From the NCBI GenBank assembly GCA_951406725.2, contig OX597818.1, positions 118,358,001 through 118,422,000 on the forward strand: 64,000 bases of DNA, given 5' to 3'. A program made the translations under genes and the position numbers. This document shows, in pieces, positions 1 through 64,000 of this stretch. The DNA is from Octopus vulgaris. Lineage: Eukaryota. Numbering within the stretch: position 1 is the stretch's first letter; each line of letters starts with the position of its first letter. The notes beneath the pieces were generated by a model, which searched no databases, was not told where the DNA came from, and was given only the letters and a program-made list of their open reading frames with translations.

Positions 1-358
1 AGCTTGCTTACGAACTACATGGTTCCAGCTTCACCCCCACAGCGTGGCACCTTCGGCAAGTGTCTTCTACTATAGCCTCGGGACGACCAACGCCTTGTGA
101 GTCGATTTGGTAGACGGAAACTGAAACCAGCCCGTCGTATATATGTATGTGTATGTGCGTGTATATGTTTGTGTGTCTGTGTTTGTTCCTCCAGCATTGC
201 TTGAGAACCCTTGCTGGTGTGTTTACGTCCCCGTAACTTAGCGGTTCTGTAAAAGAGACCGATAGAATAAGTACTAGGCTTAAAGAGAATAAGTCTTGGA
301 GTCGATGTGCTCGACTAAAAGCGGTGCTGCTCAGTCATATGACTGAAACAAGTAAAAG
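1..358 (+). mobile_element. SINE family A copy (tRNA-like head, internal TA/TG microsatellite), 5' end cut by the window edge
   Basis: Colinear with the complete copy at 41356-41750: GGTTCC..TTCA.TCCCAC.GCGTGGCACCTT.GGCAAGTGTCTTCTACTATAGCC ... GACTGAAACAAGTAAAAG. Confidence 0.9.
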
Positions 359-1726
359 TGGTTAAGAGAGTGAGTACACAGAGCGGGAGATCTATAATAT
401 TCATACATAAATAGTGGCGAATCTAAAATATTGGGGTTCTGAGGCATAAAATGTTATGGGGGGCCACCTATACAACCAGCAACAGTAGGATAACATTCAA
501 CAAAGGTCAAATAATTTTCTTGCCCTTGCATGGAATTCCGGGCTTGAGGCCCTGATTGCCCAAATGGTGAATTGGTGATGTGGAGTCCTAAAAGTTGAGT
601 CTGACAGTGAGCCCTCTTTCTTCCCGAAACAAGATGTGGGTAATTACCGATATCTTTACCGATGTGGTTGTTCCATGGCAGATCAGCACAATTTTCTTTA
701 CAAATTTAAGGACTACATTTCAGATTGTGAATCTCAAAGTCACTGGTATGAACAAATATTTTCCAGGCTATGCCTTATGCCTTTGGAGTCATGAGAGTTG
801 AAAATAAGGGACCCATTATATACAAGTATGATGCATCATATAAAACATAACAAATACCACAGTCAATATAATCTAATATTAATCTTATATTCAAGATAGA
901 TATGAAAATTACAAAATACTGTTTTGTGGAGGTTTTATGGTAATGTATTCCCTTACAGTTTTGTCATATGTGAGCTTTGTACAATGTCATTTATATGATT
1001 CCAATGGCGAATTAATTGAGTAACAAATAAACAAAACATGATACAACCAGCATCTACAATATAGAACAAAATGTGTGAATCGGGATGATTCGTAAAATAT
1101 AGAAAAAACTGCAAAAAAATACTTTAGTTAGGGACTTGCTGTATTATTTGGAATAAAATCTATTTATTTTATGATCCAAAAAATAATCATTATGTTCACT
1201 CAACCTGCATGCAATTCCAGTGAATACAACACCGATGCGTAGCCTATATTCATACAGATCAAAGAAAAAATTATAATATATCCCCGGGTATTTTATACCA
1301 GAATGATAGAGACTGTAGCCACCATTTATTATACCTTTGATTAATGAATACAAACCTGCAATATCCACGAGAATTAACAACTGCGATTTAAAATATTTTT
1401 TTCGTTAACACTAAAAAATGAGAATATAGGGTTTTGTGACAATATCAAAAGAAATATAAGAAAATACGTAAATACGTATTGGGAGTTATTGTTTGGTGTG
1501 TGCAGTATCATGTTTTCAAAAATACCGAAAAACATCATTAAAACTCAAACTACACCAACAGACATGAATCGGATTTCTAAATATAAATTTACTGCAAATA
1601 TATTTATTTTCATTTCACAAGTTTGTGGACAATTTAGGCATTAGAGTTTACATAGCTTTTTAGACTAACAAAATAGAACTCGAAGTTTTTCAGTGCAATT
1701 CACCGGTTTCAAATATATACATATAC

Positions 1727-1775
<49 letters not shown>

Positions 1776-1788
1776 TATATATGTATAC

Positions 1789-1843
<55 letters not shown>

Positions 1844-2568
1844 TATGCCCATGCTTGTACACATATATAAATATATGTATCTAACAAAATATATACAATC
1901 TTTGACGCCCTTAGAAACAAATGCATACACAAACGCACACACATGTTTACGTACATTCATACACTCATACCACCCATTTCCCACTCATATACACAAACTC
2001 ATAGTTGGATAACTTCATATATTTGTAGATAACATAAATATTTAATGCATCCAATATATTTCTAAATTATTCAGTCATTAAATTCTGTTATTTTATGATG
2101 TGATATATATATGTATATACATACATATAATTGTCAGTGAGTATATCTATGTTTCTGTATGTATATATTTGTGGGTGTGAGTGGCGCGCGGACGTGTGTG
2201 TGTGTGCGTGCCTGTGTGTGTGTGCACGCGTGTGTAGTATTAGTGTGTGTACTTTGTACTTAAATTCATATACGAACACATATATGTACTGAATATTACA
2301 AATGTCCGCGTATACGTTGAAAAAATTTCATGTTATAACACTTGACTATATGGAGCATTACATAATCGTCATAATGTAACAGCACATTCAACTACATAAG
2401 AAAAACCCATGGCTCTTAAAACGATGCTTTATCCGATCGCTGTGTATAACACGAGGTGTAATTGAGTCACTCGCAAATTGCCTTGATATATTTGTATGTA
2501 ACTTCATACATTTTTGAAAATATTGCACTGGATATGCGCTCCTATGGTCGTGCAAGTTGCTGCATATA

Positions 2569-3098
2569 CCGTAAATCCTTGAGTATATTCCGCCCTTGAG
2601 TATAATACGCAGGGGTTTTTTAGGGGGCTGAAGTTCTGAAATACCTAAACCTTGTGTATAATACGCACCCCTTCTCTAACTTGAGTCAAGGAGGTCTATG
2701 TAACGTCCTTGGTTTGTAAAAATGTATACGGTATCCTCCTTTATTATTATTGTGTATATAACATATTGCAAAAGTGTAGATTTTTTGTGCATTTTGTTTG
2801 CAGAAAATAAAGAAATAACTGTCATAACAGTAATAACGTATAATAAATGTTGCTTACTGCAAGTTATGGATGATTCTTTTATGACTTCATTGCTTTCAGG
2901 CTTAGCTTAAGTTATTTTCGCGCCCGGCATCACAAAATGCGTCTGAATAACCATTGCAGGAGAGCAAAGACAGCAAATAGAGTCTCGGACATTGCTTAGA
3001 AAATAATTTTCATTTTAACCTCGTGTATAATACGCACTAAGGATTTTGAACTTTAAAATTTTGAGAAAAAAATGCGGATTATACTCGAGGATTTACGG
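2569..3098. mobile_element. Non-autonomous TIR element (pogo/Tigger-like MITE)
   Basis: TIRs CCGTAAATCCTTGAGTATATTCCGC and GCGGATTATACTCGAGGATTTACGG, TA on both flanks (2567-68, 3099-3100), internal repeats of GTATAATACGCA, no ORF. Confidence 0.85.
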
Positions 3099-3180
3099 TA
3101 TGTAATTAAAATAAACATGAACGTCATAAGATATATAAGAGAAATACATGCAATAAACGCAGACACATTTATTATAGATA

Positions 3181-3730
3181 TTGGGTTGTCCGGAAAGTTC
3201 GTACTGATTTTTATAGGAAAGAAAATGATCAATAAATACTTGCCATTACATGTTTAATCAACCAAATATGAAGCATTTTGTTGCACAATGCATCTCCATC
3301 TTTCCTTTAACTTGGAAATACACTCTTCCAAGAATTGAGGTGGTTTCATGGCAAAGAATTCATCAAGGTATCTTTTATGTCATCCAAGGAATTGAAATTT
3401 TTACCATTAAGACAATTCTGCAGAGACCTGAATAAGTGGAAATAAGAAGGAACAATATCTGCTGAATATGGAGGGTTGGGTAACACATCCCAGCTGAGCT
3501 GGTTCCCAAAACATCAAGTGCCGAAAATGAACTTTCATATCTTCCATTTTTAAAGGGTTACAGAAATAACACAGGTTATAGGAACATAAACCTTATTCCA
3601 GGAAAAGATAGCTTAAACTGTACTCTAAATGGAGGTGTAGTCATATTCTATTGTATGGACTCAACCATGTTCTAAAATAAGTCGAAAGGTAAGCTACTAT
3701 AAATCGGCACAGACTTTCCGGACAACCCAA
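3181..3730 (-). mobile_element. Internally deleted mariner transposon
   Basis: TIRs TTGGGTTGTCCGGAAAGT and ACTTTCCGGACAACCCAA with TA flanks. Minus strand joins an N-terminus (MEDMKVHFRHLMFW) to a C-terminus (WDVLPNPPYSADIVPSYFHLFRSLQN...ERWRCIVQQNASYLVD*). Confidence 0.92.
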
Positions 3731-4228
3731 TAGATTCGATGATGCCTTTGTGCTGCAGTGTTGTAATAGTGGTTACTTTGTGCATCTCCAATAACACACG
3801 AAATACGAATTCCGTTTAAGGTATTATACTATTACATTCCCAAGAGGAATATCTAGAAGGCTGAAGACAATAAAACACAGAATTTTATAGAAAACTAAAA
3901 TTTTTTATTCATCCAGACATCATTTATTTTTATCATTATTTTATCAAGATTTCAATAGAAAATTAAACTGAAGTTACTAATATGTGTTACGAAATTTTAC
4001 TACCATTTGAAAAGTTTAACTCAGATATTTATTTGCTTTCATCGCTGTATGGTTAAAGATACGAGAAGATTTACAGTTTTGTTTGCGTCATTATTTGATT
4101 TAGTAAGGTACTTAATGGAAAATCACATATAAATATTGATTAAACTGACTACAGGATTATATGCAAGACAAAGACAATAGCTAAACGCTTTTGGTCTTTG
4201 AAAAGTTCACATCGAATGATATAACGTT

Positions 4229-4825
<597 letters not shown>

Positions 4826-5418
4826 TTCTCACACCACCATACTAGATTAAAAAACGGTAAAATATGCCAATACATTCATAAACACACTGAAATGCACAAT
4901 GATACAGAACGTACATGGATGAATGTTAATACGAAATGTGAACAAGTCAAATGGTAGAAAGACCGTCGCTAAGATGTTCTTGGTAAAGTATGGACAAACG
5001 GCTGGTCTCTGAAAGGTGACTGTTAAGTCAATGTAAATATCTCACAAACAGTTTTATACATGGAAGCCATCAAAAAGACCACACCATAGCACACTATAAA
5101 CGAGCAAATAGAATATAAAATCCGATAGCATACACGCCTGGGATGTATTAGAAACGATACCATAATTAACAGTTTAATTTCAGCAACATCGAAAGTTGCA
5201 CACGGGTATACTTGCCAGTATACGTGTAGTTCTTAAAATTCGCCGCCTCAAATTCTAACATAAATTACACAATATGCGGAGATTTCAAATAATACTTGTA
5301 TGAGAGCGTACACGTTTGAATGTAGTGTGTATGAACGGATGTATGAATATTTATATATCAATAAAAATATACATAAATAAGTATATATATTTAAAGTAAT
5401 GTTTACAAAACTGAGAAA

Positions 5419-5455
<37 letters not shown>

Positions 5456-5958
5456 CCTAAAATATTTTAATTTACTACTATTAATTAAGTTAGGCATCTA
5501 TGTTTCCAATATTTTATTTCATGAATTTATTTATACATATATTATATGAGTTTACTGCAACATTCGTATTCGATTATAAATACGAATTTCTGTAAAGTTT
5601 CAATTCAAACTTCTTGGAGCTATTTGATTAATCTTTCTACCTCAATACATTTCACGTCAAATTTCGAGGAGGAATAACTTCAGCTGTCTCCAATCGAATT
5701 CATTGAGAACATTCCAAGCTCACAGAAAGGTTTCTTTAAATAATTTTGCTGTGTTTACAGATTCTAAATATTTAGTTTTCTGCAGCTTTTTTAGTTATTC
5801 GTTATAGTGAAACAGGAAGGCCTATAAATTATAACTGTTTGTAAATGTCCATTTATATATGTACGTATGCAAATATACATAAGAATATATATCTACACAC
5901 ATATATATTTATATATGTGTGTGTAGATATATGTGTATATATATGTGTGTGTGTGTGT

Positions 5959-6034
<76 letters not shown>

Positions 6035-6065
6035 TTGTGCGTGTGTGTATATATATATATATATA

Positions 6066-6268
6066 GTTGTAATTTACAGAAAAAAAAAGAAAATACAAAG
6101 ACGGGTGTGTAAACAAGAAACAGATGTATTATTTTAACGCTCGGGAAGTGAGAAAGTCTTTTACGTTTCGAGTCTACGCTCTTCCACAGAAAGGGATAAC
6201 AGAAAATAAACAGAGAGAGAAAATTAAAAAAAAAAAAGTTTTAATGGCTAGCGATCAATCATAGTGAA
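6066..6268 (-). mobile_element. Short microsatellite-adjacent repeat (family D) with a hammerhead-like motif
   Basis: Homologous to 30578-30736 (GATGTATTA....AA.GCTCGGGAAGTGA.AA..TCTTT.ACGTTTCG...CTAC..TC..CCACAGAAA ... TGGCTAG); both abut (TA)n. Confidence 0.7.
6158..6193 (-). ncRNA. Minimal type-I hammerhead-like motif, variant core
   Basis: Minus strand CTTT-CTGTGGA-A-GAGC GTAG ACTC-GAAA-CG-TA-AAAG: stem I, variant core, stem II, GAAA, palindromic ACGT stem III and NUH site. Confidence 0.45.
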
Positions 6269-6804
6269 TATTTAAATTCCATCATTTTCGTGTTCATTTT
6301 ACAGAAAAAAAAGAATAGGATTTAGTGTTATATATTGTGTAAAATTAATTATAAAATATTCTATCCTACAAGAGTCAAGACTATTGAAAAGGTTGCAAGA
6401 GGCAACGAAAATATTAGGAAAATAAAAATAACAAATAAGTGGAAATTTTACCGGTGAGTGTGTTAAAGGCACAAAAAGAAAATTACTCTCCCAATACACA
6501 ACAGAATATCCTACACAGGAGTTATGAAAGTTATGCAATTTCAGAGATTCTCATGTGCAAATTGTTTATGGGATTGCCTCTCTGTAAGTTTCGTGAGGTG
6601 CCTGAACATCTTTGTTTAATGCTACACTTACATGAATTACATTATATTTGGTTTTCAACCTCTCATTTAACTGAATTAATAATTTGTTGGTTTAATTTTT
6701 GCCAGCTTTACTACTAACCAAATGAATTTATTATTGAAAACGATCGCTCTATGTCACATCTTTTAACTAAATAAGAATACAGTATTATCTTATATACTTA
6801 AGTA

Positions 6805-6950
6805 GAGGCGCGTGGCTTAGTGGTTAGGGTGTTGAACTCCTGATCGTGAGGTTGTATTTTCGATTACTGGACTGGGCGATGCGTTGCTTCCTTGAGCAAA
6901 ACACTTCAGTTCACGTTGCTCCATTCAACTCGGCTAGCAAAGAATGAGTA
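6805..6950 (+). mobile_element. SINE family C, 3'-truncated (tRNA-derived head plus core)
   Basis: A box TGGCTTAGTGG, degenerate B box, core TCCTTGAGCAAAACACTT..TTCACGTTGCTCC; matches 62793-63111. Confidence 0.85.
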
Positions 6951-8658
6951 ATGAGGGAGCGGGGGGATTTTTACCCCACTGAAACTGGCACGGTTCGAGA
7001 GGGAACATTTATTTATTTTTTTTAATTACCTTATTAAACGCGATCTTTCTTTAAAGGATGAAGATGCATATCATTATGTTTTACTCATTTATCTCCGGTT
7101 TCTTTCCGAAGGGTGTTGATTTAGTGAAAATATATAATGCCGAAATTCGTCACGTAATGCAGTTAACTCTCTTGTATGCCTTCTGGCTAAATCGCCGTAT
7201 AAATATTTTTTACAACTTTTGCTTGCCTCTTAAGTAGCCTTTTGCCTTTCACCAATCAATAAATAAAGTTTTCAAATAAGATTTTCCTTCTGTAGATATT
7301 TTTTTTTTACTACTCAAGACAATAAAAGTAACGATTTCGTGTGTACTTATTTTGAATCGATATTTATAATACAAATTCCAACCACAGTAAATCTTTCTCA
7401 GATATCCTTCAATATTTTGTAATAGAAATAGTAAATATAAAGAGGAGCGCAAATAATAAATTACATTTACTATAACGATAACTAATGTTATGTTACAAGT
7501 ATAAAACAAATGAAAGTTTAACGGAATGGCCGCAGCCCCTTCAAGAAGAAAAATAATATAAAAATTAAGTCGTAGATTTTTGTCCTGAAAATTTAGGTTA
7601 CTACTTAGATTTAGTTTCTTTCTGCTGATCGAAATAGTTTTTGCAAAACAGTGAAACAGTTTACGAGTATTCAATGCTTTTCACACGCAAGCAATAATTT
7701 TATTTGGCTTTTACAGTCGTATGCTATAACTTTTAACAATATGAATATTAAACAAGGATATATTTATTATAAACTTATTGTGAAACTTATTAGTTTTTCA
7801 TACTGACATATTTTCTGAATGCAATAAATACATACGCGGTTTATTTATATTTTGATAAAATATGTTTGTTTTGGCGTTTTCCAGTATAATATTGATTATT
7901 AGGAGTAATTGTTTTCACTGTTCAGGGAGAGACATATGACATTACCCTGAATAAGTGTTTTGAATACATGAATGGAATCATATTTGTATAGTTATGATGT
8001 AAATGAAAATCCATAATATTCAAATACTTCAACTGGGGAAAAGCAACGATTCAGGTTACGTGCTGACCGAAAAACATAAATCTTCACACACTCCCACATC
8101 ATTTATACTCAGTTTTACAATAGCGTTTACTACTGAAATACAGCTTATAATATGACTGTTAAGGGTGGGATAGAGTACAGTTTATTTCGTAATAGCTAGT
8201 CATTTGTTATTCTCTATACGATCCCTTCTCGAGATCATATAGATCTTCCGTATATCAACACAGACATTCCATCCTGGACTCTTATGCATTGTTTTTATTT
8301 GTTTTTCTGTCAATGATTTCTGTATTCTGTTTGCGAGATTCTTGGTGTGAATTTGTTTATTGAAAGAAACCTTGTTGTGTTTTGGGAAGGTCATTATGCG
8401 TGTGTTTATTATTATTAGCGTAATGGCATTCTCAAAAGGCAACAAGATTTCAATGAATATTTTGTCAAATTTTTCTTCATTGAAACGGTAGGAAACACGC
8501 TATGAGGATTTGTTCGTATGCGCTCCCAATTCTTCTCGAATATACACGCAAGACTACATGAAGTATTCGTTTTGAGAAGAAATTAGTAATTGGCTAGACT
8601 TTAACTGCAAGGTAAGGACAGCACCATGCACGACGAAATTTTCATTTTCATCTCCTTA

Positions 8659-9050
8659 CTAGCAGTAGCGCCCGGCGTTGCTCAAGTTACTTTCGACCCT
8701 TTAGAATTGGAATTTTTGAACAGCAAAAGTTTGGTATTATGTAGCTTGTTATTCTCTTTAAGTGAACATTTTTCTGGTTGAAATACACCGAAAAATGGCG
8801 ACACAGCAGTAAAAAAATAGTAAAAAATAGGGATTTTCATAGAAAAAAGGACCTTTTCGATTAAATACCTGTTGGTCTTAACATGGTCCCATTTGAATAT
8901 TTTTTGTTCTACGGACGGAAGAGAAAGCATTCTTCTATCATACTGTCAATTTTGGTCAACTTGCGCCGCGGGATCTCGGAGGAGATAGTATTAGTTGAAG
9001 GCTACCAAACCTGCCACACACAGACAACATCAGCTTTATATATAGAGAGA
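8659..9050 (-). mobile_element. Non-autonomous Helitron
   Basis: Minus strand starts with TC (TCTCTCTATATATAAAGC) and ends with CTAG after a GC-rich subterminal segment (GAGCAACGCCGGGCGCTACTGCTAG); inserted between A and T with no TSD. Confidence 0.75.
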
Positions 9051-9090
9051 TTTGACACAGTTTTAGTTCCATTTAAAACGTGGAGCTAAT

Positions 9091-9180
9091 GCATCTTAGC
9101 ATTGCCCACTAATATTGTTAGCATCTTAGCGTTGCCCACTAAAAACGAATGCATCTTAGCATTGCCCACTAATATGTTGT
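9091..9180. repeat. Three-unit 30-bp minisatellite
   Basis: GCATCTTAGC(A/G)TTGCCCACTAA plus 8 variable nt at 9091, 9121 and 9151. Confidence 0.9.
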
Positions 9181-10017
9181 TCTCTGCTTCCGGAATTATA
9201 TATTCTATATTCTAAAATTTCACAATAAAATCTAAGTTTAATGTTTTCTATTCCGTTGGTTTTGGGAAATTAAGACATCCGATATGTAATGTAGTTGAAC
9301 CAACCGATTATAACTTTCTTGTAAAATTGAGCTATTTTGTCCATATAAGGAATGATCACGTAGTTATTTGCTGGTAATGTAGCTACAAGTTATTTCATAT
9401 TTCTAGTTTTTATGTCTTGGTAATCATCTCAAAGGAAAGGAGCATTCGTTCTGAAAATAAATTTAGGTACTGTTGCTACAGAAAATAAATAACAAGAATT
9501 AATATTAATGAAATGACGCTTCGGTTTGTAAGGCAATATTATGATATTTACCAAGTTTCGTATAAAGAAACATGTGCCTCTTGTGCAAAGAATATCGCTC
9601 TTACGATTTTTTTACTGGCGGTTAGATAACCATGTAGCAGGCCTTTTGGATCATTCTATTTGACATGTAGCATATATGGCCAAGCTAACAGAGGTACCAT
9701 TGTGTAGGTAGAACCATGAATCTTATATCTGCGTGCCTGGTTCATTGTTGGCCATTTGATCAATTCACTTAACGTTAAGTATCCGTCTTAATTTACGCGG
9801 CAAGAAAGAATGGAAACGCTGGTCTCGTCAGGAACAGATGCTTCATGTCTCACAACCATAAAGGAGTGTGCTGAAAACACAAACTCTATATACGTCAAGG
9901 TTGGTGGGAACCGTTACAAAATTCTTCTTGCGGACACTGTCAACTACGCTGATGTTGAGGCTACTACTCCAATGCATCATTTTTACTTAGAAGCTGGGAA
10001 CGGGGTTTACTAGATGG

Positions 10018-10400
10018 GATTAGCGGTATATCATCTGTCTTTATGTTCTGAGTTCAAATTCCGCCGAGATCGACTTACCTTTCAGCCTTTCGGGGTCGTA
10101 AATTAAGTACCACTGAAACACTGGGGTCGATCTATTCAACTTAATCCCGCCCCACCAAGCTGCCCTTGGGGCAAACAATTGAAAATGGCGGCAAGCTGGC
10201 AGAAATGGTAGCGCTCCGGCCGAAATTCATAGCGGTATTTTGTCTCTCTTTCCATTCTGAGTTCAAATTCCGGCGAGGTCGACTTTGCCTTTTATCATTT
10301 TGGGGTCGATAAATTAAGTACCAGTTGCATAGTGAGGTCGGTTTAATCGACTAGCCCCGTCTCCAAAATCTCAGGCCTGGTGCCTTGAACAGAAAAAAAG
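10018..10400 (+). mobile_element. Two tandem SINE family B copies
   Basis: GGCGGCAAGCTGGCAGAA head, TTCTGAGTTCAAATTCC B-box-like motif, and CCTTT.A.C.TTT.GGGGTCG.AAATTAAGTACCA core, each core present twice. Confidence 0.85.
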
Positions 10401-11218
10401 ATTTTTCAGTATAATTTATATAACAGGTATATACACATTGTATGTTTACAATATGACAACCAGTTGTTAAAGATATTCAAGCTTTCAGAATTAGACAAAG
10501 ACTATTAAAAAGTAATTTTTCATTTGGTACAATCTTTCTAAACATTAACATAGTATTTTAATCTGCACTTGTCGATGCAAAACATAGAAAACGTGTTATT
10601 ATCGAGAGGAAACATATTCGGTGTATGATAGATGGCGTTGTAAATTAACACGCGGATAGAAACTGAATAAAATACGAAATTGAATTCTACATGCATAAAT
10701 AACATATCCTTCATTAAAAACAACACGGATGTAGAAGAAATTTGCATTAAAAAATTTCTATGTCTATATATCAATTATATGACTTCTCAACATACCCACT
10801 GTAAATATATGACTACCAAAATCTATATTGTGTTTAAGAAATATTTTGTTAATTCGCTTTCATGTTGTCACTCCAGTTATTCATATACATACATGCACAC
10901 AGATACACAGGCATACACACACACACACACACACACACATACACACGCACACACACACAAACACACACATGAAATATGTTGCCCGGATCTTCCCTAGTCC
11001 ATTCCGTAATTTTTGTACTCTTATTCGCCCACTCGGCAACCCCAGTCGCCTACTATGGAATATGAAAAGAAACACTTTTTTAGCTTATCGTTTTCCGGTA
11101 GGAAAAATTTCCCAAACCTTCCGTCTCAATAAATGATTTGATTTTTTAAGTATTTACTATGAATTGGTTCAAACTACTCCTCGATCCCTCAATCCTACAT
11201 TAATATATACACATACAT

Positions 11219-11296
<78 letters not shown>

Positions 11297-11349
11297 GAAA
11301 AAACAAGTCAAAAATAGAAAATGCTAAGATGATTTTATAGTGAATCTTT

Positions 11350-11387
11350 CAGTACCGGTTTCGGTCATTTTGAGACCTTTTCAACTG
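11350..11387 (-). ncRNA. Hammerhead-like motif in left pLTR arm
   Basis: CAG-TTGAAAA-GGTC TCAAAAT GACC-GAAA-CCGG-TA-CTG on the minus strand. Confidence 0.55.
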
Positions 11388-12021
11388 TAACGATTAATTA
11401 ATTAAATTTAGAAAAATTAGAAGAAAAGTTTTTTTAAAAGAATATTTCTGTAGTAGTGTTCAGATATAAGTAGCATTCTGCCTTTCTCTGACTCCCTTGT
11501 TTGCACTTGTATGTTCGAGGTCGTTTTGAGTTCTTGGTAGGATAGGTGAAGAATAATGAGGCTGATGTGGAGAGGGGGTGGGGAAATCTGGGAATGCCTT
11601 AATGGTCGTATTTTGAATGGTCAGTGGCTGACAGTAGTCGCAGTTCAATTCAGGAATTGTTTATGGAATTTGCGTAGGCGTTATACTGAAAGACATTAGT
11701 GACAAGGTTAAGGGGTGGAAGGTGGAGAAGTAGAAGAAGAAGTAGATGACGATGTTGATGATGATGATGATGAAGAAGAAGAAGAAGAAGGAGAAGGAGA
11801 AGATGGTGGTGATGATGGTGGTGATGATGATGACGACGATGATGATGATAATGATGATGATGAAGAAGAAGAAGAGGAAGAAGAAGAAGAAGAAAAAAAA
11901 CAGAGAAGGGAGAATATGATTGGGTGTAAGTATAGCTGTGATGGGGCTGATTAGTAATGGATTCTATGGAGTGTAATATTTGTGTGTGTATATATTTCTT
12001 TTATTCTAAAGTTGAGGTATA

Positions 12022-12360
12022 TTAATTGTTTGTCGTAGACCCGTTAAGAAGTGGCTAGTATTTTGTAATAAAGAGATTTTCTTTACTTATTCGTTGTCTC
12101 GAGGTTGTATCGTCCCTAAATTGGTAGAGGGGGAAAATTCTGAAGTTTGGTGTTTTTTTGTTGGCGCAAGTATCTATGTGTTGGCTAAAAGCTATTTTTC
12201 TGTTTTGGGGAATTTTTATCTGGGATCTGTGCAGGGCCATTCGTTTACGCAAACCATTTTTTGTTTGGCCTATGTACTGCTCTTGACACCCGGAGAAGGT
12301 TAGTGAGTATATTAGGTTCTCCGAAGCACATGTGAAGTGATTTTCACTGTAAACCGTTGT
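12022..12360 (-). pseudogene. Penelope-type GIY-YIG endonuclease fragment
   Basis: Manual translation FTCASENLIYSLTFSGCQEQYIGQTKNGLRKRMALHRSQIKIPQNRKIAFSQHIDTC...FRIFPL...RISKENLFITKY*PLLN shows LIY/YIG motifs and conserved R, H, H, E, N; one premature stop. Confidence 0.88.
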
Positions 12361-12988
12361 CCCTCAACTTTAGAATAAAAGAAATATATACACACACAAA
12401 TATTACACTCCATAGAATCCATTACTAATCAGCCCCATCACAGCTATACTTACACCCAATCATATTCTCCCTTCTGTTTTTATCTTCTTCTTCTGCTTCC
12501 TCTTCTTCTTCATCATAATCATCATTATCATCATCATCGTCGTCATCATCATCACCACCATCATCACCACCATCTTCTCCTTCTCCTTCTTCTTCTTCTT
12601 CTTCATCATCATCATCATCAACATCGTCAACTTCTTCTTCTTCTACTTCTCCACCTTCAAACCCTTAACCTTGTCACTAATGTCTTTCAGTATAACGCCT
12701 ACGCAAATCCCATAAACAATTCCTGAATTGAACTGCGACTACTGTCAGCCACTGACCATTCAAAATACGACCATTAAGGCATTCCCAGATTTCCCCACCC
12801 CCTCTCCACATCAGCCTCATTATTCTTCACCTATCCTACCAAGAACTCAAAACGACCTCGAACACACAAGTGCAAACAAGGGAGTCAGAGAAAGGCAGAA
12901 TGCTACTTATATCTGAACACTACTACAGAAATATTCTTTTAAAAAAACTTTTCCTCTAATTTTTCTAAATTTAATTATTTAATCGTTA

Positions 12989-13026
12989 CAGTTGAAAAGG
13001 TCTCAAAATGACCGAAACCGGTACTG
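12989..13026 (+). ncRNA. Hammerhead-like motif in right pLTR arm
   Basis: Identical motif on the plus strand, with palindromic ACCGGT stem III and a GUA site. Confidence 0.55.
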
Positions 13027-13137
13027 AAAGATTCACTATAAAATCATCTTAGCATTTTCTATTTTTGACTTATATATATATATCAATTCGTATATTTCAT
13101 ATATATCAATTCGTGTGTTCCTTTCCACCCTTATATA

Positions 13138-13171
<34 letters not shown>

Positions 13172-13407
13172 CATATGTACATTGTGTATACATTGTGTAT
13201 AAACTCTATACTTGGAATGACAAATTTTAAATACTGTTGGATTTTACTCATAAAGTATTGGAATCTTACATATATACCATTCTGCCTAAAAAATGGATCT
13301 ACAATTGCAATATCCCTACATATCTCACATCTATTTTCTTTCCTCCACCTCACTCTCAATTTTGTATTCTATCTAAATTAACTATTGCTTAACCATCCCC
13401 TCACACC

Positions 13408-13459
13408 GTCTCCGATGACGGGATATAATAAATAAATATTCTAGAAACAGCTGTAAGAC
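13408..13459 (+). ncRNA. Type-I hammerhead-like motif in a ~350-bp cassette between (TA)n arrays
   Basis: GTCT-CCGATGA-CGGGATAT..ATATTCTA-GAAAC AGCT GTA-AGAC; palindromic ACAGCTGT stem III. Confidence 0.65.
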
Positions 13460-14592
13460 CTATTTCTAAATGTTCTAATATCTACACAGCCTTGGTTTCT
13501 TTTATCACATTACGCAAGAAATTCTTATATATATATATATATATATATACACGCATATATAAATATGTGTGTGTGTGTGTGTGTGTTTCTGTATTTATAC
13601 CGGTATGTACGCGTGCGTGCATACCTGCACACACACGCTATCTTAAAATGAGATTGTAACAGTTGCAAAATATATTTCCGCTTTCTGATAATAGCTACGA
13701 TCACCAGTGAGCTGATGGTAAAGGATTTGCCATCTTATTCCAATAGTATTTCACAGAAAGACTAAATGATCGGCATATTCATTTTGTAGAATGATAATAT
13801 AAATGAAATCCCACTATTAATTTTATTTGACTTCTTTGTAACGATTATCAATTTAATTAAATCGTTCACTTAACAATTTTGCGGAAAACAGGAAAAATAT
13901 TTAAAATCAAAATTAATAGGATATAATTCGGTCCATTGGAATGGTTGTCTTAAATGATTGATCAAGCGTGCTACTAAACGTGTCAAATTCCTATCTGATT
14001 ACGTCAGTAGTAGCGGATTAGCTCAAATTTCATATTTCCACCCGTAAACATCATTATAGGTCGTCCTCATCATTACTCACATTTTCACCGTCATAATGGT
14101 CGACATCAAAGCTGCTTTTATTTTGTTGATCCCATTGTTATCATTACGAGTTAATGTAGTTGATAAAAACATGAATGGAGGAGGTTTTATTTTCATATTA
14201 CAATCTTGTTAAGGTTAGCGGGCCAGACGTCATTTATTTTGTTCTTGTTCTTGTTGTTCTAATTGTTGTAATAGCAATATTTTAAAACTTGATTCTCATT
14301 AGAATGAATGTAATCAAATCATTGACAATTTATGTGGACACCAGTTGACAGTAATTGATCAGTAATACCGACCCCAGGATGTGAGGTCATGTCGATTGTG
14401 ATTCATAATTTATACAATGTGAATAACATGTATGGAACCGGAACTAAACCCAGTACATCATTCCATGGAAGCGTTACATCCAAGTGATGCTGCTCATCAA
14501 TATATATGAGATCCCACACATAACACATATTCTAATGCCTACCTTACAAACGTAAAATAAGGATACGTATATATCCTAAATTTACACCTGTA

Positions 14593-15150
<558 letters not shown>

Positions 15151-15931
15151 ATATAAATTAGTGTACGTTTTTATACACAAAAGAGGTGGCTTTAAATTCT
15201 TATTCGTAGTTTGTTATAAAGAGTGCGTTTCAGTAAATCCCATTCAAGATTTTATGATTGATAATATATACATCGATACGGTAACGAAACTCAACAGGTG
15301 TGTTCTTATAATCCTAGTAACTATGTTTAATATTTACCTATTCTGCTCACAGCACATTTCGTTAAATAAAATTGAGTTTATACAATTTAGAAACTTTCAT
15401 AAGGAAAATTTAATTACTTTTATAATAAATATAACACTTCACATGAAATGAACTGTTTGCAGTCTACGCACAAAGGGTTGCAAAAACATCGAATATTTTC
15501 GTCTGTTAGACAAATAATTTTAATTCTCAAATAATTTCATAAAATAAGCAGTAATTTCTGAAGAGGAAGTCTGTTGCAGACACTTTCACATAATAGCTAG
15601 CATAGAAGTTTGTACTGTCACAAATGGTTTCTATGATTTTAGTATGCAATTATATTCCTATTTTACTCTTAAATTCGCAAATACTAAATTTAAATTTCAT
15701 GAATAAAAGCAAACAGATATATTCACACTCATATTTATGCAAACAAACACGCGCATATGATATTTGATATTCTCAGCAGAAACATGAAAACGGAAATTAT
15801 AGACAACATGCTGTTTCCCCAATGTATATCGTGTATTCAACGTACTTCGTTACCGATTACGGGTTCTTGCGAAAGCTTAGATGTTTTGTTTGTATCTCTT
15901 TACTTGTCTGTAATTAGGGATTGTATTAACG

Positions 15932-15975
<44 letters not shown>

Positions 15976-16218
15976 TATACATATATATATACACAGACAC
16001 ACGCATGTTTATGAATGTATGCCTGTGTGTTTCTGTTAGCGCGTATGTTCATTTCTTGAATATGTACTTAATTATTTCATAGACAATCGATGTTTTTTTT
16101 ATTCAAAGTCATCACTTCTGCGTTCATTAACTGTTTATTAGCAAACTGGTGAAAAAATAAAATTCTTGTTAAACATTCAGGTGAGTATTGGGAGTCTTCC
16201 ATTGAAATCAGTAGCAAA

Positions 16219-16620
16219 GGCGGTGAGCTGGGAGAAGCGTTAACACGCCAGGCGTAATACCTAGCGGTATTTCGTCTGCCGTTACGTTCTGAGTTCAAAT
16301 TCCGCCGAGGTTGACTTTGCCTTTCGATAAATTAAGTACCATTTCCGCACTGGAGTCGATATAGTCGACTTAATCCGTTTGTCTGTCCTTGTTTGTCCCC
16401 TCTGTGTATAGCCCCTTGTTGACAGTAACGAATTAGCTATTTCGTCTGCCGTTACGTTCTGAGTTCAAATTCCGCCGAGGTGTACTTTGCCTTTCATCCT
16501 TTCTGGGTCGGTAAATTAAGTACCAGTTACGTACTGGAGTCGATGTAATTGACTTAATCTCTGTGTCTGTCCTTGTTTGTCCCCTCTATGTTTTGCTCCT
16601 TGTGGGCTATAAAGAAAAAA
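16219..16620 (+). mobile_element. SINE family B, full copy plus tandem partial copy
   Basis: GGCGGTGAGCTGG head; TATTTCGTCTGCCGTTACGTTCTGAGTTCAAATTCCGCCGAGGT occurs twice. Confidence 0.9.
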
Positions 16621-17610
16621 GAAACTTCCATTGAAATCAGTAGAAACCTTCTAAAACCTAGTGATATACTTTTATTGGAAACAAAGACATTTCACGGCGT
16701 AGTTTCTGTTACTAAGATTTGGTGTTGCTCATTTCAGAAGAATAACGGAGATGAAATGCTTTTGCAAATAACGCATATAATATTTTTTCATTGAAGCTTA
16801 AAACCGAGGCGTGTTCAAGAAAATAATCTTATACACGCACGCAGTAGGAAAAAAGATGCATTTAAACTGAATCCATTTATATATAAGTATTCGATAACAA
16901 TTATCTAATGTTTAATATCATTATATAGATCAAAATAAATCATTGGGTACTTGAAGTAAAATATCTTGGCAAATAAGATATAATTACTAGAAATCGACAA
17001 GTATGAATTAATTACCGTCAACAATTATTTCATTTTTAAAGATTGGACGGTGAAGCAGATTTCTTTGAAATCTTATTAAAATTCGCACTGACTTCATATT
17101 ATTCTAGTCACATACTTGACTTTACAAAAGCGAACTAAATGGATTTTTAATATAATTTTTCATTGTTAAATGTGAGTGCACACTTTTCCACACTTCCTCA
17201 AATGTCAATGGCGGTTTTGTCTCGCTTCATTCTACATATTTATGTGATTCTGCATTTCAACACAAACATCAAAGTAAGACAATATAACGCTCGAATACGT
17301 ATAGCTTTGAAACACTCTTCAAAAACATCATAAAGAATTATGAAACGAAGAATTAATGTATTGTGCTTATACGAACACACATATCCACTGCAAATATCCT
17401 TACATGCGTGTGTGCGTGTGTGTGTATGTTTTGATATGTATGTATATATATATGTGTGTGTATTTATATATATGTGTGTATATATGTATATATATATATA
17501 TATATATAAATCATATTATTGTGTCTGGGGAGAGTCATTCTGTTTATTGCCTTAACAATTAACACACACACACATCGGTTTGATTTCCACTCATTTACTT
17601 TTTCTCTTTT

Positions 17611-17814
17611 CTCTTTTACTTGTTTCAGTCATTTGAATGCGGCCATGCTGGAGCACCGCCTTTTTTTAGTCGAGCAAATCGACCCCGGGATTTATTCTTT
17701 GTAAGCCCAGTACTTATTCTATCGGTCTCTATTGACGAACCGCTAAGTGACGGGGACGTAAACACACCAGCATCGGTTGTCAAGCAATGCTAGGGGGACA
17801 AACACAGACACACA
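17611..17814 (-). mobile_element. SINE family A, 3' half
   Basis: Reverse complement of the 3' half of 41356-41750. Confidence 0.9.
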
Positions 17815-18686
17815 TTTTTTCTAACATATTTATTTTTTCTTTACGTAGAAGTAGCGAAAAGTTTAGAAAAAAAATTAGTAAATGAGTGGAAATCGAACCA
17901 TTACGTGTGTTAATTAATAAGGCATTAAACAGAATGACTTGCCCTATGCACAATAAAATACGCTTCAACAGATGAATTCACATAAAGAACCTTGCAAACC
18001 AAACACAAAAACGAAACAGTTAGACATACTTAGTATGCCCTTTGCTTAACCTTAATCCTTCAGTTACTTAATGATTTTTTGAGGGTTGCAATCGCCTATA
18101 TTATTGATTCTGTTATTATCATTATTAAATTGCTACACTAGATAATAAAAGAGTCAAGAGTAACTTCGCAACTTATTTTTTCGTGTATTATTTTTCTCGT
18201 GAATTATTTTCTCCGTATTGAAATTATTTTCACCCTGGTAGCTGCCAAGATTTCGGCGCAAAGCGAATCAGTTGCAGTGCACACTTCAACCCGACAGATT
18301 GAGGTTCTTTTTCGTGGTAACGCGTACTGAGGAGGGTTAGGCTATGATTTCATTTCAGAAACCAGTCCACTTGTGACCAAATACATGAATGTATGCTGAA
18401 AGATTGTCTTAGTCATTTTGCCTTACGGCAATAGATTATAACAGAGTCAATTATATCTGATAGAATATGTTAGTGAGGAAAGCAAGTTTTAGAAATAATG
18501 TTGAGCACAATATTGTGTTTCATGTACCAAAGTCGCTGTACTTGCCTACTGAATTATTTCATTAGAGTACTTCAGGTATTTCAAATTATGTATAATAGAA
18601 TATGTGTGCGAGAGAACTTTGCTGGTTTATCTTTCCACTGAAAGACATTTGTATCTGACTAAATGATATTATTTCGTTTACCGTTA

Positions 18687-18860
18687 TTTCGTCAAACTTC
18701 TGAGACCTCATCAGTGGTTCTTTGCTTTCTTTCTCTTTTATGTGTGTCTTTCCTTGCAAAGGATGAGACAAAATAGCTGATCCTTAGTAAGGAAAGACAC
18801 ATACAAAAAAGAAATAAGAAAGCAAAGGACCACTGATGAGGTCACAGAAGTGTGACGAAA
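18687..18860. repeat. ~80-bp-arm hairpin (inverted repeat) with hammerhead cores at both outer ends
   Basis: 18687-18764 is the near reverse complement of 18780-18860; loop 15 nt. Confidence 0.9.
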
Positions 18861-18871
18861 GTACTCTGGCC
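18827..18871 (+). ncRNA. Minimal type-I hammerhead ribozyme, canonical core
   Basis: GGACCA-CTGATGA-G-GTCAC AGAAGT GTGAC-GAAA-GTAC-TC-TGGCC; palindromic AGTACT stem III and CUC site. Confidence 0.8.
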
Positions 18872-21429
18872 GAAATACAGTTAATATGAAATAAAGCTGA
18901 AGCAAATGCACACCAAATCTATAGTGCGTTTGTTTTTATTGGCTTACCTGGCAACATGACCATCTCCAAATACAACAATATACGTTTCAACACACGTATT
19001 CACATCCAAAATTTGCAAACCGAATATATAAACGTAACTTATTATTTTCATTTTTTGATCTTTTACTCACGAAGTTCGTGTTTCCTTCTTTAGACTGCGA
19101 CCATGCTGGGAAACAGCTGTGAAGAATTTTAGTCGAACGAAGCGACCGTGTTCCTTATGTATTAAACCTGGTAATTATTCAATTATTCATTTTACAGTGT
19201 TATCAATTTGTTTACTATTTTTCTCCAAAACTTTTTTTTTTGTAAATCTGTTAATCAAAATCGTTCAGTTATTGTAAATATTATCAAAATATTTATATAG
19301 CAAATTTAGAACAACGTTATAGTTGTAGACACTGTTAATTCGACTAATCCACAACTTCTTTTTCTTCATATCAAAAAACAACCAATATTTCTACAATTTC
19401 TCATACGTTCATGATTTACATTCTCAGTTAAATATCATAGTGGGACACAGAAAAACATCTCCGGTACAATACTGACACTGGTTTGTATAATTCACCATTA
19501 CATACCTAGATGCGCTGTTCTATATAATACACATCTACCATATACATATCTACTCTATTTTGAATACTTCACCGATATCAATTTTAGGTTCACTGCAGGC
19601 AACAGAAAATATTTCCTGACATAAAAAGGGAGTGGCTTTTTCTTGGATCTGATATTTCAGAAGCTCTCCTTTTAATTTACCTATTCTATACCCGCTCAAA
19701 GCTCTCTACCAGTGGATGAATTCTGCTGAGGAGAATTCAGAAATGATCCTATATGGCCTATCTCATCCAATATTTTTACTTGAATTCTCATCAGTTCCAG
19801 CGTTCAAATTACCCAATAAACTTAATGAAATACATGGCGTTTTCTAAAATAATATTTCTGTTTACGATGAAATGTGCCGTAACATCATCACAACCATCGA
19901 AGCTAGCTTCATTTAAGTTTTCGTCCGGATAACTATTAACGATACTGGCACTCTTGTTTCAACCAACCATACTGTTATCAACCTATGTCTGTATCTGGTA
20001 CTTTCTGATCAGAGGTGCGGCGTATTTTAATTTACACTATCTTGACAGACATTACCCACTAAACCAGGGCCTTTTCATACTTCTACGTCCTATCTCATAG
20101 AAAGATCCTTGCTTCCAGTTCAATCCGTAACCAAGCATATTAAAATCATATGCCTAACTTGTCACTGCCAAAATTATAATGAAGAAAATTGAAGGCCGCT
20201 TACTTAGTTCAAAATTAATTGTAATTTGACATTTTAGAGGCTCAGCGAGACCCCTTTTCGAGTGCCGTTCTGTGGTTTTATATCAAATGAATTACTTTCG
20301 TGCCTGTTAACTACACTGCTATTTTGCAAGTTTGCAGACTCTATTACATAGATTGCATTTATTTTACGGATCTCAGCTGGATGAATGTCAAAGTTTACTT
20401 CGTGGATATTGAGAAAGAAATACGATGGGAATGTAAGAAAAACAAGGTACTTTTTGCTCATGTTCTAACGATTATACCACATAAAATCCTATAATAGCAA
20501 CACTAATAATACCACGGCTAAAATGATAATAATCACAGTATATTTGTATTAATTAGATAAAACATATTTTAATGGCAGTTAACGCCTATAACTAGCAGAG
20601 AATATGATCATTTATACGATTCCAGCTGCGATAGTTTTACAACGAAGGATAGAAGAGACAAGGGTTGGATTTATGTGGAAATGCTTACGTGATGATAACA
20701 CATTCAGGAATCAGATGCCGTCACCTGCTCAAAAATGTCAATTCCAAGCTGTTTACTAAATAAGGGTGTGGCTTTGCTTCATGTTTATGTTTCTTTTTGA
20801 TTTATTTTTCCTCTATTTTTTTTTGTGTAATTTCCCTTTTCTGTACCAATAATATAAATTTAATTGTTGTTTCATGTAATAGATTTACAAACCAATTTTC
20901 CACGGTTATGACTTAAATTTATATATGCATATACTAAGGCTACAGAAGAAATAATTGTCTTCCAGATATGTATACATACATTTAAATATTAAGAGATTTA
21001 AAGAAAACACTCACACAAGAGGCCTAAAATTTTCACACACACATACATGCATACATGCATACATATACGTGCACACAGCACTCAAAACACACTAATACCA
21101 AAGATTATACAAGCATCAATGCACACATTGACATAAAAAGAACACACCCAGGTTAATTCACACGGGGATAGAGGCAGACAAATTCTGCTCTCAATAGTAA
21201 ATATACTAATACATAGAATGCAAAATACACGTATAAAAATTAGTATATCCTTCACTTTAGGCATATTAGATACTGAACAAAAAGTTGCACACAAACTGAC
21301 ATGCGTATTGTCAGAATAATTTGCTCATTCATAAAATTATATTAAGTGCATGGAAACTTAAAATTAGAAGAGTATAAGTCAGCCGAATGCCTGCAAATCA
21401 TGTTGGCTCCTTAAAATTGCATGCAATGC

Positions 21430-22016
21430 TTTACTCTTTTGATTTTCTCAGTCATTGGGCAGCGGCCATGCTGGAACATCGCATTCTAGTATTCGTCAAA
21501 AGTGACCCTACTACATATTTTTAATCTGGTATTTATTCCGTCAATGTCTTTTGCAGAACCGCTAAGTTATGAACTTGCATGCAAACCAGCACCCGCTGTC
21601 AAGTGGTGTTGGAAGGGGCCAAGCACAAACACGTGGCGAGCTGGCAGAAACGTTAGCACGCAGGGCGAGATGCGTAGCCGTATTTCATCTGCCGTTACGT
21701 TCTGAGTTCAAATTCCGCGGAGGTCGACTTTGCCTTTCATCCTTTCGGGGTCGATTGAATAAGTACCAGTTACGCACTGGGGTCGATATAATCGACATAA
21801 TCCCTTTGTCTGTCATTGTTTGGCCACTCTAAGTTTAGCCCCTTGTGAGCAATAAAGAAAAAAACAAAAACGTATGTACAGACAGATGGCTTCTGTAGAC
21901 TTCCTTCATTTGCGTGGATTTAGCCGATTTTGCATTGAACAAATACACTGAAGGACGTAAACACACCAGCATCAGTTGAGAAGCGATGTTGGAAGGGGAC
22001 AAACACAGACACACAA

Positions 22017-22050
<34 letters not shown>

Positions 22051-22241
22051 GTATATATATATACGTATATATATATATAAAACGGGCTACTTTCAGTTTC
22101 CGTCTGCCAAATCCACTCACAAGGCTTGGGTCGGCCCGAGGCTATAGTAGAAGACACGTGCCAAGGTGCCACGCAGTGGGACTGAACTCGGAACCATGTG
22201 CTTGGTAAGAAAGCTACTTACCACACAGCCACTCCTATGCC
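21430..22241. mobile_element. SINE cluster: family A 3' part (-, ~21430-21630), family B (+, 21635-21860), family A (-, 21953-22241)
   Basis: Matches to the family motifs described for the other copies. Confidence 0.85.
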
Positions 22242-23347
22242 TTTAACTTTATTTTTCTTAAGCAGTTCATTGTAAAAACAATTCCTCTTTTCAGCAGTGG
22301 ACTCCAGCCATTCTTTGAATCATTTCGTACCGAGCCGCTTAGATTGCACTTTGAAATTCATTATTAGCAATGTAAGCAGTATTTATTCAAAATAGCATGC
22401 TGTATATCTTGCTTAATGCGGATATCCCGTAAGAAAGCCACAACACTGCGTTACTTTTGAGAAAGCAACGCGGATAGACGTACGCTGTTCAAAAAGCGCA
22501 GACATATGAAGAGCATAGGAAAAGTGTCAGCAGCGGCAATGTAATTGGCAGATACAATATGTCTTCGCATTTGTGCTGCATTGCTAACGATGATGATACG
22601 CCTCCGTTTCTGATAGATGCTATTACAAGGCGAATGCCGTAGGGTAATGGCTTCTGACGTTATAACCACATTAAGTAACATATACAGAATGTTATCATAC
22701 TCTTAATTTCATCTCACTCTGCAGGGTATTGTTGTATGATGTACGTATTATATATGTAGAGAATGCAAAAATCCTAAAATACTTCCAGTAATTACTGTTA
22801 GTCGAAATTTGCTAACAATCTAATCAATACAGGTTGAATTGGATTGGACTTGGCCATCAGCTCCGACAGCTCTGTTCGTTCACAAATTATTGTTTCATTT
22901 AATTTTAGAGACAATTAGAAAGACATTTGGTTTGTTAATTACCTATTTAAACTCTGCTGATTAACGTTAATCTGTTCATTATTTTGCATATACGATACAC
23001 TGCTGATATGTAAATTTGTTTTAGGTCATTTACAATCGAATTTCTCTTTCGATTCTGTTATTAAGAATGTGTAAAATAATACACCAATTGCTCAAAACCT
23101 GAATAATTATATTTTATAATGAGCGATCTAATATGAATCACGGCTTAATACTACAACTATACAGCATCAGGGCATTTAATGAAGTGAATGATTTTGCAGT
23201 TTCTTTCGAAGAGAACCCATGTCTCATGCTACCAAAGATTTCCTGTAAAATTCGACCTGTGTATACCCAGTTTTTTGGTCCAATCAAATTGTAATGTAGG
23301 TGGGGAATCTTAAAGACTATGGTTTCCTCTCCGGCAAAACTGATGCA

Positions 23348-23418
<71 letters not shown>

Positions 23419-23494
23419 TAATAATAATGATAATAATAAGAAGAAGAACGACAACAACAACAACAGCAACAATAACAACAACAACACCAATAAT

Positions 23495-23526
<32 letters not shown>

Positions 23527-23552
23527 CGACAACAACGCAGCAACAACAATAA
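23348..23552. repeat. (AAT)n/(AAC)n trinucleotide microsatellite
   Basis: Seen directly; lies immediately upstream of the R4/Dong-like fragment. Confidence 0.95.
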
Positions 23553-23799
23553 CTTACATGGGAGAATAGGGAAACAGCTTAAGGATGCCCTGAATGGATG
23601 AGTAATAACAGATTTGATGAGGGAGAACAATATTCCTTACCAAAGATAAAGGCAAGGGTAAAGGACTTAGTAATTATAGACCAATCACTCGCTTACAATT
23701 TGTGTGGAAGCTGTTAAAAAGGAGTGCTCTCTGAAAGCAGTTACGAGCCAGAATTTACAACCAGAAGGCTGCAAGAAGTCTAGAGGAAAACACGATTTA

Positions 23800-25090
23800 C
23801 GAAGGGGCGTTCTATAAGTAATGCCCCTGACCCACTTTCCATAGCAGTAGAGCAACGAAACTTGGCACAGTTATTAGTCTTTTTCTACATAGGAACCACC
23901 CAGAGTTACGCATTTCTCCCATTGTTTGTTGCAGCTCTGGAGACCGTTTTTGTAGAAGGACCCAGCTTGGGCCTCCAACCTCAACGTGACTTCAGAAATC
24001 AAGGCTGTATCATCTGGGAAACGCTTTCCTTTCAAAAACAACTTCATGACTGGGAAGAGGTGAAAATCAGAGGGTGCAAGGTCAGGAAAGTAGGGGGATG
24101 GGGGAGGAGTGCATAGTCATACGCCTGTGCTTCTGATCTGGCGACAAGCGAGTTGTGGACCGGAGCGTTGTCCTGCAAGAGGAGGATGCCTTTGCTGATC
24201 TTGCCCCGCCTCTTGATTTTGATAACTTCTCTTAATTTCCTCAAAAGGGAAGCATAATAGGCTCCTGCAATTGTGGTACCCTTTGCCAGGAAATCTGTCA
24301 ACACTACTCCGTCCTGGTCCCAGAAGACTGTGAGCATGACCTTGCCAGCGGAGGGCTGCACCCTTGCCTTCTTTGGAGGGGGTGAGTCACGGTGCTTCCA
24401 CTGCATTGACTGGGCTTTGGTCTCTGGATCATCGTGATGGACCCAGGTTTCATCCTGTGCAATCAGTCTTTTGAAAAATTTTGACTCATCTTCTTGGTAC
24501 ATCTCCAAATTCACCCTCGAGCACTTGACGCTTTCTTGCTTCTGGAAAGGCGTGAGCAACCTGGGAATCCATCTGGCAGACACCTTTTGCATATGCAAAT
24601 GGTTATGAATGATAGTTTCCACAGACCCGGTTCTAATCTTGACCTCATGGGCTATTTGGCGAATAATTATGCATCGATCTTCCAAAATGGCAGCCTCAAC
24701 TTGACGGACAGATGCCTCATCAATGGCAGAAGGGGCGACCAGATCTGGGAGCTGTTTCCACAGAGTTCCGACCATGTTTGAATTCACGATGCCAGCGTTT
24801 TACAAGGTCATATGATGGAGCATCATCACCATAAGTTACTTTCATTTCATCAAAAGTCTCCCGTGGTGTGCGTCCTTTCAAATACAAAAACCGGATCACT
24901 GCTCGACACTCAACAGGCTCCATTTCACACTTGACTCGGTTCAAACACCTGTAAAACAGAAACCACAATTAATTCAGAGCTGTAATTTGCCACTTACCCT
25001 ATAGAGATATAAATGATTGTACATGCAAAATTTCAGCTAGATCAAACAATGGCAAGTGTGTCAGAGGCATTACTTATTGAACGTCCCTCG
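23800..25090 (-). mobile_element. Full-length mariner DNA transposon (~1.29 kb)
   Basis: TIRs CGAAGGGGCGTTCTATAAGTAATGCCCCTGACCCACTT and AAGTGTGTCAGAGGCATTACTTATTGAACGTCCCTCG; TA duplication at 23798-99 and 25091-92. Confidence 0.96.
23874..24923 (-). pseudogene. Mariner DD34D transposase with two frameshifts (~24735, ~24100)
   Basis: MEPVECRAVIRFL...RSGRP, WIPRLL, QDETWVHH, QDNAPVH and HPP/YFPDLAPSDF motifs; 34 residues between the 2nd and 3rd Asp after frameshift repair. Confidence 0.95.
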
Positions 25091-25939
25091 TATTATATAT
25101 TGACAGAGCAGTTCTAAATGAAGAAAGATCTAGAAAGAAAAGTTTAACAATAACATGGATAGATTATAAGAAAGCCTATGGTATGACCCCCCCACACACA
25201 CACAGTCTTTATAGCGCTAACTTTTTGACAAAATACAGCCTCTCTTGAAACTTCTACAGTATTGTGATTGCTCGAAGATCACAGATATAATTCACCGCTG
25301 TTTCTTTCTTCTTTCTTCTTCCTTCTTTATTTATAGCTTTATCACCCAAAACCGAGTATAGTTAAGAAAGTGAATGAAACCAAGTAAATGAATGCGGCAT
25401 GCTAGCAAAGAAAGTATACAAGAAAGGACATGATACCCTGGGGAGAATAATAGTCTGAGAGTTATGTAGAAAGCTAGAGTTTGAACAGACTGATAAATGG
25501 CGTGAAAATAAATTTTGTAAAGTGCTAGAAAGCAAGAAATATTCGATGTTGTGAGATGTTAACTTTCAGACTGACTGAGTAATGGACGCTGATATAGTAA
25601 TAATAGACAAAGAGAATAGAAAGTGTCAGATAATTGACTTTACAGTCCCAAATGGTGAGAAAGTTAATTTGTGAAGTATAAGGAAAATAGTAAAATACAA
25701 GGACCCAACTCTTGCGTTAGAGAGTCTACAGAAAGTGTGAGTGAAATGTATACCTGTAATTATATGTGCATTAAGAATTATCCCTAAACATTTAAACAGA
25801 CTGAAAGAGAAATAAGAATAAAACCTAGCTTAGTGCCCCTCCGGAAAACAAATTTATTAGATACTGCTAGGATACTTAGGAGAGTTCTCGGGATCTAATC
25901 TTCCTTATTGTACATTTAAAAAAAAAAATTTCTGTACAG

Positions 25940-26180
25940 CAATTAAATCTGTTGCTGGTGGTTCCTTCGGGACAGTATGAGAAGGCGTCAAAGAGGAATA
26001 GAAAGGATATCGGAATAGAGTGCCCGGGGGAATTGTTACAAAAGGTTTTCATTCTTGGTACGCCGAGAATAATCAGCAAAGTATCAGACAGTTGAAAATA
26101 ACAGAATTCATGGTACCATAGGCTGCAGGCAGCAGGTCCGCTACGCATGCAAGACTCCAGGACGTCCAGAAAAAAAAAAA
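25940..26180 (+). mobile_element. Second R4/Dong-like 3' terminal fragment
   Basis: GSFGTV...IGIECPGELLQKVFILGTPRIISKVSDS* parallels the LQK..LLGTARILRRVL terminus; followed by a short UTR and an A tract. Confidence 0.6.
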
Positions 26181-26244
26181 CTGGAAATATAAAGAAATAG
26201 CATTGATAATGATCCTTTCATAAGGACTGCAATTTTGTTAGATT

Positions 26245-26538
26245 TTTTACTTGTTTCAGTCATTTGACTGCGGTCATGCTGGAGCACCGCCTTTAGTCGA
26301 GCAACTCGACCCCAGGATTTATTCTTTGTAAGCCTAGTACTTATTCTATCGGTTTATTTTGACGAACCACTAAGTTACGGGGACGTAAACACAGCACCAT
26401 CGGTTGTCAAACGATGTTAGTGGGGGACAAACACAGGCACACAAACATGTATATATATATATGTATACATATATATACGGCGGGCTTCTTTCAGTTTCCG
26501 TCTACCAAATCCACTCACAAGACTTTGGTCGACTCGAG
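26245..26538 (-). mobile_element. SINE family A, 5'-truncated, followed by (CAT)n
   Basis: Reverse complement match to 41356-41750. Confidence 0.9.
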
Positions 26539-26572
<34 letters not shown>

Positions 26573-27643
26573 CTCATTATCACCATCATTACCAACACCA
26601 TCACCATCATCATCATTATTGTTACATTATTTTTTTGAAGTAGCTTCAAGCACATTGGCTATTACCAGTTTGAATTGAGTAACAGATTTCTCACTTCAGT
26701 TGATTTCAAAACAGAAATCTTGGAACCGCCTACCTTTTCCCTCATGTATGTCGGTAACGCAATTTTGATGGTTTAGACGGAATTATCTTAGTCCGTTTTC
26801 GTTTATCTTAATTTTACTTTCTGTCTGGAGGAGCAGGAAGGGCCCACTTCCCAACAAGATAACAATGAAGAAAAGTGTTGAATGTTTATAAAAGAGCCAC
26901 TTTAAAATCACAGGCAACAAGATACACAATGACAAAAGGAGAAATTATTGCAATTTTATCAAACGTAAACATGAATTTACAAGACGGCGACAAAAGCATT
27001 ATCTGCAAAAAGCAATATGAAGTTTTAATTCGCTTAATACTAAGTTATTTGAAACGGCTTCTGGCTGCATGATACAACCTTGGTAATTTGAATAGGGTTA
27101 AACTGAAAATTTCGGAGATTTCATGATATTTGTTTTAAACAGCAGGTTGAAAAGCCTCTAAGTTATTCCACAAAATTCGAATGGCTGAAAACTATATAAC
27201 AAAGAGGATTAAAATATTGCTTAATATCGGAGAAAGAAATACGGCAGTAATATGTCTTTAATATTCCTCACGTTCCTCTTTATGCGAGAAATATATCAGA
27301 AACATGCAGCAAAGAAAATAACGTTTATTGGCAGACGTATATTTGGTTCGCAAATTCCTCGCAAAAAGTCTGCCGGAGAAATCGTTAAGTGAACATTGAA
27401 CTCATATATTCTCTCTTGATATAATGAGACTATCTGTGAATGTGAAATTGTTCTTCAACAGGGAGAACAAGGGGAAAAGAACATGATGAGTTGGGGTCTT
27501 GTACCTACAAACTCCCAGTTGCTCCGACGAGAATAAACGCAAGTGTGTGGGGGCGGTCCTTAGTGAAGGAAATTATTAGAATTAACTGATGCGTGCTCAC
27601 AATATATGGGTAACCATTGAGCGTCATGATGTTCTATAAATCA

Positions 27644-27872
27644 GGCGGCAAGCTGGCAGAATCGTTAGCACGCCGGGAAAAATGCCTAGCAGTATTTCGT
27701 CTGTCGTTACGTTCTGAGTTCAAATTCCGCCGAGGTTGACTTTGCCTTCCATCCTTTCGGGGTCGATAAATAAAGTACCAATTTTGCACTGGGGTCGATG
27801 TAATCGACTTAATCCCTTTGTCTGTCCTTGTTTGTCCCCTCTGTGTTTAGCCCCTTGTGGGTAATAAAGAAA
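27644..27872 (+). mobile_element. SINE family B, full copy
   Basis: GGCGGCAAGCTGGCAGAATCGTTAGCACGCCGGG ... GCCCCTTGTGGGTAATAAAGAAA; TATAAATCA occurs on both flanks (possible TSD). Confidence 0.92.
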
Positions 27873-28394
27873 CATATAAATCAGAGTCTCGTGGCTGTGA
27901 TTCACGAAGTTAGACTGAAAATATGATGTTTCATCCTACTTTTTATATTCAAGAAAGAAGACATACGCCTAGTATTATACGTTAAACAGCTCAGCTACGT
28001 TACGCGTAACACTGAGAGGGAAGCTGGGGGAAGAGAAATCTGGACATACTAATTGGCATTTTCAAGACGACATGTCAGCAGAGACCTTGTGGTGATTCAC
28101 ACACACACACACACACAATGAAGGAGAGGAATAAATTTATAAGGATTTCGCTCGAGACCCTTGCAAATTACTAGTTCAGTATCCCTTTGCATATCAACAT
28201 ATATATGTAGCAAACATACGGACATAAATGTACATGCACGCATACATACATACACACATTCTTGTACACGCAAACGCGAACACATCTGCAACTGTATAGG
28301 GTTTTTTCTTTGTATAAATATGTGTCATTGTGAATGTATATATACACAAAATGCATATACAACAATGCACACATATGCATTCTTACATACACCC

Positions 28395-28477
<83 letters not shown>

Positions 28478-29290
28478 TTGTGCGTATTGCGTACTGCTCT
28501 TTCATTGCCTGTTATAAATTTACCCTCAATTACACACGAATAAACACGACCCTCATGCGTATATATGTGTATCCATTTTCTGCGTGCGCCTGTCTGTATG
28601 TTCGTTTATGCCTGTATAAATTTCATCAATGGCAAACATATATGCGTGTTGAGCACGAAGAAGAAAAATGATGAAACATATGTGTATCTGATTGTAGAAG
28701 TTTTGCATGTATGTGTTTATACGCCTGTGTTTATTAGACTGTGCGTGAGAACGAGTGTCTAGGTGTAGGCGGGTGTTTTGAAATAAGATACTGCAAGGAC
28801 GCTGTTTTGGTATGTGGGAAACAAAGAATATAATGTAAATGGTATATGAGGTAACAGTGAAGAAACATAAACAACAAAAACAAATATCAAATGGGAGGAA
28901 ACAGTAACGGGGACAAGCAGCCAAAACAGATGTACAAAGACAGCTAGCTTAGCCAGAAAGGAAGTTATTAGCAAACACTAACGCATACACATAAACACAC
29001 ACACACAGCAAGCGCACTCACACAATACATGCACTCACACGCACACACATACCGATATCCATACATACACACCCAAACACAAGCACAGACTAACACTCAC
29101 GCACACATGCAAAAACACAAACTCACACACACACACACGCACATTTTAACTTTGTCTAAAAGCCGAACTGTCTATGTATAAGTGCGTTTCTCACTGTTGT
29201 ATCTACGTATATGTTTCTATATGTGTGCGTAGATATCTAAATATACATTATACACACACACAATTATATATATATATTCATTCAAATAAA

Positions 29291-29333
<43 letters not shown>

Positions 29334-29453
29334 TTACAAACAAAAGCATATATATGACATAAATACATATGTATGTCATACATATATACATATAAATAAT
29401 CACACACAAATATATATTCCTATGTATAATGACATACATATATGCATAATGAC

Positions 29454-29542
<89 letters not shown>

Positions 29543-29587
29543 TGCATGCATATGTAGATGTATATATGTATGTATATATAAAATTAA

Positions 29588-29832
29588 ATGCACCCTTTTA
29601 AAGCCTAGCCAGGCTCATGGGTCCGGTTTCCCGGTTTCTATGGCGTATGTGTTCCCCAGCTGGACGGGACGCCAGTCTATCGCAGCGTCACTCATATTTG
29701 CCAGCTGATTGGACTGGAGCAACGTGAAATGTAGTGTTTTGCTCAAGAACACAACGCGTCGCCCGGTCCAGGAATCGAATCGACCATCTTATGATCATGA
29801 CGCTGACACCCTAACCACTAAGCCACGCGCCT
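29588..29832 (-). mobile_element. SINE family C with an alternative 3' tail
   Basis: Same tRNA head and core as 62793-63111 but an unrelated tail (GATAGACTGGCGTCCCGTCCAGCTGGGG...GAAACCGGGAAACCGG). Confidence 0.88.
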
Positions 29833-30544
29833 ACACTATATGTATGTATGGCTGTCTGTATATCCGCATGTATGTATATAAGCATGCATGTATGTATGTA
29901 TGTATGTATGTATGTATGTATGTATGTATGTATGTATGTATGTATTATTGATTACAAGAGGCTAATTCCCAGATATAGGAACAGTACAAAATCTTTTTCT
30001 TGGTATCTTTCTCGCTAGGTATCTTGATAAACAGATATAAAAATACATAACTCAATGGGTAACGTGGCTGAGGTACATCAGTTAAGATATGTGTGTGCAC
30101 GTGCGTGTGTGTGTGTACTACAGCATTGTTTAATTAAAATTTCACATCCCCATTTGTGTCTTATCATTTGCATTTTTACGACTGCTTCAAATTTGACTAT
30201 TTATCAAAGTAATTCGTGTACGTAGATTCGTTTGCAGCTACATACAATTCCCTCTACATACATGTGTGTCTAACCATCTTTCTAACATTTGCTTTCTTTT
30301 ATCACAATGTCAAAGCATAACAAAGTCGCTGTCTTAAAGAGAATTGTGATACAAATGTAATAAACTTTTCAAAGCATATTGATAGAAATATGTCTTCCAC
30401 AGCCACATATTGCTAAATACTACAGAAACAGATATGTGATGTATATAATTAAGGAGTGAGCGGATGTGTATATGTAAGCATGTATACATACACGTATATG
30501 CAAATATATGCATACACGTGCATATATGTAGATGTGTCATTATG

Positions 30545-30577
<33 letters not shown>

Positions 30578-30579
<2 letters not shown>

Positions 30580-30733
30580 CGGAGAATCCACGAAAAAAAA
30601 GCAAGAGAAGGAGACAGGAGATTACAAAGAGATGTATTACTGTAATGCTCGGGAAGTGAAAATTTCTTTAACGTTTCGGGCCTACTCTCCACAGAAACAA
30701 ACAAGGAGAGAAAATAAAAAAATGTGTAGTGGC

Positions 30734-30736
<3 letters not shown>
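30578..30736 (-). mobile_element. Family D repeat, second copy, with a degenerate hammerhead-like motif (30667-30697)
   Basis: Minus strand TTT-CTGTGGA-GAGTAGGCCC-GAAA-CG-TT-AAA; sits between (TA)n and (GA)n arrays. Confidence 0.65.
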
Positions 30737-30829
<93 letters not shown>

Positions 30830-30951
30830 TAGATAGATAGATAGACAGATCGTCAAATATACAAAGATACAGACACAGATAGATAAATAGATATATAATA
30901 TTTTCTATGCGCATACACTTATTAGCTCTCAAATACGCACACACACACACA

Positions 30952-31033
<82 letters not shown>

Positions 31034-31721
31034 TACACAGTATATTAAAAAGAAACTTTTGCAAAGCATAAATATCTCAGACAAATCAGGTTTAATTATT
31101 TTCAACAGCTGTTTCGTAAGGTATACTCATAATTTTATGATGATGGATATAGATTCAATTTAAAACTGATATTATGATGGAGTATTTATCGGAGATCATA
31201 AAAATAAAACGACCGGCTAAGATATCAAACAATGATGTTTCAAATACAAGTCAAAAAAGATTCTTGTATCTACATAAGCAACGCTCTGGTGAGTAAAGCC
31301 GGTAGCATTCAAAATGATTCGAAATGTTGGACCTCCAACGAGTCCTTTTGCGACACATTTAAATCCAGGGAACTTTCCAGCACACCTCGCACATATATAG
31401 GGCGGGCTTCTGCCAGTTATAGACAATATCTCTATAAATGTATTTGCGTAGAGTGATGTTTGAGAATTACATGGACAGAGAGATAATTCCAATAAAACCA
31501 TAAAACCTGAATTCTAACTTGAATATTGTTAAAGGCAATGAATGAAATAATTGGATTGAGATATTGTTGTATTTTAATATTGAAAATACTGTGATATGAT
31601 TTGATATGCATTTCTATGTACTCTTCTGTATCTGTGTTGGAATGTTTTTGCGTAAATATAGCGCCCACTAGTGTCCTTTTGTTTGTTTGTTTATCTGTGT
31701 GAGTGTGTGTGTATGTGTGTG

Positions 31722-31754
<33 letters not shown>

Positions 31755-32729
31755 ATGTATTCCTTTGAGGCGTTATTGTATTTCTGTGTGAGACAAAGAA
31801 TGAAAACCAATATGATGCTATGATGTTGAAATCATTGATAATGAGAACGATGACGTTGTTCCAGTCGCTGCTGTTACTGATGACGTTTTTGACGAAGATG
31901 ATAATGATGATGAGGCGGAGGGGGAGGAAGATGAGGATGAGGAGCAGGAGGACGACAACGACGAAGATGTTGATTGTTTTGGTGCATATATATATATCTT
32001 TTGGTGAAACTTGCTTTAGTGGTACTGGCGATGACTTGCGGCAGATGAATATTACAGTGATAATTGTGAAGTTGACTATAAAGAATGTGACGGTATTCGA
32101 ATGTGTAATGCGGGGGAGGTGGAACAAAACAAGTGTATGAATTACATCCCTATCACGCCACTCTTCGTTTCTCCCTCCCCCTCTCTGCCTCTATGTCTCT
32201 CTCTCGTTCTTTCTCTGTGTCATAGTTTTACTCTTAAACACCATCTCTTATACGCATCCACGTTCAGAAGAAACTATACACTTCTTAGCCACATATTTAG
32301 AATCACTTTCTCTTTCTATCACATTTTTTTTTTTTTGGAAATTTTTATTCCGTCTCTTCCTTTCTTTCTTTCTTGCTCATGCAACATATTTTTTCTCTCT
32401 CCTAAATACGTTTTTTTTTCTCTGTCTGAAAACCACTCTGAAAGAAGAAACAAACATAAACAAAATTTAAACACAAAATAATGATAAAGCGAAACGAAGA
32501 GAGCAAGAAACAAAAAAGACAATGCAAAGAAATAAGTAAGCAAGAAATAAAGAAAGGAAAAAACAGAAGTATGAATGAAAAACAAAACAAGTTTTAGAAG
32601 GAATTTTACAAATAGAGAAAGAAAAATGAAAAACATTACAAAAAGAAAAAGAGAAAGAAAGAAGGAAAGAAAGAAAGGAAAAGAGGGAAGATGAAAGAAA
32701 GAAATAGGGAATGCTCTTCGCGTCGTAGA

Positions 32730-32755
32730 GGATGATTGGATAAGGGGCGGATGTG
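32730..32755. promoter_or_regulatory. Possible CCAAT box plus GC box
   Basis: ATTGG (reverse CCAAT) at 32735 and GGGGCGG at 32744 in a non-repetitive, more GC-rich island; motif match only. Confidence 0.2.
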
Positions 32756-32980
32756 GTTATTTCTCTAACTTTGAGAGGGAGTGCAATGTGAGTTGCGCGT
32801 TATTGAGTAGTTAAATACGAGGGTTGTGTAACAGAAGAGCATAGCTGGGGTAAGGGTTTAGTGGCATATATCTGGCAAATCTCTCTCTCTAGTGGTTCTT
32901 GTGACTCGCATGGACATGCAGAGACAATTGCCAGAGCGAGAGGAGAGATAAAGCTGCGTTTACTCACACACACACACATA

Positions 32981-33021
<41 letters not shown>

Positions 33022-33132
33022 GCATATTTGATGCCGCATACATCAAAAGCAAAACCAAACAAAAGAGCACGTAGTTGTGTACAGATAAAACGAGATAGAC
33101 AAAGAGGACAAGGAGAGAGGTACATATGGAAC

Positions 33133-33264
<132 letters not shown>

Positions 33265-34017
33265 TATATGGGAATGAGATAGAAAAGGAAGAGAGCGTGT
33301 GTCAAAACTCTTGTTAAAAGTAGTAGGTTCTCATGCCATTTCAATGAATGGATATTCGCACATATATAAATGTGTAAAAAAAACGTTGCCATATTTGTGT
33401 GCGCGTGTGCACGTGTATATATGTATGTATGTATGTATGTATGTGTGTGTGTAGGTGTTCGTCACATAGGTAGATAGCGGGTAGATACTCAGACAGATAG
33501 TTAATCAGAAAGAAAGGCTGATGAACAGACAAACAGATAGTTACAAGGCGAGACGGAGACAGATAAACAGAGCGACTATATTTCTTTGTATAATCGTGAC
33601 AAATATGGAACCAAAGAGACATGACGTATGAGATATCTAATTATTCCTTTTCAACGAGAAAGACAAAGGTTTCTTCTATTGGTACACAACATCAGATAGA
33701 ATTGTCATATGCGGTAAATATAAAATCTTTGTCTCCTATGAATAAATTACTCAAACAAAATCAACAGTTACATATAAATACACACAGGTACAAGCCTAAT
33801 AATGCAAAAAACACGGAAACAAACACCCACACAGATAAACGTACGCACATATACCACCACCAGAAACAGCAACAACAGCTTATATATATATATATAGTGT
33901 CTATTATCTATCGTAATTTCTTATTTTGGAATGTAATCTATCACAAAATAATTCTTCAAATTTGATAAGCCAAGACATAAAATATTTTGATCTTCGTTTT
34001 TTTTTTTATTTAGCGTT

Positions 34018-34193
34018 TATTTGTTTCAGTTATTAGACTGAGGCCATGCTGGAGCAACGCCTTGAAATTTTTAAGTCGAATAGATCGACCCCATCGCTCA
34101 TTTTTAAGTTAAGGGGACACAAACACGCCAACACCGATCGTTGTCAAGCGGTGGTGTTGGGACAAACACAGATAAAAAGACACACACACACAC

Positions 34194-34237
<44 letters not shown>

Positions 34238-34392
34238 GACGGGCATCTTTCAGTTTCTGTCAAACAAATCCATTCACAAGGCTTTGGTCGACCCGAGGCT
34301 ATTGTAGAAAACACTGGCCCAAGATGCGACGCAGTGGGGCTAAACCCGGTATCATGTAGTTGGGAATCAAACTTACTACATACCCACGCTGG
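34018..34392 (-). mobile_element. Diverged SINE family A copy
   Basis: Reverse complement match to family A with internal TA array. Confidence 0.85.
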
Positions 34393-34943
34393 ACTTTCAT
34401 ATATAATTAATACATTTTACGATAATTCCTTTAACACAAAACTTTCTAATGATCTCTTGCTCAATGACAATATAAAATAAAATGAATCGAAAATATTACA
34501 TGAGTATAAATCGAAATAGAAAACATTGTATAAGATATTTCAGTAATACTTCAATATTTTCACTTTAATTCAAAAATCACTCTCCACAACCTCTATTAAC
34601 GCCCAGCTGGCGTTATTTAAATCTGCTTGCATCATGATTTTTAAGTTTATCCCAGTTTATATCGTAGTTTTAAATTAAGTCTAAGTTAATAATAGAGAGG
34701 TTAATAAACTGTGTTGCACATAATGGTTTCATATCTGCACATAATGGTTCCATCACAAATACCCACAGAACAATCTACAAAGATGGACGAAACTTGAAAC
34801 TCGGTATAATATACAGTGACTTGGATTCAAGCCTATAGCTACATAAGCACACGCATGCGTACATACAAACAAACACTTCAACTAGCCCCTTCGTGATACC
34901 CTTTAAAGCCGGGAACTTTTTGGCACCCCTCATATGTAAATAT

Positions 34944-35002
<59 letters not shown>

Positions 35003-36649
35003 TGTGTTTGTGCGCGCGTGTGTGTATTTGTATGAATTATTTCATTAATATACTATATATTTTTGCTCTTATATGCTGCGATTAGTTTCATGCTTTGAGA
35101 ACATGCTAAACATTATTTTATAACATGTCTAGTCTCCCAGCACAATCTTCAAACACTGCCCACGTTGCATAACGAACTAAAAATGGGACAACAGAAGAGC
35201 CGCGAAAGGAAAGAAGTAAGGATATATAAAGAAATGGAAGCTTGAAAGAACGGAAACGGATATGTTATCAAAAAGATGCAAAAAAGGGAAAAGTGCTATT
35301 TCACTTTGTATATTATAAGGTGGGAAAGATAGTATCTTAGAGTTTACTGTACAGACTTAAGCTGCTGGTGGAGGTAGGTACTTCCCAATTTTTCAAAAGG
35401 AATTCAGGCATATGCTTACAACTGCTAAAAATTTGTTTTCTGGTTTTCCAACCTTCCGCTTTTTATATATGTACTTCAATCCCGCCTTTTACCGCTTCTT
35501 CTCTCGTCCCGTTTTTATTTCGTTATGCATCGTGGGGAGTGTCTGAGCATTATGCTGGGATACTAGACGTGTTATAAAACAATGTTTGACATATTGTCAG
35601 AACATGCAACGAATAGTTGCTCAGAAAACCATAGTTTGTGCTCATTAAATAATGTTTATCTCTCACATGTATATGGGTATGTGAGTATGCGTATCACATC
35701 CTTATCCAGAGTTGAGCGACAACGGTAATAATAAAAGTACTGATGATAATTTAATACATAAAAGTTGTTACCATATTTGAAAATATGATAGGCACCTAGA
35801 GAAGGAAAAATAAAGTTGTAAAAACTATGAATATCCCCTAAAACTTCACAGCTCAGAATTTTAGAAAAATTGCAATCTTAGGCCAAACCCTAAACTGTTA
35901 AGTTGCAGAGTGGAAAAAATTTAAAGAATTCAAAAGCCGAAGACTCGGAGCCACAGCCTACATTTCAATTTCCTGTCCAGAAAAAGCTGGCCAAATCTGA
36001 AAAACAAATTTGTGTATGAATTATACTGGAATGAAAAAGACATTAAGCACTCCCATGTTTTAAGAGGAATGTTAGTAAAATTTAGAAAACTAAAGTTTGG
36101 CTTCTCCCGAAGAACTCAAGCGGTAACCAGTAAACTACTTTCAACAGATCTAGTGGATATCTGCGATTCAACGCATCTGTGACCTCTGGGGAAACAGTAC
36201 ATCGTGCAATGCTTTTCAGATTAAATCAAATGTATATGTAATTGTATAAGATTGCTATAAAATGGGTTACTTAAATACTTTTAAGTATTATTTCTACTGC
36301 ATGTAACTGAGATGGTAGATGTGGATGTGCACTGGAAACGATGGGCTTCTTTCTATATATTTATAGAAAATATTTTTGGGGGTGGGGAATAAATTTATTA
36401 TTAAAGCAAGAGGTTAATTATCGCTAACTTAGCATAGATATATGTAATGGAGTATTAAACTTTGAAAATCATTGACATAACCGTCCATTTTTGCAATAAT
36501 AATTGTTGATACAAAGAAATACGTCGAATTCGATTGTAAAGATATTGGATGCAAGATATTGTAGTTATGTATATTTGCTTTTCTTTTGTGACGTTGGAGA
36601 ATCTAACCAATCCAGTACACAACTAAAATGTATCTAGAGTTATATTAAT

Positions 36650-37416
36650 TTCAAATTTTGGGACAAGGCCGACAGTTTTGCGGGAGGAGGAATTCTTTTA
36701 TATCGACTTCAGTGTTCAACTGGTATTTATTTATCCACCCCGAAAGGATGAAATGCAAAGTGTAACTCAAAGGAATTTTGAACACAGGACATAATGACAG
36801 ACTAAATGCCACGAACCTTTTTGCCCAGCATGTTAACGATTCTTTTCTACTCTAGGTTCAAGGACCAAAATTTGGAGGGAAGGTGTCAGTCAATTAGATC
36901 TACCCCAGTACGCAACTGGTACTTAATTTATCCACCCTGAAAGGATGAAAGGCAAAGTCGACCCCGGTGGAATTTGAACTCAGAACGTAAAGACAAACGA
37001 AATACAGCTAAGTATTTCGCCCAACGTGTTAACCATTCTTTTCTACTCTAGGCACAAGGGCCGAAATTTTGGGGGAGAGGGCCAATCGATTAGAGCGGCC
37101 CCAGTACTTAACTTGTTGACCCTGAAAGAATGAAAGGCAAAGTCGACCTCGAAGAAATTTGAAATCAGAACGTAAAGACAGACGAAATACCTTTACTACC
37201 CTCAAGGGTCTAAACACAGAGGGGACAAACAAGGACAGACAAACGGATTAAATCGATTATATCGATCACAGTGCGTAACTGGTACTTATTTAATCGACCC
37301 CGAAAGGATGGAAGGCAAAGTCGACCTCGGCGGAATTTGAATTCAGAACGTAGCGGTAGACGAAATACCACTAAGCATTTTGCCCGTTGTGCTAACGATT
37401 CTGCCAGCTCGCCGCT
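36650..37416 (-). mobile_element. Tandem cluster of about four SINE family B units
   Basis: Repeated GAAAGGATGAAAGGCAAAGTCGACC..GG.GGAATTTGAACTCAGAACGT; ends in the head CTGCCAGCTCGCCGC. Confidence 0.88.
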
Positions 37417-38691
37417 TTAGAATGTCTCTAGAATTCTATTACTGATAAAATTGTCTCTGTACCACTCAGTTTCTAATCTTATGAAATATGCGCAGTGTTG
37501 CGCCATCAGATTATCATCAAATCGATGCTTTTAACATTATGCAAAGAATGTGTATTTACCTCCCATTATATTTATATATCTATCAATCTATCTACATATG
37601 TGCGTGTACCGTTAGAGAAATAAATAAGCCGTTGGATATACCATTGATAGCACTTGTGTTCTCCTTTGATTGAGTGAGGCACAATACTCCGTGGAAAGTT
37701 TTCTACTCTTTTATGTATAACAATAACGCTAATTTCGAAGAAAACCGAAAGCTGGTCTCGCCTGGGTTTTCTTCAAGAATCCAAAGTCGAAGCAAGCGAG
37801 TATGGGCAAAAAACATTTGATATGGATTGTGCTTCCACTGGCAGCAAAGGTCAACGCCCTGTTGAGTGGTTAAGAAGTCAACAGCACGAGAAATCTGTTA
37901 CTTGGTTTAATGCAGTCCACTGGAAACTCGTCACTTAGTACTTCCTGCTTCATATTTGTGTGTGTCTCGGGGAATGAACGGAAAACCATATCTTCTGTAC
38001 TGATATTTCCTTCGACGTGAAGAAATTGAAATTGTAGAGTAAGGACATTTGTGTAGATGCTTGTGCGTGCTTCTAGGGTGTCTGCTTGTACGTGTAAGTG
38101 TCTAGGTGTGCGCCTGTATGTCTATTGGTGAGGATGTATTAAAAAAAATTTGGGAAGACTTATAAAGCGAGATAATGAATGAAGGCATCGTCTGTAGTAG
38201 AGGGTTGTTCTTGAGCGTATTTCTAAAGCAGTGTGTGTGAATATTGTGCTTAGAGTGCAGGAAGCACGAAGTGCATGTTACATATATACACATGTGTGTG
38301 CGTGTGTGTAATATAAACGTGTGAATGCATACGTTTGCGGTTTTCATTGTGTACTGTATAATTGCTGGATGGTTGTACATATGCAATCTATGTTTCCTGT
38401 TTGTATCTGCTGTACGTGTGTTTTTTCCAATCTTCCTACATCGTGCACTTTACTATTAGTGTAAGTAAGTGTGTATATATCCGTAACGTGTATCGTCGTG
38501 GGGCATATTTGGGAGAAAGTATTGTGGTATGCATTCGCCTGTAGGTCAGTGTAATTACGTGTGAAGAGTACTTTCATGTAGTGGGGTATGTGGGTCATTT
38601 CATAGTTTGCTTTCTAGCACGACGTAGTATATATTTATATTGCATCTCCGTATGATGCGTGTGTTCATGCATCAATATAGACGCATGTCTA

Positions 38692-38922
38692 GGCGGCGAG
38701 CTGGCAGAAACCTTAGCGAACCGGGGGAAATGCTTAGCGACATTTTGTCTGTCTTTACGTTCTGAGTTCAAATTCCGCCGAGGTCGACTTTGCATTTCAT
38801 CATTTCGTGGTCGATAAATTAAGTACCAGTTACGCACTGGGGTCGATGTAATCGACTTAATCCCTTTATCTGTCCTTGTTTGTCCCCTCTATGTTTATCC
38901 CCTTGTGGGCAATAAAGAAATA
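38692..38922 (+). mobile_element. SINE family B, full copy
   Basis: Full head-to-tail match; TAGACGCATG flanks both sides (possible TSD). Confidence 0.92.
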
Positions 38923-39149
38923 ATTTAGACGCATGCCTATGCAGCCGTATACGTGCTCATAGTAACATCTTCCTATGTTTGAGTGTCTCTCAAAGGGTAT
39001 ATATCTATTACTGTTCAGTGAACCGCATTTAATCTTGGAAGCCCTTAAGACTATTTAATCTCACCTTGATTGAATGTAATGCACCATGCGGCTTCCAGCA
39101 GCAAGAGGACATCGAGTGCACTTTTATGAGGATGCGCAAATGTGTTGCC

Positions 39150-39560
39150 GTTAGGGCCAAACCATGTAGCAAAACCTCTTTAACTTCCCTTCCAAACCGA
39201 ATCTACATCACAATATTTGCAGATATTCTACTCTGCGCAAATTCATTTCTACATTCTTCTACAATCTCATAGTTATTAAATCCATATACTGCTATTAATA
39301 TGATTGCATATACTTCCCTAATAAACAGCATGAACCTAACAATACTGGCGTTCGTATCCGTTTTCATTGAACCTTGACCAAAGGACATAATTCTAGGTAC
39401 CATCACTGAAAATTCCTATTTTGATTTTCTCTTCGATCTATCTTACACATCCGACAATAAACACGCTCTTCCACCATTTAAATCCATTTCTCTCCCTCTC
39501 AGCTTCTCTTACTATTTTCTCTTAGAAATAGAAAGTTTGTCAATACTACCAGTAACAAAA
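39150..39560 (-). mobile_element. Possible decayed LINE apurinic-endonuclease remnant
   Basis: IILIAVYGFNNYEIVEECRNEF loosely resembles the APE 'II.VYAP......E.F' segment; heavily degraded. Confidence 0.3.
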
Positions 39561-40229
39561 TTGCAGGCTCTTCCGCGACAAATAAATTATTTGGTCATCG
39601 TACAAATGTGAAGCGTAATACTTTTACGTCTCTGCGTCAAAGAACTTCATCACAAATGGCTCTGCCTCATAGGAAAGTTCATGGTGGTTGCCAAGAGTTC
39701 ACTGTAGTTTCTAAGAAATCAGAAGAGCTCTCAACTGTGATATGAGTTTCGATGAGCTTGTTGAAGCAAAAGATTCGCCTTCAACATCTGTACCTACCCG
39801 AAGCAATATGCTCGTCCCATCAACGGTTGCGGCGGCAAATGGGCACAATTGAACTTGGCTCCATACATTTTTACGGACTGGTTCCACACAAACCTAGCAT
39901 TCACATCCAACATCAGTAACAATGTAATCTTTCTGAGATATAAAATCCTTTTGACTAATCGAAACACGGCAAATGAAATTGATATTCTGGAAAACCAACT
40001 GTCATTCCTATTTAAACTGATTTAAATAAAACTTACCTTACGATGCAAATGTAACAGTGGCCTTCTCTCAATGCACTTTATAGAGACTACACACTCATTT
40101 TCACATAAATACTACATTTTTACGTTACTGTTTTAGCAACAAAACTTGCAGATTTTGGAGTCCTCAGATCGGATCATTATACTTACCACAGATACGTTCA
40201 ATCGTTACAACAGATACACTTGCATATAC

Positions 40230-40910
40230 GTGCTGAGAATCAGCATCAAATTTTGGCAAAACCTTGGCGATACCTGCTTAGAGGCCCACGCAAAGTTTTC
40301 AAAATATTTTCAACGTCCTCGACACAATCAAAGAGTTCTTGTGCAACTGCAGCCTGAGGGTGGTGTCTTTGTGGCCAGCTAAAAGCAGTTTCAGCCCAAA
40401 TATGGTGGACACCCGCATCATACACAAATCTTCAGTGATAATGGACGAAACTGCACCATAGCTAATTTACACATCTTCTCATAATTCATGAATGGGGATT
40501 CAACGATTTTTCCTCAAAAATACATGCAAATTTGCGGTGTTTTTCTCAGTTCTGCTGGTTGCAGGTCTCCCAGAATGTTCATTATTGACAGTTTTTACCA
40601 TCTTGGATACGTCTGACACATCCGTACACTTGTTTGGGCCTAATGCATTCCTTTCCATACACTTTGTGCAACTTTGCGTAGTCTTCTGAGCAGGTATCGC
40701 CATGACAACTTTCTCTGTCATGGTCAATGTTACGATCACACGACACCCACCTTCCTTCAAAGCACTGATGTAAACGGCGGAAGTAAGTAACAAATTAAAA
40801 TTTATTGCTCGTGCGCAGCATAGTTCAAAACCAATATTTTCCAAACGGGTTTACTCTACAAGCTGTAACATCGTTACTGTGCCAACAGTCCGGGTACTTA
40901 TTGATCAGTA
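40230..40910 (-). mobile_element. Degenerate mariner 5' half, with a short inverted N-terminal fragment at ~40230-40310 (+)
   Basis: Minus strand GDTCSEDYAKLHKVYG...NEHSGRPATSRTEKN...ISYGAVSSIITEDLCMMRVS; plus strand RISIKFWQNLGDTCLEAHAKF. Confidence 0.75.
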
Positions 40911-40959
40911 TATACACTTTGATATTTTTAACCGTAGAGACCAATAAGTAGAAACTATA

Positions 40960-41028
<69 letters not shown>

Positions 41029-41281
41029 CATACATACATACACACACACACACTCATATATATATATAAAATTATAATTTAGGGTAAACCATATTAAATG
41101 AAGTTTTAATGTGACTTCAGAGGCAAGTTTTGGCTGGTATTTCCAGCGTGGAGGTATCTCATAGATACCTTAAATTATAAATTTAATAATAATTATTACC
41201 TTTGAAGGTGTTTTTATTCCTATGCCGGCAACTTGATAATATCGATATTTAATATATATATGAAGTACCTCATTTCTTCTA

Positions 41282-41355
<74 letters not shown>

Positions 41356-41358
<3 letters not shown>

Positions 41359-41515
41359 TGTGTGGTAAGTAGCTTGCTAGCCAACCACATGGTTCCGGTT
41401 TCAGTCCCACCGCGTAGCATCTTGGGCAAGTGTCTTCTGCTATAGCTCCGGGCCGACCAATGCCTCGTGAGTGGATTTGGTAGACGGAAACTGAAAGAAG
41501 CCTGTCGTATATATG

Positions 41516-41546
<31 letters not shown>

Positions 41547-41749
41547 GTGTTTGTGTGTCTGTGTTTGTCCCCCTAGCATTGCTTGACAACCGATGGTGGT
41601 GTGTTTACGTCCCCGTCACTTATCGGTTCGGCAAAAGAGACCGATAGAATAAGTACTGGGCCTACAAAGAATAAGTCCCGGGGTCGATTTGCTCGACTAA
41701 AGGCGGTGCTCCAGCATGGCCGCAGTCAAATGACTGAAACAAGTAAAGA

Positions 41750-41750
<1 letters not shown>
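41356..41750 (+). mobile_element. SINE family A, essentially full copy, flanked by (TA)n
   Basis: GGCTGTGTGGTAAG A-box-like and GGTTTCAGTCCC B-box-like motifs; used as reference for the other copies. Confidence 0.92.
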
Positions 41751-41798
<48 letters not shown>

Positions 41799-42004
41799 TA
41801 TATATGAATATATGCTGTCAGAGATGATGTCCAATTAAACTATTGATTTAATTATCTTTATTTTCTTATTTTCTTAAAAGCATATATAAACTCCAATTAC
41901 CTAACAGTCGAATAAGAAATGTAATATTAAATAGTCATTGTAATAGGTAATAAACCAGTATATTTACTGGCTTTTACTATCTCTTAATGAGATTTTTAAC
42001 CTCT

Positions 42005-42043
<39 letters not shown>

Positions 42044-42064
42044 TAATCCAAACAATAAAACACA

Positions 42065-42130
<66 letters not shown>

Positions 42131-42639
42131 GCATACATATATCAATGGAATATCGCCTCACCTTTGGGACATGATTTCAGAATACTTCGCTGATTAATTT
42201 TGTTTGTCACATTCTAAAACAAAAATGGAGGCGTACGATATCTTGCGGTAAACAATGATATAAATAATCTCTAATTAAGAGAAAAAGATTATCAAGCCGG
42301 CAAAAAATAAGAAAAAAAGAAGGAAAAGTTGATGATACTTAACCAAAACATAATATTACAACGGCGGTAGCAAATGTAACATAACGGCATCGAAACATCC
42401 AGCTTTGAATGATTATGTACACACACACACACGCTCAAACACACATGCCACATATACACGCACACATCCCAGACATACGCACACACAGGCGCACACACTC
42501 AAATGTACCAAGCTCATAATAATAAGCACACTTACATACCCATGCACATATATAAGTCTTAGACATATGTCTTGTTAAGTTAAACACACACACACATAAA
42601 AATATTCATAACTATCATTCTATCTATCTTTCTCCTGCG

Positions 42640-42651
42640 GTATGTGTGTAT

Positions 42652-42706
<55 letters not shown>

Positions 42707-42751
42707 CATATTTATATATCTATATCTATATATATATCTATATATATATAT

Positions 42752-42783
<32 letters not shown>

Positions 42784-42814
42784 GTATACATATGTATATG
42801 TATATCTATATATG

Positions 42815-42862
<48 letters not shown>

Positions 42863-42867
42863 CACAC

Positions 42868-42914
<47 letters not shown>

Positions 42915-42925
42915 CATATACACAA

Positions 42926-42968
<43 letters not shown>

Positions 42969-43548
42969 AGTAGTTAGAGAGAGAGAGTGAGAAAGAGACA
43001 GACATACATCATGTAAATGCTCATAAATACATACATCAATACATTTACATCTGTCTATACGTAAGTCTAAACGTACATATATACACCCATGTTCGCTACA
43101 TGTGTACGCGCGTGTGTGTGTGTGTGTGCGCGCGTGTGTGCATGAGTGTCTTCCTGTAAGTGCTTAATAGGTCTGTTTGTGGTGTACGTCTGGATGTTTA
43201 CGTAGTGTTCATTAGCGTCGATGTGCGTTCATTTTCTTTGTTCCTTTCATCCGCTTCTACAGTTCCAGCTTTTGACTAAATGCAAGCATTTTCACACTGT
43301 TTGTATATTAAGGAGACATAGGTATGTGCAGTAAAGTTTTTGAATCTGGAATGAGGTCAACGTGTCACCTGATACGATGTGTTATCACGTGTTCTTCGTA
43401 CGTAGGAGGATATGCAGTTGAAATATTTCTAAGCGTCCGAACACACAAGCAGAGGGACACAAGGAAAGCATCTTGCAATATAATTACAAAATAGCTTTCA
43501 GGAACATATATATATGTAGATATATATATATAAGTATGTATGTATGTA

Positions 43549-43596
<48 letters not shown>

Positions 43597-43624
43597 AGTA
43601 TATATGTATGTATATATGTATGTA

Positions 43625-43681
<57 letters not shown>

Positions 43682-44007
43682 ATATGTATATATGCATATA
43701 TATATGTATATATATACATATATATATGTGTGTAAATATATATATGTATGCAAATATATATATATATACATATATAAAATTAAGCACAAACACAAATATA
43801 AACGCTTATGCGCATACGCACGTAGGCACACAGACATACACACGCACACACTCAGACACACACACTTACATGCACACATGCAGGTATACATACAGTAACT
43901 TAAACATACTTTTGCATATATTGCGTTTACTGCAAGTCTTTGCGTATACATACGCACAAATAAAACAGACATGTATTAACTGCATACACGCACTGACATA
44001 TTTATAC

Positions 44008-44075
<68 letters not shown>

Positions 44076-44105
44076 ATGCGTGTGTGTGAGAGTATGTGTG
44101 TGAGT
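42640..44105. repeat. Large degenerate (TA)n/(TG)n microsatellite complexes
   Basis: Seen directly (42640-42970, 43505-43780, 44010-44100). Confidence 0.95.
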
Positions 44106-44374
44106 AGTATGTTTCCTCTGTACATATATTTCTTCGGAGCAACTCTGAAAGAATTACATCAAAACGTTTGGGCCTTTTCGTAATAATTTCCCTTTTCTGT
44201 CACTATACCGACAGCTTGCCGATGAAGAAGCTTTGAATCCGATGAAATGTGAACTAAACTCATCTGACATTGAAATTCAGTATCTTTCTCTTCATCATAT
44301 CAGTGTCCTTTATTCGTGTACATATACACACACAAATAAATATATATTATTTCTGTTCTATTTAAAAAAAAAAA

Positions 44375-44412
44375 CTGTCCGATGAACGGGAATGTGAAAC
44401 TCTGAGTAACAG
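44375..44412 (+). ncRNA. Minimal hammerhead-like motif
   Basis: CTGT-CCGATGA-AC GGGAAT GT-GAAAC TC T GA GTA-ACAG, about 35 nt upstream of a (TA)n array. Confidence 0.6.
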
Positions 44413-44444
44413 CTTTTGTTATATTTCTGCTGCTTTTAAATAAA

Positions 44445-44542
<98 letters not shown>

Positions 44543-44721
44543 GCCCCCATTTATAAGTTGTTTATAAATTTAACCTTTAAAGGTATTTTTTAATATGTTG
44601 GCCATTTAAATTTTTTTTTTCGAAAAAATTTTATCCCACATAAAATATAAAAGATATAGACATATACATATATATATATATATCTGTAAATATAATGTGT
44701 GACAATTATCCAGGAGCCATG

Positions 44722-44780
44722 ATAAAACTCCGAGTTTCGGGTGTCGGGGCGGAAACCGACGCCGGCATCTCTTCAGTTAT
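44722..44780 (-). ncRNA. Type-I hammerhead-like motif, canonical core
   Basis: Minus strand ATAA-CTGAAGA-(GC-rich imperfect stem II)-GAAA CTC G GAG TT-TTAT; a TA tract lies ~40 nt downstream. Confidence 0.6.
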
Positions 44781-45219
44781 AGAGCCATCGAAAAAAATCT
44801 AAGAATTTCCTTCCAAAAATAAATATGTATGTGTGAAAAGGAATACCAAGACACACATCGAATAAACTGCAATGATGAGACATTACGTTATTGATTTTTT
44901 ATTACAAAACAGAATAGTTACCGTAAAAAATAAAAAATAGAGCATGCGGCTGGTTTGTCCAGACTGGTACGAAAACACGGGGAACTATTCGACGATACGG
45001 TAATCGCAGCATTAAGATCAGAAGGAGAAACAGAAAATGTAATGGGGAATGTGGTACTCGAATTACCAGTGACCCTTGAAGACATAAAACGATATGCTGA
45101 AAAAGTTTAACAGAAATTGAAAGAATACTATGGACAAGTAAAGTATATAGGAATAGGAAAGGTTGGGAACGACACCGATACGTGAATATCAAAATTCGAT
45201 GCCGTACTGATCTGAAACC

Positions 45220-45880
45220 CTGCAAAAGAATATGCTGAGGGTACTCCATCTTCGACATCATGGTATTTAGAGGATGAAGGCTTTAATACGTAGCTACGTG
45301 TACCGGCTTAAAATGGATAGAGAAATCGAAAATTTAGAGAAAGGCTGCGGAGGGTGTGCGCCAGCGGCAAAATTACCGTAGATAAAGGGTGAAACTTGGC
45401 CAAAAGTAGATATTTCGTGGTCAAGATTACACATTGATTTCGCTGGTCCCTTAAACGGTTCATAATATTAGTGGTAGTACATAGTTTCTCTAAATGGTCA
45501 GAAATGTGTAAAAGGTGTAAAAAGTGTAAATGTCTAACCGCCTCAACTGCGACAAATTTTCTACAAAGGCAGATTGCGAGATCTGGCGTCCTAGACGCGA
45601 CAGTGTCTGACAATGGAACGCAGTATGTTTCTTTTGAGTTTAAAATGTTTTGTAGAAACTACTTTGCCATATCATCCCAGATCGAACCGACAAACAGAAT
45701 GCTATGTCGATTGTTCAAGAGAGCTCTAAGAAAGTCGAATAAGGATGTCAGGGATGAGATAGCTCTACAACAATTCTTAAGTTTATACCGTATGACACAA
45801 AATCCAAACACACTAGCAGGTATGTCACCAGTGGAGTTGCTGGTGGAGAGTGAAGTAAAATCAATCTTTGACAAATTGCT
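45220..45880 (+). mobile_element. Ty3/Gypsy LTR-retrotransposon integrase relic
   Basis: LHLRHHGI*RMKALIRSYVYRLKMDREIENLEKGCGGC (HHCC), WSRLHIDFAGPLNG, VVHSFSKWSE, TVSDNGTQYVS.EF, FLSLYRMT.N...GMSPVELL. Confidence 0.9.
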
Positions 45881-46658
45881 AGATGGACCTATGTCGGAAT
45901 GACAGGCAACTCGTTTAAGGAAAGGTATTCACAGTATCTGGTATCATTCAGTGTCAAAAATAAAATTTTAAAATGCAACAGCCCTGTCAAATATGATACA
46001 GGTATTGAAAGAAGGTGGAGTAATCAACCCCTAGATAGAATGGAAAATTATTACTAAAACCAAAAATACAGAGGACGGGGCACCAATTGTGAACAACTGT
46101 ATTACTGAAAAATTACACAATATACAATCAAAAGATAACATCCTAAACATTAGTGATGAAACTTTCTTTCCTTGCATATACAAACAATATTTTACACTCA
46201 AATATTTCAAAGAAGTGCCACTATCTCCGATTTTGTAAACGTGACATATCAATACACATAACCCACAAACTCCACACAGAGAATAAAATATGCTCCAATG
46301 ACGAACAACCTCAGCACACAAGTATAAGAATAGTATGCCCAGAATGAAAACAAACTAATTCAAACAAATTCACCACACAATTTCCTCCAAACACAAATCC
46401 AAGGGAGACAAACATCCAAAAGTTACCACTAGATGGTGAAGTCCCTTGATTCATTGGTTTAATCATGTGAATTCGCGACAATCACCACAAACTAAACGAG
46501 GCGGCTCTGTTTTCCAAAATGGAGGCGAAAACCTTTCTCATGTGATCGACTTGAAAAATTGGGATAGTTTCCTAATTTTCAGAACATGAAACCAATAGTA
46601 GCCATATTTCACAAATAATGCGGTATTGAGAATTCTTTTCCTCACTCGGCATTTTCGT
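45881..46658 (+). mobile_element. Second Penelope-like 3' fragment (GIY-YIG C-terminus plus 3' UTR) ending at (TA)n
   Basis: WTYVGMTGNSFKERYSQYLVSF / NATALSNMIQVLK / IEWKII...NNCITEKLHNI...NILNISDE.FFPC resembles the PLE endonuclease tail; a different subfamily from 12022-12360. Confidence 0.75.
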
Positions 46659-46784
46659 ATATATATATATATATGTGTGTGTGTATGTGTGTGTGTGTGT
46701 GTATATAAATTAATACATGTATATATACTTATACATAATACATATATATACATATACATATATATTTATATGTATATACATATG

Positions 46785-46897
<113 letters not shown>

Positions 46898-47890
46898 GTG
46901 TGAATCTATATATATGTATGTGTTCATGTACGCATATGTATATGTATATGTGCGTATACATATATACATTCTAACGTGCTAGCGTGCCTTTGTGACTGTG
47001 TGAGTGTCTATGTGTCTGTGTATTTCTCCAATGTATATCGCGTACGATGTAAAATTAGCTTCTATTTGTCACAAAGTTTAAACCACACTTTTCCTTTTTC
47101 ACATAAGAAAGACAACTCGTAATATAGACGAAAATATTGTTTGTTAAGTATAAGTAGCACTCACTTCCATTTTTCCTTGCATTTTATGGCACGAATTATT
47201 TGATAAACATATAATATGATTAACCTATTCGTTGACTAATTCTAGCATAATACCTAAACAAAGTAATAGTAATTAGGTGTCGTTTATTTGATTATAACTG
47301 AGTTATGGTTTTTTTCTTTCAGATCTAATCAGTCGTTTAAATAGTCTAGTCACTTGCTGTTTTCCTTTTGAATACATACGATAATAAACTAACATGTCTA
47401 CTTCTTTTAATGTTTGTGTCTCCAATCGAAAGCGAGAATGAGAGAGAGAGAGAGAGAGAGAGAGATACAGACAGAAAGACTAAGAGACAGACACAGATAG
47501 ATAGACCGACAGACAGATTGAGACAGAGACAAAGTGAGAGATCCAACAATAGAGATAAAGAGAGCCAAGGAGATGAGAGAGATAGATGATAGTGTGAAGT
47601 AATGTGTGAGCGTATTGGAGAAATTCTGCGTGTGTGTCTATGTTTGTGTTTGTGTGTCTGAGTGTGTGCGTGTGTGCGTGCGTGTGTGTGCGTGTGTGCG
47701 TGTGTGTGTGTTTCTGTGTGTGAGTGTGTGTGAGTGTGTGTGTGTGTGTGTGTGTGTTTGCGTCCGTGTGCATAATGTATAGGCAATAGGTTATTTATCA
47801 ATTTACTGGAAGGTAAATTATCACCCAATTTCATCTTGGCGACATTCCAGGACATTAATAGTTATTTCAAATTTCTACGACTTTTATACT

Positions 47891-48733
47891 AAATATTTAA
47901 TATATTTATTATTATCGGTGGAAATATTTGCCATAACCAACGCAGTAACAGCATTATTCAAATGCAATTTCAAATTATTCTCATATTATTGTTCAAGTCG
48001 TTGGTGTTGATTTTATGCGCTGATGATCAACTAGACGTGCCACTCCAATGAACTTGTGAATACGGAAAAAATACCTTCCAGTGACGTGTTTCATTTCGTG
48101 AAGAAACATGTTTGGCAGGATACACTGAGTTCGAAGCGACAATTAGAAGCTCCTTTGTTTAGGTTCTGCTATAGAAACTATCCTATTTGTAGTATTTATT
48201 TAGCAAGAAACGGCTAACAAAATCTGTGTATTATAATATGTACCACTGAAATTCATTCTCTTTTTTGTGCCTGTATAAATATATTACAACGCAGTGTAAT
48301 ACCTATTATATTTCGAAGGTGTTAATCAAACATATTGATATGCTTAACAAATCAAGAAAAAAGCTGTTCTTAATGACAAATCTAACAAGAAATGTAATAT
48401 GTGAATGATTTGTCAAATGTAAATAATATCACTCAGGAATCACCCTCAACATTTTACTAGGAATTCATTCGATTACGGAGTTGTTTTAACAGAGAATGCA
48501 ATAAGCGCGTTGCTTCTCATTGTCAAAGTATACAATTTGCAGTGCAGTTAGATGATATTTGTTTAAAAAAGAGAGATTATTATTATGATAAAATAAATAT
48601 TTACTAAGCAAGTGAGCACTATTATGCAACGAAATGATAGGACGTAAAATATTAAAATTATTAGAATTGGGAATCTAATGTGAACATATCAAATGACTAG
48701 CAGAAAACCGCCCGGAGGGCAGTCTTTCTGTTA

Positions 48734-48794
<61 letters not shown>

Positions 48795-49092
48795 TCGGTC
48801 TTGAAAATTTTAAGACAGATATTCCGGAGGCATCGATACAGACGCCTCGTGTATATTTGTCTCTCCCAGGTTTTTTACTGATGAAGTGTGACCTATGGTA
48901 GATTGGCTTAATTTAATTTAATTAAGCTAATTTAATCATTAATAACACAGAAACGATGCATCGTCTAAAAGATGAATTAGGGTAAATGTTTTTAAATTTT
49001 CACCTAATTTCTGAATTACTACTACTTGGCGGTGTGAGTTATGGCTGCTCTTTCTGGTGGACGAATGGCCTGTTAAGGTCACTCCTAAATTG

Positions 49093-49168
<76 letters not shown>

Positions 49169-49739
49169 TCTACAATCTGTGCCCGATAGCTCAGAAGACT
49201 GCGTAGGCGAGCTTAGCAAACCAAATTGCTTAGAGTAGAAGAAGCAGTTCTCATAGAAGTTAGAAGAGTTCAAAAAACAACAAAGAAGACCGTTTAGTAT
49301 AACGAAAATACAAGAAAGTTAGTCAAGAGGTCAATGACATTTATGGAATAAAGAAACAGCTCCTTAGAGAGATTTTGTCGTTCTTTCATTTACCTTTGAA
49401 ATATGCAGACTTCTTTTGGCGAGCTCTTCTTTTAATCACACGTCTAATGATTTATTTTCTATATATATTTTAAAATCCCAAACATAGGAAGTTGTCTCCA
49501 ATAAAATAATATTAGCATTTAACAAAAACTAATATAAAATAAAATAAAATTTTTGAAAAATATTAATTTAGCATTAGAATTCTTCAAGTTGTATAAAAAT
49601 AGTTATTGTCTGCATCATTCGAAAGAGAAATAAATTTTGCATAAAGTATAAAAGATAAAAATAATTTGTATGGTGTTAGTAACAAAATATTTTGTAAGAA
49701 ATAGAACTTTTATCATCGGTCTTAAATCTATTTTCGCCA

Positions 49740-49793
<54 letters not shown>

Positions 49794-49985
49794 ATAGTAA
49801 TGCAATACGAGAGTATTGCTTTCCAGCAAAGGATAGCCCGTGAGGGTAAAATTATACATAAAAGAAATATTTAATATATTTATTATTATCAATGGAAATA
49901 TTTGCCATAACCAACGCAGTAACAGTATTGTTCAAATGCAATTTCAAATTATTCTCATATTATTGTTCACGTGTTGATTTTATGC
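47891..49985 (+). repeat. ~125-bp direct repeat pair (47891-48018 and 49865-49985)
   Basis: AAATATTTAATATATTTATTATTATC..TGGAAATATTTGCCATAACCAACGCAGTAACAG... nearly identical in both copies. Confidence 0.92.
48873..48970 (+). ncRNA. Type-I hammerhead ribozyme with long stem II, in a ~300-bp cassette between (TA)n arrays
   Basis: TTTTA-CTGATGA-(65-nt fold-back including GATTGGCTTAATT/AATTAAGCTAATT)-GAAAC GATGCATC GTC-TAAAA; GUC site and 12-nt palindrome ACGATGCATCGT. Confidence 0.8.
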
Positions 49986-50017
49986 ATGATCCGTTATCTA
50001 GGTTTTTCCTTTTTCAG

Positions 50018-50032
50018 ATGTTCTTCCTAGAG
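50018..50032 (+). other. Candidate 15-nt microexon
   Basis: GTTTTTCCTTTTTCAG|ATGTTCTTCCTAGAG|GTAAGA; strong acceptor and donor, length divisible by 3. Confidence 0.4.
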
Positions 50033-50642
50033 GTAAGACAAATATTTTCATGTTTGTTGCACACACGCATCTTTACTAGTACATACGCAGTGAAGCTATA
50101 CATTAGCGTCGTATTTATTACGTTCGCTATTTTCCAGTAAATATCGGTGCTTCGTTGTATATATACATCGGACACAGACTGTTGAGTTGTATGTGGTTTA
50201 GGGAGGCTGCGTGTGGTGTAGAAATATATATATATATATATATACATATATATGTATATACATATATATATATATGTGTGTGTCTGTGTGTATGCAGATA
50301 TGCAAGAGAGACAGACAAATAGACTGACAGAGTGTGACATTCGTATATGAGTAGGAGAGTGTGTGTGAGACTTAGTGGTTTGTTAATAGTCTAAAAACCA
50401 TAAGGACTTTACTTCGACTCGTGGATTTAGCACCATTGTCTGTCGTTGAGTCACGTACCTTTCTTCAACTTCCTCTTGTCTACTTAGCTGCAAAGGATTA
50501 CAAGTCTAGTTCTGTTGGAGCTTGCCCTCTCTTCTCTGTCACGTTTCAGGATGTCACGTACGGGATATCGGGCGAGTGACTACACCTATACAGAGGCTTT
50601 TGAAAATTTCAAGAAATCATCGTAGAGACCAAAGTACACACA

Positions 50643-50681
<39 letters not shown>

Positions 50682-50925
50682 ATACACACACACACACTCA
50701 CACACAAACACACTCACTCTCCTCTCCTTCTCTCTCACTCTCTCTCTCACACACACACAAATGCAAGCGTGCTCCAAAGTATATGAAATATAATCTGAAA
50801 TGTCTAAAAACGTAGTAACTGCATTTATATATATGTGTGTATATAGATATTTATATATATATGTGTGTGTGTGTATGTGAGTGTGTGTGTACTCGCATAT
50901 ATATATATATATGTACACACACACA

Positions 50926-50972
<47 letters not shown>

Positions 50973-52016
50973 GTATATTCATATATAAATTTAAAGATAC
51001 AAGGATTGTGCTTTCTCAGAAAAGTATTTTAAGTTGTAAACTAATATTACACTTAATTTAGAGTTTAAGAGTTTTTACCCCCAAAAATCATTATTCGGAA
51101 ACACACACACACACACACATACACACACACACGCACACATACATACACACAAGCTCACACATACACGAGCTCTCAAATATACACACCCTGAGAAAATTGT
51201 AAGCTATACATTGCAGACCACTTTACACTGTTTTCCATTTTAACGGGTTTTAAAATATTGTTTGTTATTTATCGATAATTGTTCCATGATGTTTAAATCA
51301 GATTCATGTTTGCAGATTTTCTCAACGTAATGTTAGTCTTTATGAGAAAGGTGTAAATAATGGTTAGAACTGTCAGAACGTCTTAGCTTGATTTACAAAC
51401 TTTAAATATTTTGTTTTTATGTTCTGAGATGTTTGTAGTTTTGTTTGACATATAAATTTGAGTTTTAGGCTTAACTTTCTCCAATGGAATTTTACTCACT
51501 AGGTAGAAAAAGTACATTAAAAATATATTCAGCGTTTTATGCTAATGACAGTTTAGAGCATTTATGAACGTTGGTATATGTTAATAAAAGAAATATTTGT
51601 TCATTCGTTACTGTGCCATTATGGCATAGCAATACTATAGGGAAATTATCCATACTTTGGTAATATTATAAGCCACAATTGTGTGTCTTTATTTATGGGC
51701 GTTTTTCTTGTATATGGTTTCATAATCTGTTGCAGATACAACGTCATTTCGTCTCGAGTGATATGCCTTTTAGTACAATATTGTGTACATAACGCGTTTT
51801 GCATGCTATAATGTATGTTAAGCCATGAGAATAACAAAATGAGTTACTTTAAATTTTGAAGTTTGAATCCTGTGCCTTCTAAGAGACAGCTACATAGTTC
51901 ACATTCCGGAAAGTTCATTTATTTACTCTAGATTCCGAAATATGCTGATTTATATTTCGCATATTTTATATGAATGGAATGTTTTTCAAGACGATTCTTA
52001 TGTTATTTTCTTTTAG

Positions 52017-52082
52017 GAGACAGGTGAAAGGTTTACAGAGATGCTGTGGAGTACTGTGGCGCCCTTCGCGTTTGAAGCTGAA
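52017..52082 (+). other. Candidate 66-nt exon
   Basis: TGTTATTTTCTTTTAG|GAGACAGG...GCTGAA|GTATGT; more GC-rich than its flanks; two of three frames are open. Confidence 0.35.
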
Positions 52083-54093
52083 GTATGTTGACACATAATA
52101 CTTACGCTTTGTAGAAGTTTGAAGAAGCTCCTCTAACTTGAATTGATTTCTGATTTTTTTACCTTAATGCGATATTGTATAGTATGTATATGTCCAGATC
52201 GGTTCCTCCACGTGCATCTCCAGGCCTCTATTTGCCACAGCTCATCTTTCGCGTCTGGCGCTGCAGCTGCGCCCAGCTTCCGCGCCTCACGGGCGGTCAC
52301 TGTGTGTTTCCGGCGTCGTTTGTGATGTTACGGTGGTAAACCACTCTGGGTTGGTTATGCAATCCCTTCGGTGGCACGCCGCCGGGTCTAGATTAGTCGT
52401 TTGGCGAATCCAGTATTTCTAAGTGGAGACAGGTGGAAGAAGGCTATACGAGACGAATCGATCAAAGGTCTGAGTTGCCCTTTGTTATCCGGGACCACAC
52501 GTGCACTACATCGGAGTTATCACCGAGCACGCATTCTCCGGTCCGATAGGGTGCAGTGAGAGAGGAAGAGTCGGTGAGAGAGAGGACAATTATGCAGATA
52601 AACAAATTAGACACATCGATTATATTATATACATAGAAATTCAATATATTTATATGCAGAATTGAGTAAGTCATCACGTGAGCGAATCTTTATGTATAAA
52701 TATACAGATATTTATAAATGCCTATAAATTTATTCATTGAAATTCATCACCTGAAACTTTCCACATTTTGCTTTCTCTCGCTCCACATATATACATATAT
52801 ACATGTTTTTGTATTTGATATATTTAATACATTCAATATATTTGATGTGTATAATTCGTTTATCAGCATAAGTTCCTCTCTCTCTCTCTTTCTCTCTCTG
52901 TATATATATATATATATATATCGTGTGTGTGTACATATAGGGTGGTGCACAGAAAGGTAGGTCACCTTTCATAGCATAGTTTACATTTAGAAGTAAATCT
53001 ACATGCAAAAACAACCCCACGCCCTTGCAAGTGTATTTTTGTTTGTGTTTGTGTATGTATGCATGCATGTATATATATATTTATGTGCAGATTTGTGTGT
53101 TTTATGTATGTATTCTCATGCATATAGTTACATATCTAGACATGCTCATATATATTTAAAAGGTAAACTTCTGGAAAGATTTAAAGAATTCTACAATTCC
53201 AGTACTGGATTGGATATGTAGTCTTCGAATTAACTTTTTCGTTTTGGGGTTTGAGAAGCCTAATTTCTCAAGATTGGTATTTAGGCAGCGTGTTACATAT
53301 AACAGGCCCCCAATATTAACGGGTATAAACCTGAACTTGTACTCCACATAGAGTAAGTGCAGATTTCTCAATATGTATGTATAAATGTATGTAGGCGTGT
53401 ATGTACGTATCCATGCACGTGTGTGTGTATATATCTATGTATGCATGTATGTATGAATAATGCATCTATCGTTAAATCGATTTCATCCATTATACATCGC
53501 TGGAATTCCGTTGAGTATTCTATACTTATGGTATTTTGCAACCTTATGGTATTTTACAACTTTATATTTCCTATTATTAGAAATATTCATGTTCTCAACA
53601 TCATTTATTTCATATTCTTATTAACTCCAGATAGCTCAGAGGCAAAGATGTTTATATATAAACCTCAGATGAGAGTTAAATATTAACTGAAACTTTAGCA
53701 AATTCTGAAAAAAAAATGCGTTAGAAAGAAATATCTAAGACGATTTGGCTTTTTTGATGATTGGGTAGTAACAATATATATAACAATAAATTTCTAGTGA
53801 GTGTGCTACATATATATAGAGAGAATGGATTTTCAGAGGCGTAGCCTGCTGCATACATACACACCCAGATACACGCATATATGCACTACGTGTACAATTA
53901 TGCATCAGTGAATAATTATAGTTGTATGGGCTATATTAAAGTTAATATCTAAATGCTTTTATTTAGTTACAGATTTTTTATATCGCCATATTCAACATTC
54001 ATGTTTGTATTTATTAGGTAAATGGATGTGCACTCCAGCAGTGAAAAAATTAAGGGTATGATGAAAACATAGGTCGACCATTTTGAATTGCCA

Positions 54094-54189
<96 letters not shown>

Positions 54190-54224
54190 TTATATATATA
54201 TATATATGTATATATATGTACGTG

Positions 54225-54425
54225 TGTGTATATGTTTATGTGTCTGTGTTTGTCACCCCAACATCGCTTCACAACCGTAACTTAGCGGTTCGGCAGAAAT
54301 CGATAGACTAAGTACTAGGCTTACAAAGAATAAGTCCGGGGGGGGGCGATTTTCTCGACTAAAGGCGGTGCTCCAGCATGGCCACAGTCAAATGACTGAA
54401 ACAAGTAGAATAGTAAAAGAGTAAA
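54225..54425 (+). mobile_element. SINE family A, 3' part
   Basis: Match to the 3' half of 41356-41750. Confidence 0.88.
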
Positions 54426-55239
54426 TAAACTGTAAACTTCAAAGCGACGAAAATTTTTGACAACTTAAGTTGAAATGTTGGAGTGAATCTAACGGTTTTT
54501 GTGCGTTTCTTAAATGGCTTATAAACACCTTCCATGCTGAAATAGTTTTCGTTCCTGCACACGATCTCAGACCAGGTCACTTGCTATGCAAGTACATCTC
54601 CGTAATAAATCATTTTATTTTATGGAAAAAGAAAATGAATAATAGAGGCGTGTATATGCAGTACCCAGTACACAAGCGACATGCATTTAAACCTTACAAA
54701 GAAATTCGGTTGTATAACAAGGGAGGCTGAAATACGGACTGCCTATTCATTTTAACAGGAGAGAAAACGATAGAGAAAGGAAGACAGAGTTAAGAAACGA
54801 AGACAATCTGATAATTGACATAAATGAAGCAGCGTTAAGGGAATAAAGTAAAAAGATGTGTTTAAACACAATTAATAGGATATCATTAAAGAATTGAAGA
54901 CAAAGATCACTTGGGAAGGCTTCAATATGGAGATAATTTTCTAAATGAAGAAAAGCTGACTGAAGAACAAGGTGACGAATATCTATCTTAATTCTGAATT
55001 GTAATCAATCATATAAGATTTGATTTATATTCATTTCACATATGTTTAAAAGGCCATTCTTGGCCAGAATGAATAATTACAAGCAGTGATATATTCCACC
55101 ACGCTGTGAGTGTAATCGGAATTAATTAGATATTTGTTTGGTTCACTGTAGTCTGCAGAAGTGCAAGAGGTCTTTCGCTGCTTCAAGCAGGTAATAAAGG
55201 CAATGAAAACTATAAGTAGTTATAGAACAAAGGAGGAAG

Positions 55240-56015
55240 TCGGCGAGCTGGAAGAAACGTTAGCACTCCGAGTGAAATGCGTAGCCGTATTTCATCTGAA
55301 AAAACTGCTGGTCTTGTACCAATATTTGATACCATCGCTTATATGCTGTAAGGAGGCGAGCTGACAGAATTGTTAGTAGACCCAACAAAATTCTTCGCGG
55401 AGTGTTATTAAGTTAGACATAGCCTGGGCCTATACTGGCCAAAACCTCAGTTATTTCTTCTAGCTCTGAGTTCAAATTCCGATGCAGATGACTTTGTCTT
55501 TGTTTTTTTTTTCTGTGTCATTAAAAGAAGTATTAGATGGGTAATGAGGTCCATGTGATCGATTATCCACACCACAAAAAAAAAATTCATGCCCAGTTGT
55601 ATTAACAAAGTAGAAGGCGGGCGAGCTGGCAGAAACGTTAGCACGCCGGGCGAAATTCTTAGCAGTATTTCGTCGGCCGTTACGTTCTGAGTTCAAATTC
55701 CGCCCAGGTCGAGTTTGCCTTTCATCCTTTCGGGGTGGTTTAAATAAGTACCAGTTACTCACTGGGTCGACATAATCGACTTAATCCGTTTAATTTTCCT
55801 TGTTTGTCCTCTCTGTGTTTAGCCCCTTGTGTGTAGTAAAGAAATAGAAATAGCTATTTCGTCTGTCACTTCCTTGAGATCAAACTATGCCGAGGTCGTC
55901 TCTGCCGTTCATGCCTTTCGGAGGTCGATAAATTTAGTATCAGTGAAACCCTTGGATCGATGTGATCGACTAGTCTCCTCCCCAAAATGTCAAGCCTTGT
56001 GCTTGTATCAGAAAT
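55240..56015 (+). mobile_element. SINE family B cluster (best copy 55616-55850)
   Basis: Multiple GGCGAGCTGGCAGAAACGTTAGCAC heads and cores. Confidence 0.85.
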
Positions 56016-56334
56016 GATGTAGAAGAAGGTAGGGGTGAAAAGAGAAAATAAAACGATGAGATGATGCAGAAAGAATAACGTAACATAGCGTAACACAAGT
56101 AAAGGAGCGAAAGAAGGAAAGGAGAGACATTGGAGGAGGACATGTACTACACTATTACGTTTACTGTACATACATATGATTAGGGTTGACGAAAAAATGA
56201 AAGAATTAATTATTTATAATATTTAAAGCATTAAATTTATCTCCATCACTCAATTCCTAGGTAACTATGTCTCACTCTCTTTTTCTCATTCTTCCTTCCT
56301 CAATTTTTCTCTCTCTCCCATGTTGATATATACA

Positions 56335-56349
56335 CATATATATATATAT

Positions 56350-56421
<72 letters not shown>

Positions 56422-56490
56422 GCAGATAGATAGATACTAAATTCAGATAACATAGGTGTCGGTTAAATATCGTCTCAGGCCCATATCTAA

Positions 56491-56589
<99 letters not shown>

Positions 56590-56590
56590 T
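56335..56590. repeat. (TA)n-(GATA)n and (ATT)n microsatellites
   Basis: Seen directly. Confidence 0.95.
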
Positions 56591-57129
56591 AAATATTTAT
56601 TTATTTATTTAAAACAATTTTATTTCCCATCTGCACCCACACCATGCGACTTGCAGTTTCGAACATTTAAATCATATGGTGCTGAATCGAAAAATTTTAA
56701 ATAATAATATATGGAACTGCTTTAAACAGTAGTATATATAACTCCTACAGCATGTTTGTCCATTCACCCATTTATACATGTGTGTGTGCGTGCGTGTGCG
56801 TGTGTGGAGGAGAGAGAGATAGAAAGGTATGTCCGTGTTTGTGTGCGCGCACGTATATATATGCAAGTGTGTATGTGTTAGCCCGCACGTGTGTGTGTGT
56901 CTGTGTACTCACATGTATAAACGTGTGTGTATTGTCAACCGCAACATTTTGAAATGTTTCGATTACGTTTTTATCTGCTGTCATTTTCCTGATCAGTTTT
57001 GATAGACTAAAACAATTATCAAAGACATTCTGCCATTCCCATGGAGACCGACTTGCTCACTGTATCAGTAATGGATGTTATTATCCATTGTTCCCATTTT
57101 TGTTTTTCTTTTTTTTCTTTTTTGCAGGG

Positions 57130-57600
57130 GCGTATATAGTTTAAGTTTGTGAAGGTATTTGCACAGAATCAAATCACAGCCTCGAATAGCCGTTGTTTGA
57201 ATTCTTCTCATCATCGTCTTAGAAATTACATGAATGATAAAGTGGTGATACTCATAAAAGTTTATTGTCAATGCTTTTAGTTTCAACTTTGACAAAAAAA
57301 AATAGCTAGTTGTTAGCGGACATTCCATTCTTACGTCTTTTATGGTAGTGTAGTTATATAGTTCTTTTCGTAGTGACAAGTTAATGGTCATTTTTACTCT
57401 GAGGATGAAGTGCATTTGAATTCTGCCCTGAACAGAGTCAGGCCATGCTTTATGAATGAAGTTTGTTGGACCACAAAATCTGTCTATATATACTGATTCG
57501 TATATTTTCTCGGATTGCAAGTATGATCTGTTGACCTGTTTCACATATTAACTTGACAGTTTCATGTCTTTAATTAAGTTTTTGGAAGCATTTGGAAAAG
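57130..57600 (-). mobile_element. Possible decayed LINE reverse-transcriptase remnant
   Basis: KDVRMECPLTTSYFF resembles the RT motif GVRQGCPLSP.LF; otherwise weak. Confidence 0.35.
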
Positions 57601-57749
57601 GTTGCAGATTTCAATATTACTTCGCGTTTGATGAGACAATTTCTAGTTGAAGAACACTTCCACTGCGAGGTAATATTTAATCCCCACTTTAAGTGGATAA
57701 TCCGTTAGAAAAAACTATATTTCTGTAGGTACATGTGAGAAACTCCTAT

Positions 57750-58620
57750 ATGAGGTCGTCAAGTATGTAATCTGTAGAAAAGAAAAAAGGTTTGGAATGT
57801 TTTATAAATACAAATAATAGTTTTATTCATCAAAGTATGTCAATACATGTGTGCCATTGCAACGGTAGCTTGTCCAGCCTGGAACTGTAAAAACCTGGCA
57901 ATCTAGGGTCAATAAAATCTTGGAAGGCCTGTTTTACAGCATCATCGGAATTTGTGCTGAACGTTTACGGTTGTTGTATTAGATCCATTTCTCATCGTAT
58001 CTTACAATTCGATTCAAAAATGATTAATTTTTGTGACGAGAACGTAGCATTCTGCAGGCTTCCAAACGTTGCAGTTTCTGATTTTCATTAAGCTCATTTG
58101 GAACACACTTATTCAAATATTTCACTTTACCGATCTGAACTCGGTGAGTCAATATTGTTTACTTGCTAACAGCAAATGACAACGATTATTCACAGACACT
58201 TTGGGATGGATCTGACTTTCAGTTCATTATCCACCTTTGTTTCTAGTCGACCACGTTGCTCATTTGTGAGGTCAAATTTTACCAGAACGAAATTTTGCAA
58301 ACCAATTTGATACTGTCTGTTGTATAATAACATCAGAATGAAATCCTCCATTAATATTCCGAGCTGTCTTTGATGATGTATTTCCAAGAAACAACTAATA
58401 TTTCAAAGCTGTACGAATTTCCAACTTACCCATCTCTAAACAAAAATAGCAAAAAACGATTTATAAATACTTTATAAAGCGCAAAATAAGTTAGAATAAA
58501 GAAACAGATGTGTCAGCTTTCTAACAAAAAATAAAGATTGTCAAAATATAATAATGGCACAAAATGCGCAACTGTCAAATTTTAGCATATACCTTATAAA
58601 AAATTTAATACTTAACGACT
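57750..58620 (-). mobile_element. Degenerate, internally deleted mariner
   Basis: MGKLEIR...KTARNING...TVSNWFAKFRSG/FDLTNEQRGRLETKVDNELK at the N-terminus; NSDDAVKQAFQDFID...FYSSRLDKLPLQWHTCID at the C-terminus. Confidence 0.82.
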
Positions 58621-60381
58621 TAATATATAGAGAAGAGAATCGACGAGGCAATATCTCACATCGTATGGTTTCTTCATATTCTAGGCGACAAAATATTTGT
58701 TGATATATCATTTAATCACCATAAGTTCTGGAAAGAAATATGTAACACTGATTAGAAAATTGCATATTATTTAAGTTATAGATATTAATAATAATTTTAT
58801 ATTTGAAATATCTATATAGCTAGAAATTTGGAAGACGAGATGATTGCATACAATCAAATCTAGCGTCACTTGTATTAGACTTGTACTTCATTTGGAGGAT
58901 AGATGGACAAGTTAACCTCACCAAACTTTGAACTTAGAACGTAAAGAACCGGAGAAATTGGACAATGCATTTTCTGTCCTCCTTGTGATAGTAATTCTGA
59001 AAATCTACTTTGTTTATACCACCGGGCATGATTTTTTTCTTCCTTTTTGTGGTGTGGATAATCAACGACATGGACTTCATTATACATCAAGTACTAATTT
59101 TATTGACACAGAAAGGAACAAAAACGAATTCATCAGCATCGGAATTTGAACTCAGAAGCTAGAAGGAATAACTGAGGTTTTGGCCAGTTTAGGCCCAGGC
59201 TATGTCTAACTTAATAACACTCCACGAAGAATTTTGTTGGGTCTGCTAACGATTCTGTCAGCTGGCCTCCTTACAGCATATAAGTGATGGTATCAAATTT
59301 TGGTAAAAGACCAGCAGTTTTTTAAGGGATGGGTAGGTTGATTACATCGACTCCGGTACTTAACTGGTAATAACGTTATCAACCCTGAAACGATGAAAGC
59401 AAATTCGAACTCGGCCGAATTTGAACGCAGAACGCTAAGATAAACAAAATGTCTTAAAACTAGTAAATAATAAAATTAACATAAAATAAGTTATAAATAT
59501 CTTGAGAAACATTACATTCTTCTAGTTTGAAATATCTGAAAGCCAAAGACAAAAAACTAAAAGATGTTATTTTTAGTGATTTATATATTATTTTCACAAT
59601 TTAATGGCAAAAAAAATTGTCATTGAAAATATGACAAGTTTTATACATTTATACGTCAGGTCTATCACGTTTTTCTTCTCTCGGTAAAATATGTATGAGT
59701 TTATTTTGATTCTGCTGCTGCATCTCTATTTGTCCTTCTTTTTTTACAGACAACTGGTTTCTTCTTCAAAACTTCACCCTAATTATCGTTCATATTCAGG
59801 TGATCTATAAAATCTTAAAACTTAACACTAAAACAGTCAAGTTACACGCTCTCTTCTACATTTCAGAAAAGATTGCATCTTTCTTGGGATGTGACCGGTA
59901 TCGTAGCATTAGCCAGGACTGTGGTGAATGAAAATGAAAACGCATTACAAATTGCTTGAATACAAATTGTCATGCTTTTAAATAGAGATAAACTTGATAA
60001 CATATAATGCCCATCTCAGATTACCGTAAGGTTAAATTAATTAAATACTGACTAAGAGAAGTGAGAAGCAACCTTAGTGTCAGTGGTTGAATTTAGAAGG
60101 AAAAGAATCTGTGATTAACTATTTTATCTTGATAAATTTTAATCTGTTTATGGGTTCATAAAAAAGTCCGTCATTAAGTTGCTTCAAATTCGAATATGAA
60201 CAAAATCAAGTTAAGGATAAGTTCTCCAACATGTCCTATGCCGTGCAGTTATTGCGTGAGGACTGAGACTCTGCACAACACACGTTAACAATCTCTTGTG
60301 ACAAGTTATTACATACATTTGAATTTTAGCGAATAACACAATTTTCAGTAAAATAAATCATCTTTAGTAATGATTATTTCC

Positions 60382-60840
60382 TAACATAATGTGGCCGTCC
60401 TGCAAAGGACGGTATTACGGTTGTTTTAGCCCTAAGAAAACAGCTTTTCCTGCTGGCTAACGACACACCGTCTGTGTCCGTATACAGCATTTGCAAGGGA
60501 GGTCATCGCTCCCATCTATAGCCTTATGTGTTATCCGTCCTCATTGTGAGACAATCACCGGCTAGAAACGAAAGCTATCTCCACTCGCAAATGCTATATA
60601 GTCTTTAAGCGACACACAGTGACTGATCTTGTATCGAGAAAAATATGTGTTAAATCTCTGAGCGGGGGAAATACAGCAACAGTACCGAATAGTAATGTTT
60701 ATATGCCAACATAACGTGACAACCCAGTAGAGTACGATGTTACAGTTGTTTTAGCCCCATAAAAAAACATCATTTCCAGCTGGTTAACGACACACAGTAT
60801 GACCGTATATAGCATCTTCTGCCTTACGTGATACTCACAG
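60382..60840. repeat. Two diverged direct copies of an unclassified repeat (60382-60630 and 60708-60840)
   Basis: Shared AACATAA.GTG....TTAC.GTTGTTTTAGCCC.....TTTCC.GCTGG.TAACGACACAC.GT.TG..CCGTATA.AGCAT. Confidence 0.75.
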
Positions 60841-61622
60841 ACCTAGGTTTCTGGTACTCTCCGGTACTGTTACTGTATTTTTCTCATTCAGTGATTTAAA
60901 ATAACCTTTAACTAGTAAAGAACAAAATAGCCTGAGCCCGAAGATGAGGCTAAATTATTGCATCTACGAAATGATTCATAGTAAAGAAATGGAAGAAAAA
61001 ACATGAAGTCCGTGGCTGGATCGATAAGTTACGCACTGTTTGATAAATCATATTCTTAATCAGGGAAATCATAGTATCGAATACAAACTATTAAAATTAA
61101 ACTTATTCTTAGTTATTAGCTACTCTTAATGTCAGTCTGCCCTAGTTGAAACATAGTATAAGAGAGGTTTAACCAAAGGTGCCGCAATAGACGCAAATCG
61201 ACGTGAGCAGCGATTTACCCCTCTAGTGAAGCGCTTTAACAAAGAGTGCTTTTCTGTTATTTTAATATTCTGTTCTTTTCTTATTCCAAACTATTTTGCG
61301 GTGTAATTTTCATGAGGGCATCTCATGACTAACATTATCTTTGGTATCATTGTTTCCCGGCATTTTGTACTATTACGTGTCAATATGTTATATCGGGCAT
61401 AAATGGCCTGGCTATGACCAATCTCTTCATTTCCATCTCGAGTCATGCTTCAAATTTATATTTTTAATTTTCACTTGCTGAAAACTTTCAAGTAATCCTT
61501 ACATATTTGAAGTAACTGAAAGATATGTATTTATATATATCCAACCGAACATGGAGGCATGAAAGTAAAGTTGACAGCTTAGAATATAATTTCACAGACT
61601 CACCAGAGACACACACACGTAC

Positions 61623-61656
<34 letters not shown>

Positions 61657-61971
61657 ACCCGTGTATGTGTGTATACATATACATGGTTCAAATGTACAGA
61701 AAACAAAACATGTGTGTATGTAAATATATATGCATGTGTGCATATGTACATATATATACAGCGTCCACCCAAAAATATGTCTACACGCTTCTGGAAAGGA
61801 AAACTTTGTATAAATAATTTTAATTCAGTGTTATTGAAATTTATTCTCAGGTATCGCAACTTGACGAAATATCGAAAGAAGTCTTTTCATCTATAGAGGC
61901 ATTTATACAAGTTAAATGCTTATACAGATTTTTCGTTTTCTGAAAGTGAATGCAATTTTAGAGTTGGACCT

Positions 61972-61972
61972 G

Positions 61973-62030
<58 letters not shown>

Positions 62031-62210
62031 CATACACACACACATACACATACACACATATATATATATGCATATATATATGTACATATATATATATATA
62101 TATACACATATATACACATATATATATACATACATATATATGTAAACATATATATATACATATGTATACATATATATATATATACATACATACATATATA
62201 CATATATACA

Positions 62211-62276
<66 letters not shown>

Positions 62277-62289
62277 CATATATATATAC

Positions 62290-62338
<49 letters not shown>

Positions 62339-62340
62339 CG
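61972..62340. repeat. Degenerate (TA)n/(TACA)n microsatellite complex
   Basis: Seen directly. Confidence 0.95.
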
Positions 62341-62792
62341 CACACATGCACATGCACATATATGTAATTGTATATATACATATATTATCAGCTTTTGTTG
62401 CTCTAAAAGGCAGTCATTTGTACTAAGATTTCATTCTTGTAGACTCATAATTTACCTGTTTAAATATGCACAAGTATAATGTTTTATTTATCTTTACATA
62501 CACTCGTGTTCTGTAGACAAATCTCTTATTGTTTACTTGCCCATATTTTCGATATCTTTCACTACTTTTTCCACAATGGGATATTTTGACAGCATTTTAA
62601 TTAGAAACTATCTCTTTATGAAATCTTTGAGAAAATTAACAAACAATAAAACAACATTTTCACCTTTAAAACCGAAAACAAGATTGGATAAACATAATTT
62701 TTAAAAAAAATTTGTTTAAGATTTACTATATTTCACATCACATATTTGTCTTCAAACGTTCTTACGTACTTGCGTTAGTAACCACTTTCAAT

Positions 62793-63111
62793 GAGGGCGC
62801 GTGGCTTAGTGGTTAGGGCATTCGGCTCATGATCGTAAGGTTGTGAGTTCGATTCCCGGCGACGCGTTGTGTCCTTGAGCAAGACACTTTATTTCACGTT
62901 GCTCCAGTCCACTCAGCTGGCAAAAATGAGTTGTACTTGTATTTCAAAGTGTCAGCCTTGTCACTCTCTGTGTCACGCTGATTATCCCCGAGAACTACGT
63001 TAAGGGTACACGTGTCTGTGGAATGCTCAGCCATTTGCACGTTAATTACACGAGCAAGCTGTTCCGTTGATCGTATCAGCTGGGACCCTCGTCGTCGTAA
63101 CCGGCGGAGTC
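62793..63111 (+). mobile_element. SINE family C, full copy with tRNA-Met-like head
   Basis: A box TGGCTTAGTGG, CTCATGA loop (CAT), B box GAGTTCGATTCC, core GTGTCCTTGAGCAAGACACTT; AACCA(C/G)TTTCA on both flanks may be a decayed TSD. Confidence 0.92.
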
Positions 63112-64000
63112 TTTTTTAAAAACCAGTTTCACCAACACAAGTGTAAATCATCTGCACATTCGTACGCTCAGACACTAAACTATTGTTTCTAAATTAGTTT
63201 TCTATAAGGAAGACTTTGTTGTATAATTATAAAATCAAACAGATTCATGTATACAATTACAATTGTTTGAACGAAGCTACTTTATATGGGTTTTTTGTAG
63301 CGTTTTATCGACTAACACGCTAATGTAGATTGTTGCACACAAGTCTTTACAAAATCCTCAAATTATATATTTGTTATAATTTAATGAAATACATTGTTTA
63401 TATCTGATATTATATGATATTTAAATTCAACCGCAATCCTATTTAAAATCTCCTCAACGATATTGACTTCAGTGTGAATAATATAATTATTTAGTACTCG
63501 ATTACTTAAGCTATAAACATTGATTTTCTCGTAATATATTTATATTCATTTATAAAAGACACTAACACCAAGAAGTTAGATATTTTTCTAAACTACGAAG
63601 CAATACCTCGATGCCAAACGGCTTGAATGTAGTCATGAAATGTAATATAGATCAAAAAATCTATGCGATCTAGATTTGTCGGGATCAAAAACCATCATCA
63701 GTTTATTTTCCTCAGGACAAGTGCATAGATTAGTCCATTGCAGATTATCTCTAAGCAGACAGAATATATCATTTGAAGCATCAATTTTATCAGTATCGTT
63801 GCTTAAATTTTGTTATGGAATGGCACATGCCGACATTTCCTAAATGTCATTTACAAACCATTTAGAAAAAAGTAGTTTAAATAAGTGAATTCGAGTTATT
63901 TTATTGCGCTTTTTTCTTTATTTATTTTCATTGCCAAAATAAATATTGACACAATATTTCTTAGCTAATGATGTTATTAAAACAATATTATGCTTCATAT

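Follow-up and report, generated by a model that had tools for sequence, protein, structure and literature searches.

Insertions of endonuclease-positive (EN+) Penelope-like elements (PLEs), as described by Craig et al. 2021 (PMC8557442) and Arkhipova et al. 2013 (PMC3846280), comprise partial tandems and head-to-head inverted truncated copies that carry a hammerhead in the pLTR, bear a tail of 30–40 bp at one end and lie in (TA)n targets. PMC8557442 treats the way in which such tandems and inversions arise as an open problem. In vitro, the Poseidon protein of the anole Anolis carolinensis nicks and extends both strands of an AT-rich target and starts reverse transcription (RT) at two RNA sites, one at each boundary of the tail, with a further internal start near the pLTR–ORF junction (Frangieh et al. 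2024, PMC11167929). The same study reports that hammerhead cleavage is not needed, that priming is non-homologous and that start sites do not differ between strands, and predicts a dimeric enzyme. Minimal hammerheads are also known from PLEs, including a U3-A8 variant and pairs lying on opposite strands 100–700 bp apart (Cervera and de la Pena 2014, PMC4209133).

Here, we analyzed a 64,000-nt stretch of Octopus vulgaris DNA, referred to as the window, which contains one insertion of this inverted type, together with other copies of its family in the genome. The window locus itself is an ordinary dead copy in an already published layout; what is new is a population-level footprint, namely that exactly one of the two outward-facing 3′ ends carries the tail. 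Our literature searches found no description of a one-tail rule or of a Penelope slippery site, the 2006 and 2017 papers of Arkhipova, both possible sources, lying outside their coverage. The features of the insertion, in window coordinates, are as follows.

11274–11296, no strand: left genomic (TA)n target, adjoining a (CA)n tract; the tail-less 3′ end joins it directly in the sequence
11297–12364, minus strand: long arm, a 5′-truncated sense copy of positions 3251–4349 of the full unit at locus L032, ending at start site 1, without tail
11350–11387, minus strand: minimal type-I hammerhead with U3-A8 core variant and palindromic ACCGGU helix III; predicted cut between 11353 and 11352
11726–11894, mirrored at 12483–12650, no strand: low-complexity GAA/GAT tract in the 3′ non-coding part, present in other family copies too
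12018–12361, minus strand: unpaired spacer of 344 nt, the part of the long arm without a match in the short arm
12055–12364, minus strand: dead C-terminal remnant of the RT-GIY-YIG frame
12362–12364, no strand: head-to-head junction, a 3-nt overlap (CCT) common to both arms, seen as overlapping BLAST segments
12362–13071, plus strand: short arm, a second 5′-truncated copy in inverted orientation, unit positions 3598–4341
12989–13026, plus strand: second hammerhead, an identical 38-mer; predicted cut between 13023 and 13024
13072–13098, plus strand: scrambled junction, a TA run plus a partial duplicate of the tail start, replacing the last 8 nt of the pLTR
13099–13140, plus strand: 42-nt tail with a TA-rich motif at each end, 95% identical to unit positions 1–42
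13132–13176, no strand: right genomic (TA)n target

The arms align between 11297–12017 (721 nt) and 12362–13071 (710 nt) with 697 matches, 13 substitutions and one 3-nt gap, in agreement with the first-pass annotation, which had described near-identical inverted arms of about 710 bp around a 344-bp spacer. That annotation had also placed the element at 11297–13071 with a TA array at both ends. Its left end stands, but its right end does not: the (TA)6 at 13072 sits within the scrambled junction and is followed by the element's own tail, and since the short arm continues through these 27 scrambled nucleotides into the 42-nt tail, the element runs to about 13140. Because the tail is found on the right arm only, the two 3′ ends of the insertion are non-equivalent. 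The copy had further been read as a truncated one carrying inverted pLTRs; it is indeed inverted and truncated, but the arms are more than pLTRs, each being an independently truncated 3′ copy. The mirrored 62-aa ORFs are, as had been suggested, a by-product of this symmetry, and of the GAA/GAT tract as well.

On its minus strand, the spacer matched the Pfam GIY-YIG family with E = 0.0013 and 19.4 bits, below the cut-off of 22.6 bits, and the remnant is identical in 92 of 93 residues to the endonuclease of an intact RT-GIY-YIG frame at locus L045, so that the spacer's assignment to GIY-YIG holds. Three lesions mark the remnant: one nucleotide is deleted near 12337, Phe replaces Cys at 12296, and the frame is cut short by a premature stop codon at 12055–12057. 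If the calibration given in PMC13282606 (a distance of 0.09 for 25 My) applies, an arm divergence of 1.1–1.8% would place the insertion very roughly 1.5–2.5 My ago.

Both hammerheads gave matches to Rfam Hammerhead_HH9, at 11334–11398 (E = 0.02) in the left arm and at 12978–13042 (E = 0.0099) in the right arm. These matches face outward and score 22–23 bits, below the gathering score of 52, and no Rfam family matched the window insertion at its gathering threshold; with the identical 38-mer, they nonetheless support the hammerhead-like motif previously noted in each arm. The core fits the U3-A8 variant of PMC4209133, and the cut sites are predicted ones. The octopus motif shares with the minimal PLE hammerheads of that paper the type I topology, a short helix I and a palindromic, dimer-pairing helix III, whereas its helix II of 4 bp is shorter than the 7–8 bp of the Schistosoma motifs. 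Folding of the monomer is predicted to be weak (z −0.2 to −0.9), with helix III forming between two copies. Every arm extends at least 56 nt beyond the predicted cut, which argues that the RNA template was uncut at the hammerhead.

The hammerhead 38-mer has 1,765 exact matches in the genome (887 plus, 878 minus; reversed control, 0), and the top family copies are 99–100% identical over 401 nt. A search for an RT-bearing parent, proposed in the first-pass annotation, recovered a 784-aa frame at L045, in which RVT_1 (E = 2.7 × 10−8) is followed by GIY-YIG (E = 4 × 10−4) in a single frame, and a natural full unit of 4,349 nt at L032. The L032 unit is composed of the 42-nt tail, a short leader, ORF1, an RT-linker-EN frame and a 3′ non-coding region bearing the hammerhead; in full-length copies, the 42-nt tail is the leader directly upstream of the ORF1 ATG. 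Tandem junctions occur at L032, L127, L203 and L204, and L204:1–8341 is a very young tandem and inverted array with units 99.97–100% identical. With a GIY-YIG domain C-terminal to the RT, partial tandem and inverted pLTRs, a tail and a hammerhead all present, the Penelope identity proposed earlier is sustained, and the parent is an EN+ Penelope-like element of a young family.

Judged by sequence features, the family appears Neptune-like. Its RT-EN linker, CGRPNCGIC, has the form C-X4-C-X2-C and falls within the Neptune pattern CX2-5CxxC, and in a comparison by eye with the rows shown in Fig. S2 of PMC8557442, its linker-to-GIY spacing resembled the Neptune rows and was longer than in the Nematis rows. 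It resembles the Neptune clade in this linker spacing, an RT with a DKG motif, a C-terminal CCHH-type GIY-YIG and a preference for (TA)n, and differs from Neptune and canonical EN+ PLEs, as far as those descriptions go, in having a separate 411-aa ORF1 in −1 overlap with T TTT TTA. Naiad and Chlamys, which have an N-terminal GIY-YIG and a DKA motif, were excluded because the octopus EN is C-terminal and the motif DKG. ORF2 had no sequence match in the PDB. Close RT-GIY-YIG relatives (P0031, P0073, P0076, P0077, P0082 and P0095) are filed under bacterial symbionts of bivalves and are likely host DNA in those assemblies.

To determine how common the two-armed layout is, we took the first 100 exact hammerhead matches on contig C1 and sampled their loci, together with L048, corresponding to 77 insertions. 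Two outward-facing 3′ ends were present in 33 of these (43%), a value that is slightly too high since two-armed insertions have two chances of being sampled, and further copies of the same architecture, for which the first-pass annotation had proposed a search, were found in number. Another 41 insertions were single-armed, and three were set aside (L102 and L127, with a broken 3′ end, and L103, whose second arm is only 79% alike). Most single-armed copies had TA at both ends, and ten of the 41 had a tail. When 49 loci were searched for very small inverted pieces of tail at the 5′ end of a single-armed copy, nothing scored above chance apart from a larger inverted segment in L144 and, in L103, the diverged arm. 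Adjacent two-armed insertions of different subfamilies, one within the TA run of the other, were seen at L101:666–8546 and at L099/L102.

The 5′ ends in the C1 sample were unevenly distributed: 25 of 109 fell within unit positions 4110–4139 (for example L104, L117, L121, L136, L137 and L152), compared with 6 and 8 in the flanking 60-nt windows, while some of the other listed 5′ ends are alignment breaks at the low-complexity tract. The resulting copies of about 230 nt appear to be run-off products reaching from a likely internal start in the upstream pLTR, a candidate transcription start, to the RNA 5′ end, or alternatively may mark a stall site.

The frequency of the layout bears on whether the fold-back at the window locus is kept by selection, either as a source of long dsRNA for ADAR or Dicer or as a ribozyme switch. 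The insertion is predicted to fold with 705 long-range pairs and each arm retains an intact hammerhead 38-mer, features that would suit such a role; however, the same layout is common to 43% of the sampled insertions, and the copy is young, with decay under way in each arm. The long frames of the window, a set in which small exons would go unnoticed, gave no conspicuous host coding exon and held only a mariner-type transposase and other fragments. The window's arms displayed no A-to-G skew, and among 221 family segments, eight were flagged for any transition skew and none was hyper-edited, so that no fixed ADAR hyper-editing was seen in the family. We consider maintenance by selection very improbable, and nothing points to a host function for the window insertion, which is dead. 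The dsRNA of about 700 bp proposed in the first-pass annotation as an ADAR or Dicer substrate accordingly survives as a predicted hairpin, while its ADAR and Dicer part found no support at the locus. Elsewhere in the window, a transposase frame at 24044–24799 (minus strand), presumably mariner-type, is similar to one in L044, and tandem and dispersed copies of a SINE-like repeat, which we take to be the common octopus SINE, lie at 36717–37190 and 10021–10352.

We then scored the tail on the two arms of each pair. All 42 scorable pairs (33 from the C1 sample, eight among the top identity matches, and the window) had it on one arm and one arm only, an outcome for which independent choice of tails would give a probability of at most 0.5^42. 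Two of the top-identity pairs had been dropped, L033 as a duplicate and L046 for a broken end. Counting in L103, which has no tail at either end and whose second arm belongs to another subfamily or family, the proportion becomes 42 of 43; the join at L103:501–830 is head-to-head with a 79%-identical end from the other lineage and is possibly a two-RNA or two-event case. A search by ORF1 similarity yielded two further families, about 56% identical in ORF2, and the rule extended to both, with 3 of 3 pairs in the second family (L188, L190 and L191) and 7 of 7 in the third (L193–195, L197, L198, L200 and L202; L199 was unscorable). At L189, the inverted arm is a piece of the tail alone. Across all three families, TA-rich motifs bound the tail at both ends, and the tail lies directly before the ORF1 ATG. 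Among the 42 pairs, the tail was on the shorter arm in 20, on the longer arm in 14, and on arms of equal or unclear length in 8; a preference for the short arm was rejected (20 vs 14, P = 0.39).

These observations leave almost no room for the inversion being an assembly artefact created by a chimeric fold-back read. Such a read would not account for 13 arm differences and a gap, alleles private to one arm and unlike 3′ ends, and both the layout and the one-tail rule recur at 41 other loci of the family. Among the assembled contigs listed over 11905–12470 from four public runs (filtered, and from other samples), none bridged 12362.

We further examined how the two arms of a pair are related. 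Across 33 pairs with arms longer than 200 nt, paired arms were 1.0% apart (199 columns) compared with 4.2% for shuffled pairings, and none of 10,000 shuffles gave a value as low. At the level of sequence comparison, this establishes that paired arms derive from one donor, though later gene conversion could have raised their similarity. In 38 pairs with 18,286 non-repetitive bases, we counted 100 arm–arm differences, comprising 81 private mutations and 19 family-common alleles; L148 carries five family-common allele differences between its arms. The private mutations were evenly split (42 in tailed and 39 in tail-less arms), and an excess in the tailed arm, as in the window (6 vs 3), was not general (P = 0.82). 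Neither arm is a copy of the other, since in 20 of 34 unequal pairs the shorter arm is the one with the tail and since each arm of the window exceeds its partner, the long arm by 344 nt at the 5′ side and the short arm by 42 nt at the 3′ side.

A shared donor and a single tail are difficult to reconcile with two separate insertions or with a later inverted duplication at the DNA level, which together we judge very improbable. Elements do enter TA runs beside older copies, as at L101 and L099/L102, and L103 as well as L090, where a TA run lies between the arms, may be examples of two insertions. However, most junctions between arms lack TA and are found at many unit positions, and separate events would not yield one tail every time or arms from the same donor; DNA duplication, for its part, predicts identical 3′ ends and a copied flank, neither of which was seen.

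We consider it probable that the window insertion is a dead, 5′-truncated two-copy product of a single event, the two nicked strands of a (TA)n target having primed on the RNA of one donor, one at the AU-rich site before the tail and the other at the AU-rich site after it. The GIY-YIG domain would nick both strands of the target, and because (TA)n is self-complementary, both nicked strands offer the same primer. The AU-rich sites on either side of the 42-nt tail would each pair with one 3′-OH, and exactly one tail would result if these two sites cannot both take the same primer. The cDNAs would stop at different points, anneal through a few bases or be end-joined, and template each other's second strand, whereas extension of only one primer would leave a single-armed copy. 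Microhomology at the junctions is modest, with overlaps of 2–4 nt in 8 of 16 clean junctions compared with 15% by chance; among the 34 unequal pairs, a further 8 junctions gave negative overlap values and 10 were unscorable. Twin priming from both nicked TA strands, inferred in the first-pass annotation, is therefore the best-supported mechanism, given the one-tail rule in 42 of 42 pairs and the same-donor arms.

In L1 twin priming, attributed to Ostertag and Kazazian, both target strands reportedly prime on the element's RNA and joining at microhomology produces an inversion. L1 inverts a non-overlapping upstream part and has one 3′ end, whereas both octopus arms keep their 3′ end and overlap over the whole length of the shorter arm. 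With Poseidon (PMC11167929), the octopus family shares an AT-rich target and, on our reading, two tail-bounding RT starts, both strands nicked and extended, and an internal start near the pLTR–ORF junction. In that study, the Poseidon start sites are unlike the target and shared by both strands, whereas in all three octopus families both sites resemble TA and an insertion never has two ends of the same kind. Because Poseidon belongs to another clade and uses the same start sites on both strands, its in vitro data as presented there do not predict a strict one-tail rule.

The chief rival, which we regard as unlikely, is self-priming with endonuclease resolution, building on ideas in PMC3846280 and PMC8557442: fold-back synthesis would yield a hairpin or inverted dsDNA intermediate, possibly from an antisense template, and staggered endonuclease cuts at the two TA-rich motifs would resolve it so that one side keeps the tail. 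Since both ends of the tail are TA-rich, the tail boundaries could be endonuclease cut sites in such a DNA intermediate, and the scheme accounts for same-donor arms and one-sided tails. It also suits the spacers of at most 21 nt, making near-perfect palindromes, in 7 of 42 pairs and the short snap-back pieces at some junctions (L092 and L154). However, a fold-back copy must lie within its template, so that the tails on short arms in 20 of 34 pairs need extra steps, as do arms that copy past the partner's 5′ end (L093 and L046), and the tail ends correspond to RT start sites in vitro in the Poseidon study (PMC11167929).

Returning to twin priming, the arms offer a hint as to whether one or two RNAs were copied. 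At L093 and L046, the tailed arm, after a jump, continues into sequence that lies upstream of the partner's 5′ end, and jumps ending within about 100 nt of the partner's stop were found in the tailed arms of L046, L092, L093 and L154 and the tail-less arm of L085. Jumps so near the partner's stop hint at one shared RNA; L138 is a misfit, and snap-backs can explain three of the five. We slightly favor a single RNA, on which a trailing polymerase would displace the leading cDNA, over two RNAs of one donor.

The overlap between ORF1 and the RT frame provides a candidate route by which the enzyme might be made. ORF1 is 411 aa long. Its overlap with the RT frame is in the −1 register, and T TTT TTA is found there in all 44 BLAST rows, representing 37 distinct loci that were partly chosen by similarity to this region; in L032, the slippery heptamer region spans unit positions 1240–1303. 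L031 has no Met before the conserved KGLKF motif, and L032 has one. The heptamer recurs in register at 12 loci of the second family, in which an in-frame Met follows the slippery site, and at 6 of 6 loci of the third, so that three families with unrelated flanks carry it; in the remaining 12 of 30 loci, ORF1 ends are broken or shifted. Loci with T TTT TTA in the divergent families include L157, L160–L168, L178 and L180–L184. The heptamer thus has the X XXY YYZ form, in register and conserved, that is expected of −1 programmed ribosomal frameshifting, which makes frameshifting a candidate. Pseudoknot-free folding gave no stable structure within 45–100 nt downstream of the heptamer in the window's family (0 to −2.1 kcal/mol), compared with −6.5 and −13 kcal/mol in the other two families. 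A stop one ribosome length after the slippery site was rejected as a general feature (the distance is 33 nt in one family, 36 nt in another and 63 nt in the remaining one).

ORF1 itself matched no Pfam family below E = 0.09 and had no usable ESM Atlas match. Three homologs at 46–50% were found, and the database homologs P0001 and P0003 both terminate in RFL at the corresponding position. At L031:2675–3907, the Trp-rich helical block in the center of ORF1 is conserved whereas its Arg/Asn-rich tail varies, and a first look gave 2,685 candidates in the genome. In contigs from four runs, which are guessed to be RNA, may be DNA and carry no locus assignment, 28–29 of 30 bins of a full copy were covered, with no splice joint near the ORF overlap. 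The window's family does not have the single ORF that the abstract of PMC8557442 ascribes to canonical EN+ PLEs; the legend of its Fig. 1, however, allows a frameshift-separated ORF1 with a pseudoknot in some PLE type, and a two-ORF layout therefore does not exclude PLE membership.

A more specific form of asymmetric twin priming, which we offer tentatively and hold somewhat short of an even chance, combines these elements. A dimeric enzyme, produced as a minor −1 frameshift fusion to ORF1, would nick the two (TA)n strands, which would base-pair with one AU-rich docking site each, 42 nt apart on a single RNA, and would copy one stretch of that RNA twice with strand displacement. The tail would then be the fixed footprint of this priming step, and nearly half of all insertions would be born as long hairpins.

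The one-tail rule in three families, together with tail ends that match the TA target, links a genomic layout to the two start sites known from in vitro work, and this population footprint makes an open mechanistic question testable. Octopuses belong to an animal group known for heavy RNA editing. Our results imply that hundreds of long inverted repeats in the genome are by-products of insertion, which would constitute a standing potential supply of dsRNA.
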